NCBI GenBank assembly: GCA_963706295.1
Contig: CAVPLW010000006.1
Coordinates: 337,277 to 401,276, forward strand
Origin: an uncultured delta proteobacterium
GTDB lineage: Bacteria; Desulfobacterota; Desulfobacteria; Desulfobacterales; UBA11574
DNA: 64,000 bases
Reading direction: 5' to 3'
Part shown: positions 1-64,000 of the stretch, piece after piece
How positions within the stretch are numbered: position 1 is the stretch's first letter
Layout: every line of letters begins with the position of its first letter
The notes under the pieces: generated by a model
What the model was told of the DNA's origin: nothing
Seen by the model: the letters and a program-made list of their open reading frames with translations, nothing else
Databases searched by the model: none
Translations under genes and position numbers: made by a program

Positions 1-507
1 GGTCATCTGATTCGTCGTTACAAAATTGATGAATTCTCCCAACTCTGGAATGTCCTCCGGGGCCAGATGAGTCTGGTCGGCCCTCGCCCCCAAGTGCTGT
101 GTGATGTGGCGCTGTATACTGAAGAAGAACTGCATCTGCTTGATGTCAGGCCAGGAATCAGCGACTTGGCGTCAATCGTGTTTTCCGACGAAGGTAAAAT
201 CCTTGAAGGTAGTGAGGATGCTGATCTGAAATATAACCAGGTCATCCGTCCGTGGAAGAGTCGGCTTGGTTTGTTCTACGTACAGAAACAAAGTTGCTTG
301 CTTGACTTTCAAATTGTATCTTTGACAATTGTTGCCCTTGTTTCGAGATCAAGAGCTTTGCATGGAGTGCAAGGACTTCTAAAAAAGCTGGGGGCTGATA
401 ATCAATTAATCAATATTGCAGGTCGAAAAGATCCTCTTCAGCCGTATCCACCTCCTGGAGCAGATCATGTTGTTCAAAATCAAAAATCATGGATTAATAT
501 CCAATAG
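1..507 (+). CDS. Bacterial sugar transferase (WbaP/PglC-type polyprenyl-phosphate sugar-1-phosphate transferase), C-terminal part; 5' end lies outside the window
   Basis: Frame 1 is open from base 1. The translation GHLIRRYKIDEFSQLWNVLRGQMSLVGPRPQ...DVRPGISDLASI is the conserved C-terminal core of the bacterial sugar transferase family. Confidence 0.85.
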   Translation, partial: GHLIRRYKIDEFSQLWNVLRGQMSLVGPRPQVLCDVALYTEEELHLLDVRPGISDLASIVFSDEGKILEGSEDADLKYNQVIRPWKSRLGLFYVQKQSCLLDFQIVSLTIVALVSRSRALHGVQGLLKKLGADNQLINIAGRKDPLQPYPPPGADHVVQNQKSWINIQ

Positions 508-511
508 GCCG

Positions 512-1744
512 ATGCATAAGCTGCAAGCAACTAATAAGGGTTTTGAATTATTAAGGCAAAGTGTTCCTGTTTTAATGGGGATCTTTATTTTTTTTAATCC
601 TTTTCCACATACTACAGCTGTTAAAGAGGTGTGCTTTTATCTGTCTGTTGTTATTTTTTTTTCCTTAATTATTTTTAAGAAAAACGACTTCTCATTTAAA
701 ACACCCTTTATGCTTTCTTTCGTTCTTTTTGTTTGCTGGGTATTTATAGGTCTTTTTTTTGCTCTCGACAAAAATAACAGTATTCATGATTTTTACTCGC
801 ATTTGCTGAGGTACATTATACTTTATTATATAATAATCAATCTGTTCAGCTCAAAAAGACGTCTTGTTGATCTTTCATGGATTATAATTATTTCTATCGC
901 CATTTTTTCAATTGGAGGAATAATTTTTTTTTATTTTATTTTGGGAAATATATTAACACAAAGGTTTATTGGTTTCACTCAAACTTCAATCAGTACTATC
1001 GCTGTAACAGCCATGTTTGCAATGATTCTTTCCCTGAACAATTTATTTAATGAGACTATTTTTTACCGCAAGATAATTCTCATTGTTTGTTTTTTTTCAG
1101 CACTATTTTCGATAGTTTTATCTCAATCTCTTAGCTCTTTGGCTAGTCTTTGTTTGGTAGTTGTCATAATTTTTTCCAATAAGAAAAAATTCTTGATTGC
1201 TTTGTTAGGGACAATTTTGATTTTTGTTGTTATAACACCTTTTAATAACCGTCTTCTTTCCATCTATACTAATCCATTGATTGCTTTTCGAGTCGGTATA
1301 AATTATCACACCTATGAAATTATAAAAGATTACCCGATAATAGGCATAGGTTTTGGAATGGAAACATACAAAAAAGCTCTTGACTTAGAAACCTATCATA
1401 AAAGAGTTCCAGAGAAATACAGAGAAAATTATATTTATGATGACCCTCATAATATTTTTTTCGATATTGCAGTGAGGACTGGGTTGGTTGGTTTCGCATT
1501 TTTTATTTACATAATATTCGTTTTTATAAAAACATGTTGGGGTTGTATTAAATATGGGAATGACGATTTCATAAAGAACTGGGGCCGGTGCCTTACTGCT
1601 GCCTTTGTTTCTTTTTTAGTAATAGGATTTTTTCACCCGGTTCTCAACCGCGCGCCAGAAACTATTCTTTGTGCTATGTTTTCCATGTTAACGATTGTGT
1701 GGCGTTTAAATAATGAACCAGTCACTAAGTGCTCTAATTCGTAA
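512..1744 (+). CDS. O-antigen ligase / Wzy-like polytopic membrane protein
   Basis: ORF 416..1744 is very hydrophobic with many predicted TM segments. The loop YDDPHNIFFDIAVRTGLVGF resembles the Wzy_C/O-antigen-ligase motif. I chose the ATG at 512 because the upstream part overlaps the preceding gene. Confidence 0.6.
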   Translation: MHKLQATNKGFELLRQSVPVLMGIFIFFNPFPHTTAVKEVCFYLSVVIFFSLIIFKKNDFSFKTPFMLSFVLFVCWVFIGLFFALDKNNSIHDFYSHLLRYIILYYIIINLFSSKRRLVDLSWIIIISIAIFSIGGIIFFYFILGNILTQRFIGFTQTSISTIAVTAMFAMILSLNNLFNETIFYRKIILIVCFFSALFSIVLSQSLSSLASLCLVVVIIFSNKKKFLIALLGTILIFVVITPFNNRLLSIYTNPLIAFRVGINYHTYEIIKDYPIIGIGFGMETYKKALDLETYHKRVPEKYRENYIYDDPHNIFFDIAVRTGLVGFAFFIYIIFVFIKTCWGCIKYGNDDFIKNWGRCLTAAFVSFLVIGFFHPVLNRAPETILCAMFSMLTIVWRLNNEPVTKCSNS

Positions 1745-1795
1745 ATTCGATGACGTATTTTTATCAGTACAACTATCCCGTATAAGCTGAAGTCC

Positions 1796-1931
1796 AAAAG
1801 TTTGAAGTTTGAAGTGCCTAAAGTGAGCTAAAGTTGAGGAACACGCTTTCAGCGCAATCAATTATAAATTAAAATTGATAGAATACCTTAACTTTAGGCA
1901 CTTTAGTTCACTTTAGGCACTTTACACTTTT
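1796..1931. repeat. Word-hairpin element, family A copy 1: arms of tandem GTGCCTAAA / GTGAGCTAAA words around an AT-rich centre
   Basis: The left arm aaaagtttgaagtttgaagtgcctaaagtgagctaaagttgagg is an imperfect reverse complement of the right arm ccttaactttaggcactttagttcactttaggcactttacactttt. A second copy lies at 57794..58023. Confidence 0.8.
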
Positions 1932-2387
1932 GCATAAATAGAATGAATAAACCAAGTTATAAATACGCCACCGTATTTACGAATACATGTAACTAAGGAC
2001 GCAGTATAAAAAACGTTATCACACCTGCATTTCCAATTCTAAACAAAATGATCCGACATTTAGGATCTGCCCTGCTGTTTAGAGCACGCATGTTTCCCTT
2101 CCGACTTTTTTAATACCATTGGCAGGCAGGTTCATTCGTGTTAAAGACACATTAAAGTTTAGTCCCGCCATCTTTTTCCAAGTGCCAATGGGATTGACAA
2201 AATGGAACGGGTGGTTTACGAATATTTAGGAACAGCATGGGCCACCCTTAGGGGACAAATAAACCCACAAAATCTCATGGAACCCTAATGTTTAAATAGA
2301 GTCAAAAGGAATGATCCCTTTTTAAACGTCATTAACTTTTATCAGATCGAAAACTCAACGCACCTTGGGAAAACAGCCGAAACAACA

Positions 2388-4280
2388 ATGAAGTTCAGAC
2401 TATTATACAAGAATTTTTTTATTGTCTTGCTTGCCGATATTCTCCTTTTGACAGGCTCTTTGTTTTTGGCCTACCTGATCCGCTTTGATTTCGTCCTTCC
2501 ACAGCCACATTCGGTGCTGCTGTATCAAATACTGCCCTTTATACTGATTATAAAAATTGTCTGTTTTTATTTTTTTGATCTCTACCGCGGCATGTGGAGA
2601 TATACCAGCATTGCCGATCTATTAAATATCATCAAGGCGTCCTTCGTAAGCTCACTGGTTATTATCTGTTTAATTCTTTTCAGTCATTCCAGGTTCATCG
2701 GTTTTCCGCGGTCTGTTTTTATTATGGACTGGTGTTTTACTGTATTATTGATTTCCGGATACAGGCTCTGTATCCGTCTTTATTTTGAACGGATTAGCAA
2801 TGATAAAATTTCATCCATACCAACCCGCCAAGTTTTGACTATGTTTTTCAGAAAAACGACTGAAACAAAAAGACTTCTCATTATCGGAGCAGGCGATGGC
2901 GGTGAAAAGATTTACAGGGAGATACACAACAATGCCCGGCTTCAGTATGCGGTAATTGGTTTTCTTGACGATGACTCGGCTAAGATCGGAAGAAAGATTC
3001 ATGGCATTCCGGTATTGGGCAGAATCAAGGATATAACAAGAATCGCAAAAAAAGTAAATGTAGATGAGGCGCTGATTGCGATTCCATCGGCGACATCCGA
3101 ACAGATGCGAGAAATTCTGACGCATTGCAGGAAAAGCGGAGTCAAATTTAAAACCATTCCCGGCATTGGAGAGCTCATTAACGGAAAAGTTACGGTGAAT
3201 GTGATTCGAGAGGTTGATTACCGTGACCTTCTTGGGAGGGATGTGATCAAGTTGGATGAAGATAAAATAGGGTCATATCTTCATGGTCAGTGCGTCATGG
3301 TCACAGGTGCTGGCGGTTCCATCGGTTCTGAGCTTTGCAGACAAATTTGTAGGTTCCAGCCGTATAATCTTGTAATGTATGAAAGGGCTGAAAGCCCGTT
3401 ATACGAAATTGACCGTGAACTCAAACAGGATTTTGGTGATATTAAAACCATTCCCGTATTGGCTGATATCCAGGATAAAGATCAACTTGAAAAGGCTTTT
3501 GAGGCTTACCGTCCCCAAACTGTTTTTCATGCCGCAGCCTATAAACATGTTCCCATGCTTGAAATGCAACCTTGGAAGGCTGTGGATAATAATATCCAGG
3601 GAACAGCAAATCTCGTTGAAGTTACCAATAAATTTAATGTTGAACGTTTTGTTTTTGTCTCTACCGACAAAGCTGTACGACCGGCAAATGTGATGGGGGC
3701 TTCCAAGCGGATAGCTGAAATGTTGATACAGAGCCAAAACGGTTGTGGACTTTCACATACAAAATTTATGACGGTTCGTTTCGGGAATGTTGTCGGGAGT
3801 GTCGGGAGTGTGGTTCCGCTTTTTAAAAAACAAATCAAAAAGGGCGGACCCGTTACCGTCACGCACCCTGAGGTGACGCGATTTTTCATGACGATCCCTG
3901 AAGCATGTCAGCTAATTCTGCAGGCAGGGGCCATGGGCAAGGGGGGCGAGATTTTTTTATTTGATATGGGTACATCCATAAAAATTGATGATATGGCCAG
4001 GGATCTCATTCGATTTTCCGGATTTGAGCCAGAGGTGGACATCAAGATCGAATATATTGGCCTGAGACCTGGTGAAAAACTATTCGAGGAGCTAATCATT
4101 GAAGGAGAAGATGTTGTTCCCACCAGCCATGAAAAAATCATGGTGCTAAAGGGAATGGATTGTAATTTGCAGATTTTAAACGGTAATATACACAATTTGA
4201 TTCAAATAGCCAGGGACCAAAACTTAGAAACGATTAAAGGAAAGCTTCAAGAAATGGTGCCCGAATATCGACCCTTTTAA
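2388..4280 (+). CDS. CapD/PglF/WbpM-type membrane-anchored nucleotide-sugar 4,6-dehydratase/epimerase
   Basis: 630 aa. An N-terminal TM bundle is followed by two Rossmann motifs (IIGAGDGG and VTGAGGSIGSEL) and AAAYKHVPMLE. This architecture is typical of the polysaccharide biosynthesis CapD family. Confidence 0.9.
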   Translation: MKFRLLYKNFFIVLLADILLLTGSLFLAYLIRFDFVLPQPHSVLLYQILPFILIIKIVCFYFFDLYRGMWRYTSIADLLNIIKASFVSSLVIICLILFSHSRFIGFPRSVFIMDWCFTVLLISGYRLCIRLYFERISNDKISSIPTRQVLTMFFRKTTETKRLLIIGAGDGGEKIYREIHNNARLQYAVIGFLDDDSAKIGRKIHGIPVLGRIKDITRIAKKVNVDEALIAIPSATSEQMREILTHCRKSGVKFKTIPGIGELINGKVTVNVIREVDYRDLLGRDVIKLDEDKIGSYLHGQCVMVTGAGGSIGSELCRQICRFQPYNLVMYERAESPLYEIDRELKQDFGDIKTIPVLADIQDKDQLEKAFEAYRPQTVFHAAAYKHVPMLEMQPWKAVDNNIQGTANLVEVTNKFNVERFVFVSTDKAVRPANVMGASKRIAEMLIQSQNGCGLSHTKFMTVRFGNVVGSVGSVVPLFKKQIKKGGPVTVTHPEVTRFFMTIPEACQLILQAGAMGKGGEIFLFDMGTSIKIDDMARDLIRFSGFEPEVDIKIEYIGLRPGEKLFEELIIEGEDVVPTSHEKIMVLKGMDCNLQILNGNIHNLIQIARDQNLETIKGKLQEMVPEYRPF

Positions 4281-4333
4281 CATCTGTCCGTTTGACGATA
4301 TAGACACTAATTGAATATTTGCATGAAGTATAA

Positions 4334-4380
4334 AAAAGCCGTGATGATGGATCCTCATTGTTACGGCTTTTGTTATTTTT
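4334..4380 (+). terminator. Rho-independent terminator candidate after the capD-like gene
   Basis: The stem aaaagccgt (4334-4342) pairs with acggctttt (4363-4371) and is followed by the T-rich tract tgttattttt. Confidence 0.55.
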
Positions 4381-4457
4381 TAAGTTATGATATTTAGGCA
4401 TAAGCGTAAGGAGCTTCCTATTGATACGGTTTGAGGAAACTTCACAAAAGGTTAATC

Positions 4458-5711
4458 ATGAAAAGTGAGAGTGCGTTAAAAATTGAAAAGCTGGTACAAA
4501 AAGGTGTTAAGATCCCCAATCCTCAAAGTGTTGAAATTGGCTCTGAAGTCAATACAGACAGAATTTCAGGCGATGGTGTTGTCATATATTCCGGCTGCAA
4601 AATCTTTGGTAGTTCAGTACTGATACTAAAAGGAACCAAACTGGGGTATGAGGGACCTGTTACCATCGATAATTGTCAGGTTGGACCTCAGGTCGAGCTT
4701 AAAAGCGGGTTTTTCAGAGACGCCGTTTTCCTGAAAAAGGTGAGCCTGGGATCAGGTGCCAATGTCCGGGAAGGAACGATCATGGAAGAAGAATCATGTG
4801 TTGCCCACTCGGTTGGTCTGAAACAGACCATTCTCTTTCCTTTTGTGACCCTGGGGAGTCTGATCAATTTTTGCGACTGTTTAATGTCCGGCGGTACAAG
4901 CCGGAAAGACCACAGTGAAGTCGGGAGTTCTTATATACATTTTAATTATACTCCCAATCAAGACAAAGCCACGCCATCACTCATCGGCGATGTGCCCAGA
5001 GGTGTTATGCTGAACCAGAAACCCATATTTCTCGGAGGGCAGGGGGGGCTTGTGGGGCCGTGTCGTCTGGAATTTGGTTCGGTCACAGCAGCTGGAACGA
5101 TATGCAGGAAAGATCAATTGCAGTCTGGGCATCTTATTTTTGAAAAGAAAACAAAGAGTGACAATATTCCTTTTACATTTGGGATGTACCGATCGATCAA
5201 AAGGGTAGTGGTCAACAACATCATCTATATTGCAAACCTGATGGCCCTTGAACAATGGTATAACCATGTACGTTCGCAATTCATTTCAAATGATTTTCCA
5301 GAACCTCTTTTAGACGCCTTAAAAGAAAAACTCGCTATGGCAGTCGATGAGAGAATAGGGCGGTTAAAAACACTGAGCCAAAAAATGCCCGATTCTGTAA
5401 AAGTATATCAAAAGATCTCAAAAGAAAATGCATCCTCTCGTATTTTGCAACAAAAAAACGAGTTTTATAACAAATGGACTGAAATAGAGGATCATTTCAG
5501 ATCGTTGACGAATATAGATGTCAAAGAGAACCTGAGGGATATGTTTATGGAAAAGATTCGCCTTGGTATTATAAATACAGAAAAAGATTATATTTCTGTA
5601 ATTACAGAACTTAAAAGCGAAGATAAAAAACACGGGACACGATGGCTTCAGGGTATTGTCGATCATATCACCACCGGCGCACTTAAAATTATGCCGACGT
5701 TTAAAAGCTGA
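4458..5711 (+). CDS. Left-handed beta-helix (hexapeptide-repeat) acyltransferase-like protein with a C-terminal helical extension
   Basis: The N-terminal ~240 aa carry imperfect hexapeptide repeats (GDGVVIYSGCKIFGSSVL, LGSGANVREGTIMEE, IFLGGQGGLVGPCRLEFGSVTAAGT), like the GlmU C-terminal domain. No nucleotidyltransferase domain is present. The ATG at 4458 is preferred to the TTG at 4431. Confidence 0.6.
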   Translation: MKSESALKIEKLVQKGVKIPNPQSVEIGSEVNTDRISGDGVVIYSGCKIFGSSVLILKGTKLGYEGPVTIDNCQVGPQVELKSGFFRDAVFLKKVSLGSGANVREGTIMEEESCVAHSVGLKQTILFPFVTLGSLINFCDCLMSGGTSRKDHSEVGSSYIHFNYTPNQDKATPSLIGDVPRGVMLNQKPIFLGGQGGLVGPCRLEFGSVTAAGTICRKDQLQSGHLIFEKKTKSDNIPFTFGMYRSIKRVVVNNIIYIANLMALEQWYNHVRSQFISNDFPEPLLDALKEKLAMAVDERIGRLKTLSQKMPDSVKVYQKISKENASSRILQQKNEFYNKWTEIEDHFRSLTNIDVKENLRDMFMEKIRLGIINTEKDYISVITELKSEDKKHGTRWLQGIVDHITTGALKIMPTFKS

Positions 5712-5734
5712 ATGATGCTGATTAGAAAATAGAT

Positions 5735-5806
5735 AACCGCAAATGGACGCAAATGAACATAAATATTATTATTTTAATTTGTGTTTATTCGTGTTCATCC
5801 GCGGTT
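5735..5806. repeat. Word-hairpin element (GCAAATGAAC-type words)
   Basis: aaccgcaaatggacgcaaatgaacataaata and the AT-rich loop are followed by atttgtgtttattcgtgttcatccgcggtt, an imperfect reverse complement. The element lies just 3' of the beta-helix gene. Confidence 0.7.
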
Positions 5807-5849
5807 TCCCTTATCCTTTTTTTAAATGTAATAATAATTTGAGGTGCTC

Positions 5850-7205
5850 ATGAACAAGTTGTTCGGTACGGACGGGATACGCGGCGTTGCCAATGAATAT
5901 CCAATGACATCTGAATTGGCCATGAAGGTTGGAAAGGCTGTGGCGTCAATTTTCAAGGGACACAATGAGCGATCAAAAATCGTCATCGGGAAAGATACCC
6001 GGCTTTCCGGCGATATGCTGGAACATGCCATAGCATCAGGAGTATGCGCAATGGGGGTTGATGTTTATCTTTCTGGAATTCTTCCAACACCTGGAATTGC
6101 TTATTTAACCGCTTCAACAGGGGCAAATGCCGGCATTGTGATATCTGCATCCCACAACCCATTTTACGACAATGGCATAAAAATATTTAAAGGCGACGGC
6201 TTTAAGCTTTCTGATGAAAAGGAGGCTGAAATTGAACAGCTTGTTTTGAATGAAAACCTGGATCTATCGACAAAGGCGGTTCAGGATACCGGCCGTGTCT
6301 ATGCTATGGCCGACTCCGGAAAAAGTTATGCGAATTTCCTGAAGCACAACGTGCCGGGAAAGAACTGTTTTAAAGGACTGAAAATAATAATGGACTGTTC
6401 AAACGGAGCGACGTTTGACGTGGCACCGGAACTTTTGACCATGCTTGGCGCAGATGTTGATGCACTGTTTGTTCGTCCTGATGGAAAGAACATTAATGAC
6501 AATTGTGGATCCCAGAATCCGGAAGTGCTGAGAAAAAATGTTGTGAATAAAGGGGCTGATATCGGTCTTGCTTTTGACGGAGATGGAGACAGGCTTGTTG
6601 CTGTGGATGAAAAAGGGGGTGTTGCAACCGGCGACCAGATTATTGCGATTTGTGCAAGATACATGAAACAAACTGGGACCCTTAAAGGGAATTGTGTGGT
6701 CAGTACAGTCATGAGCAATTTGGGTCTTCGCCTTAGCTTAAAAGAAATGGGCATAACAAATATTGAGTCCAAAGTAGGGGATCGTCGTGTTGTGGAAAAA
6801 ATGATTTCTTCAGGAGCTGTGTTAGGAGGTGAAGACTCCGGTCATATGATTTTTTTAGACCATCATACCACTGGCGATGGTATTCTTACAGCTTTAAGAT
6901 TAATCGAAATTATGCAAGCAGAATCAAAACCATTGTCAGAGCTTCGCAAAATAATGACCGTATTTCCACAGGTTCTCATAAATGTCGAAGTGAGCCATAA
7001 ACCTGATATAGAGACCGTATCTGAGATTAAAGATGCGATTACATCGGTGGAACGCCGTCTGGATAATGAGGGCAGGGTGCTGGTGCGTTATTCAGGCACC
7101 GAACCGTTATGCAGAGTCATGGTTGAAGGGCCTATCATAGACAAAACCAGAATTTACTGCCAAGAATTGGCTGATGTGATAAAGAAAAATATCGGAAAAA
7201 TATAG
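5850..7205 (+). CDS. glmM: Phosphoglucosamine mutase
   Basis: N-terminal NKLFGTDGIRG, the active-site loop ISASHNPFYDNGIK and the metal-binding motif FDGDGDR are present. GAGG lies 6 nt before the ATG at 5850. Confidence 0.95.
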   Translation: MNKLFGTDGIRGVANEYPMTSELAMKVGKAVASIFKGHNERSKIVIGKDTRLSGDMLEHAIASGVCAMGVDVYLSGILPTPGIAYLTASTGANAGIVISASHNPFYDNGIKIFKGDGFKLSDEKEAEIEQLVLNENLDLSTKAVQDTGRVYAMADSGKSYANFLKHNVPGKNCFKGLKIIMDCSNGATFDVAPELLTMLGADVDALFVRPDGKNINDNCGSQNPEVLRKNVVNKGADIGLAFDGDGDRLVAVDEKGGVATGDQIIAICARYMKQTGTLKGNCVVSTVMSNLGLRLSLKEMGITNIESKVGDRRVVEKMISSGAVLGGEDSGHMIFLDHHTTGDGILTALRLIEIMQAESKPLSELRKIMTVFPQVLINVEVSHKPDIETVSEIKDAITSVERRLDNEGRVLVRYSGTEPLCRVMVEGPIIDKTRIYCQELADVIKKNIGKI

Positions 7206-7270
7206 GAAAGAGAAAAGAGGAATTAGGAAAGAGGAAAAAAGAGCAGAGATCAGAAGTCGGAGGTTGGAAG
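7203..7270. repeat. Purine-rich word tract (AGGAAAGAG / GAAGTCGG words), a half element sharing words with families B and E
   Basis: The tract reads taggaaagagaaaagaggaattaggaaagaggaaaaaagagcagagatcagaagtcggaggttggaag. The 13-mer ataggaaagagaa (7202-7214) recurs exactly as a reverse complement at 54540-54552. agatcagaag(g)tcgg recurs at 38257-38271. Confidence 0.65.
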
Positions 7271-7435
7271 ATAACCCATCAATTAAAAAATATAAGTGGT
7301 TTCAAAATGTTCAATTGGGTTCAAGATCAAGGCGGACTGGAACGGCCAACCGCAGTAATATCGGGAATATTTCGAGGATTGGGCATACCAATCCAACGCA
7401 GAGATTGAATCCCAGAGGAGGTTTTGTAACCACTT

Positions 7436-8137
7436 CTAGTCTCTATTACCTAAAATACGAAGCAGCATAAGAAACAAGTTTATAAAATCAAGATACAACG
7501 TCAGAGCACCTAATATTGCACCCTTTCTGACGGTTCCGCTGTCAAGCCCGTCCGGCTGTGACAGCGCCATGGTTCTGAGCTTCTGTGTATCATAGGCCGT
7601 GAGACCCACAAAAACGACAACACCGATATAACTGACGATCAAACTCATACCAGAATTGCGTACAAAAAGGTTTACGACCGATGCAATCACAATCCCGATG
7701 AGCCCCATAAACATGAACTGTCCCATGGATGTCAGATCACGTTTAGTGACCATACCGTAAATACTGGATACAACAAATGTCGCTGCACAGATAAAAAATG
7801 TTGAGGTTATTGAAGATCTTGTATAGATAAGAAATATTGCTGAAATCGTTGCTCCGTTTAATGCCGCATACAGCACAAACAAAGAGGTTGCGGTTGAAGC
7901 CTGCATTTTGTGGACTCTAGCGCTGATGGTAAAGACAAGAACAAGTTCACCGATGATCAATCCAAAAAAAATGAGCTGGTTTCCAAAGATCAGCTTCAAT
8001 AGGGTTTCGCTGTTTGATACATAAAATGCTACAACACCCGTTAATCCGAGACCGATGGCCATCCAATTATAGACGCTTCGAATAAACTCGTTGACTCGGA
8101 CTTGGGCCCGAGCTTTATTAAGCGGAATAGATTGCAT
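7436..8137 (-). CDS. BAX-inhibitor-1/YccA family membrane protein
   Basis: 233 aa with seven hydrophobic segments. The N-terminus FIRSVYNWMAIGLGLTG and the C-terminus LTLYLDFINLFLMLLRILG are typical of the Bax1-I family. Confidence 0.85.
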   Translation of the reverse strand: MQSIPLNKARAQVRVNEFIRSVYNWMAIGLGLTGVVAFYVSNSETLLKLIFGNQLIFFGLIIGELVLVFTISARVHKMQASTATSLFVLYAALNGATISAIFLIYTRSSITSTFFICAATFVVSSIYGMVTKRDLTSMGQFMFMGLIGIVIASVVNLFVRNSGMSLIVSYIGVVVFVGLTAYDTQKLRTMALSQPDGLDSGTVRKGAILGALTLYLDFINLFLMLLRILGNRD

Positions 8138-8273
8138 TTTAACCTCCTAATATTAATAACATTTACTCAATGTCATTCTCTTTTAAAAACATGTCGGATG
8201 TTATTGCCGACAATTTAAAACATATATAACACACAAATTATGTATTGCAAGATTAAAACCGTTTTTTATCGCC

Positions 8274-8537
8274 ATGAACCCTGACCAGTTATATCAAGAT
8301 CTTAAAGAACTTGCAGAAAAACTAGGTGTTTCGGTGTTAGAGCATAATTTTCGAAAAACCGGTATAACAGTGCAAAGTGGCCTATGCAAAGTCAAAGGAA
8401 AGACACTTTTTATCATGGATAAGCACAGTTCGATCAATGATAAAAACGAGATCCTTTTATCCTGTATCAGCAAAATGCCACATGAAGATATTTATATTGT
8501 GCCGTATTTGCGTGAGATGTTAAAAAGATGTCATTAG
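8274..8537 (+). CDS. Small hypothetical protein (87 aa)
   Basis: Clean ATG ORF in an otherwise non-coding gap. No family was recognised by eye. Confidence 0.4.
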   Translation: MNPDQLYQDLKELAEKLGVSVLEHNFRKTGITVQSGLCKVKGKTLFIMDKHSSINDKNEILLSCISKMPHEDIYIVPYLREMLKRCH

Positions 8538-8792
8538 TACCTTAATTGTGAATTTTGTGTTTTTTGTGGCAAAAAATTAGCTAAATTCATTGAGTGTAAT
8601 AGGATTAATATCACAACATAGTAGAAAGAGGCTATTTGCTTTTACTTTCGGCCCGGAAATTATGAAGCATTAATAAGTTTACATAATATATCTTATCAGA
8701 CATTGTAAAATAATAAAGTATAGAGAGCCCAAGGTTTTTAGCCCTTCAAAAGCAAAACTTGCTTATTGCTTTGCTTCAGGTTTTATGTTGAA

Positions 8793-8801
8793 TGGTATAA
8801 T
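8793..8801 (+). promoter_or_regulatory. Extended -10 promoter candidate (TGgTATAAT) upstream of xseA
   Basis: tggtataat lies at 8793-8801, 62 nt before the xseA ATG. The only -35-like hexamer, ttgctt at 8771-8776, has a long 19-nt spacer. Confidence 0.3.
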
Positions 8802-8862
8802 CAACTGTGATAATCATTTTTAGTCAATAATAAATACATTAAAAGAAAATAGTTAAAACTTA

Positions 8863-10230
8863 ATGAATTCATACCCCAGTATCCATTACATGGGCCCCTC
8901 GAATACAGATCAACATCGAATCTACACTGTTTCAGAGCTCACTTCAGATATTAAAGATATACTTGATAAAACCTATCCATTTATCTGGATATACGGTGAA
9001 ATATCGAATTTTAATGTTCCAGCTTCCGGCCATTTTTATTTTACGGTCAAAGATGAACATGCTCAGATCAATGCGGTAATGTTTCGAAATCAAAACCGGA
9101 ATTTAAAATTTAAGCCTGAAGACGGAATAAACATTACAGGGCTTGGTAGAATCACTGTTTATGAGCCTCGTGGAACATACCAGATTATATTTGAGTATCT
9201 TGAACCAAAAGGTACAGGCGCCATCCAACTGGCGTTTGAACAGCTAAAAAAACGTCTTGCAGATGAAGGGTTGTTTGATGAGAAACATAAAAAGCCCCTA
9301 CCCTTTTTGCCCCGAAAAATCAGTATCATTACCTCACCCACCGGAGCTGTTGTCCATGACATTTTAAAAATTATCGATCGTCGTTTCTCAAACCTCCATC
9401 TTGAAATTGTATCCGTCAAAGTGCAGGGATATGGTGCTGAAGACGAGATTATATCCGCCATCGAGATGATAAATTCCCGTTGTGATTCAGATGTGGCTAT
9501 TTTGGCAAGAGGCGGTGGTTCATTGGAAGATTTTCATGCGTTTAATTCAGAGGCTGTTGCCAGAGCTGTTTTTGCTTCTAAGATTCCGATAATTTCAGCA
9601 GTTGGTCATGAAACCGATTTTAGCATAACAGATTTTGTTGCCGACTTTCGAGCACCAACACCATCTGCTGCCGCTGAACTGGCAGTTCCTTTAAAGAAAG
9701 AGCTTTATAGGAAAATTACTAATCTTTCAGAAGTATTGACAACCCGTTTTTTACGGTATTTCGGACAGTTGCAAACCGTTATAAAAAGAATGTCGAATCG
9801 ACTGCTTCATCCCGACAGAAAAATAGTGGACTTAAGGCTAAGAAACGATGACATGCTGGGTCGACTTAACAGAGCGTTTAAAAACAGCTTTCTAAAACAT
9901 CATGAACGACTTTTGTGGCGTATCGAAAGACTCTTTTCCAACGATCCTTCAATACAGATAAAATTACTTAAAGATAAACTTGATATAAAAAATTCTAACA
10001 TTAATATATATATACAAATATTATTAAGTAATAAACGTTCAACACTTCGAGAGCTTGAAGCAAAGCTTTACACTCTAAGCCCTGAGGCAATTCTGGCAAG
10101 GGGATACAGTATTACCAGAACCATCCCGGATGCAGCTGTTATCAGAGATCCCCAAGAGGTGTACATTGGTCAGGATCTTGAAGTAATGGTTGCCGGAGGT
10201 GCCTTTATTTGCTCGGTAAAAAGGAAATAA
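8863..10230 (+). CDS. xseA: Exodeoxyribonuclease VII large subunit
   Basis: The OB-fold signature IWIYGEISNFNVPASGHFYFTVKDEHAQINAVMF and the catalytic region ARGGGSLEDF are present. The gene is followed directly by xseB. Confidence 0.93.
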   Translation: MNSYPSIHYMGPSNTDQHRIYTVSELTSDIKDILDKTYPFIWIYGEISNFNVPASGHFYFTVKDEHAQINAVMFRNQNRNLKFKPEDGINITGLGRITVYEPRGTYQIIFEYLEPKGTGAIQLAFEQLKKRLADEGLFDEKHKKPLPFLPRKISIITSPTGAVVHDILKIIDRRFSNLHLEIVSVKVQGYGAEDEIISAIEMINSRCDSDVAILARGGGSLEDFHAFNSEAVARAVFASKIPIISAVGHETDFSITDFVADFRAPTPSAAAELAVPLKKELYRKITNLSEVLTTRFLRYFGQLQTVIKRMSNRLLHPDRKIVDLRLRNDDMLGRLNRAFKNSFLKHHERLLWRIERLFSNDPSIQIKLLKDKLDIKNSNINIYIQILLSNKRSTLRELEAKLYTLSPEAILARGYSITRTIPDAAVIRDPQEVYIGQDLEVMVAGGAFICSVKRK

Positions 10231-10234
10231 CATT

Positions 10235-10477
10235 ATGGCCAATCAGACCTTTGAAAAAGCGATGAATAAACTTGAAAAGATTGTTCAAGAACTTGAATCC
10301 ACTGACCTGCCGCTTGAAAAAGCAATAAAAAAATTTGAAGAAGGTGTTCAGCTGTCCAAATTTTGCTCTGAAAAACTCGATGAAACTGAAAAAAGGATTA
10401 CCATTTTGCTAAAGGATCAGAACGATCGTGTATTTGACAAACCGTTTATCTCGGAAACCGAGTCTGATGATGAATAG
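10235..10477 (+). CDS. xseB: Exodeoxyribonuclease VII small subunit
   Basis: 80 aa. FEKAMNKLEKIVQELESTDLPLEKAIKKFEEGVQL is the typical XseB helix-hairpin. Confidence 0.9.
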   Translation: MANQTFEKAMNKLEKIVQELESTDLPLEKAIKKFEEGVQLSKFCSEKLDETEKRITILLKDQNDRVFDKPFISETESDDE

Positions 10478-11360
10478 TTTTGATCTGAAGTCATATCTTT
10501 CTTCTAAAAGAGAGCACATTAACGAAGCGCTTGATTCGATATTCGCGAATACTTCAAGTAAAATTGTAAAAGCCATGAAGTATTCACTTATGGCGGGCGG
10601 AAAACGGATAAGACCGGTTTTATGTGTAGCTGCTGCCGAAACAGTTGGAGGGCAGAGCCAAGATGTGATCAGAGCTGCCTGTGCCCTTGAAATGATTCAC
10701 ACCTATTCGCTAATCCATGATGACCTCCCTGCTATGGACAACGATGAAATACGAAGGGGGCAGCCAACCTGTCATGTGGCCTTTGATGAAGCCACAGCAA
10801 TTCTTGCCGGTGATGCCCTTCTCACCCTGGCTTTTGAGGTGCTTTCGTCAATTGAGTTTATCCAAGAAAATCATGTTCTAAATTGGATGAATGTTATACA
10901 TACCCTATCGACAGCTGCCGGATATAAGGGAATGATTGAAGGACAGATGCAGGACATGGCCGGTGAAGGCCACTTGCTTTGTTTAGAGGAGCTTGAGAAC
11001 ATGCATGCCTTAAAAACAGGTGCTCTGATTGAAGCATCCGTAACTGTTGGGGCAATTTTAGCTAAAGGAAGCCTTGATCAGATTCAACAGCTTAAAACGT
11101 ATGCAAAAAATATTGGGCTTGCATTTCAGGTCACCGATGACTTATTGGACGTTGAAGGTGATCCAAATGTTATGGGAAAAGATGTGGGTTCGGATCAAGC
11201 ACGAAGTAAAAGCACCTACCCCGCTCTTCTTGGAATAGAGCAATCAAAGCAATTCGCGAAAAAACTTGTAAACAATGCCTTGAAAGCACTTGATTATTTT
11301 GATAACAAAGCTCATCCTCTCCGGGCTATTGCATATTATATTGTTGATAGAAAAAAATAA
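10467..11360 (+). CDS. ispA: Farnesyl/geranyl-diphosphate synthase (polyprenyl synthetase)
   Basis: The first Asp-rich motif LIHDDLPAMDNDEIRRG and the second motif FQVTDDLLD are present. The ATG at 10467 overlaps the xseB end by 11 nt. Confidence 0.92.
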   Translation: MMNSFDLKSYLSSKREHINEALDSIFANTSSKIVKAMKYSLMAGGKRIRPVLCVAAAETVGGQSQDVIRAACALEMIHTYSLIHDDLPAMDNDEIRRGQPTCHVAFDEATAILAGDALLTLAFEVLSSIEFIQENHVLNWMNVIHTLSTAAGYKGMIEGQMQDMAGEGHLLCLEELENMHALKTGALIEASVTVGAILAKGSLDQIQQLKTYAKNIGLAFQVTDDLLDVEGDPNVMGKDVGSDQARSKSTYPALLGIEQSKQFAKKLVNNALKALDYFDNKAHPLRAIAYYIVDRKK

Positions 11361-11374
11361 GGGGTCATAATACG

Positions 11375-13252
11375 TTGAGCTTTCTTGAAAAAATTAATTC
11401 ACCTAAAGATTTAAAAAAAATGTCTAAAAATGATCTGCCGCTTCTTGCCTCAGAAATACGGAAGATTATTATCGACGTGGTATCTAAAAATGGCGGCCAC
11501 CTTGCACCAAGTCTGGGCGCTGTTGAACTGGCCATTGCCATCCACTATGTCTTTAACGCCCCTGATGATAAAATTATATGGGATGTTGGACACCAGTCTT
11601 ATGCGCATAAGCTGCTTACCGGAAGAAGAGAACGGTTTCACACCCTACGTCAGTATAATGGAATATGCGGGTTTACACGTATGAGTGAAAGCCCCTATGA
11701 TGCTTTTTCAACCGGCCACAGCAGCACTTCAATATCTGCAGGGCTTGGAATTGCATGTGCCAAGCGTTTGAAAAATGATAATTCCAAGGTTATCGCCGTT
11801 ATAGGAGACGGCTCTATGACTGCAGGGCTTGCCTATGAGGGCCTTAACCAGGCAGGAGACATTAATAAAAACATTCTCGTTATACTTAACGACAATGATA
11901 TGTCTATTGCACGCAATGTAGGTGCTGTATCTTCTTTATTAAGCCGCGCATTTTCAGCAAAATATTTACAGGATTTTAAAAAGGAAGTGGGAGACTTTCT
12001 TAAATCTTTGCCAAAATATGGAGACGATATCTATCAATTTGCAAAGCGTTCCAAAGAGTCCTTTAAAACGTTTATAACTCCTGGGATGTTGTTTGAAGCC
12101 TTTAATTTTGAATATTTTGGTCCTATAAACGGCCATAAACTTGATCATCTCATCGATATTCTTAATAATGTTAAATGTCTAAACGAGCCAGTACTACTCC
12201 ATGTAACGACGACAAAAGGCAAAGGATACCCACCTTCTGAAAAAAATCCAGTCTATTTTCATGGTGTTGGATGCTTTGACGCTGATACTGGAGAAAGTAT
12301 AAAAGAAGATTATACGATTCCGACATATACTCATGTTTTTGGACAAACGTTGCTCAAAATGGCGTCAGAAGACCATAGAATCATCGCGGTGACCGCTGCA
12401 ATGCCCGAAGGTACAGGTCTCTCGGATTTTGCACATGCCTATCCGGATCGCTTTTTTGATGTGGGAATCGCTGAGCAGCACGCCGTAACTTTTGCAGCAG
12501 GATTAGCAACAGAAGGATTCAGGCCTGTAGTGGCCATATATTCAACGTTTTTGCAGCGTGCCTATGACCAGATATTACATGATGTGTGTATTGAGGCAGT
12601 CCCAGTTATTTTTGCAGTGGACCGCGGTGGAATTGTCGGTGAGGATGGAGCGACCCATAACGGTGTTTTTGATTTATCTTATCTTAGAAGTCTTCCCAAC
12701 ATGGTGGTCATGGCACCCAAGGATGAAAATGAACTTTGCAGAATGCTGACCACAGCTATCGCCCATAATGGCCCCATTGCGATTCGATATCCCAGGGGAA
12801 CCGCTGAGGGTGAAAAAGTGGAAAATCAAGATATCCCCATACCCATCGGTAAAGGAGAAGTGCTTAAAAAAGGAGATGATGTTGTTATCTTCGCCATCGG
12901 TCGGTCAGTTAACGAAGCGCTTTCCGCTCATGGCATGCTCAAAGAGCATAATATTTCTGCAACGGTTGTAAATTGTCGTTTTGTAAAACCCCTTGATGCC
13001 GATTTGATAGGGTCTCTTTCCAGAAAAATACCGCGAATTATAACCATTGAAGAGAATGTTCGTCAGGGAGGATTTGGAAGTGCGGTTTTGGAATGTCTGG
13101 CCGATCAGGAGATAACAGGGTTTCGTTTGAAATGTATCGGAATACCGGATACCTTTGTTGAACACGGTGCTCAGGAGTTTCTCAGGTCTAAATATGGTGT
13201 TGATGCGTCCGCTATATTCAATGCAGCGAAAAAGCTGATGAATGATACCTGA
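11375..13252 (+). CDS. dxs: 1-deoxy-D-xylulose-5-phosphate synthase
   Basis: GGHLAPSLGAVELAIAIHYVFNAPDDKIIWDVGHQSYAHKLLTGR and the ThDP motif GDGSMTAG are present across 625 aa. The start is a TTG. Confidence 0.95.
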   Translation: MSFLEKINSPKDLKKMSKNDLPLLASEIRKIIIDVVSKNGGHLAPSLGAVELAIAIHYVFNAPDDKIIWDVGHQSYAHKLLTGRRERFHTLRQYNGICGFTRMSESPYDAFSTGHSSTSISAGLGIACAKRLKNDNSKVIAVIGDGSMTAGLAYEGLNQAGDINKNILVILNDNDMSIARNVGAVSSLLSRAFSAKYLQDFKKEVGDFLKSLPKYGDDIYQFAKRSKESFKTFITPGMLFEAFNFEYFGPINGHKLDHLIDILNNVKCLNEPVLLHVTTTKGKGYPPSEKNPVYFHGVGCFDADTGESIKEDYTIPTYTHVFGQTLLKMASEDHRIIAVTAAMPEGTGLSDFAHAYPDRFFDVGIAEQHAVTFAAGLATEGFRPVVAIYSTFLQRAYDQILHDVCIEAVPVIFAVDRGGIVGEDGATHNGVFDLSYLRSLPNMVVMAPKDENELCRMLTTAIAHNGPIAIRYPRGTAEGEKVENQDIPIPIGKGEVLKKGDDVVIFAIGRSVNEALSAHGMLKEHNISATVVNCRFVKPLDADLIGSLSRKIPRIITIEENVRQGGFGSAVLECLADQEITGFRLKCIGIPDTFVEHGAQEFLRSKYGVDASAIFNAAKKLMNDT

Positions 13253-13995
13253 TGGCTGCAGGTAAAAAAAGACTTGATCTGGTCGTGGTAGAAAAAGGGC
13301 TTGTGCACAGTCGCCAACGCGCCCAAGCTCTGATTATGGCTGGGAAAGTTCTGGTTAATAACCAAATTGTGGATAAACCCGGCACATCCGTTTTACCAGA
13401 GGACGATATTTTTCTTCAAGGGGAAGATCATCCCTATGTCAGCAGAGGTGGCCTTAAACTCGAAAAAGCACTTCATACCTTGGGAATCAATATCAACGGT
13501 TTTGTGTGTCTCGATGTGGGCGCATCCACGGGCGGTTTCACTGACTGTCTTTTACAACATGGTGCAGGCCGTGTTTATGCTGTAGATGTCGGTTATGGTC
13601 AGCTGGCTTGGAAATTGAGGCAGAATCCTCGAGTTGTTGTTATAGAACGAATGAACATACGGCATATGCAGCCTGAAACCCTTCCGCAACTCGTAGATCT
13701 TGTGACCATAGATGTTTCCTTTATTTCCCTTAAAAAGGTTGTTCCCGAGATATTAAAATTTATGAAAAAAAGTGCTGGAATTCTGGCGTTGGTTAAACCC
13801 CAATTTGAGGTGGGGAAAAGGAATGTCGGAAAAGGTGGGGTGGTACGTGACCCGGTTCTTCATGCTCAAGTTATCGAAAATCTTTCTGATTTTTTTGTAA
13901 AAAAGCATCTTTTCAGCGAATGGGTTATTCCCTCTCCTATATTGGGACCAAAAGGAAACATAGAGTTTTTCATTTCATTAAAATTTGAAAGTTGA
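13252..13995 (+). CDS. tlyA: TlyA-family 16S/23S rRNA (cytidine-2'-O)-methyltransferase
   Basis: It has an S4-like N-terminus (RLDLVVVEKGLVHSRQRAQALIMAGKVLVN) and the FtsJ SAM motif DVGASTGGFTDCLLQHGA. The start overlaps the dxs stop (TGATG). Confidence 0.9.
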   Translation: MAAGKKRLDLVVVEKGLVHSRQRAQALIMAGKVLVNNQIVDKPGTSVLPEDDIFLQGEDHPYVSRGGLKLEKALHTLGININGFVCLDVGASTGGFTDCLLQHGAGRVYAVDVGYGQLAWKLRQNPRVVVIERMNIRHMQPETLPQLVDLVTIDVSFISLKKVVPEILKFMKKSAGILALVKPQFEVGKRNVGKGGVVRDPVLHAQVIENLSDFFVKKHLFSEWVIPSPILGPKGNIEFFISLKFES

Positions 13996-14204
13996 GCTTG
14001 ATTTTTTATATATAAACCTATAAAAAATTTAGATTTAGGATTATTACTCAAATTTCGCACCGTTTATTTTCGGCTACGTCAATAAAGCGTCCTATGGCTT
14101 GGAAATTTTTTTAGTAAAATATATGGTGTCATATACGAGTGGGAAAATTGAGTTATTATGTATCTAAATCTACACTTTTTTACTTTTAGCAGAGAGGAGA
14201 TTAA

Positions 14205-16277
14205 ATGGCCGAAACAATAGAAAGTTTAAGGAACATTGCTTTTGCATCCCACGGCGGTGCAGGAAAAACTTCTCTGGCCGAAACAATGCTTTTCAATGCA
14301 GGTATCATTAACAGAATTGGCCGCGTTGAAGACGGCAACACTGCAATGGACTTTGAGCCGGAAGAACTTAAACGCAATTCAAGCTTAAGCAGCGGATTCC
14401 ATCAATTCAACTGGAAAAAGCATACCGTTAGCCTCATTGATACACCCGGTGATCAAAATTTCTTTTCAGATACAAAAAGCTGCATGCAGGCTGCCGACAG
14501 CGCGGTTATTGTGGTGGATGCCGTAGACGGAATAAAAGTTCAAACCGAACAAGCCTGGGATTTTGCTGAAGCATTTAAGTTACCATGTATTATTTTTATC
14601 AACAAACTCGATAGGGAACGTGCTGATTTTATGCGCGCTTTCAAAGATGCTGTCGAATGTTTTGAGCCGAAACCGATGATCATACAGATCCCAATAGGAT
14701 CCGAAGCAAACTTTAGCGGCATCATTGACATAGTTAGCATGAAAGCTTACACCTATGATGACAAGGGCAAAGCAACGAAAATTGACATCCCCTCAGATAT
14801 GCAGGATATGGTTTCAGAAGAGCGAGAGGCTCTTGTGGAAAATGTTATCGAGTCAGATGACGAGCTTCTGGAAAGGTATCTTGAAGGAGAACCGCTGTCA
14901 GATGATGAAATAAAGGTTGCTTTAAAAAAAGGGATCTTGTCGCGGTCATTTGTCCCTGTTCTTTGTGGGTCGGTCACAAAAAATATCGGTGTGGATCTCT
15001 TGCAGGATTTTATTATTCATTGCATGCCTTCACCGCTGGATCGAGGCTCCTGGATCGCAGCTGATGCGACTGGAGATGGCGAAATAGAATGTCGTCCTGA
15101 TCCCGATGCTCCCTTCTCTGGTTTTGTGTTCAAAACTGTTGCCGATCCATTTGCCGGACGTCTTTCAATATTCAGGATTGTTTCAGGGACACTTGGGGGG
15201 GACGGAAATTTCTTTAACGTTAACAAAGATACAAGTGAAAGATATAACCAACTTTTAAGGCTTGCCGGAAAAGAACAGAAGCAAATTACCAAGGCCGGTC
15301 CCGGTGCAATCGTTGCTGTGGCGAAATTAAAAGTGACAACCACCGGTGATACCATTTGCAATAGTGGCCAAAAGGTTAAATTTAAATGCGCAGATCCCCT
15401 TCCGCCTTTGATTTCATTTGCCGTAAAAGCCAAGTCTAAAGGGGATGAGGACAAAGTATTCATCTCTTTATCAAAACTATTGGAAGAAGATATGTCCCTA
15501 CAGCTTACACGCAATCCCGAAACAAAGCAGATTCTGTTATCCGGCCGTGGGCAGGTTCATATTGAAGTTACGACTGAAAAACTCAAAAGGAAGTTCAACG
15601 TTGAGGTCCAATTGGATACACCTAAAGTCCCCTATAAAGAGACCATTACCAAGAAAGTCAGGGTCCAGGGAAAACATAAAAAGCAGACCGGAGGCCATGG
15701 TCAGTTTGGTGACTGTTGGATTCAGATAGAACCGCTTCCCAGAGGAAAAGGTTTTGAGTTCGAAAATAAAATTGTTGGTGGTGTTATCCCCAGACAGTAT
15801 ATACCGGCTGTGGAAAAAGGTGTCATTGAATCGTCTCAAAAAGGGGTTCTTACAGGGTTCCCGTGTGTCGATTTTAAAGTTATCCTCGACGACGGTTCTT
15901 TTCATGCTGTAGATTCATCTGAAATGGCATTTAAAATCGCAGGTTCTCTCGCTTTCAAAAAGGCCGCTAAAGATGCCGGCCCTGTTCTTTTGGAACCGAT
16001 TATGAATGTATCAGTTATTACTCCGGATGAATACATGGGTGACATCATGGGAGATCTTAACAGCAGGCGTGGCCGAGTCCTTGGTATGGACAGCAAGGGT
16101 AAAAATCAGGTGATTAAAGCACAGGTGCCCATGACCGAATTTTTAAGCTATGCACCTGATTTAAATTCAATTACCGGAGGCCGGGGCTTCTTTACCATGG
16201 AATTTTCACATTACGCCGAAGTTCCTGCCCAAATCTCCCAAAAAATTGTTGAAGAAATAAACAAAGCCAAAGAATAG
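14205..16277 (+). CDS. Elongation factor G paralogue (EF-G-like GTPase)
   Basis: 690 aa with full five-domain EF-G collinearity (DTPGDQNF, NKLDRE, HGQFGDCWI). The P-loop reads SHGGAGKTSL rather than the canonical AHIDAGKTT. Confidence 0.85.
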   Translation: MAETIESLRNIAFASHGGAGKTSLAETMLFNAGIINRIGRVEDGNTAMDFEPEELKRNSSLSSGFHQFNWKKHTVSLIDTPGDQNFFSDTKSCMQAADSAVIVVDAVDGIKVQTEQAWDFAEAFKLPCIIFINKLDRERADFMRAFKDAVECFEPKPMIIQIPIGSEANFSGIIDIVSMKAYTYDDKGKATKIDIPSDMQDMVSEEREALVENVIESDDELLERYLEGEPLSDDEIKVALKKGILSRSFVPVLCGSVTKNIGVDLLQDFIIHCMPSPLDRGSWIAADATGDGEIECRPDPDAPFSGFVFKTVADPFAGRLSIFRIVSGTLGGDGNFFNVNKDTSERYNQLLRLAGKEQKQITKAGPGAIVAVAKLKVTTTGDTICNSGQKVKFKCADPLPPLISFAVKAKSKGDEDKVFISLSKLLEEDMSLQLTRNPETKQILLSGRGQVHIEVTTEKLKRKFNVEVQLDTPKVPYKETITKKVRVQGKHKKQTGGHGQFGDCWIQIEPLPRGKGFEFENKIVGGVIPRQYIPAVEKGVIESSQKGVLTGFPCVDFKVILDDGSFHAVDSSEMAFKIAGSLAFKKAAKDAGPVLLEPIMNVSVITPDEYMGDIMGDLNSRRGRVLGMDSKGKNQVIKAQVPMTEFLSYAPDLNSITGGRGFFTMEFSHYAEVPAQISQKIVEEINKAKE

Positions 16278-16284
16278 CCAATTT

Positions 16285-16336
16285 TGAAAGTCCGCTATTT
16301 CCGCCTCCGAATTTCGGTGGATCTGGCGGACTTTCA
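16285..16336. terminator. Bidirectional hairpin between convergent genes
   Basis: tgaaagtccgc (16285-16295) pairs perfectly with gcggactttca (16326-16336). An inner ccgaa/ttcgg hairpin is also present. Confidence 0.5.
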
Positions 16337-16340
16337 ACCC

Positions 16341-16982
16341 TTAATACCCGCCTCTCATACATCGTTTGCAGGGTGCAAAACCAGACCAAAATGCGTCCCA
16401 TTTTCTTGTAAAAAAGACCCTGTTTCTTTTTTCTATTCTTTTTCCATACGGACATGTTTTCAAATGAAACCGTTTCGATCTTTCACTCCCCAAATATTCT
16501 TCGCCCTCTTTATCATTCGAAATACGCCACATCCCTTGTTTAGCCGACATGGCATCCCTTTGGGTCTGTAACAACATCCTCTCGTATTTTACATTCGGTT
16601 TTCGAGGCAGTGCATAAGCGTATCCTTTTTCTATCATTTCTTTATTTATAAAAGTACCGTCTAATAAAAAAATGTATGCCAGTGATCGACCATAACGGTC
16701 ATACTTTTCTTTGTCGAATTCCAATCTCACCTTTTTTGATCGAACTAGTGATTGATTGTATTTTTTTGCCGCATATCCAAATGCTTCTGCTTTTTGATTG
16801 TCATGGGCAATCTCGGGTGCGTTTATGCCGATATAACGCACATGCCGGCCATCACTGAGTACAATAGTATCTCCGTCATTTACCCATTTTACCTTGTACC
16901 ATTCCTGCACTAATGCGGTTCGGCTGAATAACAAGACCGATAATAAAATTAGCTGTAAATACAAAAAATATTTTCGCATCAT
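16341..16982 (-). CDS. Secreted thermonuclease (SNase) family protein with a C-terminal Ada-type zinc-finger-like tail
   Basis: A signal-like N-terminus MMRKYFLYLQLILLSVLLFS is followed by the SNase core VNDGDTIVLSDGRHVRYIGINAPE. The C-terminus FHLKTCPYGKRIEKRNRVFFTRKWDAFWSGFAPCKRC follows the Ada metal-binding pattern. Confidence 0.8.
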   Translation of the reverse strand: MMRKYFLYLQLILLSVLLFSRTALVQEWYKVKWVNDGDTIVLSDGRHVRYIGINAPEIAHDNQKAEAFGYAAKKYNQSLVRSKKVRLEFDKEKYDRYGRSLAYIFLLDGTFINKEMIEKGYAYALPRKPNVKYERMLLQTQRDAMSAKQGMWRISNDKEGEEYLGSERSKRFHLKTCPYGKRIEKRNRVFFTRKWDAFWSGFAPCKRCMRGGY

Positions 16983-17011
16983 TTTATTATTATTTATCAA
17001 GTGGATGGACA

Positions 17012-18115
17012 CTAAATTGTATCTAAACCACAGTGCTTTGCAGCACTTTTATCCAGAATATTCGATAAACCGCCGTAATCTGAAGGAACAAATCCAAGAG
17101 ACTTTTTCCAGACCTCATCGTCTTCCATACATAAATAAATCATCACATCAGGAGCATAGTCCCTTATGTATGACACTATCTTTCGATACAGATCGATTCT
17201 TAATGGTTTAAAATAACGCATCTTTCCGTCAAGGCCGGATATAAATTCCCCGTAAATGATCTTTGATTTTGGAAAGCGTTTTTGTATGATCGGCTTCAAA
17301 GCAGGTACAAAGCGAAAAGTGCCAAGGCTGATCCATACAATATTTTCAGAAGATATATGGGAAAACAACTGCTCAACGACACTCGTGTATTCTTCTTCAC
17401 ACCCGTCATAGATCACCAAGGGATCAAAATGAAAGCCAAGGGGATAACCCCAGGACTCACATTTTGCAGCAGCACGAAGTCTATCAGAGAGAGATGTCGT
17501 ATGGCGTTCCTCATTTTTAATAATACGGGGTGTATTCAAAGACCATGACACAATCGTTTTGTGATTGTGGTGAAGTGCTTTCAGTTTTTTTATGTTCACT
17601 GTTTTAGTTTTAAGTTCCAATACGGCTCTGGACTGTTTTGAAAATTTAGGTACAAGAAGATCTGAGAGATCCGTCCAATTATCCCAAATCATGCTGTCTG
17701 TAAATTCTCCGGTTCCGATTCTGGTTAAGGTTTTATTTAAAAAAAGACGGTCTATCTCTACCAGAAGTTCATCGTGATTGACAAAATATTGCAGTATGGG
17801 TGGATGAAAGTAGGTTTGAAGAATGCAATATGAACAGTCCATGGTACAAAATGTGCCCATATGCAGAATCTGATAACCACAGCATGTATATGACCGTGTT
17901 CCGGGACATGGCTTAATAAAGGCGCCTTTATTTCGGGTGAGAAATAAGATCCTTTTGCCTTTTTGGACCGAATCATCAGACGATAAAACCGATTTATAAA
18001 CCTCTTTTGAACTATGAACGATTGAAACCGGTACATTAGGGATGCGTGATCGAATGGAAACAACCTGGGGGGAATGGAGTACCTGTTGATCGATATATAG
18101 TTTTACAAGGGACAA
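17012..18115 (-). CDS. Spore-photoproduct-lyase-like radical SAM enzyme
   Basis: The radical-SAM cluster motif CTMDCSYC is preceded by PCPGTRSYTCCGYQILHMG. Length and layout fit SplB-family proteins. The start is a TTG. Confidence 0.75.
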   Translation of the reverse strand: MSLVKLYIDQQVLHSPQVVSIRSRIPNVPVSIVHSSKEVYKSVLSSDDSVQKGKRILFLTRNKGAFIKPCPGTRSYTCCGYQILHMGTFCTMDCSYCILQTYFHPPILQYFVNHDELLVEIDRLFLNKTLTRIGTGEFTDSMIWDNWTDLSDLLVPKFSKQSRAVLELKTKTVNIKKLKALHHNHKTIVSWSLNTPRIIKNEERHTTSLSDRLRAAAKCESWGYPLGFHFDPLVIYDGCEEEYTSVVEQLFSHISSENIVWISLGTFRFVPALKPIIQKRFPKSKIIYGEFISGLDGKMRYFKPLRIDLYRKIVSYIRDYAPDVMIYLCMEDDEVWKKSLGFVPSDYGGLSNILDKSAAKHCGLDTI

Positions 18116-18422
18116 GGGAATAATTTAATTTAATGTATGAATGTTTTCATTTATTGAATGTAATTAGAAAATTGTCTTTTAAAAAGATAGTAAAACATAT
18201 ATTATGGGTCAAGCATGAAAACAAATCTTTAAGAACTTTATCAATAATGGGCAAATGAGGGCATTTTTCAAAGGTCTCTTGACACATGATCGCCGCATTG
18301 ATAATTGTTGGAGTCCGTGGTCATTTCAAACGAAACACAATACAAAAAGATACAAAACACTTGATGATTTCGACATGTTACGAATATATCAGGTGTGATA
18401 TCTTCAGGAGATCTTAGAAAGC

Positions 18423-18701
18423 ATGCTGCTGAGTATACAAAGAAAAGGGAAGAAAGTTTTAATGGATGGAGAAGAGCTGCAGGAATATATGTCAGTAAAG
18501 CTCAATGAACTCGCCGGATTACTCTCAAATATGGCGATAGCCTTGGTTATGACCAGTCTGTTGGTTGTTTTCACTTTCTTTAGGGCTGGAGATATGTACT
18601 TCTATGCTATCATTCTTCTCCCACTTGTAGGACGCTGGTATATGGGGGGTATGGTCAACAAGTGGCTCAGAAATAAATTCAAAGAACTTTTATATACATA
18701 A
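18423..18701 (+). CDS. Small two-TM membrane protein (92 aa), hypothetical
   Basis: The ORF has two hydrophobic stretches (MAIALVMTSLLVVFTFF and FYAIILLPLVG). No family was recognised. Confidence 0.4.
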   Translation: MLLSIQRKGKKVLMDGEELQEYMSVKLNELAGLLSNMAIALVMTSLLVVFTFFRAGDMYFYAIILLPLVGRWYMGGMVNKWLRNKFKELLYT

Positions 18702-18792
18702 TCGTCTGCAACTTTAGACAAAGGTAAGTTTTTTCTCCAGTTACGCATCCGAATATGGCTAAAGAGTCCTTGAAGTCGTAGAGGTGACAATA

Positions 18793-19539
18793 GTGCGTGT
18801 TGCCGTTCTTTCAGATATCCACGCAAATATAGAGGCTTTTCAAGCAGTTGTTAATGATATTGAGAACCAGGCCGACCGAATTCTGAATCTTGGAGACCTT
18901 GTTGGGTATAATGCAAGCCCCAATGAGTGTGTCAAACTGGCCAGAGATATCGGAATACATTCTATTTTGGGCAATCATGATCTGGCAGCATGCAATCTTG
19001 CTTTTGCTGAGAATTTCAATATTTTTGCCCGAAATGCCATCCTTTGGACACGAAAAAACCTTACCCATGAAAATATCCAATTTTTAAACGATTTGGAGAA
19101 AAACCATCGCTTATCCGGCGGCCTTGCATGCCATGGATCCCCTGATGATACGAGCAGCTACATCGCCCTTCCCTTCCAGGCCAGAGCCACGTTAAAAAGG
19201 ATGAAAAAGGGGATCTTTGGACAGATAAATGTGTGCCTGTTCGGGCATACCCATAAAAGGAAGGTCTGGCGAATGGATGTTCGAGGGAAAGTGGCGCCGG
19301 TCGAAATTCCTTTGAATGGAATGATCAGGTTAAATGGGGATGAACTTTACCTTTTAAATCCTGGAAGCGTCGGCCAGCCGCGAAACGGAGACCCCAGGTC
19401 TTCATATTTCATATTTGACACCGAAACCAATACAGTAAGCTTTAAACTGGTAAAATATAATGTGGCATCAACGATTAAAAAAATAACTGAAGCAAACTTG
19501 CCTGAATTTTTAGCAAAAAGACTTTTGACTGGAACTTAG
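18793..19539 (+). CDS. Calcineurin-like metallophosphoesterase (YfcE/MJ0936-like), paralogue 1
   Basis: The motifs AVLSDIHAN, LGDLVGYN, GNHD, GHTH and PGSVGQPR are present. The GTG at 18793 is 9 nt after AGAGG, and the ORF is open from 18784. A paralogue lies at 55592..56317. Confidence 0.8.
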   Translation: MRVAVLSDIHANIEAFQAVVNDIENQADRILNLGDLVGYNASPNECVKLARDIGIHSILGNHDLAACNLAFAENFNIFARNAILWTRKNLTHENIQFLNDLEKNHRLSGGLACHGSPDDTSSYIALPFQARATLKRMKKGIFGQINVCLFGHTHKRKVWRMDVRGKVAPVEIPLNGMIRLNGDELYLLNPGSVGQPRNGDPRSSYFIFDTETNTVSFKLVKYNVASTIKKITEANLPEFLAKRLLTGT

Positions 19540-19620
19540 ACGGGTGGCCTAATTATACGTTTCGGAATTTCTATGACCTGTTGTAATCACAAGTCTATTA
19601 TAGCATTTTGTTCATGCAAC

Positions 19621-19740
19621 TGGTTTGGAAGCTTGGAATGTTGGAATATTGGGATTAAGAACGGAATCAACCTATTTATACTGTCAAAAAATCCTTCAAA
19701 CCCATCATTCCAATACTCCTTTATTCCATCATTCCAATTG
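19621..19740. repeat. Word-hairpin element (TTGGAATG words)
   Basis: tggtttggaagcttggaatgttggaatattgggattaagaacggaat pairs with atccttcaaacccatcattccaatactcctttattccatcattccaattg as an imperfect reverse complement around an AT-rich centre. Confidence 0.7.
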
Positions 19741-19778
19741 TGAGCGAAGCGAACTAACTTGCATTAAAAGGTAATAAA

Positions 19779-20336
19779 ATGAAAAAATTAAAAAAAAATG
19801 GAAAGCTAAAAGACGGCACTGTTGTTCTATTAAGGCCCATGGTCAAGGCCGACCGAAAAGGATTGGGAGAATTTTTTAACCGGCTTACCCCTTCGGTGCT
19901 CCAGTATGTGCGCAACGATGTCACCGACCCAAAAGTTCTCGACAAATGGTTCGATCAACTGAATTACGATCGTGTGTTTCCGCTTCTGGCCTTTAAAAAC
20001 GACAAGGTGGTGGCCAATGCAAGCCTTCACCGTGTGTCCCATGGCTGGAGGAAACATCTGGCCACCATCAGGATCGTCGTGGATACGGAATTCCATGGAA
20101 AAGGGCTGGGTACCCTGATGATCAACGAACTTGTCGATCTGGCCCAGGAATTTGGAATCGAGAAGCTCATGGTTGAGTTTCCCCTAAGGGCTCATGAAGC
20201 CCTGGCAATGTTCAAAAAGGCCGGGTTCAGTCCCAGGGGGGTGATCGAGGGGCTCATGAAAGACCGTCATGGTAAAGACTTGGACATAGTAATAATGGTG
20301 ATGGATGTGGCAGCATATGCCGATAAGTCAAGATAA
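19779..20336 (+). CDS. GNAT-family N-acetyltransferase
   Basis: The acetyl-CoA motif VVDTEFHGKGLGTLMINELVDLAQEFG (Q/RxxGxG/A type) is present in a 185-aa protein. Confidence 0.8.
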   Translation: MKKLKKNGKLKDGTVVLLRPMVKADRKGLGEFFNRLTPSVLQYVRNDVTDPKVLDKWFDQLNYDRVFPLLAFKNDKVVANASLHRVSHGWRKHLATIRIVVDTEFHGKGLGTLMINELVDLAQEFGIEKLMVEFPLRAHEALAMFKKAGFSPRGVIEGLMKDRHGKDLDIVIMVMDVAAYADKSR

Positions 20337-20355
20337 TTCCTAATGCAATGTTCGC

Positions 20356-21666
20356 TTAATAGAGCGGTAATATCTTTTTCCCGTAATCGGGAATGGAGGC
20401 GAGTAAATCTTCCCTGAGTGCTTTTGCATTCGGGTATCGATTTTCAGGATTTTTCTCCAGGCATTTCATTATGATGCGCTCTATTTCCTGATCTAAAGCT
20501 TCATTGAATTTGCTCGGTGGAGATGGAGGAGTCCTAAGGATAATGTCCATGAGTACCTTCTCCACTTCATGATAAAAAGGGAACATCCCCGTATAAAGCA
20601 CGTACATAACAACCCCGATGGCCCAGACGTCCGAGCGTCTCTGGCTTTTTCCCATAATTTGCTCTGGCGCCATGTAAGGCCTGGAGCCTGTTACAGTGGC
20701 GGACACCTCTTTTTCCCAGAGTTCTTTGGCTGCGCCGTAGTCCAGGAGTTTTATGGTTCCGTTTGGTCTTACCATCACATTCTCTGGCTTTATGTCTCGG
20801 TGGACGACCCCTAGATCGTGGGCATGAGCCACCACATCTGTGAGTTGAATCACGACGGACTCTACCTCTTTATCCTCGAGATCCCGCTCAATCACATCGT
20901 AAAGTGTTTTACCAACTATAAACTCCTGAATCAGCGTTTTTTTGTCCATTACTTCTATCATCTCGAAAACCTTGGGAACACCTTCATGACCGGTCAGACG
21001 CCTTAATATCCGGGCCTCCTTTTCGAACTTGGCATTTAAATTTTTATGCAGGGGAATCTTGGCAACAAAAATTTCTGGTGGATCCTTTGTCACGTCTTTT
21101 ACCTTCCATACCTCGCCAAAGCTCCCAATCCCCAACCTGTCCAGTTTCTCATACCGTTGTTTCATAAGCTCTTTTTCAGTTGACCTAGGATATAAACTTC
21201 GAAAAATCCTTTTCCAGAACCCAGGATAGCCGCCCTTTTCAATAGGGGCGCATACTCCTATTCTTAGCCTTGCATAATCGCCGCCATTTGCCATACGGGC
21301 GTGCACGTCGATCCTCTTTATAAGTTCTTTGGAATCAATGGGACAGGCGAGAAAGTCCGCCGCACCGGCTTTCAACGCCGATGCTGCCAGCTCCTCGGAA
21401 AAGCTTTCCAGAATCACAATCATCGGCTTTCCCAATTTAAGATCTTTGATGAACTGCTCAAGGGAAATGTCGGATTGTCTCAAGGACAAAAGGGCAACAT
21501 CTATTTTTTTCTTCTCTGCAAGCGTTCGCCGGGCTTCTTTCAAATCCATGGCTGTATAGACTCGATAACCGTAATTGTTAAGAAGCTTTTTTAGTCTGGC
21601 ACCTCTAATCTGGTCGCTGTCAATAACTAAAACAACTCTTTTTTTCCCATACGGGGTCTGATCCAT
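20356..21666 (-). CDS. Receiver-like domain fused to a Hanks-type Ser/Thr protein kinase
   Basis: The N-terminus has a CheY-like fold (VVLVIDSD...IDVALLSL...MIVILES...FLACP). The C-terminal kinase carries GIGSFGEVWKV, FVAKI, HRDIKPENVMV, DYG and PYMAPE. Confidence 0.85.
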   Translation of the reverse strand: MDQTPYGKKRVVLVIDSDQIRGARLKKLLNNYGYRVYTAMDLKEARRTLAEKKKIDVALLSLRQSDISLEQFIKDLKLGKPMIVILESFSEELAASALKAGAADFLACPIDSKELIKRIDVHARMANGGDYARLRIGVCAPIEKGGYPGFWKRIFRSLYPRSTEKELMKQRYEKLDRLGIGSFGEVWKVKDVTKDPPEIFVAKIPLHKNLNAKFEKEARILRRLTGHEGVPKVFEMIEVMDKKTLIQEFIVGKTLYDVIERDLEDKEVESVVIQLTDVVAHAHDLGVVHRDIKPENVMVRPNGTIKLLDYGAAKELWEKEVSATVTGSRPYMAPEQIMGKSQRRSDVWAIGVVMYVLYTGMFPFYHEVEKVLMDIILRTPPSPPSKFNEALDQEIERIIMKCLEKNPENRYPNAKALREDLLASIPDYGKKILPLY

Positions 21667-21807
21667 ATTTTATCATCTCCAGAAAATTGGCCAGTCAGAT
21701 TTTAGTTTGACACACAAACTCTATTTCTCTATACTCCATTTCCACGAAATAGCCGTGTTGTGTTTTTACCTTTGCATCAGCTCAATATAGAAATAGGAGG
21801 ATTTGCC

Positions 21808-22419
21808 TTGCCCTTAATGATATTCAATTCAGAAGAAATTCTCTATTACAGTGTAACCATACTCGTCATCGTTGCTTTCAGCTCCGGTTTTACGCGACTT
21901 TTCGCTTTAAGTTTCGCAAATGTAAAGCCTGCCGGGGAAGAGGCCGATTTCGATTTCAATCCCTTCGGCAACCTGGATATTGTGGGGACCATCGTCTTTT
22001 TTCTGGGAGGTTTCGGCTGGGGCAAACAAGTGGACGATCAAAAGATCGGCTTCAAGCATCAGAAGCTGGGATGGCTCCTTGTTTCGCTGGTTGCCCCCTT
22101 TGCCAGTCTGACCCTGGCGGTCAGTGCGGCTTACATGAAGCAATACTTCTGGACCGACCGCGTCGTCGAGGTCGTACTCCATCTGTGCGCGGCTGTGACC
22201 GCTTACCATATACTCCCCATTCCTCCCCTGGCAGGTTCTAGACTGATCTACCTGGCGTTGCCCGGTCAGAATCAGCGTGTCTGGAGAATGTACTCAAGGA
22301 TCGGACCCTATATTCTCCTGGCTTTCGTAATCGCTGAACGTTTTTCGGGGGTGCCGTTATTAAAAGAGACGGTTGCACCGGTTTTGGACGTTGTGACCAG
22401 GTTTGCCGAATACCATTAA
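21808..22419 (+). CDS. Site-2-protease (M50) family homologue lacking the metal-binding motifs
   Basis: NPFGNLDIVGTIVFFLGGFGWGKQV and LPIPPLAGSRL align with the M50 motifs NPxxHxDxxGT...FGWAKPV and PxPPLDG. The HExxH position reads SSGFT. The TTG at 21808 lies 7 nt after AGGAGG, and the ORF is open from 21760. Confidence 0.6.
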   Translation: MPLMIFNSEEILYYSVTILVIVAFSSGFTRLFALSFANVKPAGEEADFDFNPFGNLDIVGTIVFFLGGFGWGKQVDDQKIGFKHQKLGWLLVSLVAPFASLTLAVSAAYMKQYFWTDRVVEVVLHLCAAVTAYHILPIPPLAGSRLIYLALPGQNQRVWRMYSRIGPYILLAFVIAERFSGVPLLKETVAPVLDVVTRFAEYH

Positions 22420-22437
22420 CCCGAATTTATCACAAAG

Positions 22438-22472
22438 AAAGGCGGAGAGGGTTAGCCCCTCCCCGCCTTTTT
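22438..22472. terminator. Bidirectional rho-independent terminator
   Basis: aaaggcggagaggg, loop ttag, then cccctccccgccttttt. A-runs and T-runs flank both sides, and the hairpin sits between convergent genes. Confidence 0.7.
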
Positions 22473-22512
22473 AGTTTACGATTGATCTTAATCTGTCAAA
22501 ATCGACCGAGTT

Positions 22513-23796
22513 CTATGCACCTCTTTTTTGTGGTTTCTTGGTAACCATAGAAATCAGAATTGCGAGAATGAGCAGTCCGCCTGCGACATAGAATGCGGTG
22601 TCGTAAGATCCGGTTGCGTCCTTGATTTTACCTGCCAGTTTGGGCATGAAGGCGCCCAAACCCCAGCCTATGAACACGAGTCCGTAATTAAAGCCCAGAT
22701 TTTTCGGGCCATAGAAGTCAGCCGTATAGGAGGGCATCAGGGCCAGGCCGCCGCCGTAGACCCAGTAAGCGATCATACAGGCCGTGAACGTCATAAAAAG
22801 CGATTTGGCCGCAATCATCGCCGGCAGCGCGAATAGGCAGAGAGCCGCGACCGCGGCATTGATCATGTAAGCCCGGTCCCGGCCGATGATATCCGAGTAC
22901 TTGCCTGTCCCGACCCGGCCCGCGGCGTTCATAAAACCGCCTGCAGCAACCAGTATAAATCCTTGTTCCAGGAAGGGTTTTACAATTTTAGCGGCGTGAC
23001 CGATGATGAGAAGGCCCGCTTGGGTGTTCAAGCAGAACAGGGCCACCAACGCGTAAAACTGCCACGTTCCCATCATCTCTCCTGCCTTCCAGTCAACCAC
23101 AGATGCAGCAGCTTTCTTTGTCGCTGCCGTCTCAGGCGGTTGAGGTGGAACGTATCCCTCTTCAGGCCATTTCAAAATCTGGGCCGCGATAAAGATGACG
23201 ATCAGGTAAGCGACACCAAGTACTAAAAATGACGCCGAAAGCGAATAACTGGTAATAATCCACTGGATGAGCGGGGACACGTAAAAGGCCGCGCCGCCGT
23301 AACCCGCGACCGTAATACCAATCATGACACCCACCTGATGGGGACCGACCCATCTTCGTGTTGCGGGAACGGGAGCGGCATAACCAATGCCCATGGCGAT
23401 ACCGCCGCCGACGCCGAATCCCCAGAGGATTCCGGCGTAGGAGTGAGCCGTACCGGCGATAATCATACCCAGTCCCATGAAGACGGCAGAGATGGAGCCG
23501 GCCACGGAAGGACCGTATTTATCCTGGATCTTCCCGCCGGGAATCATGAGCAGGGCAAAGACTAAAATACACAATGACGCCGGGTTGGAGGCCTGTTCCG
23601 CAGTAAGGGCGGCGGTCCAGCCGTGGGCCTTCATGTAAACGTCGTCTGTGAGATACTTGAGCCATACGGACCACGCATACAAACAGCCCAGACATAAGTT
23701 GATGGTCGTACCAGCGAGGATAACAGCCCATCCACGTCCGGGTATTGCATCTACCGGTTTATTGTAACCCTCGGCATACTTTCCTAAAAATGCCAT
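22513..23796 (-). CDS. MFS transporter, oxalate/formate-antiporter-like
   Basis: 427 aa with about 12 TM segments. It is Gly/Ala-rich in the MFS manner, and the N-terminus WAVILAGTTINLCLGCLYAWSVW is typical of the OFA subfamily. Confidence 0.75.
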   Translation of the reverse strand: MAFLGKYAEGYNKPVDAIPGRGWAVILAGTTINLCLGCLYAWSVWLKYLTDDVYMKAHGWTAALTAEQASNPASLCILVFALLMIPGGKIQDKYGPSVAGSISAVFMGLGMIIAGTAHSYAGILWGFGVGGGIAMGIGYAAPVPATRRWVGPHQVGVMIGITVAGYGGAAFYVSPLIQWIITSYSLSASFLVLGVAYLIVIFIAAQILKWPEEGYVPPQPPETAATKKAAASVVDWKAGEMMGTWQFYALVALFCLNTQAGLLIIGHAAKIVKPFLEQGFILVAAGGFMNAAGRVGTGKYSDIIGRDRAYMINAAVAALCLFALPAMIAAKSLFMTFTACMIAYWVYGGGLALMPSYTADFYGPKNLGFNYGLVFIGWGLGAFMPKLAGKIKDATGSYDTAFYVAGGLLILAILISMVTKKPQKRGA

Positions 23797-24191
23797 TAGT
23801 ACACCTCCTTAAAGTTTGAAACATTCAGTTAATTACCGGAGTCTTTAAGGTACGTTTTAGCTGATATTCTATGACACTTCTTTGACCTGTTACGAATTCA
23901 GCTAACTCGTCCAGTTAAGGTGTCATTTTGAATAACCAACAGCTATTTAGCCACATGGCATAAAGCATCCTTACGATTTCCGGTTTAAAAAAAACATAGC
24001 CACTGGAAGAGAGGGTTGTTTTGCTGATCGTGCGTCAAAAAAACACACCAGCTTCTTCTCTTCTCATAGCCAAACTGTGATATCACCCCCTTTCCGGTTA
24101 ATTGTTAAAATAAGCCGCTTTTTCTTTTGTTTTGGCCATTATGAACCAAACCATTTAATACCTGAATCGATCTGCTTAGAACCGGTGAATT

Positions 24192-24854
24192 TCAGTTTGC
24201 TGATTCAGGGCGTGTTTCTATACCTCGGTTAAATATTTCAAATGCAATTTCAAGGGTCGGTTTTAAGAAATCTTTTTTACTGTCAATCAATCTTTTACTT
24301 TCCTCCCAAAGAACAACACCTGAAAATAACGCCCACACAATGTCGGCCAATGCCACCGGATGCCTGTCGATAAACTCTCCTTTTTCTATTCCTTCTTCAA
24401 AAACTCTTGCCATGGACTTAAATGAATGTCTGGATAAATCCTTAATGTCCGTAAGCAGATGAGGTGATAAATTCTTCAGCGTTTCGCTGGATTGCAGATG
24501 GAACATGTTGATCAGCACAAGCGGATCAAACTCGTAGACTTCATATAGGGCTTCCTTGAGTGCTTTTAATTTTTCTTTTGGCTCTTTATACTTTTCGTTA
24601 TGTACATGTTCCAGCCGGATGCTCATATATTGCAAAATTCTGAGCGATAGAGAGGCAAACAACTCTTCTTTATTTTTGAAATAGAGATAAATCGTACCTG
24701 GGCTTAGTTCTGCTTCCTTGGCAATATCTTCCATGGTTGCCTTGTTGAAGCTCTTTTTTGAAAAAACTCTTTTTGCGGCAACCATTATTTGCTGCCGTCT
24801 TCTTCCTCTTTCCCGTTCTTTCCTTTCCTTTATACCCATATTTCCCTGAACCAT
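24192..24854 (-). CDS. TetR/AcrR-family transcriptional regulator
   Basis: The HTH region reads FNKATMEDIAKEAELSPGTIYLYFKNKEELF. Confidence 0.88.
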   Translation of the reverse strand: MVQGNMGIKERKERERGRRRQQIMVAAKRVFSKKSFNKATMEDIAKEAELSPGTIYLYFKNKEELFASLSLRILQYMSIRLEHVHNEKYKEPKEKLKALKEALYEVYEFDPLVLINMFHLQSSETLKNLSPHLLTDIKDLSRHSFKSMARVFEEGIEKGEFIDRHPVALADIVWALFSGVVLWEESKRLIDSKKDFLKPTLEIAFEIFNRGIETRPESAN

Positions 24855-24872
24855 ATTTATTTAATTAAGCTT

Positions 24873-24901
24873 TATATAAATGGTGCTTTTTGTTTAGTCA
24901 A
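24873..24901 (-). promoter_or_regulatory. Sigma70-type promoter candidate for the TetR gene
   Basis: On the minus strand, TTGACT (24896-24901) and TATATA (24873-24878) are separated by exactly 17 nt. The -10 lies about 20 nt upstream of the ATG. Confidence 0.4.
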
Positions 24902-24939
24902 GAAAATATATTCATTTTTATTGCGATTGAGAAGAATTT

Positions 24940-24954
24940 CCAATGATTCATTGG
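24940..24954. promoter_or_regulatory. Perfect 7-1-7 palindrome CCAATGA-T-TCATTGG
   Basis: Read directly from the sequence. It lies about 40 nt upstream of the putative -35 of the TetR gene. Confidence 0.3.
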
Positions 24955-25107
24955 ACTTATTGACATAACCCATTGATATTTAATTTAAACTCAGATTATT
25001 TTCAACTCATCATGAATCAATGACCTATTTTTTAATAAAAAGAACTCGATCTATATTTGCAATATAAGGTATTTTTATTTCAATAATGATCTATATATGG
25101 TGTTCGA

Positions 25108-26061
25108 TCAATCCACAATTTTTTTAAGGTATGGGTTTTCCATGAGAGCGTAAAAAGCAGTTTTAAAGCCTTTGAGTTGAGTCATGTTGTTAAAACTTAA
25201 TTGCAATGTATAGGTTGGACTTTCAAAATTGGTTGGCGGAACCAGTTTAAAACCCTTTTCGAGGTTCAATTTTTGACGATATTGTTCATAAGATTTTTCG
25301 ATGATAGCTATGGTTGGAAAGCGCCGTTGTTTTAAATATATCCTTATATTGTGAGCCTTTTGATTTTTATCAAGGTCCTCATTCATCAAGATTTTTTTCA
25401 GATGCGATTCTTCAATAACCTGTAAGATAGATTTGTCTTCACGCATGGCAATTTCTTTTACCAGCGTTACGATTTCCCTCTGCTTATTAAGACTCAATTT
25501 AAGGGTATCAAAAAGTTTTATAAAACCTTTCGCATCATCCCACGACATTCCAGCAAGCTCCAAAAGCATGGCAAGGGAAATCGTATTGGAAAGGATGGCG
25601 TTTTGAAGCGGTTCGGAAAGATGACAAATGCCTTTGAGCTTTTTGATCATTGATGGATGTTCAGATAGGCCCAATAACGACAGTTCTTCGGCCAGCTTGT
25701 TAATATCTCTGAAAAAGTCGGACAGCATTTCGATGGACCTTGACTTTTCTATTAAGTTCAAAGGTCTTTGAAAAGCGTTATCTGTGATGGCATATTTTAT
25801 ACACTTAAGCCTCATGGTATCAGGGTCGAGAATCATCGCTTCAAGTTTAGACCAATTCAGGCGTCGACAGGCTTCAATCCTACGAAAACCGCATATAATC
25901 GTATAGGTTGTTTCTTTTTTCAATAACAATGGAAGATGCAACATCCCAACATGATTTATTGAGTGCATCAAATCATCCACTTGCTTCTCGGTAGTGATAC
26001 GAAAAACATCATCACTGAAATCGATCTGGGACAGATTGACGATTTTTTCTCTAAAGCGCAT
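25108..26061 (-). CDS. ParB/Srx N-terminal-domain protein with a long helical C-terminal region
   Basis: [31 protein letters not shown]...[16 protein letters not shown] matches the ParB N-domain, including a GxRR box. The ATG at 26061 overlaps the purC end by 11 nt. Confidence 0.65.
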
Positions 26062-26947
26062 GGGTTGTTGCAGTGAGTTGTTGAAATGCTTCAAGATATT
26101 TATTGCGTGTATTGTCAATTACATTTTGTGGTAGGGATGGTGCCGGTGGCTTTTTATTCCAGTTGATGGAAAGCAGGTAGTCTCGGAGATATTGCTTGTC
26201 AAAACTTTTTTGCGCCCCTCCGGGTTTATAGGAGGGTTGGGGCCAGAATCTGGAAGAATCCGGCGTCAAAACCTCATCGATGAGTATAAGCTCGTCATCC
26301 AAAAGGCCAAACTCGAATTTCGTATCCGCAATGATGATACCCTTTTTATATGCCAGGTCGGCACCTTTGTTGTAGATTTCAATACTGAGTGTTCTGACTT
26401 TTTCGGCCAACGGTTTTCCGATCTTTTCTACTGTTTTTCCAAAATCTATATTAATGTCATGAAGACCTGACTCTGCTTTGGTTGAGGGCGTAAATACAGG
26501 TTCGGAAAGCTTGTCGGACTCTTTCAGACCTTCGGGAAGTTTTATACCGCAGACACTACCGGAAACCTGGTAATCATTCCAACCGGATCCGGATATATAG
26601 CCCCTTACAATACACTCAATGGGCAGTGGTGTCGCTTTTTTTACAAACATGCTCCTTCCACGAAGAATTTCCGAATAAGGTCTGCATATCTCAGGATAAT
26701 CATCCACGTTAGCGGAAATCACATGATTGGGTAAAACCGGCTTCATTATCTCGAACCAAAAAAGGGAGATTTGAGTTAGAATTTTTCCTTTTTCAGGAAT
26801 TGGGTTGGGCATGACAACATCAAAGGCGGAAATTCGATCTGTAGCCACCATCAAAAGATGATCACCAAGATCGTATATATCTCGCACTTTACCCCTTTTT
26901 ATTAGATTTAACGATTCGAAACTTGTTTCAATTACAGCCTGTTTCAT
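26051..26947 (-). CDS. purC: Phosphoribosylaminoimidazole-succinocarboxamide (SAICAR) synthase
   Basis: [23 protein letters not shown] and [10 protein letters not shown] are present. The internal ATG (MKQAV) is the preferred start. Confidence 0.93.
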
Positions 26948-27010
26948 TAAATTAAATCCTTTATTCAGATACAGCTCTTCACCCATTCCATTCGAAAAAT
27001 ATTTAAAGAT

Positions 27011-27355
27011 TTACTGTTCCGAAAATACTTCGATATATTTTTTTAAAATTTCAATTGTCGCGTCATCAGTTTCGACGAACTCGATTCCTGCTTCAAACTT
27101 TTCATCTTTTCCGGGTGTGGAGAAAATAATACTACCCTTGATATTAATCAGTTCGTCTTCAAGGCCTATTGCCAGTTCTATAGTATATTTTGGATCTATT
27201 GAAACATGTGTTTCCAGCAGAATTCCCTCTTCGCTGACATTTAAAGTTCTTCCCATTCCCTGAGCGACAACACTCTCAGTCGCATCAATGCAACTATAGA
27301 ATATCAGATTGAGTGCGTTGATTCTTGGATGATGCCTTTTTTCGTTTATCCCCAT
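27011..27355 (-). CDS. PilZ-domain protein (single domain, c-di-GMP receptor type)
   Basis: The RxxxR motif (RHHPR) and the D/NxSxxG motif (NVSEEG) are both present at the usual spacing in a 114-aa protein. Confidence 0.8.
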   Translation of the reverse strand: MGINEKRHHPRINALNLIFYSCIDATESVVAQGMGRTLNVSEEGILLETHVSIDPKYTIELAIGLEDELINIKGSIIFSTPGKDEKFEAGIEFVETDDATIEILKKYIEVFSEQ

Positions 27356-27415
27356 GTTATTCCCCCAGTGGTTATGATTTTACGGGCAATCGATTTTCTT
27401 TTAGTTGAAATATCA

Positions 27416-28600
27416 TTATTCCAGGGTTTGTTTCCGGCTGGATTTTTTATGAAATTCGCATGTGACCATGGAGGTTACCGATATACAGGTTGCAAGATGA
27501 TCAATAAAGTTTTTAAATGTGGCTTGAAGCTGGTTGTATTCCTGTTGAAAGCTGTCAGGTGACATTTTCTTGAACTCGAGGTTCTTCGAGCCAAAGACGG
27601 AAGCATGAAATGGTTCTTGTCCAAGATCAAGGAACGGAATATTGCCAAAGAGATCTCCCGGATAAAGACTCCCAAGCGGCACATATCCATATTCGGTGTG
27701 CCGGACAATATGAGCGACTCCTTTAGTGATTTCAAACAAATTCTCTTCACCATCCCCCTGGTTAATCACCTGATTTTTGACGTTAATATATTCTTCCAAC
27801 CGTATCTTGTTCAAATGAATATCAACTGCCATATCAGTGACCTGTTTCATCCTTTTATCAAGACTTATGGCAAGGTTTCTAAAAGAATTGGACATACGCA
27901 AGAAGTCAACTGAAAGGCGACGCGCATCGAGCACACCCAGTTGGACATTGGTAACTGCAGAAATTGCCGCACTTCGAACGGTTCCCTCTAACATTAAAAA
28001 AGAAGAAAGACTCCCAATAAATGCGCCTTCACCGATCCTGAGCAATTTTAAGTGGCCTTTCGGAGTTTTTCTGACAATTTCTGCTACACCTTCCAAAATG
28101 ACCCATAACCAGCCACCGTGTTTTCCTTCTGCCACGATCTTGTTGTTTGCACGGAATTCTTCCTCGTCCACGATATACGTATAATCGATGAGAGGTCCCT
28201 TTATAATAGGCATTTTTGATGAATCTCCAAAAGATTGTGATGCGTCGGAAAATGTTAAAGGTCCTAACCGTTCTATCTGGCAATCGTCGAGCATGCTTAA
28301 AGCGTCAAGGATAATTTGCATGCGGCTTTTATTAATAATCCGTTCACAAGAAACACTTTCATCTCTGAATTCAAATTCTCCATCAACCCATCCAAAAAGT
28401 GAGTTCAAAGCATCAAGCCCGACCAATGATCCCGCCGACGCATTCACTGGGTTCCCTTTGACGAAATATATTTTTCCCTGGACTTGGGCATATTTACTTG
28501 TAATACACAGAACACCCGTGCTTGTATTTGAACCGAGAAATTGTAAGATATCACCGAGGCTCAGAAATTTAAGATTACCTGCAAGAGCGAAATTTCCCAT
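27416..28600 (-). CDS. DUF4388 (PATAN-like) domain protein with two cyclic-nucleotide-binding-like domains
   Basis: The N-terminus LKFLSLGDILQFLGSNTSTGVLCI...GKIYFVKGNPVNA...GLDALNSLFGWVDGEFEF is a DUF4388 signature. Two CAP-effector-like beta-barrels follow. The first retains VRSAAISA; the second reads FHASVFG. Confidence 0.7.
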   Translation of the reverse strand: MGNFALAGNLKFLSLGDILQFLGSNTSTGVLCITSKYAQVQGKIYFVKGNPVNASAGSLVGLDALNSLFGWVDGEFEFRDESVSCERIINKSRMQIILDALSMLDDCQIERLGPLTFSDASQSFGDSSKMPIIKGPLIDYTYIVDEEEFRANNKIVAEGKHGGWLWVILEGVAEIVRKTPKGHLKLLRIGEGAFIGSLSSFLMLEGTVRSAAISAVTNVQLGVLDARRLSVDFLRMSNSFRNLAISLDKRMKQVTDMAVDIHLNKIRLEEYINVKNQVINQGDGEENLFEITKGVAHIVRHTEYGYVPLGSLYPGDLFGNIPFLDLGQEPFHASVFGSKNLEFKKMSPDSFQQEYNQLQATFKNFIDHLATCISVTSMVTCEFHKKSSRKQTLE

Positions 28601-28609
28601 TTTTTATAT

Positions 28610-29224
28610 TTACTGTCCTAATTTCATTTCTTTTTTTAATGATATTAATGTTAGCTTAAAGCATTCCTTTAACGTCGCTCCAACACCTTGACCCGTGATA
28701 GCGCTGGCTGGAAAAGAAGGTACTTTAAGCTGTCTGTTTAAATCCCTTTCCATCTGCTCTATAGCCATAATAGGAAGCCCTTCTCCAGCAAGATCTCTTT
28801 TGTTGTGCTGCATGACAAGGGGAATGTTAAAAATGTTGATCCCGTATTCTTTTAAATTATGCTGTAAATCCTTCAAAGACAGCATGTTTTTTTCACGCCG
28901 AACCGCCAGTGAATCGGCGACAAAAATCACACCGTCAACCCCTTTTAATACAAGTTTTCTGGTGGATCTGTATTGAACCTGACCGGGAACTGTGTAAACT
29001 TGAACCGTAACATCAAAGCCTTTTATCTCACCAAGCCCCATGGGAAGAAAGTCAAAGAAAAGGGTCCGATCACCTTCGGTATCAATGGAAACCATTTCGC
29101 CGGTCACTTGTTTTTTATATGACTTATAAATATGCTCCATATTCGTTGTTTTACCACATCTTCCAGGTCCGTAATATACGATTTTACACTCGATCTGTCT
29201 TTTTTTAAGATTTAAAATAGCCAT
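28610..29224 (-). CDS. mglA: MglA-family Ras-like small GTPase
   Basis: It is collinear with Myxococcus MglA: IECKIVYYGPGRCGKTTN, GDRTLFFDFLP (intrinsic Arg), YTVPGQVQY (catalytic Gln), LKGVDGVIFVADS and QHNKRDL. Confidence 0.88.
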   Translation of the reverse strand: MAILNLKKRQIECKIVYYGPGRCGKTTNMEHIYKSYKKQVTGEMVSIDTEGDRTLFFDFLPMGLGEIKGFDVTVQVYTVPGQVQYRSTRKLVLKGVDGVIFVADSLAVRREKNMLSLKDLQHNLKEYGINIFNIPLVMQHNKRDLAGEGLPIMAIEQMERDLNRQLKVPSFPASAITGQGVGATLKECFKLTLISLKKEMKLGQ

Positions 29225-29524
29225 ATAACATCAGCCCCGTATCATTGGATTAGATATGTCAAATCATCACAATATGACATTAAATTAGTATTTCACAAAA
29301 TTTTCTCAAAATTTTCAAGTTCTTTATTGTTTCGTGATTCTTTCCAGATTTAATTTTTCGAGTCAATTCGAATGCTTCGTTAATATTTTGCCGTTATTTT
29401 TGGTAAATATAGATTTTTACAGACAAATCATAGGGTAATCTTTGATAATTATTCAGCCTGAAAAAGAAAATATTAAAGCCTAATGCCCAGATATTAAAAA
29501 AAACATCTTCAACGGTATTATGGT

Positions 29525-30511
29525 CTAATGAACCACAACCTCAATGTCCACGCAGTAATCTCCCCGTAAAGGGCCGATTGTGATTTCTTTTACTGCAGAA
29601 ACTAAACCTGAGCCATTAAACAGGCCAACGTTAGAATAATACTGAACACCATGAATCTCAGATCCAATTTTAAAGTTTTCTATCACATTTTTATCTCTGC
29701 TTGGAATGAGAAGGCTGACAACTTTTCCCAATTGGAACCTGACTTTAAATTCAAATACATGACCTTTTTGAGGGCCGCTGTCCACAGTTATTCCGATGGA
29801 GTTGACATCAAGAACATCCTCACTTTCGGCTTGAGATTCAACTTCACTCTTCTCCAACCCGGCATCCTCTGGTTCGGAAACTTGAACCTGATCATTTTCT
29901 GAAAATACCGCCACCTTAACTTTATCCACCTGTTCTTTCGTCTTTGGAAGCGTTTCTTCAACCCCCTCACTTTTCAAGAGGCTTTCAAAGAAAATAAATA
30001 CTAAATTCAACTGATTAGGATTAAATATATCGTCTAAAAGCCATTTCTTATACTGAGATATGGCTTCATCTATTGAAAAAAGTGTCATATGGCATCTTAA
30101 GATATTCTTGGCAGCATTAACACGGGTCGAATCTCTTTTTAGAAGTTCATTAAAGTCTGATATCGCTCTTTTAAACTGACCGAACTTTGCCAATGCCACT
30201 GCGCCCTCAAGTGCTTTTGCATCTTCATCCACATCGGGTGAAAACGCGTACATCTTTTTAATCAGGTCTTGAATATTTTCTGAGACTTCAGGTTTCTTTG
30301 GGGCCAATTCGATCTTGGAAATATCTTTATTCAACACGTTGATTTTCTTGGAGATTCCCTCAAGAAGGTTTTGTTTGTTTTTGAGTTGTTCGTTGTTCTG
30401 TATGAGTTCGGTTGCATCATTATATTTCGCTATCGCCTCATACAATAACCCCTGGGAATGATAGAGTTCTGCTTCCTTTAACAATGTTTTTATCTTTTTT
30501 ATTATATTCAT
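29525..30511 (-). CDS. TPR-like repeat protein with an acidic linker and a C-terminal beta-rich domain, hypothetical
   Basis: TPR-like helices are present (LYHSQGLLYEAIAKYNDATELI and LAKFGQFKRAISDFNELLKRD). A Glu/Ser-rich linker and a roughly 100-aa beta-rich C-terminus follow. The function is not recognised. Confidence 0.5.
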   Translation of the reverse strand: MNIIKKIKTLLKEAELYHSQGLLYEAIAKYNDATELIQNNEQLKNKQNLLEGISKKINVLNKDISKIELAPKKPEVSENIQDLIKKMYAFSPDVDEDAKALEGAVALAKFGQFKRAISDFNELLKRDSTRVNAAKNILRCHMTLFSIDEAISQYKKWLLDDIFNPNQLNLVFIFFESLLKSEGVEETLPKTKEQVDKVKVAVFSENDQVQVSEPEDAGLEKSEVESQAESEDVLDVNSIGITVDSGPQKGHVFEFKVRFQLGKVVSLLIPSRDKNVIENFKIGSEIHGVQYYSNVGLFNGSGLVSAVKEITIGPLRGDYCVDIEVVVH

Positions 30512-30984
30512 GTTGAACCCCGAGCCACATTGGTAAAGTTTAAATTTTTTGTGATATGATCATGAAGGGATATTCCCTCATGAACCGAAGAAAATGAATT
30601 ATTGATACAATGACATATTATTACATTTTGTTCAATTATTCCATTTAAAAATTTCGAAGAAATTTGTGGAGCCGTGACATGATGAAATAAATATCTTACC
30701 TAAATTGGGCGTTTCAAATCACATTCCCTTTTTATCATTATAATTTCAAAGGTCTAAAATGTCTGCACGTATTTCTTATCCTGCCATACACATTATGTCA
30801 ATAACAAGAAAAATAGATTATCTCATAAATATATTGACAACATTCGATTTTATGTTATCAAAATTACAATGTTATTCTCTTTTGGGTCGTTTTAAACTAA
30901 ATATTTTTTCCCATTCTATCAGCTGAAATACACTGGAAATAATCTTTTTAGCGTTCATCAAGATATCGAAATGCATTAATATAA

Positions 30985-31932
<948 letters not shown>

Positions 31933-31966
31933 TTTAACAGCCACGTTCGCTTCTCTGCGAAAAAGA

Positions 31967-33850
31967 TTACTCGCTCGCCTTCAGGCTGTTTTTAATCTTT
32001 TCCGCTATTTTATAACTGATTCCGGGCAGAACGCTCAACTCCTCCAGTGTTGCTGCCCGGATTTTTTTTATGCTCTTAAAATGCTTTAAAAGAATTAATT
32101 TTCTCTTTTCGCCCACACCCTGAATTGAATCAAGGGAAGAATGCATCAATGTCTTGATCCGCCGCTCACGGTGAAACGAAATGGCAAAACGATGGGCTTC
32201 ATCTCTTATCCGTTCTAAAAATAAAATCAGGTCCCCTTCCCTGCCCAAATTTACAGGATTTGCCTGTCCGGGTTTATAGATTTTGTCCTGTGTTTCCCCT
32301 TTTTTTTCATTTCTTTTTGCAATACTGATGAGTTGAATATTTTTTTCTAGTTTCAAAGACGTTAGGACTGCAACCGCTATGCTTAGTTGTCCTTTGCCAC
32401 CGTCGACCATGAGGATATCGGGATAGGGTTCTGATGTTTTATCCTTACTATATCTCCTATTAAGGACTTCAGCCATACAGGCATAGTCGTCCTTTGCTAC
32501 AGTTGTCTTGAGTCTGTATTTTCGATATAAAGATTTATTCGGCTTTCCTTTTTCAAAAACAACCATACAGGAAACAGCATCTTTTCCTGAAATGCTGGAA
32601 TTATCAAAGCATTCAATCCGAAACGGTATTTTGTCCATCTTCAACCGCTGCTGGAGACGAACAAGAAGTTGGGTATCTTTTGAAACCTCGGCAATGAGCT
32701 CTCGGAGGCTGTTTTTTGCATTTTGACATGCCATCTTAACAAGGCGAACCTTTTCTCCTCGTTTGGGTGATATGATTCTCACTTTTTGCCCTTTGATTTT
32801 ACTGAGTATTTCTTCTGTTAAAAATGCGTCTTCAAGTAGTGTTGGGACCAAAATCTCTTTGGGAACAAAACGTGTTGTATCATAATATTGTCGAATAAAT
32901 TCACCAACCATTTCGGAGTCTGTTGACATCGTCTTCGAAAACTTGAAATTTCGTGTCCCAATAAGAAACCCGCTACGGATAAAAAGAAGCGTAAACATAG
33001 AATTCTCATCAGATCTTGCAATCCCGAGTACGTCCCGGTCTTTAAAATCATTTGTAACCGCCACCTGTTTTTCAAGCGTCTGCTCAAGTGCAAACATTTT
33101 GTCCCTCAAAACCGCCGCTTTTTCATAATCATGCACATTCGCAGCGGAAATCATCTCCTGTTTTATTTTTTTAATCAGATCGGGGGTTCTTCCTTTTAAA
33201 AATAAAACAACCTCTTTTACAATGTTATCATAGATTTTATTGTCCACCTCGAGGCAGCACGGCCCAAGACATGATGCTATTTGGTAGTTGAGACAGGGTC
33301 TTGAACGACGATTAAAATCTTTTTGTTTACACTTTCTGAGCCTGAACGTTTTATGGATGATCTTGAGTGTTTTTTGAACGGCGGCAGAAGAAGAAAATGG
33401 GCCAAAATAAAGGGCACCGTTTTTAGAAATTTTTCTGACTACGGCAAGGTTTGGATATGGATTTTTGATGTCCAACCGCAAAGAGGGGTATCTTTTGTCG
33501 TCTTTTAAAATAACATTATAGCGAGGTTTGTAACGTTTGATAAGGTTCGATTCAAGAATCAAGGCTTCTTTTTCACTATCGGTGATAATTGTATCAAAGT
33601 CCGATATGTTTCGAATAAGAATTTCTGTTTTCATGTCCATTCGTGATGTGCTGTTTCCAATGCGCGCAAAGTATGAAGCCAGCCGTTTTTTTAAACTTCT
33701 GGCTTTACCCACATATATCACTTTACCATGAGCGTCTTTCATGAGATAGACACCGGGCTGGGAAGAAACCTTGGCCAATTTACCTTTGATACTGGATGCT
33801 GGATCCTCCCTGGCAGTTGTTAATTCAAATTTTGTTTTTTTCGATGTCAC
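31967..33850 (-). CDS. uvrC: Excinuclease ABC subunit C
   Basis: It has the GIY-YIG motif (GVYLMKDAHGKVIYVGKARSLKKRL), a UVR domain and a C-terminal (HhH)2 (LDSIQGVGEKRKLILLKHF). Confidence 0.95.
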   Translation of the reverse strand: MTSKKTKFELTTAREDPASSIKGKLAKVSSQPGVYLMKDAHGKVIYVGKARSLKKRLASYFARIGNSTSRMDMKTEILIRNISDFDTIITDSEKEALILESNLIKRYKPRYNVILKDDKRYPSLRLDIKNPYPNLAVVRKISKNGALYFGPFSSSAAVQKTLKIIHKTFRLRKCKQKDFNRRSRPCLNYQIASCLGPCCLEVDNKIYDNIVKEVVLFLKGRTPDLIKKIKQEMISAANVHDYEKAAVLRDKMFALEQTLEKQVAVTNDFKDRDVLGIARSDENSMFTLLFIRSGFLIGTRNFKFSKTMSTDSEMVGEFIRQYYDTTRFVPKEILVPTLLEDAFLTEEILSKIKGQKVRIISPKRGEKVRLVKMACQNAKNSLRELIAEVSKDTQLLVRLQQRLKMDKIPFRIECFDNSSISGKDAVSCMVVFEKGKPNKSLYRKYRLKTTVAKDDYACMAEVLNRRYSKDKTSEPYPDILMVDGGKGQLSIAVAVLTSLKLEKNIQLISIAKRNEKKGETQDKIYKPGQANPVNLGREGDLILFLERIRDEAHRFAISFHRERRIKTLMHSSLDSIQGVGEKRKLILLKHFKSIKKIRAATLEELSVLPGISYKIAEKIKNSLKASE

Positions 33851-33922
33851 TTCTTTAGTTATTTGACCCGATATTTTACGATTTATTGAAATTGCATAAA
33901 AATATGAGAGCGAAACATGAGT

Positions 33923-35917
33923 TCAAAATTCAAAGACAATCATTTCCTTCATGGCTTGGATTTGATCCCGAATTTCAGCGGCCTTTTCAAACTCTAACTC
34001 TTCCGCCGCCTGTTTCATCTCTCTTTCAAGATTTCTGATGATGATATCAAGATTTTCTACAGATTCATATTGTGCAAGTGTTTCTGCCACTCTGTCTTTC
34101 GGTTTATCATTAAACTCAGCCAGCTTTTCAAAAACAGGTGTAATTTCTTTTTCTATGCTTGTCGGCGTAATCGAATGCTGCTTATTGTAAAGTTTCTGAA
34201 TATCTCGGCGCCGGTTTGTTTCGTCGATGGCCCGTTGCATGGATCGGGTCACGAAATCGGCATACATAATCACCTGTCCTCTGACATTTCTGGAAGCGCG
34301 ACCGCAGGTCTGGATCAGTGACCGGGTTGAACGTAAAAAACCCTCTTTATCGGCATCGAGGATGGCCACAAGTGAGACCTCAGGAATGTCGAGCCCTTCA
34401 CGAAGAAGATTGATTCCGATAAGCACATCGAATTCTCCTTTTCTTAAATTGTGGATGATGTCCATTCGTTCCAGAGTGCCGATATCTGAATGAAGATACT
34501 GAACCTTTATCCCCATATCCGAATAATATTCTGTGAGATCTTCAGCCATACGCTTTGTCAGTGTGACAACCAACACCCGTTCATCTCTTTCCATCCGGTG
34601 TTGAATTTCTTCCAATAGATCGTCAACCTGGTATTTGGCTTTTCTCACCTCGATCATCGGGTCGATCAACCCGGTAGGTCTCACAATCTGCTCGACGAGT
34701 TCATTTTTTGCCTCTGCAATTTCATAGTCGGAAGGCGTGGCTGAAACATAAACCACTTGCGATATTTTTGATTCAAATTCTTCAAATGTCAATGGGCGGT
34801 TATCCAGAGCCGACGGCAGTCTGAATCCATATTCAACAAGGTTCCTTTTGCGCGATCTATCCCCTTTATACATGGCTTGAATTTGGGGAATCGCGATATG
34901 GCTTTCATCAATAAACATCAAAAAATCATTTGAGAAATAATCCAAAAGTGTTGGTGGTGGTTCTCCTGGCGATCTTTGCGTTAGGTGGCGGGAATAATTT
35001 TCGATTCCATTACAGTATCCCAATTCCTGCATCATTTCCAAATCAAAGTTTGTCCTTTCTTCAATTCTTTGTGCTTCAATCAGTTTATTTTCATCCCTGA
35101 AATAGTCGATTCTCCGTGTCAATTCAGTCGTGATGGTTTTAACGGCTCTTTTGAGAATATTTTTTTGGGTCACGTAATGGCTGGCCGGATATATGGTAAT
35201 ACGGTTCAAGTGTTTTTTGACAATACCTCTAAGGGGGTCGATCTCGGAAATCGATTCTAACTCGTCTCCAAAAAATTCAATACGAAGCGCATTGTTTTCT
35301 TCATATGACGGAAAAATTTCGACCCGGTCTCCCCTGACCCTGAAAATCCCTCTATAAAAATCGACATCGTTCCTTTCGTAATGTATGGCCACCAGTTCCG
35401 AAAGGAATCTATCCCGTTCGAGCACCATATTTTTTTCCAAGTCAATACGCATGGCCAGATACTCTTCAGGAGCGCCGAGACCGAATATGCACGATACGCT
35501 CGCCACCACAATCACATCCCGGCGGGACAATACCGACCGTGTGGCGGAATGGCGAAGCTTGTCGATCATCTCGTTAATAGAAGAGTCTTTTTGAATATAC
35601 GTGTCGCTTGAAGGGATGTATGCTTCGGGCTGGTAGTAATCATAGTAGCTCACAAAATATTCCACAGCATTTTCAGGAAAGAGAATTCTGAATTCATTAT
35701 AAAGCTGCGCGGCAAGGGTTTTATTCGGAGCGATGACCAGGGCTGGTTTCCCTACGATAGCAATGACATGTGCCATTGTAAATGTTTTTCCTGAGCCGGT
35801 GACGCCCAAAAGAACGCTGTGCTTCTTGCCGGACTGAATCCTTTTGCTTAAGGCACGAATGGCGACTGTTTGATCGCCCTTTGGGGTAAAATCTGAGACT
35901 AACTTAAAGGAAGGCAT
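33923..35917 (-). CDS. uvrB: Excinuclease ABC subunit B
   Basis: Walker [14 protein letters not shown], the DESH box (FIDESH) and a C-terminal UVR motif ([13 protein letters not shown]) are present. Confidence 0.96.
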
Positions 35918-36056
35918 GATGTTAGGTATGATATGATTCTTATATAATTAGCAATAGCTTGGATTTTATGGAACTTTTCCGCTTCATGTGCAAACGAAGG
36001 ATATATTTATTATTCTTTCTTAGTGACTTGGTGCCTTAGTGGCAGATACGAATTCA

Positions 36057-37496
36057 TTAATTATTGATCTTCCAAACCGTCTCTTCAGGCCGGTCTTCCA
36101 GAATAACATCCATGTCAGCAAGCTGGTTTCTGATCTGATCGGCCTTTTTCCAATCCTTAGCCTTTCTGGCTGCATTTCTTTCTTCAACCATTTTTGCAAT
36201 CATGGTGGGATCAACGGATTTTTGTTCGAGGACTTGTGTTTGTTTTTTATCAAAATATACAGCGGGTTTCTCAAGTAGTATCCCGAGAATGTTGCCGGTT
36301 CTCCGAATGTCTGCCAGCCCGCATTGTATGGTTTGCTTTATTTGGTCAGAACCGCTGTTTTCATGCTGATCCAACAAACGATTGACCGTGCGAACCGTAT
36401 CAAAAATAATGCCGATGCCACGCGCTGAATTGAAATCGTCGTTCATTACCTCACAAAATTGCTGCCAGCAATCACCAGGTTCAATGTTCTGATCTGAATC
36501 GAGTTCCATTGTTTTATCCACCCGCAAAAGAAGTGCATACATCTTATCAAGTCCCCTGCGGGCTTCGTCCATTGCTTTTTCTGTGAAGTCAACAGGACTG
36601 CGATAATGATTGAAAAGAAGAAAAAGACGCACAACTTCCGGATGATATGTTTTCAAGATATCTTTAATCATCAAAAAATTGCCCAAAGACTTCGACATTT
36701 TTTCCTGATTTATATTTACAAAGCCGTTATGTATCCAGTATTTGACAAACGGTTCTCCGGAAATGCTTTCCGATTGGGCGATTTCATTCTCGTGATGAGG
36801 AAAGCACAGATCCTTGCCGCCGCCATGAATGTCAAAGGTTACTCCCAGATATTCGCTGCTCATGACCGAACATTCTATGTGCCACCCAGGCCTTCCCTTT
36901 CCCCATGGGCTTTCCCAAAACGGTTCTCCGGGTTTGGCAGATTTCCATAAAACAAAATCAAAAGGGTTGTTCTTTCTTTCATTGATATCGACTCTGGCGC
37001 CGGCTTCCATTTCGTCCAGTTTTCGGCCGGAAAGCTTCCCGTATTCCTCGAACTTTTCAACAGAAAAATACACATCACCTTCTACCCGGTATGCAAATCC
37101 CCCTTTAATTAACTTTTCAATGAATTGAATGATCTGTATGATGTGATCGGTAGCTTTGGGTTCTATGGTCGCTCTCTCAACGTTCAGGGCATCCATATCT
37201 TCATAAAATTCTTTGATGAATCTTTCTGCGACTGCAGTTGAGTCAATACCGAGTTGATTTGCCTTGTCGATGATTTTATCATCTACGTCCGTGAAATTTC
37301 TGACATAGAGCACATCATAGCCTATTGCTTTCAGATATCGGGCGATAACATCAAAAACGACCACAGATCTTGCATGCCCAATATGGCAGGAATCATATAC
37401 CGTGGGACCGCAAACATACATTCGAACCTTTCCGGGGTCTAAAGGCTTAAAAACCTCTTTTTTTCTGTTCAGTGTATTAAAAACGCGAAGTGACAT
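36057..37496 (-). CDS. cysS: Cysteine--tRNA ligase
   Basis: The HIGH motif (CHIGHARS) and the KMSKS motif are present in a 479-aa protein. Confidence 0.95.
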   Translation of the reverse strand: MSLRVFNTLNRKKEVFKPLDPGKVRMYVCGPTVYDSCHIGHARSVVVFDVIARYLKAIGYDVLYVRNFTDVDDKIIDKANQLGIDSTAVAERFIKEFYEDMDALNVERATIEPKATDHIIQIIQFIEKLIKGGFAYRVEGDVYFSVEKFEEYGKLSGRKLDEMEAGARVDINERKNNPFDFVLWKSAKPGEPFWESPWGKGRPGWHIECSVMSSEYLGVTFDIHGGGKDLCFPHHENEIAQSESISGEPFVKYWIHNGFVNINQEKMSKSLGNFLMIKDILKTYHPEVVRLFLLFNHYRSPVDFTEKAMDEARRGLDKMYALLLRVDKTMELDSDQNIEPGDCWQQFCEVMNDDFNSARGIGIIFDTVRTVNRLLDQHENSGSDQIKQTIQCGLADIRRTGNILGILLEKPAVYFDKKQTQVLEQKSVDPTMIAKMVEERNAARKAKDWKKADQIRNQLADMDVILEDRPEETVWKINN

Positions 37497-37552
37497 TGTT
37501 TTCTGTCCGTATTTTTTGTTTTAACTTGAGTTTACGGTTTCAAGTTGCGATT

Positions 37553-38020
37553 TTATTCAACAAGTGCGATGCATAAGGCGGCAATACCCTCCCCCTTCCC
37601 CATCATTCCAAGAGTTTCTAATGTCGTTGCTTTAACATTAACACACTCCGGTTCAATTTCAATTGTTCTTGCAATATTTTTTTGCATTGTTTCTTTAAAT
37701 GATGTAATTTTAGGTGCTTCGGCCATAATGGTTGAATCTAAATTGATGACCGTGAAGCCTTTGTCTTTCAAGAATTTATACGTTTTTGAGAGAATTATCA
37801 TGCTTGAAATATCTTTTAACTTTGGATCGGTATCCGGAAAATGAAAACCAATATCACCCAAACCGGCTGCCCCCAACAGTGCGTCGCACACGGCATGAAT
37901 AAGGACATCAGCGTCAGAATGCCCAAGCAGACCTTTTTCAAAAGGAATGGTGACTCCGCCCAATACCAGCTTGCGCCCTTCAACCAACCGATGAACGTCA
38001 TATCCTATACCGATGCGCAT
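37553..38020 (-). CDS. ispF: 2-C-methyl-D-erythritol 2,4-cyclodiphosphate synthase
   Basis: MRIGIGYDVHRL...GHSDADVLIHA is present in a 155-aa protein. Confidence 0.93.
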   Translation of the reverse strand: MRIGIGYDVHRLVEGRKLVLGGVTIPFEKGLLGHSDADVLIHAVCDALLGAAGLGDIGFHFPDTDPKLKDISSMIILSKTYKFLKDKGFTVINLDSTIMAEAPKITSFKETMQKNIARTIEIEPECVNVKATTLETLGMMGKGEGIAALCIALVE

Positions 38021-38187
38021 TTTTCCTCACAATTTTTTATTATAGCCATATTGAAAAACATTCATATATCATATAATAAATATCACAAAAATATAAATTT
38101 ATGCAAAGCCTATAATAAATCACTATTGTCCCAAAACGATCTTATAGTTGAACATGAGTTATTATATTTAACAGTTCATCCGTAAAT

Positions 38188-38364
38188 GTTCGGTTCCAGG
38201 TTCAGGGTTCAAAGTTCAAGGGTTATAATATATGAACAGAAGGTGGGAAGGTGAGAAGATCAGAAGGTCGGCTTTTCTCAGACTTTCCAACCTTCTTACG
38301 TTCTAACTTTCTTAACTTCTTAAAAAATAGGAATCTTCAACATGGAACCGTGAACCTTGAACCC
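38188..38364. repeat. Word-hairpin element, family B copy 1 (GGTTCAAGG / GAAGGT words)
   Basis: It shares about 125 nt of near-identity with 55252..55379. The outer arms ggttcaagggtt and ggaaccgtgaaccttgaaccc are inverted. It carries an extra 24-nt word duplication at 38245-38268. Confidence 0.85.
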
Positions 38365-38386
38365 TCAACCTATATTCATATATGCC

Positions 38387-38575
38387 ATGCCGATTCGAAT
38401 GATAGCACAAGAGCTTTACCGTCTGATCCAAGAAGTGGAAAGGCTGGAGAAAAATTTAAAGAGCGTTCCCTTTGAAAAACAAGCCGAAATCAAAGATCAA
38501 CTTCGCAAAACAAAGGCTGAAAGGGATCGTGTGCATGCGATTCTTGAGGGCAAAAAAGATCACCGGCCCAAATAA
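38387..38575 (+). CDS. Small charged helical protein (62 aa), hypothetical
   Basis: I moved the start to the ATG at 38387 because the ORF-track start at 38357 lies inside repeat B1. The sequence MPIRMIAQELYRLIQEVERLEKNLK looks like a coiled coil. Confidence 0.4.
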   Translation: MPIRMIAQELYRLIQEVERLEKNLKSVPFEKQAEIKDQLRKTKAERDRVHAILEGKKDHRPK

Positions 38576-38745
38576 CCCATACGACGAACAATATGAATCA
38601 ATAAGGGTGTTGTTCGATACATCGAAGCTGGCCATCAAGACCTTTTATAAGATATATAAATTTCATCGTTTTTTTATAAAAACCCGTCAATCTCAATGGA
38701 TGGGTTTTTCTTGTGCTGATAGAGATAGTATGGTATTCGGAAGTT

Positions 38746-38946
38746 ATGATTACTAAATTTATAAAATATTTACCCTCTAAAAATGTTAAATACAGATTCG
38801 ATTTCGAAATCGGTTATCTTACTAAAAGTCCTTGTAAAGAGTGTTCACATAGAAGGGATTTCCCCGGATGTGAAGACGATTGTCGTATCCTGGACAAGAT
38901 ACACACTGTTTTGTCCGAGGTTGTCTCCTGTTCGAGGCGAAGTTAG
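38746..38946 (+). CDS. Small Cys-rich protein (66 aa), hypothetical
   Basis: SPCKECSHRRDFPGCEDDCRILDKIH carries four Cys in a CxxC...C...C layout. It lies immediately upstream of pgi. Confidence 0.4.
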   Translation: MITKFIKYLPSKNVKYRFDFEIGYLTKSPCKECSHRRDFPGCEDDCRILDKIHTVLSEVVSCSRRS

Positions 38947-38970
38947 TTCGATCATCTTCTGGAGGACCGC

Positions 38971-40593
38971 ATGACCCAGTTTAAACACAATGAAAATCCG
39001 ACTTGGAATCGGTTGATACAACGTGCCGATACTATGAATCTACCTGAAAAACATTTAAAACACCTGCTTACGGACAACAACCGTCTCGATAAATTTTCTT
39101 TAAAAGCTGCCGGCATTTTTTATGATTTTTCCCGCCAGAGAGTCGACGAGAAAACTATGGATCACTTGATCGAATTGGCTGAATTTAGAAAGTTAAAGCA
39201 ACGGTTTGACGATATGGTCAGCGGTAAAAAACTCAATGTCACGGAAAATCGGCCGGCGCTTCACACGGCGGCAAGAAATTTTTCCGATGATCCTGTTTTG
39301 GTCGACGGTAAAGACGTCATGCCTTCTATACGTAAAGTTCGAAAAGACATTAAAACATTCGTTTCAACCATTCATGAGGGGAAAATCGCCGGATCCACTG
39401 GAAAACCATTTAATACCGTGGTCGTTATCGGAATCGGAGGATCATACCTTGGCACCGAGTTCGTGGCCAATGCACTCCATGCTCTGGGGGACAAAAATAT
39501 GAAGATGATGTTTCTTTCCAATGTTGATATCCATAACTTCGGAAAGATTGCATCCGTCATCGATGTTGAAAGAACCCTTTGGATTGTCATTTCAAAAAGC
39601 TATACCACGGCGGAAACCATGGCCAATGTGAATCAGGTCCGCGCTTTTATTGAAGAAAAGGGTCTTGATCCTGCCAAACATTTTGTAACGGTAACCAGCA
39701 AGGGATCTCCGGGAGACGATTCAGCAAATCCGGTCCTTTCCTCATTTCATATGTTTGATTTCATCGGGGGAAGATACAGTGTTACCTCTGCCGTAGGCGG
39801 TGTGCCGCTGAGCCTTTATCTTGGGTATGAGCGGTTTGAACGGTTTTTAAAAGGTGCTGAAGAAATGGATCTGCATGCCCGGCATGCAACGGAAAGGGAA
39901 AATATTCCGCTCGTGGCCGCTTTAATTTCGGTTTGGAACAACAATTTCTTGGGTTATCCGGCACAAGCCATTATCCCCTATGCATCACCGCTTTCCAAAC
40001 TTGCAGCACATATCCAACAACTCAGTATGGAAAGTAACGGCAAATCGGTCACAAAGGACGGCAATCCACTGAATGAACCAACAGGAGGTATCATTTTTGG
40101 AGAACCGGGCACCAATGCGCAGCATTCATTCTTTCAACTGGCCCATCAGGGAAGGGCTTTTCCCATTGATTTTATCGGTGTCATTCATCCCCATTATAAT
40201 CAGTATCAGAACCAATCAAAAGGGGTGACCAACCATCAAGAACTCTGGTCAAATCTCATCGCGCAGCCCACCGCCCTTGCCCAGGGAAAGAAAGACGCAA
40301 ACCCTGCAAAATCGTTTTCAGGAAATCGGCCGTCTTCAACCATTCTTTTAAACGATCTCTCCCCTGAAAACATCGGTCGTCTTCTTGCCTTTTATGAGGC
40401 CAAAACGGTTTTTGAAGCCTTTATCTGGGGCATAAATCCCTTTGATCAATTTGGCGTGGAACTGGGCAAAATCCTGGCCACAGATATTCGAAAAGAAATG
40501 GCTATGAAAAATCAAGACAAGTCGCACACTTTTGAGAATGTCGATCCCATCACCAAATTTTATCTGGATACCCTTTTTTCTGATTGCCTTTGA
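38971..40593 (+). CDS. pgi: Glucose-6-phosphate isomerase
   Basis: VVIGIGGSYLG, ISKSYTTAET and the C-terminal PGI signature region are present in a 540-aa protein. Confidence 0.93.
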   Translation: MTQFKHNENPTWNRLIQRADTMNLPEKHLKHLLTDNNRLDKFSLKAAGIFYDFSRQRVDEKTMDHLIELAEFRKLKQRFDDMVSGKKLNVTENRPALHTAARNFSDDPVLVDGKDVMPSIRKVRKDIKTFVSTIHEGKIAGSTGKPFNTVVVIGIGGSYLGTEFVANALHALGDKNMKMMFLSNVDIHNFGKIASVIDVERTLWIVISKSYTTAETMANVNQVRAFIEEKGLDPAKHFVTVTSKGSPGDDSANPVLSSFHMFDFIGGRYSVTSAVGGVPLSLYLGYERFERFLKGAEEMDLHARHATERENIPLVAALISVWNNNFLGYPAQAIIPYASPLSKLAAHIQQLSMESNGKSVTKDGNPLNEPTGGIIFGEPGTNAQHSFFQLAHQGRAFPIDFIGVIHPHYNQYQNQSKGVTNHQELWSNLIAQPTALAQGKKDANPAKSFSGNRPSSTILLNDLSPENIGRLLAFYEAKTVFEAFIWGINPFDQFGVELGKILATDIRKEMAMKNQDKSHTFENVDPITKFYLDTLFSDCL

Positions 40594-40615
40594 GAATGTC
40601 GCAAGTTAAACGTTT

Positions 40616-41629
40616 TTATTCTGCGAATCGATAGATTACTGCTCCCCAAGTCAATCCTGCACCCAGTGCCAGAAAAACAACCGTGCTGCCCTTGCCGATA
40701 CGGTTTTTCTCAAGGGCTTCATCCAACGCGATGGGTATGCTCGCTGCTGTTGTATTTCCATATTGCTGAATATTGTTAAACACTTTTTCCGGAGACACAT
40801 TCATCAGATTTGCAAATGCTTCGTTGATACGAAGATTGGCCTGATGCGGAATGAAAAGGTCAATGTCGTCCAATGAAAGATTCGCTTTTTTCAAAACCGT
40901 TTTGGTAACCTCTGAAAGTCTTTTAACAGCGGTTTTAAATACCAGTCTGCCGTCCATTACCGGATAATGGCGACCCTCTGTCATCATCTCTTTACTTAAA
41001 AAAGGGCTCATTTTGTGAGACGGCAGTTCCATCATAAGGGCATTTGCCAGTTCTCCCTGAGCGTGAAGTACAGAGGATATAACACCCACAGATTCCTCGG
41101 TTTCAACGCCCTCCAGGCAAGCGGCACCTGCACCGTCACCGAATATGACCGACACATGGCGACCCCGGGTGGAAATGTCGAGTGCCGTGCTATGAACTTC
41201 AGCACCGACCAAAAGAATCCGATTTGCATGCCCGCTTTGAATAAACGCGTCAGCAGTGGTTAACCCATAAATAAACCCTGTACATTGCTGCCGGATATCA
41301 AGGGCAGGCGTTGTTTTAAGCCCGAGTTTATGCTGCAAGATACACCCTGAACCCGGGAAATAGATATCCGGGCTCAAGGTTCCGAATATAATGAGATCAA
41401 TATCTTCAGGATACCATCCCGCGCGCTTAAGGGCAATTTTTGCAGCCTCAAGACCGAGATCCGAAGATCCAATGCCACCGTTTTCTGGGACCCAGTGTCT
41501 TTGCTCTATTCCGGTCCGTTGTCGAATCCATTCGTCTGACGTATCCATCCATTGTGAAAGATCATCGTTTGTTACAATACGTGGCGGCACAAAACGACCG
41601 GTTCCTTTTATCATTGTTTTTTTCATCAA
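40616..41629 (-). CDS. fabH: 3-oxoacyl-ACP synthase III
   Basis: The active-site Cys context ALDIRQQCTGFIYGL is present, together with HQAN and GNTTAASIP. Confidence 0.92.
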   Translation of the reverse strand: MMKKTMIKGTGRFVPPRIVTNDDLSQWMDTSDEWIRQRTGIEQRHWVPENGGIGSSDLGLEAAKIALKRAGWYPEDIDLIIFGTLSPDIYFPGSGCILQHKLGLKTTPALDIRQQCTGFIYGLTTADAFIQSGHANRILLVGAEVHSTALDISTRGRHVSVIFGDGAGAACLEGVETEESVGVISSVLHAQGELANALMMELPSHKMSPFLSKEMMTEGRHYPVMDGRLVFKTAVKRLSEVTKTVLKKANLSLDDIDLFIPHQANLRINEAFANLMNVSPEKVFNNIQQYGNTTAASIPIALDEALEKNRIGKGSTVVFLALGAGLTWGAVIYRFAE

Positions 41630-41758
41630 GGTTCCCTGTTAACGTATTGGTATTTTTATAATTGAGTTGGATTATTAACTCCCGCCTTCGTTGGAGTGAC
41701 GACTATTTCGGCTTTTTACAAAACCATCAAATTTAGTTCACTTCAAAATTTAGTTCAG

Positions 41759-43627
41759 TTAATCTGTTTCTTCCCACAACGCATCCTTCAACCCTGAGTT
41801 GCGGTTAATTTTACGCAATATGGTGGTTTTAATGATCCCTTCCCTACCCCAAATCGAAATATGGTTTTTGGCTCTGGTAATCCCTGTGTAAAGAAGTTCA
41901 CGAGTTAATACAGGATAATCCTGGTTCGGTAAAATAAGAAGGACCGTCTCAAACTCTGACCCCTGACTTTTGTGAACAGTCATTGCATAAGCTGTTTCGT
42001 GTTCCGGAAGCCGATATGGAAGAAACCGCCTGAGTTTACCGGCAACACCTGAAAAGTAAACATACAAATCTTTGCTTTTTGAATCCGGTTCAGACATGGT
42101 GATTCCGATATCTCCATTAAAAAGTTCCAAGCTGTAATCGTTACGCGTAATCAGAACAGGTCTTCCTCTGTACCATGGATAGGTTGATAAATTATCGAGT
42201 TCGATAAAGCCGTTCCGGTTTAATATTTCCTCCGTCAATCTGTTTATTTCAATAACACCCAATGCGCCAAATTTGACGGCACAGAGTATCCTGAATCGAT
42301 TAAACAGCTCAAGTGCTCTGTGAGGATCACGGCAATTAAGATAATCTGAATATCCATTGATGACTTCTTTTGACAGGGCCATTGAAAGATCGTTAGGGCC
42401 TGAGATCTTTTTCCAATCGATTTGATCCGGATTGCTTTTAAGGGTTGAGAAAGTTTCATCAAATTTGCCGTTATTTACAGCTCGGCTGCATTCTCCAATT
42501 CCACTGGTATCTGTAAATCGATAACTCTTTTTTAGAACAACCATACAGTCATAAAGGCCCGGATTGTCTTTAAGTTTCTTGCTCGAGACTTCCATTTTAC
42601 ACTGGGTTAGCTTCTCAAACTGTTTGTAAAAATATTTCGAAAATAAGTGGACATTGTCCCTGTCACAGATATCTGACATTACAAAACCTGCTTCCACTGA
42701 AGCAAGCTGATCCCTGTCTCCAATGAGTATGACTCTGGCATCATTTTTCACAGCTGAAAGGAGTTTGGACATCAACGCAAGATCCACCATTGAAACTTCA
42801 TCCACCACTACGATGTCGGCAGTGAGAGGATTTTCAGCATTATGGTAAAAATATGGGGAGCCAGGAATTGTTTTCAGCATTCTGTGAATCGTGTATGCCT
42901 CGGAAGGTATGGCATCAATAATATCATCGCTACAGTTGAGTGTTTTTTTTGCAGCCTTAATTGATTCACCGATCCTTGCCGCTGCTTTTCCTGTGGGCGC
43001 GGCGAGTAAAATGCTGAGTTTATCTTTTCGGGATAGCTCTAAAAGAAGGGCAAGAATTTTTGCCGTCGTGAAAGTTTTGCCGGTTCCCGGACCTCCGGTA
43101 ATGACACAAAACTTTTTAAACGCAGCGATAACCCCGGCCACTTTGTGCCAATTGAATTCATCAGTCCCAATATTTGGAAAAAGCCTGTTTAGGCTGTCTT
43201 TTAAAGTGGATCCATCTATTCCCTGAATATCTTCCTTGATGCGGCTTTTGATTGTATTTGAAAGTCTGTTTTCGTAATCCCAATATCTATAAAGGTAGAG
43301 TCTGTTTTTTTCATCGAGTATCAGGGGACGAAATTCACCGGGTCTTCCCACCACCCGGCTTTGGCTTAAAGTTTTTAACCACTCTGAAAGTTTCGGACTT
43401 TTAAATCTATCTTCACCATCAATTTCTAAAAGGATCGGCTTTCGGGCTATAGAATTGAGGTCAAGATACCCATCTCCGTCGCCGGTTGCACGACTGACAA
43501 AGGCAGCAGCAAGAAAAATATCCGGATTATCACTTTTATCAAAACTTGTGACAAACTTGGCAAAATGAACATCTATATCAGAAAGATATCCTTTATCAAT
43601 TAAATTGGCTAAACTATCTTTGTTCAT
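41759..43627 (-). CDS. recD: Exodeoxyribonuclease V alpha subunit
   Basis: Walker A ITGGPGTGKTFT, Walker B VVVDEVSMVD, and the SF1 helicase motifs VILIGDRDQL and MTVHKSQGSEF are present. Confidence 0.9.
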   Translation of the reverse strand: MNKDSLANLIDKGYLSDIDVHFAKFVTSFDKSDNPDIFLAAAFVSRATGDGDGYLDLNSIARKPILLEIDGEDRFKSPKLSEWLKTLSQSRVVGRPGEFRPLILDEKNRLYLYRYWDYENRLSNTIKSRIKEDIQGIDGSTLKDSLNRLFPNIGTDEFNWHKVAGVIAAFKKFCVITGGPGTGKTFTTAKILALLLELSRKDKLSILLAAPTGKAAARIGESIKAAKKTLNCSDDIIDAIPSEAYTIHRMLKTIPGSPYFYHNAENPLTADIVVVDEVSMVDLALMSKLLSAVKNDARVILIGDRDQLASVEAGFVMSDICDRDNVHLFSKYFYKQFEKLTQCKMEVSSKKLKDNPGLYDCMVVLKKSYRFTDTSGIGECSRAVNNGKFDETFSTLKSNPDQIDWKKISGPNDLSMALSKEVINGYSDYLNCRDPHRALELFNRFRILCAVKFGALGVIEINRLTEEILNRNGFIELDNLSTYPWYRGRPVLITRNDYSLELFNGDIGITMSEPDSKSKDLYVYFSGVAGKLRRFLPYRLPEHETAYAMTVHKSQGSEFETVLLILPNQDYPVLTRELLYTGITRAKNHISIWGREGIIKTTILRKINRNSGLKDALWEETD

Positions 43628-43708
43628 TTAATACATTAATTAAAGGGTAAAGCGGTTTTATTAAAAAATCTTCAATATTCAATTTTGAACCGGTTCATCC
43701 GGGTTGGG

Positions 43709-46700
43709 TTATTTTCCATCTAATATAAGCTCCGCAAGAAGAGCATCAACAAGGGTTTTATCAGGAATATCTTTGTAAATACCGAATTGAGGGCCTTTGT
43801 CCGGATCCACCCCTCTTATAAAGATGTAAAAAACACCGCCAAAATGTCGTTCATAGCTAAATTCAGGTATTCTCAGCTGAAGGTATTGATGAAGTGCCAG
43901 GACATATAAATGATATTGCAAAATGTAAAAATCCCTGCTCATCACATTATTCAAAACATTTTTGCCATAGTCTTCAACGCTGCTTCCTAAATAGTTCGAT
44001 TTCCAGTCCACCAACCAAAAACGATCCTGGTCATGAAAAACCATATCGATGTAACCTTTCATAAAACCTTTGGTTAAAGAAAAGCTGAGCTTACCAAGCC
44101 GGTCCGGAAAATCATCAACAAGATCGATGCCCCCATAATCAGCAAATATCTTTCTGAGTCGATTCGGTGACAGCGGTTTGAGTGGAAAATAAAACTCCAT
44201 TTCATTGATCCTGTTGCGGCATTGAACGGAAGAAAGCATCAAAGTGGTTTTGTTTATGGAAAGTGGTACTGAAAGAACATTGTCCACCATGGCACAGACA
44301 GGTTTTAGCCATTTGGATTCAAATCTGTAATCCTTTAATTTGTTTGATATCAATTTTATTCTTTCTTCTGTACAGCTTTCAGCAAAATCAAGATGTTCAA
44401 AAACGTCATGGAAGAATATCCCGGCCCGGGTTCCTTTTGGAAATGAAAAAATGTTTTCATTTGTAAATAAATGCGAATCGTTTTCCGTTATAGGTGTATA
44501 CAAATCATGGGATACGTCACGATCCGGAAGTTCTGCATCCAGTGTCCGTTGTGATATGAGACGTGAAAAACTGGAGATGTTCCATGTGGTATCAATTTTT
44601 CCTGAAAAATGTCTGCAAGACAACCCTTCCTTTTTATCCTCTTCTGCCAAGTATTCCATGGTATCGTCAAGCGGTAGCGGAACAATTTTTATTGACCCTT
44701 CTGACTTGGTTGATAGCTGTTTTAAGTCTTCGAGCAAATCCTCTTCGTTTTTTTCTAAAACATCTTCTCTTAAAGATGTCAGCAGATTTTCTCTTAAAAT
44801 ATCTTCTGATTGCCCTTTATAATGTAACAGATAAGCGATGGCAGAAGTTTCAGCGGTATTGAATCTACCCCATACAAGATAACATTTATGTATCGCTCGT
44901 GTTATTGCAACATAAAGCAACCTCAGGTTTTCAGCCAGGCGTTCATTTTGAGCAATGGCAAGGTGTGTGCCGAAGTTTTTTGAACCAAGATCAAGGGTGA
45001 GGGTTTCATTTTTATCCGTGTCATGGAACAGAATCTCGCGGTCTTCAATTAAGGACCCCTCCCATGCAAAGGGACAAAACACAACAGGGAACTCAAGACC
45101 TTTACTTTTGTGAATGGTGATAATTTGTACGGCCTGATCATCGCTTTCAAGACGAAGTTGATGCGTTTCAGATTCAGGTACTTCAGCGTTTCTTTGTTCT
45201 GAAAGCCATTTAAGCAGACCGGTGATACCAAGCTTTTTTTCAGATGATTCCTGATGTAGAATTTCTGCCAAATGGAGTAGATTGGTCAGTCTCCTTTCAC
45301 CGTCAGGAAAACTCAAAAGGCGTTCCCTAACCTTTTCCTCGGCCATCAACAGCCGAAACATCCGGATAAAGCCATACCGTGTCCATAAGCGAAAATATTC
45401 TCTGAACCTGCTGTATTTGGCTTCCAACCAGAACGGTTCCCCGCCGACCGAATCGAGGTCTTCTCCAAAAACACCGAGGATATCGGTCACAACCGCGGCA
45501 TTAAATGCCCTTTCGTTTCCGGGTTCGGCAATGCTTAACAGAATTCTTTCCATTTCCATTGCCTCATGGGTATGGAATATGTTTCCTGTATGATGGAGAA
45601 CCGATGGGATACTTTTTAATGAAAGGTTCTTTTTTATTATCTGCGCCTGTCGATTTGTTCTGACAAGAACAGCAATATCTTTTGCATTAATGCCATGGGA
45701 GAGATTGTTTTTATTTTCCAGAGATAAGGTGGGATATTTCACCCGCAACCGCCCTTGCGATGAGTGGTACAGCCTCGGTTTTATTCAGTGGTTTAGCTGT
45801 GTTGGCATTTTTGTTTGCTCCCAAATACCATAATGTCAACGCCGGTAAAGATCTTTCGTTCATCGACTTGATTTTCTTTCCGGAAATACCCTTTTCAAAT
45901 CCAATCTTATCAAAGACAAACGGTGCATTTATATTTGAGAATATGGTATTTACTGCGGTTATCAAATTGGGATTTGATCGCCAGTTTTTTATCAAGGTAT
46001 ATTTTGAATCTGTGTTTCGCACAGCTTTCATATAAGAAAAAATATCTGCTCCCCGGAAACTGTATATGGATTGTTTTGGATCTCCGATCATAAAAAGTGT
46101 GCTCTTTTTTGAATCGAAAATCCGGGTAAAAATGATATACTGAAAAGAATCCGTATCTTGAAATTCATCAACAAGGGCGGCACTGTATTTTTTCCGAATT
46201 ATTTGAGCGAGCTTTTTCCCACCGGTATCTTCGAGTGCATTTTTAAGCTTTATTAAAAGATCGTCATAGAATTGAATATTGTTTTGTTTTTTTCTTACCA
46301 AAAGCTGTTCCCGGGTGAATTTGAAACACTGGGCCTTAAAATACATCAAATATGTTTCCATCTCAGATTCAAGGAAAACACCTTTGTGGTAAAGTTTATC
46401 ACAGATATCAAAATATTCATGTGAAAGGGGTCTACAATTTTTCCGGGTCGAATTTTCTATTTTGGCTGCGGTAAATTTTTCAAAACCTTTAAATAAAGGA
46501 AAACCGCTAGATTTTTCATCAACAAACTTGTCCATTAATGCGATCATGGAGGCAACCATCAGGTCTCTTTTTGAAACATCCATTTGCATTGTTACTGATT
46601 TCAAACTGCCATAAATTGATCCGCTAAGAGATGAATCTTTCAACAAATGTGTCACCTGGATACGTGATTTTGGCCAAATAGTTTGCAGTCTTTTGAACAT

Positions 46701-47336
46701 CGCTCTAAAGTCATTAAGGCTTGTCAAATCAGGCTGTTCAAGCTCTGGAACAATCTTTATATCTGCGGTTCTATTTTTTGTCAGAAGCCTTAAAAAATAC
46801 TCTGGTCCGGATATTTTTTTTAGGAGAAAACTTATAAATTCCATGGGCAAACTGTAAAAATGTTTTCTCCAGAAATCATCCACAATTTCCCGTGTCAAAC
46901 TTGTGGGATCGGCCACAAGTTCTGTGTCGAACAAACTCTGTGTTTCAAAAGCATTCTCATGGAGAATCCGCTGACAAAAACCGTGTATGGTAAATATCGC
47001 GGCATTGTCAAATTCCATCACCGCATCTTGAATCAATTGAATTGCTAAATCCCGATTATCATATTTTTTAACAATGGTTTTGATGAAGACATCATGACTC
47101 GAATCCTTTAAAAAAGCGGATTTTGCATCCAAAAGCGTGTTGCGGATTCTTTCTTTAAGCTCTTCAGTGGCAGCCTTGGTAAACGTTACCACCAGTATTT
47201 GATTTACCGTTAATTGTTTTTCGAGAATAAGTCTTAAAAAGAGGCCGGCAATGGTATAGGTCTTACCGGTACCTGCGCTTGCCTCAATGAGATTGGTTCC
47301 TGTGAGGGGAGTGTTGATTGGATCAAAAATTTTCAT
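43709..47336 (-). pseudogene. recB: Exodeoxyribonuclease V beta subunit interrupted by a single frameshift (ORFs 45711..47336 and 43709..45748)
   Basis: The N-terminal ORF has UvrD-type motif I (EASAGTGKTYTIAG). The C-terminal ORF has the helicase C-domain (ITIHKSKGLEFPVVF) and the RecB nuclease motif (GYIDMVFHDQDRFWLVDWKSNYLG). The two frames overlap at a T5-A-T4 tract (45708-45717). Confidence 0.85.
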
Positions 47337-47343
47337 ATACTGG

Positions 47344-48696
47344 TTAAAAATCGTAGATGCCCATGTAGTTTTCAGGTGAAATCTTTTTTAATTCGTCTTT
47401 AACGGTTTGTGTAACATCTAAACTTTCTATAAATTCTAAAATTGTGTTGCGGTCAATGTGTGAATGGACCCGTGTCAATGCTTTCAAAGCTTCATAGGGT
47501 TCCGGATATCCTTCCCTGCGCAAAATTGTTTGAATCGCCTCAGTCACAACCGCCCAATTTTTCTGCAAGTCATTTTGAATCGCTTCATTATTTAGGAGCA
47601 ATTTGTCCAGCCCTTTTAGCAATGATTTAAAGGCAATCAGAGTATGGGCCAACGGCACACCGATATTTCTTGTAACCGTGGAGTCGGTCAAGTCTCTCTG
47701 CAGTCGCGAAATCGGGAGCTTTGAGGAAAGATGCGCGAAGATCGCATTTGCCACTCCCAGATTTCCTTCTGAATTTTCGAAGTCAATGGGATTGACCTTG
47801 TGGGGCATGGTTGAAGATCCCACTTCATTCTCTTTGATCTTTTGCATGAAGTAATTCATTGAGATATACAACCATAAGTCTTGATTCATATCAATGAGAA
47901 TGGTATTGATTCTTTTAAGGTTATCACAAAATGCGGCCAGATGATCATAATGCTCAATCTGAGTCGTCATTTTTGATCGTTCAAGGCATAGCACTTCGTT
48001 CACAAAATAATTTCCGAATGCAATCCAGTCGATGTTTGGATAGGTAACATAATGCGCGTTGAAATTACCCGTTGCCCCACCAAATTTTGCTGAAAATGGA
48101 ATTGTTTTCAACAGGGCTTTTTGTTTTTTCAATCGCTCGACAAAAACATAAAGTTCTTTGCCCAGGCTTGTGGGCGAGGCCGGCTGGCCATGGGTTCGAG
48201 CCAGCATAGGAACATGTTTCCATTGTTTTGCTTTTTCAATTAATGTTGCCACAACCTGTTCCAAAACCGGTTCCATAATTTCTATCCAGGCTTCTTTTAA
48301 CGAACAGGGTATCGCCGTGTTATTAATATCCTGAGATGTTAAGCCAAAATGGATAAATTCTTTGTAACGATGCAATCCCAGCTCCTCAAATGCTTCTTTG
48401 AGATAATATTCAACCGCCTTGACGTCGTGGTTGGTCACCCGCTCGATGTCTTTTATTTTTTGAGCATCTTCATGAGAAAATTTTTTATAAAGACGCCTCA
48501 AGCTTTCAAACATGCTCTTATCAACATCTTCCAGTTGAGGCAGCGGCAGATTGCATAATGCAATAAAATATTCGACTTCAACTCGAACACGATATCTTAT
48601 CAATGCACCTTCTGAAAAATATTCTGCAAGCTTTTCAACAGTTTTTCGATAACGGCCGTCAACAGGAGAAATTGCACTTAAAGATGTAAGTTCCAT
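47344..48696 (-). CDS. purB: Adenylosuccinate lyase
   Basis: The fumarate-lyase signature SSTMPHKVNP and the N-terminus SPVDGRY are present in a 450-aa protein. Confidence 0.94.
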   Translation of the reverse strand: MELTSLSAISPVDGRYRKTVEKLAEYFSEGALIRYRVRVEVEYFIALCNLPLPQLEDVDKSMFESLRRLYKKFSHEDAQKIKDIERVTNHDVKAVEYYLKEAFEELGLHRYKEFIHFGLTSQDINNTAIPCSLKEAWIEIMEPVLEQVVATLIEKAKQWKHVPMLARTHGQPASPTSLGKELYVFVERLKKQKALLKTIPFSAKFGGATGNFNAHYVTYPNIDWIAFGNYFVNEVLCLERSKMTTQIEHYDHLAAFCDNLKRINTILIDMNQDLWLYISMNYFMQKIKENEVGSSTMPHKVNPIDFENSEGNLGVANAIFAHLSSKLPISRLQRDLTDSTVTRNIGVPLAHTLIAFKSLLKGLDKLLLNNEAIQNDLQKNWAVVTEAIQTILRREGYPEPYEALKALTRVHSHIDRNTILEFIESLDVTQTVKDELKKISPENYMGIYDF

Positions 48697-48945
48697 GATG
48701 TTTTATTCCTATTTGACAATGATTTAAAATGAAAATATGCGTATTGCACAAGAAATGTAAGATAATGCGGTAAACGTGTCAAGCAAATGATAATTTCAAG
48801 GAGCACCCTAAAAAAAGGATGCGAGACTTGAATTATAACTTGCTGAAAATATTTTAATAAAATTATTTGACAAAAAATTAAAAAAATTGATAAGTACAAA
48901 ATACTAAACACCAAAGTGTGTTAATCCTGAGAAAGGAGAGGAATC

Positions 48946-49266
48946 ATGGCAGAAATGAAAATCAGTTATGATGGCAATTACCCAACCGTTGAAATTAATT
49001 TTTTCCTAAATGAGGCAAGAGAAGATTACAGCATTAAATTGCCGATGTCAAAAATGTGGTATAAAGACATCATTTATGAAATAGAGAAAGTTGCAGAAGA
49101 AGAAAAAAAGAAGGCAGGAAAATATTTGAATGAAGACAATCGGCAAATGATGACCCACTCCTTTGATATATATTCAAAGTTAATAGAGATCGGCAAAGAG
49201 CTTAGAAAAGATTTAGAAACGGATTCAGAAGGTATTAAATTAAGTGACACTTCTGGAGGTTTGTAG
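48946..49266 (+). CDS. Hypothetical protein (106 aa)
   Basis: An ATG ORF preceded by GGAGAGG. No family was recognised. Confidence 0.45.
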   Translation: MAEMKISYDGNYPTVEINFFLNEAREDYSIKLPMSKMWYKDIIYEIEKVAEEEKKKAGKYLNEDNRQMMTHSFDIYSKLIEIGKELRKDLETDSEGIKLSDTSGGL

Positions 49267-49279
49267 AAGATAAAAAAAA

Positions 49280-52279
49280 TCAGCCCGCTACATCTAACGC
49301 CTCCACCCGATTTACGGTCATGGTGATGGCGCCGAAGTCTTCTTCCACCTTCCCGTGGAGGATAAAGGGACGGCTTCGATCCAGGATGGCACAGAAGCGG
49401 CGGTAGGCTTTGGGGAAAAAGATCGTTTCAATCAGCCCGGTGTCGTCTTCAAAAGTCAGAAATTCCATGGCATCGCCATGCTTGGTATGCACAACCTTTC
49501 CGGTAATCAACAGACCGGCAATGCGAACATGACGGCCGATGAAGCGATGCAAGTCCATGGCTTTGACAGTCTTTAGTTTCCTTAACGTTTCGGCGTATAA
49601 CATCATGGGATGCCGATCGCACAAAAAACCCAGGGCTGCATATTCTTGCCGCAAACGCTCTCTTTTCTTCTCCGGCGGGAACGCCGGTTTTGGCACTGCC
49701 ATCCTCTCATTAAACAAATCCCCTGCCCCGTATCGGTTTGATCTGGATTTTTGCCAGCAGGCCAGCTCCCACAACAGGGCAGCGCGATTCTCTTTTGGAT
49801 GAAGCAAATCAAAAGCACCAGCGTTAATCAGAGAGCGGGCTTCAGGGCTGGCCGGCCGAATTCGATCAAGGAAATCAACGATGTCGTTGTAAGGTTTTTC
49901 TTTGCGCCCTGAAACAATACGTTTGCATGTTTCTGAACTTACATTCTTTGCGGACGACAATCCCACCCGAATGATTCCAGCGCTGCCTTTCCAAAGGATA
50001 TCGCTGTTGTTTACGTCAGGGGGCAGAATTTCCACACCCGTGCGGCGTGCTTCCGACACGTAAGCAAAGGTGCTGTAAAAACCGCCCTGATTGCTGATGA
50101 CCGCGGCCATGAACTCTGCAGGATAATGGGTCTTCAGATAGGCTGCCTGGAAAGAGACCCGGGCATAGCTTGCACTATGAGGCTTGCAAAATGAATAACC
50201 GCTGAAACTCATCATCATGCTCCAGATGGCCGAAATCTGATCGTTACGAACCCCCCTTGCTTGTGCACCTGAAGTGAAACGCGCTTGATAATCATCCAAT
50301 TTTCGGTTCTTATCTTTCTTGGACATAATCTTGCGAAGGCCATCAGCGTCAGCATGTGAAAATCCGGCCAGCGCCACAGCGGTTTTGGAAACATCCTCTT
50401 GATAGACCATGATTCCATGGGTTTCCTCAAGCACATCCGAAAGTAAGGGATGAATCGGCTCCCATCTGCCGCCATGCAGGCGACGGACGTATTCACGGAT
50501 AAACTCATTGGCCGCCGGCCGTATGATACTGCTGTTGATTACCAGATGTTCAAAATCGCCGACCTTTGTCTTTTTCTGCAACATGCGCATGGCGGGGCTT
50601 TCGATGTAAAAGCAGCCCATGGTATTCCCTTTTGCCACATTCGCCTGTGTCGCGCCATCATCTTCCGGCTCCCAGAGCTGCTCGTCAAATACCGTACGGT
50701 TATTCCTAAGATTTGCAATGGCATCTCGGATAACACCCAGGCTGCGATTACCGAGAAGATCGATTTTAACCAGACCGCTCTCTTCTGCAGCATCTTTTTC
50801 CCACTGAATAATCGGAACACCTTTGGGGGCAAGTTCAACAGGAACATAATTGTCTATGGGCTCAGGGGTAACCACCACACCACCCGGATGAACAGAAATG
50901 TAGCGTGGAATACCAATGATGTACCGGGCTGTACGAATAATTTTTGGCCAGGGCCTTGGAAAATCAAATTCGGAAAGCTCGGGCAATTGTTTAAGCTTTT
51001 GAAGAAAATCTTCTTTAGTGTGATCCGCTCGCCAGAACCATGGAAGACGTTTGGTGACACGGCCGATCTCTTGATCGGTAAGCCCGAAGACCTTGGCCAC
51101 CTCCCGTATCGCCATGCGCGGCCGAAAAGTGACGTGATTACAGATCAGCGCAGCGTGGCCTTTATATTGGTCCAATACGGACTGCAAAACCTTGTCCCGT
51201 TCATCCCAGGCAAAATCGATATCGATATCCGGTGAATCTGAACGCCCGGGGTTCAGAAACCGCTCGAAATACAAGTTGTGCTTGATGGGACAGACATTGG
51301 TAATTCCCAGGCTGTAAGCTACCAGTGATGCCGCACCGCTTCCCCGGCCGCAAATACGCGGGCTGCGAGACACGATATCCTGAACCACAAGAAAATATGA
51401 TGAAAATCCCATCTCCTTAATGATACGAATTTCATGCTCCAGGCGATCCACAACGGTTTCAGACAGATCATCTCCGTACCGTTTTTTCGCCCCCTTATAA
51501 GCGACATCCCGCAGTGCTTGATCGGCACCATTTGATTGTATATCGGTCCATGGCGGCAGAACAAGCCCACGGCAAGGACCGGTGAATGTCAACTGTTCTG
51601 CAATGGCTTCAGTGGCTCGAAGTACATCCGGCCAGATGGCAAAACGTCTGGTATACTCGGATGCCGTTGCCAGCCATGCGTCGGGCGACGTTGTCTCTTC
51701 CGTCGTTAATCGGGAAAGAGAGGTGTTCAAATCAATGGCCCGCAGTATCCGGTGTGTTTTGAAATCATCCGGATCTGTAAAAAAACTTCCCGGCGTGAAC
51801 AGCATCGGAATGCCAAGATATCGGGACGTCTTCCGCAATCGAAGGGCAATGCCGTCCGGTTTGCCTGAAACCGCCGCTGCAACCGTTAATCCGGCTTCGT
51901 GCCACTGTGTCAAAAGCTCTGGATGTTGTGTGATGATCACCAATCCTCCGGCATGGGTGAGGATAACGGATTTTAGGTCAAACGCCGCATCAATATGACG
52001 ACGTGTAATGATACGGCAAAGATTACGGTAGCCCTGATCGCTTTTCACAAGACAAACAGCTCGGTATCCGGTTTCGGAATCCGTCAGTTCCGCACCGACA
52101 ATCGGAGTTATATTCTCGCGCTTACAACTCTTTAAAAAGGGCCACAGGCCGTATAAATTATTGGTATCCGTGATCGCAAGACGGCGATAACCCCGTTTTT
52201 TTGCAGCAGCACAGATCTTCTCCGGAGAGCATGTGCCCCACATCAATGAATAATACGAATGAACGGTCAAAGGAACCAT
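49280..52279 (-). CDS. dnaE2: Error-prone DNA polymerase III alpha-like subunit (DnaE2/ImuC)
   Basis: It has a PHP N-terminus (VHSYYSLMWGT...AITDTNNLYG) and a PolIIIA core (PDIDIDF, GIPRYISVHPGGVVV, SIIRPA). It is 999 aa and lies downstream of imuB and lexA. Confidence 0.9.
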   Translation of the reverse strand: MVPLTVHSYYSLMWGTCSPEKICAAAKKRGYRRLAITDTNNLYGLWPFLKSCKRENITPIVGAELTDSETGYRAVCLVKSDQGYRNLCRIITRRHIDAAFDLKSVILTHAGGLVIITQHPELLTQWHEAGLTVAAAVSGKPDGIALRLRKTSRYLGIPMLFTPGSFFTDPDDFKTHRILRAIDLNTSLSRLTTEETTSPDAWLATASEYTRRFAIWPDVLRATEAIAEQLTFTGPCRGLVLPPWTDIQSNGADQALRDVAYKGAKKRYGDDLSETVVDRLEHEIRIIKEMGFSSYFLVVQDIVSRSPRICGRGSGAASLVAYSLGITNVCPIKHNLYFERFLNPGRSDSPDIDIDFAWDERDKVLQSVLDQYKGHAALICNHVTFRPRMAIREVAKVFGLTDQEIGRVTKRLPWFWRADHTKEDFLQKLKQLPELSEFDFPRPWPKIIRTARYIIGIPRYISVHPGGVVVTPEPIDNYVPVELAPKGVPIIQWEKDAAEESGLVKIDLLGNRSLGVIRDAIANLRNNRTVFDEQLWEPEDDGATQANVAKGNTMGCFYIESPAMRMLQKKTKVGDFEHLVINSSIIRPAANEFIREYVRRLHGGRWEPIHPLLSDVLEETHGIMVYQEDVSKTAVALAGFSHADADGLRKIMSKKDKNRKLDDYQARFTSGAQARGVRNDQISAIWSMMMSFSGYSFCKPHSASYARVSFQAAYLKTHYPAEFMAAVISNQGGFYSTFAYVSEARRTGVEILPPDVNNSDILWKGSAGIIRVGLSSAKNVSSETCKRIVSGRKEKPYNDIVDFLDRIRPASPEARSLINAGAFDLLHPKENRAALLWELACWQKSRSNRYGAGDLFNERMAVPKPAFPPEKKRERLRQEYAALGFLCDRHPMMLYAETLRKLKTVKAMDLHRFIGRHVRIAGLLITGKVVHTKHGDAMEFLTFEDDTGLIETIFFPKAYRRFCAILDRSRPFILHGKVEEDFGAITMTVNRVEALDVAG

Positions 52280-52283
52280 GTTA

Positions 52284-52320
52284 GGATTGATGATTTATGA
52301 TTGACGATTTAAGATTGAAA
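52284..52320. repeat. Word element, family E half copy (GATTGATGA words)
   Basis: ggattgatgatttatgattgacgatttaagattgaaa matches 20 of its first 21 nt with the left arm at 54424. It lies in the imuB-dnaE2 spacer. Confidence 0.7.
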
Positions 52321-52361
52321 ATTTAAATAAGCCTTTGTCAATTCTTCCCCAAATAATCAAT

Positions 52362-53534
52362 CTAATTAAGGGTTCTTCCCACGCGAATGGCGTTGAATCC
52401 GTAGTGACGGCGGATGGAATCAAGGGCAAAAATCAGATTGTCGCTTTTCCTTTTTTCTTGTTCGTGTTCGCTAAAAAGCGCCATTTGTGCCGGGGGATAG
52501 GTCAGACGATGGCAAATCAAACGCAGATGACGGATACGCACACGACGTTTCCAGGCCCCTTCAAGAGCGGTCTTCGCCACAGCAAATAAACGAAAATCAT
52601 TGGCCGTCGCCGGATCGGCGGTGACCTGTCGGGTCATCCGCCTCCCGTCGGAATAGTCGATGACAATTCTGATCCGCCTTGCCGTCAGTCGTCGTTTGCG
52701 CAGGTCAATACCGGCCTTCTCGACAAGCCGATACAATGCACCTTCCACGGATGTCGCCGTGTTGGTATCGTTTCCAAACGTATAATCGACACTGACCGTG
52801 GGGTGTTCCTGTCCCACAGGTAAGACCGGCGACGGGTCAATGCCACGCACGGCATTGTACAGACTGTGACTGCGGTTGCCAAACATCACATACAATTGCC
52901 CCATGGACAGATTGGCCACATGGCCGGTGCGGGTCAGATTGAATTCCCGGAAACATTTCAGGTCTTCCCTTTCGATACCGGGAACAAGTTGAATCGGCAA
53001 GGGTTTCATAAAACACGCTTCCTCACCTGCCCCGACAATATATTCACCCACCGGTTTGACCATGCGTGTCGCCACTTTGGCCACCAGCTTGTTGGGGGCA
53101 ACCGACCAGATCGGATCTAAGCCCATATTGGCGCGCATCTCTTTCCGGATGCGCCATGCGATGTCAGGCGGCGGACCGAAAAGTCTCCCTGTTCCGGTGA
53201 CATCTACGAACAAATGTCCATCGTGGTCGCTTTTTTCGATCAACGGCGAATAGGGCAATGCACATTTTAAAAGCTGAACCATTGCACGTTCGTAACGGAA
53301 AGGGTGAAGCGGCAGCACAACGGCGTCCCGACAATAGCGAAGTGCCCGTCGCAGGGCCATTCCTTTACGAACGCCATTTTGATAAGCCTCTTCACTCATG
53401 TCATATACTGTTGCCCGTACTGCGGTATCATGGGCGATGATCACCGAACGTTCCTTCAGACGTCGATCCACAAGTCGCTCCACGGCCACGGCAAAATCAG
53501 CCACATTGATATGGATGATTGAGCGTTCGCGCAT
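52362..53534 (-). CDS. imuB: ImuB-like Y-family-polymerase homologue (predicted catalytically inactive)
   Basis: It has the Y-family fold. The N-terminus SIIHINVADFAVAVE replaces the DinB-type HIDMDAFYASVE acidic residues. It lies between DUF72 and dnaE2. Confidence 0.8.
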   Translation of the reverse strand: MRERSIIHINVADFAVAVERLVDRRLKERSVIIAHDTAVRATVYDMSEEAYQNGVRKGMALRRALRYCRDAVVLPLHPFRYERAMVQLLKCALPYSPLIEKSDHDGHLFVDVTGTGRLFGPPPDIAWRIRKEMRANMGLDPIWSVAPNKLVAKVATRMVKPVGEYIVGAGEEACFMKPLPIQLVPGIEREDLKCFREFNLTRTGHVANLSMGQLYVMFGNRSHSLYNAVRGIDPSPVLPVGQEHPTVSVDYTFGNDTNTATSVEGALYRLVEKAGIDLRKRRLTARRIRIVIDYSDGRRMTRQVTADPATANDFRLFAVAKTALEGAWKRRVRIRHLRLICHRLTYPPAQMALFSEHEQEKRKSDNLIFALDSIRRHYGFNAIRVGRTLN

Positions 53535-53535
53535 A

Positions 53536-54380
53536 TCAGACCACCATCAAGCCCCGCTCCTTTAACAACGCTGCCATTCTTTGGGCATTCTCCGGCGCCT
53601 GAGCCCGAACATGATTGTTAAAAAAAATGACGCCTTTACGCGCCCGACTGATCATGGGTTCAATTTTGTTTTCAATCCACGCATGAAGTTCATCGTCAGA
53701 ATAGCTGTAATCAAACTGAAGCTGCATATTCCCCGAACGCCAACCCTTGGCATTTCGGCCATGAAAACGCACATAAAACAGATCCGGGTTGGTGACCACG
53801 TCCAAAACCGGAAACAGGTTCGGCAAATCCGGTGCATCGACGCCCACCAGCGTCACCTGACGGCGTTCCAATTCAGAAAACACCCGATCGCTGGCCCAGG
53901 AACGATGTCGGAACTCAATGGCCAGAGGCAAACCATGAAGCTTGTCGAGCAAAGCTGCCAGGTATTTTCGGTTTGATGTTGTGCGGAGGAACGAGGGGGA
54001 AGCTGGATCAAAACAGCGACGAGCTGTCCGGTCTGAACGAGTGGAACGATACCCTCCCTATAGAGAACCGTCTGATCGCGCCATTGCTGCCGGTCGATTT
54101 CATGGGTCAGGGTGCGTGTTAACTTGGCAGCGAACAAAAACTCCTGAGGAACTTGTTGGCGCTGGCGTTCAATGGCTTCAGCTTTGGGCATCTGATACCA
54201 GGTATAATTAAGTTCGGTAATCAAAAAGCACCGAGCATATCGCTGTAACATCTTGCCCGATTTTGTGCCAGAGGGATAAAATCCGGCGTCGACCCATTCT
54301 GCATAGGAAAAGCCGCTTGTGCCTACATACAATTGGCAGGTTTTGGAATCTTTTTGTTCTTCAGTGGTTATTGCCGTCAT
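53536..54380 (-). pseudogene. DUF72 (YecE-like) family gene interrupted by a frameshift in a G5 run (ORFs 53853..54380 and 53536..53952)
   Basis: The N-terminal part has YVGTSGFSYAEWVDAGFYP. The C-terminal part has LAIEFRHRSW...FYVRFHGRN. Adding one G to the run at 53995-53999 gives a continuous LIQLPPSFLRTTSNRKYLAALLDKLHGLPLAIEFRH, which restores the family's LPPSF motif. Confidence 0.85.
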
Positions 54381-54423
54381 GTGTTGCTCTGAACCTAAAC
54401 GATTTCGGAAGAATTCCCTTTTT

Positions 54424-54611
54424 GGATTGATGATTTATGATTGTTGATTGACGATTGAAGGCTTCGCTCCGGTAATTTAAGTTTTCACTTTTCAACCATC
54501 AATTTTCAATTGATCTGCCGCCGACTCCTATTTCCTTTTTTCTCTTTCCTATTTCAACCTCTGCCGGTTCAATCAACAATCGACAATCATCAATCATCAG
54601 TCGACAATCCC
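54424..54611. repeat. Word-hairpin element, family E full copy
   Basis: The left arm ggattgatgatttatgattgttgattgacgattgaag (54424-54460) is an imperfect reverse complement of the right arm caatcaacaatcgacaatcatcaatcatcagtcgacaatccc (54570-54611). The interior holds a pyrimidine word tract that is the reverse complement of the words at 7203-7240. Confidence 0.8.
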
Positions 54612-55231
54612 ATGGGTCCTCTCTGAACACCGATAACCTTACCCTGGATCAGGATCTCATTGAAATCATACCTGACCGCCTTGTAGGCAGGATTTTCAGG
54701 ACGCAGCTCAATATGTTTTTTTCTGCGAAAAAAACGCTTGACCGTCGCTTCTTCTTGATTGATCAGGGCCACAACGATTTCACCATCTTCGGCAAATTGA
54801 CGCGGCTCACAAATCACCAGGTCTCCATCCAAAATAGCGGCATCCCTCATCGAGTCGCCTTTTACCCTAAGCGCAAACAGGTTTGGACCACGGTACAAGG
54901 TTGAATCGATCACAACGCTCCCACCCCATTCCTGCTGGGCATACAACGGTAATCCAGCAGCGATGTCCCCCACGATAGGCACTTCCCGCCACCGCATGAT
55001 GCCTGCCGTTTTTCGGATGCGATTCAGCAGATGGATCGTGCGGCTGTAACGACCGTCACGTTTGAGAATTCCTTTTTTCTCAAGCGCTTTTATAAGCTGA
55101 GATATCGCCGCATGGCTCACCCCCATCTCAACTGCCGACTGCCGTAAGCTGGGCGCTTTCCCGGTTCTGATAATTTCATGCTCCAAATAGCTAAAAAATC
55201 GTTGCTGTTTTGGAGTGAGTTCTGGTTGCAT
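54590..55231 (-). CDS. lexA: LexA repressor
   Basis: It has a wHTH N-terminus, the Ala-Gly cleavage site (VGDIAAGLP), the Ser nucleophile (VKGDSM) and Lys (ATVKRF). Confidence 0.92.
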   Translation of the reverse strand: MQPELTPKQQRFFSYLEHEIIRTGKAPSLRQSAVEMGVSHAAISQLIKALEKKGILKRDGRYSRTIHLLNRIRKTAGIMRWREVPIVGDIAAGLPLYAQQEWGGSVVIDSTLYRGPNLFALRVKGDSMRDAAILDGDLVICEPRQFAEDGEIVVALINQEEATVKRFFRRKKHIELRPENPAYKAVRYDFNEILIQGKVIGVQRGPMGLSTDD

Positions 55232-55251
55232 GGAACAAATCTCCCTATCAC

Positions 55252-55379
55252 GGGTTCAAGGGTTATAATATATGAACAGAAGGTCGGCTTTTCTCAGACT
55301 TTCCAACCTTCTTCCGTTCTAACTTTCTTAACTTCTTAAAAAATAGGAATCTTCAACCTGGAACCGTGAACTCTGAACC
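55252..55379. repeat. Word-hairpin element, family B copy 2
   Basis: It is near-identical to 38209..38364 apart from the 24-nt insertion in copy 1 and a few substitutions. Confidence 0.85.
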
Positions 55380-55415
55380 TGTAAACGGTTACTATATTTC
55401 TGATTAACATAGCAT

Positions 55416-55451
55416 AATGTAAATGTCAATGTAAATATTATTGTAAAGCTA
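55416..55451. promoter_or_regulatory. Three phased 12-nt direct repeats (AATGTAAATGTC / AATGTAAATATT / ATTGTAAAGCTA)
   Basis: TGTAAA occurs at 55418, 55430 and 55442, an exact 12-nt period, and a fourth time at 55380. The repeats lie in the divergent lexA / metallophosphoesterase intergenic region. Confidence 0.35.
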
Positions 55452-55591
55452 AGCCTTTCTCCATGCCGTTTGACATATAATCTGATGTGTTGTTTATGCA
55501 ACGATAGGGTTGAATCAACGATGTAATGAAGCGGATACAGGACGAATATATCTTATTGATAGAATATCATAAAAATGATAGGTTTCATATT

Positions 55592-56317
55592 ATGAGAATG
55601 GCGGTGATATCTGATATTCATGCTAACCTGGAAGCGTTCAAACAGGTTCTTGTCGATATCGGGAAATCAAATATTGACAATACGATTTGTCTGGGCGACA
55701 ACATCGGTTACGGTCCTGAGCCTGAGCAGGTTGTCGCCATGATCAAAGATCATAATATCCCAACGGTTATGGGAAATCATGAACTGGCCGTGATTGATCA
55801 AAAATATCTATCTTTATTTAATCCCCTTGCCCGGAAATCCTTGCTAAAAACAATCGAATTGCTATCTGAAGAAACCATAAACTTCATTTCCGGATTAGAA
55901 CCATTCTTGATTCGTTATGAATGCCGTTTTGTTCACGGCTTCCCGCCTGATTCGGCGGCCATGTATCTTTTTCAAGTTCCAGAAGATGAACTGCTGCTAA
56001 CTTTCAAGCAAATGAAAGAAAGAATCTGTTTTTTAGGACATACTCACCGTCTTGAAATCATCGACTTTAACGGCCAAATTGTTACCCGCGAACCGCTAAC
56101 TCAGAGTACCACCAGCCTTGACAGGGATCGTCAGTATATCATCAATATCGGAAGTGTGGGACAGCCAAGAGACGGCAATAATTGTGCAAAATACGTTATC
56201 TGGGATACATTGAACGATAACATCGAGGTAAAATTCATACCTTATGATATTGTTTCGGTTATCGATAAAATTATAGCAGCCGGTCTTCCCACTGAACATG
56301 CACTTCGTCTTTTATAA
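55592..56317 (+). CDS. Calcineurin-like metallophosphoesterase, paralogue 2
   Basis: AVISDIHAN, LGDNIGYG, GNHE, GHTH and GSVGQPRDG are present. It is collinear with 18793..19539 to the C-terminus (AAGLPTEHALRL versus EANLPEFLAKRL). Confidence 0.8.
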   Translation: MRMAVISDIHANLEAFKQVLVDIGKSNIDNTICLGDNIGYGPEPEQVVAMIKDHNIPTVMGNHELAVIDQKYLSLFNPLARKSLLKTIELLSEETINFISGLEPFLIRYECRFVHGFPPDSAAMYLFQVPEDELLLTFKQMKERICFLGHTHRLEIIDFNGQIVTREPLTQSTTSLDRDRQYIINIGSVGQPRDGNNCAKYVIWDTLNDNIEVKFIPYDIVSVIDKIIAAGLPTEHALRLL

Positions 56318-56381
56318 CTTTTGGTGCGTAAAGACAGTAAAACCATAAGAGTTATCGCACACAAAGCGGAGGATAATATCA

Positions 56382-57719
56382 ATGACAGATATTCTTGCCT
56401 TAAAAACGAAAATAATCAATTTTATCAGAGTCGACATATGGAGGGTTCGCGCTAAGGATCTTTCCCGAACAAAATACTTTTTTATTAAACAACTCCGAAT
56501 TCTTCTTTTAGCGACTCGCGGATTTGACAAACACAACTGGCCTTTAAATGCATCCGCACTTACGTTTTATTCCATACTATCCATTGTTCCAGTGGTTGCC
56601 ATGGCCTTCGGGATCGCAAAAGGTTTTGGTTATCAGAAGTTTCTTGAAAAACAATTATTGGATAAATTCTCGGGGCAGGAAGAAGTCATGAATCGTGTCG
56701 TTGGATTTGCCTATTCACTGCTTGACAATACAAAAGGTGGTATGATCGCGGGCATCGGTATTGTTTTCCTTTTATGGACAGTCCTCAAATTATTTAGCAA
56801 TATCGAACGGTCGTTCAATGATATCTGGGAAGTCAAAAAGCCTCGCGCGTACGGGAGAAAATTCAGTGACTATCTCTCTATTATGATGATTTCTCCCATA
56901 CTCTTCACCCTGTCCAGCAGTGTTACAGTATTTATAACGACCCAAATTACGGTAATTACCCAAAAAGTAGCACTGTTAGGGATGTTCAGTCCTGTCATAT
57001 TTTTCATGCTGAAATTAACACCGTATTGTTTGATATGGGCACTTTTTATATTTATGTATATCTTAATGCCCAACACCCGGGTTAATTTCAGTTCGGGAAT
57101 GATTGCCGGGGTTATCGCCGGAACAATTTTCCAGATCGTCCAGTGGGCCTATGTCGACTTTCAGGTGGGGATGGCAAGGTATAATGCAATATACGGGAGT
57201 TTCGCTGCATTTCCGTTATTTTTAATATGGATTCAGATGAGTTGGTTGATTGTTCTTTTTGGTGCAGAAATTTCTTTTGCGCATCAATATGTGGATACCT
57301 ATGATTTTGAGCCGGATCGTCATTACATTAGCCCGGCGTTTAAAAAATTACTCTCCCTTCAGATTGCCCATCTCATCATATCTACTTTTTCAAAAGGCCA
57401 AAACCCGTTAACAGCTTTAAAAATATCGCAAATCCTTGAGATCCCGATCCGTCTGGTACAGCAGATACTTGACGAATTGGTTGAAGTTGGCGTTTTGTCC
57501 AATACCGAACTCAAAGAAAACGAAGAATTATCCTTTCAACCCGCCCGCGATATCAATTTTATTACCATAAAATCTATTATCCAAGCCTTTGAACAGAAAG
57601 GCTCGGATAACATCCCTGTTGCACAGACGGCTGAATTAAAGTCTTTATCGGAAGCGTTAAAAGCGCTAAATGATGAAATTGAAAAATCTCCTGCAAACCG
57701 TCTTTTAAAAGATATTTAA
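56382..57719 (+). CDS. YihY/BrkB-family inner-membrane protein with a C-terminal soluble extension
   Basis: NASALTFYSILSIVPVVAMAFGIA and six TM segments match the YihY family. An extra soluble region of about 130 aa forms the C-terminus. Confidence 0.75.
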   Translation: MTDILALKTKIINFIRVDIWRVRAKDLSRTKYFFIKQLRILLLATRGFDKHNWPLNASALTFYSILSIVPVVAMAFGIAKGFGYQKFLEKQLLDKFSGQEEVMNRVVGFAYSLLDNTKGGMIAGIGIVFLLWTVLKLFSNIERSFNDIWEVKKPRAYGRKFSDYLSIMMISPILFTLSSSVTVFITTQITVITQKVALLGMFSPVIFFMLKLTPYCLIWALFIFMYILMPNTRVNFSSGMIAGVIAGTIFQIVQWAYVDFQVGMARYNAIYGSFAAFPLFLIWIQMSWLIVLFGAEISFAHQYVDTYDFEPDRHYISPAFKKLLSLQIAHLIISTFSKGQNPLTALKISQILEIPIRLVQQILDELVEVGVLSNTELKENEELSFQPARDINFITIKSIIQAFEQKGSDNIPVAQTAELKSLSEALKALNDEIEKSPANRLLKDI

Positions 57720-57793
57720 GTTACCAAGGAGTACAAATCCTGCTCGACATTATTTACTGATATGGTGACTTCGATATCAAAACGGAAAAAGTT

Positions 57794-58023
57794 ACAAGTG
57801 CCTAAAGTGAGCTAAAGTGAGCTAAAGCCCGCCCTGGTGCGCATTGCTCATATTTTGACCTGACCTATGCTTCATTACAAAAATAACTTTTTGAGTAAAG
57901 AGTTTTGGTAACCGGTCTGGGCCAGGGTTTAAAGAATGTATAGCCAATTATATTTTAATGACAGCGCGTTAGCGCTACCTTAACTTTAGGCACTTTAAAT
58001 CACTTCAAACTTTAGGCACTTGT
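57794..58023. repeat. Word-hairpin element, family A copy 2
   Basis: The termini are a perfect inverted repeat, acaagtgcctaaagt ... actttaggcacttgt. The arms consist of GTGCCTAAA/GTGAGCTAAA words. The centre is longer than in copy 1 but shares a caattata..ttttaatg segment. Confidence 0.85.
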
Positions 58024-58089
58024 GAATCTGTAGGAATCTGCCTGTCCCGTAGCTTCGGAAGCTGGCATTGGGATGGCCTATTAGCACAT

Positions 58090-58848
58090 CTACTCAAACT
58101 CTTCGGAAAGTAAAATCGCTTCCGCCACATGGCGCATGGACTTTCGTGAGTCCATGCTTCGTTTTTGAATCCATCGAAATGCATCGTTTCCGTCCATTTT
58201 TCGACGGCGCATCAGAACCTCTTTGGCTCGTTCCACAAGCTTCCGGGTCTCGAGTTCTTCCTGGATAACCTTTGTTTTGACCATCAACTCTGTATTAATG
58301 ATGGCTGCGGCAGCCTGATTGGCCACCGTCTTTATCAGGTTTACCTCGGTCTCAGAAAAGTCATGGGGTTTGGCCGTAAAACAATTAAGCACCCCGATCA
58401 CTTTTTCATCCTGAACCTGAAGCGGTACTCCCACCATGGATACCAGTCCAAGTTTTTTGGCCATCTCTTTTTCTTTGAATCGGGGTTCTTTCAAAACATC
58501 TTTGATAATCAGCGGTTGTTTATGGGTGGTCACAAAACCGACAACCCCTTCATCCATGTTGAGTGAGCGATCTTTCACGTAATCAGGGTCAATGGCTTGA
58601 GTAGCCTTAAGGCGAATTTTATTTGGCGTCACTGTCTCGTCAATGAGCCACAAAGAACAGATCTCAACCCCTGTCACTTTGGCCGTAACCATTACAATCA
58701 GTTTGAGAATATCCTCAAGATACAGGTCCGAGGTGATGGCCCGGCTGATGTCCATCAAGCCCTTGATATATTTGTCGTGAGTTTCGGGTGTAATTTTTTC
58801 CATTGTCTTCTCGTTATGGACCTCTTTAAATTTTTGCGGGTAAACCAT
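58090..58848 (-). CDS. GAF-ANTAR RNA-binding antiterminator-type regulator
   Basis: A GAF domain (SLWLIDE...VVGFV...VGVPL) is followed by ANTAR helices (ELETRKLVERAKEVLMRRRKMDGNDAFRWIQKRSMDSRKSMRHVAEAIL). Confidence 0.85.
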   Translation of the reverse strand: MVYPQKFKEVHNEKTMEKITPETHDKYIKGLMDISRAITSDLYLEDILKLIVMVTAKVTGVEICSLWLIDETVTPNKIRLKATQAIDPDYVKDRSLNMDEGVVGFVTTHKQPLIIKDVLKEPRFKEKEMAKKLGLVSMVGVPLQVQDEKVIGVLNCFTAKPHDFSETEVNLIKTVANQAAAAIINTELMVKTKVIQEELETRKLVERAKEVLMRRRKMDGNDAFRWIQKRSMDSRKSMRHVAEAILLSEEFE

Positions 58849-58873
58849 TACCTAAATTGAGCAATTGTTGAGG

Positions 58874-58960
58874 TTGCCGCAGATACAAGGAAGATGTCGT
58901 TTCGCTATAGTTAGCTATGCGGTACGGCATCTGACGCAGTAGATGCGGTAAGATCGGCAA
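58874..58960. other. Long imperfect hairpin (~87 nt) in the ANTAR / wHTH-regulator intergenic region
   Basis: ttgccg pairs with cggcaa, agatgtcgt with acggcatct, and cgctatag with ctatgcg, around the loop ttag. The word atgcggta is repeated at 58917 and 58943. Confidence 0.5.
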
Positions 58961-59110
58961 TCCCGAAGGGTTTCAAATTTAAAAAACATAAATCAATATA
59001 ATTCATTAAAAACAAAAGATATTTTATCACCTTTTAAAATTTGAAACGCTCGGTTTGTGTTTACCATAAATCAACCCTGAATGACAAATAAACTTTTTGT
59101 AAAAAAATAA

Positions 59111-59150
59111 TTGACAATATTTGTTTATTATGAGTAGAATACCTACTCAT
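59111..59150 (+). promoter_or_regulatory. Sigma70-type promoter with an overlapping inverted repeat (candidate auto-operator)
   Basis: TTGACA (59111-59116) and TAGAAT (59135-59140) are separated by 18 nt. The inverted repeat atgagtag (59130-59137) / ctactcat (59143-59150) straddles the -10. The ATG lies at 59164. Confidence 0.5.
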
Positions 59151-59163
59151 AAAGGAACGTATT

Positions 59164-59715
59164 ATGGAAAATTTATTCACGGGACTTATTTCTTCAAAAA
59201 CCCGTATCAAACTGCTCATCCGTTTTTTCTTTAATCCAAGTACGCGGTCATACCTTCGTGAACTGGCAAATGAATTCAATGTGTCTACGAACTCGGTTCG
59301 AGAAGAGCTCAACCAGTTGACCAGAACCGAACTCCTCACATCTCAAAAAAGCGGCCGCCAGGTCTTTTATAAAGCAAATCAAAAACATCCCTTGTTTCCA
59401 GAACTAAAATCCATGGTCAGTAAAGTTATGGGCATCGATCAGGTTGTCGACGGCATCGTCACCCGACTGGGCGACATAGAACGTGCCTATCTCTTGGACG
59501 ATTATGCAGAAGGTAAAGATTCCGGAATTATTGACCTTGTTCTTGTTGGAAATATTGATCAATATCACCTCAATGATTTGAGCAGAAAAACTGAACGATA
59601 TATTAAACGCAAAATTCGCACCCTTGTCCTAAGCAGGGATGAATTTAAAGAATTTGAACCGAAGTTAAAAGCATGTCCCAACATATTAATCTGGGAAGCG
59701 AAAAAAAATAATTGA
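59164..59715 (+). CDS. Winged-helix (ArsR-like) transcriptional regulator
   Basis: The N-terminus KTRIKLLIRFFFNPSTRSYLRELANEFNVSTNSVREELNQL resembles an ArsR-type HTH. The C-terminal ~90 aa are unassigned. Confidence 0.6.
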   Translation: MENLFTGLISSKTRIKLLIRFFFNPSTRSYLRELANEFNVSTNSVREELNQLTRTELLTSQKSGRQVFYKANQKHPLFPELKSMVSKVMGIDQVVDGIVTRLGDIERAYLLDDYAEGKDSGIIDLVLVGNIDQYHLNDLSRKTERYIKRKIRTLVLSRDEFKEFEPKLKACPNILIWEAKKNN

Positions 59716-59772
59716 TCAGTACCACTTAAATGATTTTAGCAGAAAAACTGATTTGTGTTATAATTGCAGCTA

Positions 59773-60630
59773 ATGAACAGCAAAAATAAAATAAAACGAT
59801 ATTGCCCAGATCAAAACAAGGGTTGGGGTCTTCGTGTCTGGCATGAGATGTTTTCGGAATTGGTAGACAGCCACGAGCTTGTTTGGCGGCTTTTTTTAAG
59901 AAATTTTAAGGCAAAATACAGACAGACTGTGTTGGGATTCCTTTGGGCTTTGATTATGCCCCTTTTAGCTGTCGGCACTTTCGTTTTTCTAAACCGGGCG
60001 GGAGTCCTTAACATTGGCAAGGTGGATATCCCCTATCCTGCCTATGCTTTGCTGGGTTTGACCGTATGGCATATTTTTGCCGGTGGTTTGGGGGCATGCA
60101 GCAACTCTATTGTGGCCGGCGGCAGTATGGTTGTAAAAATCAACTTTCCCAAAGAGGCCCTTGTGCTTTCTTCGCTTGGTGAAGCTCTGGTTGAAACTTT
60201 GGTCCGATTAGCTTTGACAGTATTCGTCTTTGCCATTTATAAAGTAGTTCCGGCATGGACTGCTATTCTGTTTCCTCTCACGCTTATTCCTTTACTTCTG
60301 TTTACACTGGGGCTCGGCTTTATGCTTTCCATTTTAAATGCTGTGTTTCGGGATGTGGCCAATATTGTATCGCTTTCCTCTACCTTTTTGCTTTTTATTA
60401 CACCGGTCCTTTATCCGGAACCAAAAGCAGCTTTTTTCAAAGCCTTTACAATATTCAATCCCCTGGCTGCACTCGTATCTGGCCCTAGAGATTTGGTCGT
60501 GAAGGGCTATTTGACGCAGCCTGTTTCTTTTTGGTTTTACAGCGCTCTGTCTCTGATAATTTTTATTATTTCATGGCGTTTGTTTCACCTTGCTGAGATT
60601 AGAATTGCGGAAAGAGTGGGTGCACGATGA
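59773..60630 (+). CDS. wzm: ABC-2 type polysaccharide export permease (Wzm-like)
   Basis: The N-terminus ELVWRLFLRNFKAKYRQTVLGFLWALIMPLL is the ABC-2 signature, and six TM segments follow. Its stop overlaps the next gene's start (ATGA). Confidence 0.85.
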   Translation: MNSKNKIKRYCPDQNKGWGLRVWHEMFSELVDSHELVWRLFLRNFKAKYRQTVLGFLWALIMPLLAVGTFVFLNRAGVLNIGKVDIPYPAYALLGLTVWHIFAGGLGACSNSIVAGGSMVVKINFPKEALVLSSLGEALVETLVRLALTVFVFAIYKVVPAWTAILFPLTLIPLLLFTLGLGFMLSILNAVFRDVANIVSLSSTFLLFITPVLYPEPKAAFFKAFTIFNPLAALVSGPRDLVVKGYLTQPVSFWFYSALSLIIFIISWRLFHLAEIRIAERVGAR

Positions 60631-61823
60631 CCAACGATGTGCTTATAAGAGCTGAAGGGGTTTCCAAGAAATTTTCCTCCAAGCTCAAAACGTCCATGAA
60701 ATACGGTATTATTGATATTGCAAAAGATTTTATGGGCGTCCCTACACACAGTGATAAACTGAGACAGAATGAGTTCTGGAGCTTGCAGGATGTGAGCTTT
60801 GAAGTCCGTCGCGGTGAATGCCTGGGGTTGATCGGGCCTAACGGAGCCGGCAAAAGCACCCTGCTTAAAATGCTCAACGGCATTATCATGCCTGACAAGG
60901 GTTCTGTTGAGATCAACGGCCGAGTAGGCGCTTTAATAGAAGTTGGCGCAGGATTCCATCCATTGCTGACAGGTCGAGAAAATATTTACATTAATGGTTC
61001 CATTATGGGCCTCAGTAAAAAAAAAATCGATCAAAAGTTTGATTCGATTGTAGAATTTGCAGAGATTGGTGATTTTATCGATACACCAGTGAGCTATTAT
61101 AGTTCCGGTATGTATGTCCGTCTGGGGTTTGCGATTGCAGCACATCTGGAGCCGGATGTGTTGCTGATTGATGAAGTGTTGGCGGTCGGAGATATTGGCT
61201 TCCGGGCAAAATGTTTTAATTCGATTAATGAAATTATACAAAAGACAGGCGTTATTTTTGTCACCCACAGCATACCTCATGTTTCAAGGCTTTGTTCCGA
61301 TATTATTGTTTTAAACAGAGGGAAAACCATGTTTCAAGGGAAGGAAGTGGCAGCGGGTATTGATACATTTTATTCTAGCTTTAAGGATGAAAAGGCTATG
61401 ATAATAGGGGGGGGAAAAGCTAAAGTAATTGAAGTAGTGCTTGAAAGAAACGGTGTAAAAGGAATTGAAAAAATAAACTATTTGGATGAGTTAATAATCC
61501 ATATTCATGTTATTGTAGAGCCGAGCATTAAATATCCAAACATTATTGTGAACTTTTTTAACCAGGAGCGGCAAATTGTTCAACAGTGTTCCTCCTATTT
61601 TAATAATGTTGAAATTTATAATACCGGCAATGAAATTTCTGCTACTTTGAATTTAGACAAAATAAATCTTAACCCCGGTATTTACTTTTTGGAAGTTGGG
61701 ATAACGGCTGATAATTACGGTGAAATCCTTGTAAGGCATCAGGCCATTAAAAAAATTCAGGTTGTAGGAAGGTATGTTGGCTATTCGCCAATACTTGTAT
61801 CCGGCGAATGGGAATTAAACTAA
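60627..61823 (+). CDS. wzt: Polysaccharide ABC transporter ATP-binding protein with a C-terminal beta-rich domain (Wzt-like)
   Basis: Walker A GLIGPNGAGKST, the signature YSSGMYVRL and Walker B LLIDEVLAVGD are present. An extra ~150-aa C-terminus matches the layout of Wzt carbohydrate-binding domains. Confidence 0.85.
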   Translation: MTNDVLIRAEGVSKKFSSKLKTSMKYGIIDIAKDFMGVPTHSDKLRQNEFWSLQDVSFEVRRGECLGLIGPNGAGKSTLLKMLNGIIMPDKGSVEINGRVGALIEVGAGFHPLLTGRENIYINGSIMGLSKKKIDQKFDSIVEFAEIGDFIDTPVSYYSSGMYVRLGFAIAAHLEPDVLLIDEVLAVGDIGFRAKCFNSINEIIQKTGVIFVTHSIPHVSRLCSDIIVLNRGKTMFQGKEVAAGIDTFYSSFKDEKAMIIGGGKAKVIEVVLERNGVKGIEKINYLDELIIHIHVIVEPSIKYPNIIVNFFNQERQIVQQCSSYFNNVEIYNTGNEISATLNLDKINLNPGIYFLEVGITADNYGEILVRHQAIKKIQVVGRYVGYSPILVSGEWELN

Positions 61824-61837
61824 ATTAAAATTGTAAA

Positions 61838-62719
61838 ATGTATTTTATTTTGAGTACTGGCCGATCCGGTTCACTGACTATATCGCAAGTCCTTTCACAG
61901 ATAGATGGATGTGTCTGCTTGCACGAACCTTCACCTGAACTAATATTGGAATCATCCGCATACCGCTATGGCAATATATCTTCAAAAAAAATTAAGGAAA
62001 TTTTAATGGATACACGAAAGCCATTTATAAACGATTCCATCTATTGTGAATCAAACCAAACCCTCTCTCTTATCATACCGATTTTAGCGGAAGCTTTTCC
62101 GAAAGCTGGCTTTATCTGGCTTATCAGAAACGGTTTAGATATGATAGCATCTGCTTATCAAAAACAGTGGTATACAGGGCACTCTGAAAATCATGATCGC
62201 TATGAGGATTGCTCCCAAATAGAGAAAGATTGGATTAACGGGCGCATTTGCGGAGACCTTTGTGGCGAAATGACACCGGATGAATGGACAAAGCTGGGTA
62301 GATTTGGAAAGTGCTGCTGGTACTGGGACTATGTTAATCGTCTTATCGAAACAGATCTGAACAAATATGGACAAGATCGTTACAGAATGGTTCATTTAGA
62401 AGAATTAGCAATTGAGTTGCCCTCACTAATTCAATGGATGAAGTTAAGAACAATTCTAACCCCTCTTCCTAAACGGCATAATATAGCTAAAAGAATACCA
62501 TATAAATGGACGTTATGGTCCTCCGAAGAACGCCTGTTGTTTGAGAAGTGCTGTGGTCGCTTGATGGACACCTATTATCCATCGTGGCGAACACTCAATA
62601 ATGAATGGAAGGGCGTTGAAGAATCTAATTTTACTGTGGGATCGTTATCTTGGTTTCGTAGTAACTATCGTTTAGTTGCATTCATTAATTCTCTCTTTGC
62701 CCCTAACAGGTTCATATGA
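61838..62719 (+). CDS. Sulfotransferase-family protein
   Basis: A 5'-PSB-like loop (ILSTGRSGS) and a 3'-PB-like segment (WLIRNGLDMIASAY) are present. Confidence 0.6.
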   Translation: MYFILSTGRSGSLTISQVLSQIDGCVCLHEPSPELILESSAYRYGNISSKKIKEILMDTRKPFINDSIYCESNQTLSLIIPILAEAFPKAGFIWLIRNGLDMIASAYQKQWYTGHSENHDRYEDCSQIEKDWINGRICGDLCGEMTPDEWTKLGRFGKCCWYWDYVNRLIETDLNKYGQDRYRMVHLEELAIELPSLIQWMKLRTILTPLPKRHNIAKRIPYKWTLWSSEERLLFEKCCGRLMDTYYPSWRTLNNEWKGVEESNFTVGSLSWFRSNYRLVAFINSLFAPNRFI

Positions 62720-63639
62720 AAATATCGGTTTATATTACGTCTTATAATCAAAAAAAATACCTCATTGAGGCAATTGAAAGTGTTTTAGCACAGACTCTAC
62801 AACCGAGCCAAATTATTATTGCTGACGATTGCTCATTCGATGGTTCCCAACGATTAATTAAGGGTTATGCGTCTCGATATCCAGACCTTATTACTCCTAT
62901 TTATCATGAAAAGAACTTGGGAGTCACACAGACACGAATTGATGCGTTACATATGGTTACAGGCGATTATGTTAGTTATGTTGATGGGGATGATCGGTTT
63001 CTTCCCACTAAACTTGAAAAAGAAGCGAGGTTGCTTCGAGACAATTGTAATATCCAGGTTGTCTTTTCTAACAATTATTATATAACCGAAAGCGGCGAAC
63101 GTAGTGATGTATGGGCTAACAGTGAATCTCCGCCGGATGGGGATGTTTTTTGTCAAACTTTTGCACGTGATTTTCCTCGAAAAAATTTATTTCGCATGGA
63201 GTTGATTAATTATCATGCCTGGAAAGTTATGGGTTTCCATGATCCAAACCTAAAACTATACGAAGACTATGACATGCGAATACGTTTGTCCAAGAAATTC
63301 CGTATTGCATATTATCCTGAGCCTTTGAGTGAAATACGTACCCACGATAAAGGGCTTTCGAATATGCCTATGAGTATCCACTTAGAAGCCTTAGAATATA
63401 TTTATAAAAAAAACAAAATATTGCTTGCCGATCTTGATGTAAGCAACAGAGAATACATTCAAAGCAAACTGAAACCATGGCTGGCAAAAATTGCAACTCG
63501 AACAGCGACTCAGATTATAAATCAGGGATCTAAAAGTTTATATGCAAAAAGTAAGGCACTTGGTTATTTTCTTAAAGCATGTTCATATCATCCAAAGCAA
63601 TTTGATATAAAATTGTTAAAAAACATTTTACTTTCCTGA
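62716..63639 (+). CDS. Family 2 glycosyltransferase
   Basis: ISVYITSYNQKKYLIEAIESVLAQT, IIIADDCSFDGS and the DxD motif YVDGDD are present. Confidence 0.88.
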   Translation: MKISVYITSYNQKKYLIEAIESVLAQTLQPSQIIIADDCSFDGSQRLIKGYASRYPDLITPIYHEKNLGVTQTRIDALHMVTGDYVSYVDGDDRFLPTKLEKEARLLRDNCNIQVVFSNNYYITESGERSDVWANSESPPDGDVFCQTFARDFPRKNLFRMELINYHAWKVMGFHDPNLKLYEDYDMRIRLSKKFRIAYYPEPLSEIRTHDKGLSNMPMSIHLEALEYIYKKNKILLADLDVSNREYIQSKLKPWLAKIATRTATQIINQGSKSLYAKSKALGYFLKACSYHPKQFDIKLLKNILLS

Positions 63640-63702
63640 GTGGTTTACCAAATTTTAAATTTTATTTTAAATAATCCGGAAAAACGAGGGTATAGGCTCG
63701 AT

Positions 63703-64000
63703 ATGATTGGTGATAAAGGGGAAAATCTTATCTTTTTGATATCACAACCTAGAGCTGGATCAACAATGCTGCAAAGAATTCTTGCTTCACATCCTTTGAT
63801 ACTTTCGTCTGCTGAACCTTGGTTAATGCTTAATCCTGTTTATGGTATAAAAAGAACCGAATTACAGAATGAGTATAATCCTCACTGGGCTTATGGTGCA
63901 GTACAAGATTTTCTTAAACACTATACTGATGGGGAAGAGACATACTTTGAGGCAGTTAGAGCTTTTGCAAACGTTCTTTATGGAAAAGCACTTCAAGGGA
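63703..64000 (+). CDS. Sulfotransferase-family protein, N-terminal part (3' end lies outside the window)
   Basis: I translated this by hand from the ATG at 63703: MIGDKGENLIFLISQPRAGSTMLQRILASHP... It has a PAPS-loop-like QPRAGST and is open to the end of the window. It is absent from the ORF track because it has no stop. Confidence 0.6.
   Translation, partial: MIGDKGENLIFLISQPRAGSTMLQRILASHPLILSSAEPWLMLNPVYGIKRTELQNEYNPHWAYGAVQDFLKHYTDGEETYFEAVRAFANVLYGKALQG

Follow-up and report, generated by a model that had tools for sequence, protein, structure and literature searches.

Intervening sequences (IVSs) of 23S rRNA that carry an S23p open reading frame (ORF) are known in Leptospira, Coxiella, Xanthomonas and Brucella, and Ralph and McClelland are said to have described such sequences in 1993. 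Structures from the S23p/IVS family have been available for ∼20 years and its members are annotated as 'four helix bundle protein' in thousands of genomes; we know of no function for the family and, likewise, of no explanation for the short tandem repeats found in cyanobacteria and xanthomonads. The DGR accessory protein Avd is pentameric and associated with nucleic acid, and very small mobile repeats (SDRs) that nest in other repeats were reportedly found in cyanobacteria by Elhai et al. in 2008. In the Coxiella IVS, tandem GACAGAT heptamers of variable copy number precede the S23p ORF (Warrier et al. 2016, PMC4990558); the Xanthomonas S23p protein is reported as a pentamer (PMC4990558), and Avd of Bordetella phage BPP-1 is a homologous four-helix-bundle protein (PMC10053308). 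Xanthomonas also has 70-75 inverted heptamer pairs, which were read as G-quadruplex formers with no mention of S23p or intervening sequences (Rehm et al. 2015, PMC4692102). Our literature search found no paper linking PF05635 cassettes to tandem-word hairpins.

The window analysed here is a 64,000-nt stretch of a 3.78-Mb Desulfobacterales MAG that is 96% complete. It holds two tandem-word hairpins, copy 1 and copy 2, which we class as MITE-like, ORF-less relatives of 23S rRNA IVS-type elements; no rRNA was found in the 64-kb window. The first-pass annotation had drawn both elements too short. Copy 1 spans 1726-1991 (266 nt), its limits set by a 99.2% identical twin at C10:254070-254335 whose flanks are unrelated to those of copy 1. 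Copy 2 spans 57720-58023 (∼304 nt), abuts the yihY stop codon (57717-57719) and lacks its right outer arm. The perfect TIR ascribed to copy 2 was confirmed, at 15 nt (ACAAGTGCCTAAAGT, 57794-57808, and ACTTTAGGCACTTGT, 58009-58023), whilst the arms of copy 1 are 30 nt long and 90% complementary, with outer arms in addition, and copy 1 in full folds as one hairpin. Both folds are stable, with −72.5 kcal/mol for copy 1 (z = −5.9) and −89.9 kcal/mol for copy 2 (z = −4.5), and neither copy has an ORF beyond chance level. The parts of both copies are given in Table 1.

Table 1. Parts of the two hairpins and of the recD fragment, in window positions
Feature	Position	Strand	Remark
Copy 1, left outer arm, family F2 TIR (TAAGTGCTCTAATTCGTAAAT...TTTGAAGTTTGAA)	1726..1813	+	Boundary from twin; common to ∼15 loci
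Copy 1, left word arm (GTGCCTAAA GTGAGCTAAA G)	1814..1833	+	Opposite the right word arm
Copy 1, leader remnant of 4HB cassette (GTTGAGGAACACGCTTTCAGCGCAATCAATTATAAAT, GC mini-hairpin)	1834..1869	+	
Copy 1, stop-codon remnant (TAA, 1870-1872) and trailer remnant (AATTGATAGAATACCTTAA)	1870..1891	+	L148 comparison
Copy 1, right word arm (CTTTAGGCAC TTTAGTTCAC TTTAGGCAC)	1892..1920	+	
Copy 1, right outer arm (F2; ...CCGTATTTACGAATACATGTA)	1921..1991	+	Like the outer arm 3' of gene-bearing cassette L148
Copy 2, outer arm, family F3 (GTTACCAAGGAGTACAAATCCTGCTCGACAT...)	57720..57797	-	Common to 7-11 loci; opposite outer arm missing
Copy 2, word arm (GTGCCTAAA GTGAGCTAAA GTGAGCTAAA G)	57798..57827	.	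Opposite the other word arm
Nested element, module C (CCCGCCCTGGTGCG...GGTCTGGGCCAGGG), 100 nt	57828..57927	+	Site CTAAAG^TTTAAAG; no duplication >1 nt
Copy 2, core, leader and trailer remnant, variant B2; sense = minus (GTTAAGGTAGCGCTAACGCGCTGTCATTAAAATATAATTGGCTATACATTCTTTAAA)	57928..57983	-	B2 cores, cassette layout
Copy 2, word arm (CTTTAGGCAC TTTAAATCAC TTCAAA CTTTAGGCAC TTGT)	57984..58023	.	
Degenerate solo arm remnant (TTTAGTTCAC TTCAAA ATTTAGTTCAG), recD fragment	41732..41758	.	One exact family word and usual spacer

The arms of both copies are made of tandem words of 9-10 nt, as the annotation had noted; the words have the form GTGnnCTAAA and are in far excess of chance across the genome. 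Depending on the copy, an arm holds two, three or four words, which fits the slippage proposed there. The reported difference in the centres, ∼46 nt against ∼150 nt, needs another reading, since the centre of copy 2 consists of a ∼56-nt homologous core and the nested insertion. The central segment said to be common to the copies is present in both, but the cores lie in opposite orientation and the CAATTATA... motif that they have in common is nearly palindromic in itself. The fragment at recD does contain a word in exact form, along with the TTCAAA spacer and a near-word, but is at best a degenerate solo arm: it has no partner arm and is not among the arrays of the genome-wide word scan. An F3 element with both outer arms is present at C7:181707-182079, and for the F3 outer arm the orthologue of copy 2 in the closest relative, G008, is laid out as copy 2 is. 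The outer arms, the nested insert and the parent gene had all been overlooked.

Genome-wide, the words occur 38-130 times above the expectation of a second-order Markov model: GTGCCTAAAG was observed 129 times (3.4 expected), GTGAGCTAAAG 78 times (0.6 expected) and GTGAACTAAAG 46 times (0.8 expected). Arrays of at least two words are found at ∼110 loci, far more than the two copies first described, with a median repeat block of 282 nt and elements ranging from 150 to 420 nt.

Some PF05635 genes are flanked by the same words as the window copies, as at loci L044 and L070. In such cassettes a single gene for a ∼118-aa four-helix-bundle (4HB) protein of PF05635/TIGR02436 (Pfam E = 1.6e-21, TIGR02436 E = 7e-27, PDB 2RLD E = 9e-20) is enclosed by two inverted arms in which CTAAAGTG-type words follow one another, with outer inverted repeats beyond these in some lineages. 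PF05635/TIGR02436 is the 'S23p / 23S rRNA intervening-sequence protein' family, a relative of Avd. Gene-bearing parents and gene-less hairpins have arms, leader, trailer and outer arms in common. The core matches L129 at 51 of 57 nt up to the ATG of the 4HB gene, and over the 55 nt that follow the 4HB stop codon in L148, copy 1 (1870-1924) is identical at 53. By alignment, the hairpin core is the leader, stop codon and trailer of a PF05635/TIGR02436 cassette; from the window copies the ORF has disappeared, with the start and stop codons as the almost exact limits of the loss. The words go with the protein in a graded manner: strict words are present on both sides in 15 of 19 homologues at ≥70% identity and in 7 of 12 at 60-70% identity (with the Bacteroidota variants GTGCCTAGA and GTACTTAGA), and in none of the 11 below 52% identity, where the words are unrelated. 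Other members have words of their own. The G000 PF05635 genes inspected comprise four intact ones, each with its own inverted tandem words, and a split remnant in which arms are not clearly visible. A 4HB gene on a Planktothrix plasmid (RefSeq) also has inverted tandem words of its own on its flanks, and these are heptamers. No cognate gene, i.e. one of the P0001 subfamily, was found in the present MAG, the best match having 44% identity.

The cassette words extend well beyond Desulfobacterota. An exact 22-mer was found in at least 117 stretches from Desulfobacterota, Planctomycetota, Bacteroidota, Nitrospirota, Chloroflexota and Aegiribacteria, and in 9 viral contigs. In four further phyla the words are identical, whilst the proteins are 74-79% identical and the ORF DNA ∼75% identical. 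It is the word arms and not the outer arms that are conserved across phyla. Some of the cross-phylum matches could be mis-binned contigs: a Patescibacteria contig has outer arms like those of Desulfobacterales, and an ANME-2 genome is without the cognate gene.

Comparison of orthologous sites, as the annotation had suggested, revealed presence/absence polymorphism. With an empty site defined as ≤30 nt between the flanks, 10 of the 26 loci tested are empty in at least one of four congeners. The yihY-side spacer orthologous to copy 2 is 13 nt in one congener, G006, where the site is empty, and in others this site is occupied by six unrelated hairpin families. For copy 1 no empty site was obtainable in the congeners, where the surrounding polysaccharide locus is not conserved. 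Some copies are common with congeners and others are lineage-specific, and the window copies behave as DNA-level inverted repeats inserted into intergenic DNA. BLAST-based comparison of filled and empty sites gave T-rich overlaps of 1, 3, 4 or 6 nt at F1 junctions, with no fixed duplication length, unlike classical DDE MITEs; the CTAAG/CTTAG ends of F2 could be a target duplication, or else they could simply belong to the inverted repeat as its tip. The description as MITE-like is supported: the elements are multi-copy, ORF-less and bounded by inverted repeats, are missing at congener sites, and have arms, leader and trailer in common with gene-bearing cassettes.

The hairpins themselves have received later insertions. 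Module C is missing from the otherwise colinear orthologous hairpin of G008 and, on alignment, is a clean insertion relative to it. Its general site is CTAAAG^TTRAGG. The genome has 24 copies, all in a fixed orientation; 23 have an arm word ending ...AAAG on one side, and in 22 of these 23 a recognizable hairpin core lies opposite (19 of TTRAGG type and 3 with a diverged TTTAAAG, TTGTGG or TTATGG start). No gene-bearing module C was found among the loci examined, only short variants of 62-64 nt. The 100-nt module C, the 21-nt module D and the 31-nt module E all occur at fixed positions and orientation within other repeats, with no target duplication, and are smaller site-specific mini-elements nested into the hairpins later. 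They are side features, distinct from the hairpin itself.

Taking these observations together, we consider it likely that the window hairpins derive from a minimal selfish 4HB cassette and are its ORF-less, MITE-like offshoots. With the ORF gone, the loop now consists of leader, TAA and trailer, and the word and outer arms form a long palindrome. The tandem words, which recur at intervals of roughly one helical turn, would be putative recognition sites of the cognate 4HB protein, which would mark or pair both ends while host enzymes cut and join, and gene-less copies could thereby be moved in trans. We know of no catalytic motif in a 118-aa helical bundle. As a whole, this mechanism of word recognition by the 4HB protein, host enzymes and movement in trans is a tentative proposal, to which we would give somewhat less than an even chance. 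Most copies in this genome are probably fossils, because the genome has no cognate gene. However, copy 1 has a 99.2% identical twin despite this lack, so that the cognate protein may be dispensable for recent movement. Transcribed stems of the present elements would form long double-stranded RNA of the type cut by RNase III in rRNA intervening sequences. The co-variation of words and protein could also be plain co-inheritance combined with concerted evolution of tandem repeats. A wider generalization seems to us slightly more doubtful than the mechanism: that PF05635 proteins are sequence-specific partners of their own flanking words, and that gene and arms would make up a new class of minimal selfish element that spreads across phyla and in phages and seeds gene-less hairpins, such as STRR-like repeats and rRNA IVSs, with no element-encoded classical transposase.

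The strongest rival, which we judge unlikely, holds that the real mobile unit is the hairpin, especially the F1, F2 and F3 outer inverted repeats, moved by some trans-acting transposase or recombinase, with the 4HB gene as a passenger and the words as slippage-prone filler. The outer arms are indeed conserved within each family and delimit the 99.2% twin, which is present without a cognate 4HB gene; the junctions show short T-rich homology, as in some site-preferring recombination, and in other phyla the loops carry unrelated cargo. However, when the ORFs within 1.2 kb of the arms were clustered over 117 loci, no recurrent transposase emerged, only housekeeping families. The conservation of word arms rather than outer arms across phyla and the graded tracking of words with protein subfamily also speak against a passenger gene, as do the complete units L129 and L148, in which the 4HB ORF stands alone between the outer arms.

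A role for the host fares much worse. Like REP/BIME sequences, the elements might be structured sequences under selection, serving as terminators, mRNA stabilizers, RNase III sites or small RNA genes. Both copies are very stable long hairpins, and the stems of the Coxiella IVS are RNase III substrates (PMC4990558). Both window copies do lie 3' of membrane-protein genes, as first reported, but this position is incidental: each of the 52 paired hairpins sits in the gap separating two protein-coding genes, none inside an ORF, and their gene contexts (35/9/8) match the background of intergenic gap types, with no enrichment at convergent or 3' contexts. A terminator or 3'-end function has no support from these contexts. 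The hairpins show no preferred orientation with respect to the genes beside them (15 versus 12), and folding both strands gave no sense preference (21 versus 20, p = 0.6). Rfam gave zero matches in the window at gathering score; at E ≤ 1 there were none for copy 2 and otherwise only sub-threshold plant miRNA-precursor look-alikes, generic long hairpins, on both strands. The suggestion of a small structured RNA is not supported by these results and an RNA gene was rejected. The emptiness of 10 of 26 loci in relatives, and the state of the copy 2 site, vacant in one congener and taken up by six unrelated hairpin families in others, likewise make a beneficial role very improbable. We regard the elements as DNA-level entities without evident host role.

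Least credible of all, and close to dismissed, is the idea of REP/REPIN elements moved by RAYT (a Y1 HUH transposase) on single-stranded DNA hairpins: the genome has five Y1_Tnp (PF01797) copies (four intact, one degraded and split into two matches), and module C, with its fixed orientation, fixed short neighbour sequence and lack of duplication, resembles IS200/IS605-type elements in these respects, but the two Y1 genes whose flanks were read have their own repeats, unrelated to the hairpins, no GTAG/CGTC-tagged palindrome of 20-40 nt is present, the elements are 10 times REP length, and the same words occur in phyla without an evident common RAYT. The REP-like label and the RAYT link were dropped accordingly.

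The reading of the hairpins as derivatives of a 4HB cassette connects the S23p/IVS family with the unexplained short tandem repeats: the hairpin repeats are the remainder once the gene is lost from its cassette, and words and protein change together, whilst the words stay identical across phyla in which the coding DNA is ∼75% identical. It provides a rule for annotation, by which one can assign to cassette families both intergenic tandem-word hairpins and some spurious 'CRISPR arrays', and it accounts for a sizeable share of the fast-changing intergenic DNA of Desulfobacterales and other sediment bacteria.

Bacterial MITEs (Correia/NEMIS, RUP, Nezha, Chunjie) are similar in being small and ORF-less, with TIRs, many intergenic copies, insertion polymorphism and ends common with a gene-bearing parent; they differ in that the parent here has no recognizable transposase, its only ORF being that of the 4HB protein, which is not known to act as one, that no fixed-length TSD was found and that the arms consist of tandem words. 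The STRRs of heterocystous cyanobacteria and the GGGAATC pairs of Xanthomonas are also intergenic short-word arrays with convergent plus/minus-strand pairs, but their repeat unit is shorter, 7 nt against 9-10 nt, and quadruplexes are impossible for the present, A/T-rich family. The nested modules C, D and E recall the cyanobacterial SDRs in lying at fixed position and orientation with no target duplication, though sequences and phylum differ. DGRs with Avd differ in that the present cassettes have neither a reverse transcriptase nor a template or variable repeat nearby, and the word arms have no counterpart in DGRs. Compared with the 23S rRNA IVSs, the elements described here lie in ordinary intergenic DNA and not in rRNA helices 25 or 45, number ∼110 gene-less copies per genome, use 9-10-nt words as both arms and have outer inverted repeats. 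The likeness is that the same protein family is encoded in the loop of a long stem formed by inverted repeats, with tandem short repeats by the ORF, an arrangement true of the parent cassettes and retained, without the ORF, by the window copies, and the rRNA IVS is likewise seen as a horizontally transferred selfish element whose ORF decays and of which ORF-less forms exist.

The family-A hairpins derive from a gene cassette, and their core corresponds to that cassette minus its ORF. In the loci L044 and L070, family-A words flank an ORF of ∼118 aa (P0001), which matches PF05635 (E = 1.6e-21), TIGR02436 'four helix bundle protein' (E = 7e-27) and PDB 2RLD (E = 9e-20). In gene-bearing cassettes, the hairpin 'leader' corresponds to the stretch that runs from the left arm to the ATG, and the 'trailer' to the stretch that begins with the stop codon and reaches the right arm. 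Copy 1 is identical to another gene-bearing locus, L129, at 51/57 positions up to the ATG, and to a further one, L148, at 53/55 positions from the stop codon on, with a looser match continuing through an F2-like outer arm. Thus, the hairpin core consists of leader, TAA and trailer, and this layout assigns a sense strand to each copy (table below). No gene of the P0001 subfamily was found in this genome, the best match being 44% identical.

As the first-pass annotation described, words of 9-10 nt repeated in tandem make up the arms of copies 1 and 2, their reverse complements lying in the opposite arm, and the perfect 15-nt terminal inverted repeat of copy 2 was confirmed (57794-57808 versus 58009-58023). 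The conserved unit is the 8-mer CTAAAGTG, with 1-2 variable bases between units (C, AG, AT or AA); some arrays have an alternative period of 16-17 nt, from a TTTGAA or TTTAAA spacer. Word counts were taken over the whole assembly (3.78 Mb in 22 contigs, 44% G+C, with the window at C6:337277-401276) and expected counts from a second-order Markov model of it. The words GTGCCTAAAG, GTGAGCTAAAG and GTGAACTAAAG occur 129, 78 and 46 times where 3.4, 0.6 and 0.8 are expected, so their abundance is not due to chance. The genome-wide count proposed earlier gives not just two copies but ∼110 loci with arrays of at least two words (29 per Mb), split into 52 strict paired hairpins and 59 solo arrays.

The word arms were thus real, but the limits first given to the elements were not, as self-BLAST finds repeats running past the arms. 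The boundaries of copy 1 are fixed by a twin at C10:254070-254335, which is 99.2% identical and has unrelated flanks. Copy 1 belongs to subfamily F2, with ∼15 members and outer inverted repeats of 70-90 nt ending CTAAG/CTTAG. Of its two outer arms, copy 2 retains a single one, and the outer arms of F1 differ from those of both F2 and F3. All three subfamilies have in common the word arms and a ∼55-nt core that occurs in three variants, reading in one orientation GTTRNGG, a GC mini-hairpin (GGAGTCGCTTCGCTCC, AGCGCTAACGCGCT or CGCGCTTTCAGCGCG), an A/T box (TTTTATATAATTG-like) and NCAGAATWCCTTAAC.

Positions of family-A copies, nested modules and related genes (window coordinates unless a contig is named)
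Feature	Position	Sense strand	Description
Copy 1	1726-1991	+	266 nt, limits set by twin
Copy 2	from 57720, directly after yihY stop codon	−	Subfamily F3
Module C in copy 2	57828-57927		100 nt, CCCGCCCTGGTGCG...GGTCTGGGCCAGGG; absent from G008 orthologue
Module D			21-nt hairpin; 8 copies, 6 at AACTT^TAGGCAC; nested like module C
Module E	e.g. C2:195748, C8:101389, C2:202406		31 nt, CTCCGGCTCGTAGAGCCTACGCCTCGGAGAG; 19 copies
PF05635 gene	C7:189999-190313		Outside window; arms of GGTGATGGGTTAT...
PF05635 gene	C6:442645-442959		Outside window; arms of CGTTTAGAGCGTT...
PF05635 gene	C14:303768-304085		Outside window; arms of GTATTTAGT...
PF05635 gene	C8:86865-87170		Outside window; arms of TAATAATTAAC...
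PF05635 remnant	C2:104001-104245		Fifth, split; no clear arms
Y1-type gene	C19:23256-24221		Outside window; IS200/Y1-type transposase-like, ∼320 aa
Y1-type gene	C22:23328-24332		Outside window; IS200/Y1-type transposase-like, ∼320 aa
L212	NZ_LR882964.1:12909-14047		Planktothrix agardhii plasmid; RefSeq 'four helix bundle protein'
L204	L204:1466-1600		Complete gene-less family-A hairpin

Smaller elements are nested in the hairpins at fixed sites. Loop sizes are bimodal genome-wide (54-60 nt and 154-159 nt), and the longer centre first noted in copy 2 is real, though not as one centre, since 100 nt of it is a separate element, module C. In G008, the closest relative (flank identity 96%), the orthologous hairpin is present but does not contain module C, and the alignment has a clean 100-nt gap with a duplication of at most 1 nt. 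Of 24 copies in the genome, 23 have an arm word ...AAAG on one side, and 22 of these have a recognisable hairpin core on the other, starting TTRAGG in 19 and with a diverged TTTAAAG, TTGTGG or TTATGG in three, copy 2 included. The two other copies lie one at an arm followed by different sequence and one outside any hairpin. Orientation to the arm/core target is constant; by inspection, 8 hosts, all five of F2 among them, have module C in the leader half and 14 have it in the trailer half. Module E follows a GG at its nesting sites, which lie in module C, in the mini-hairpin of the core and in further hairpin families that have AATAATGGA words.

The hairpins are dispersed and polymorphic between congeners, and the MITE-like reading first put forward holds. 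For 26 hairpin loci the flanks were joined as one query and compared with four congeners, a site being empty at ≤30 nt between flanks; 10 of the 26 were empty in at least one congener, as the suggested comparison of orthologous sites was meant to reveal. Some insertions are ancestral, since other loci, such as C2:57436, are occupied in congeners too. The convergent yihY / GAF-ANTAR spacer (57720-58089) is an insertion hot spot: it measures 373 nt here versus 13 nt in the congener G006, and six unrelated tandem-word hairpins occupy it in a further eight congeners (words e.g. CACCAAG, ACAGAT, CCTCCAAC). F1 junctions compared with empty sites have a T-rich overlap (TTTAT-like) of 1, 3, 4 or 6 nt, and no target-site duplication of fixed length. 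None of the 52 paired hairpins is inside an ORF; 35 lie between tandem, 9 between convergent and 8 between divergent genes, against 67%, 15% and 18% of background intergenic gaps, and where the neighbours are in tandem, the sense strand runs with them in 15 and against them in 12. Folding of both strands gave 21 cases with the sense and 20 with the antisense strand more stable (Wilcoxon p = 0.6), a symmetry expected of DNA inverted repeats; both copies form very stable hairpins (copy 1 −72.5 kcal/mol, z = −5.9; copy 2 −89.9 kcal/mol, z = −4.5). No Rfam family was found for the hairpins. Together, these results speak against a function for the host.

The words and the 4HB protein co-vary. The homologue search covered this genome together with 201 from the order and 12 from other phyla, and strict family-A words (GTG-N2-3-TAAA) were scored on both sides of the gene. 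At ≥70% protein identity to P0001, 15/19 genes have such words on both sides; in three of the four exceptions both arms carry ATGCCTAAA, a variant differing by one base, and in the fourth (L131) the 5′ words lie under the ORF start used in scoring. The fraction is 7/12 at 60-70% identity, where Bacteroidota members have GTGCCTAGA, GTGCCTTGA or GTACTTAGA, and 0/11 below 52%, where the words are wholly different. Each of the four intact PF05635 genes inspected in this genome lies between inverted tandem arrays of its own, different word. On the Planktothrix plasmid, the 4HB gene lies between heptamer arrays (CCCCAAT, CGTAAAT, CCCAAAT) in the inverted layout of the cassettes, with additional gene-less hairpins on both sides. 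Its neighbours are a DISARM drmD gene on one side and an MmeI-type restriction gene on the other.

A tentative inference is that the 4HB protein may recognise its own flanking words. The words, one per helical turn, would be its recognition sites; the protein would mark both ends and host enzymes would act, so that copies without a gene would rely on one encoded at another site in the genome. A Xanthomonas member of this family is a pentameric toroid (cited in PMC4990558), and the DGR protein Avd is a homologue (PMC10053308). Against this mechanism stand the 99.2% identical twin in a genome without a cognate gene, the lack of a fixed target-site duplication, and that of a catalytic candidate in the 4HB protein. 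In the main rival explanation, some other enzyme would use the outer inverted repeats as the functional ends and the 4HB gene would be a passenger; no recurrently adjacent transposase was found near the arms in 117 loci. Co-inheritance and concerted evolution of tandem repeats alone could also produce the co-variation of words and protein. A Y1/RAYT source was rejected, as the two Y1/RAYT-like genes whose flanks were read carry other repeats. Both genes lie between direct-plus-inverted repeats of ∼30 nt, particular to each gene and unrelated to family A, and have a putative C-terminal DnaA-type HTH tail.

The cassette has spread across phyla, although all genomes involved are MAGs and contamination may affect some cross-phylum bins. 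The exact 22-mer AAGTGCCTAAAGTGANCTAAAG is found in at least 117 stretches of other species' genomes (∼0.3 expected by chance), with mutually unrelated loop contents; hosts among the matches listed are Desulfobacterota, Planctomycetota, Bacteroidota, Chloroflexota, Nitrospirota, Aegiribacteria, one ANME-2 bin and one Patescibacteria bin. Genes 74-79% identical to P0001, with the same three word types, occur in Nitrospirota, Sedimentisphaerales, Phycisphaerae and Aegiribacteria. Their ORF DNA is only ∼75% identical across these phyla, with differences throughout, whereas the words are unchanged. The Patescibacteria (L041) and ANME-2 (L056) loci are hairpins with Desulfobacterales-type cores, to which L041 adds an outer arm resembling that of F2; a cognate gene is absent from both genomes, and these contigs may be mis-binned rather than from true hosts. 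An Aegiribacteria MAG (L174) has a P0001-type gene broken across two reading frames (pieces 78% and 66% identical). It lies between unusually long arms of at least eight family-A words, and looks like a decaying parent copy. The L204 hairpin lies between genes of a 56-kb contig classed as viral (IMGVR_UViG_3300037587_000914), a possible vehicle for cross-phylum spread.

Beyond the first-pass annotation, the analysis adds the boundaries of the elements, their nested insert and their parent gene, and no paper among those searched derives dispersed hairpin repeats from 4HB cassettes. Family-A hairpins work like MITEs, but a target-site duplication and a transposase-encoding parent are absent or not clear-cut. 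Their architecture is that of the Xanthomonas convergent heptamer pairs and cyanobacterial STRR (PMC4692102, which makes no mention of 'S23' or 'intervening'). In a large CRISPR-Cas screen, '23S rRNA IVP' is one of the domains that a figure legend names (PMC10910872), an association that could arise from word arms mistaken for arrays. The closest described system is the 23S rRNA intervening sequence (IVS) with its S23p ORF. In Coxiella, the IVS is termed a selfish element with a decaying ORF, preceded by a variable number of tandem GACAGAT heptamers, at the first of which RNase III cuts (PMC4990558). Protein family, stem-loop layout and tandem words are common to both systems, whereas the family-A elements lie outside rRNA, are massively amplified in gene-less form and have added outer arms. 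We classify family A as an IVS/S23p-type selfish cassette together with its gene-less derivatives.
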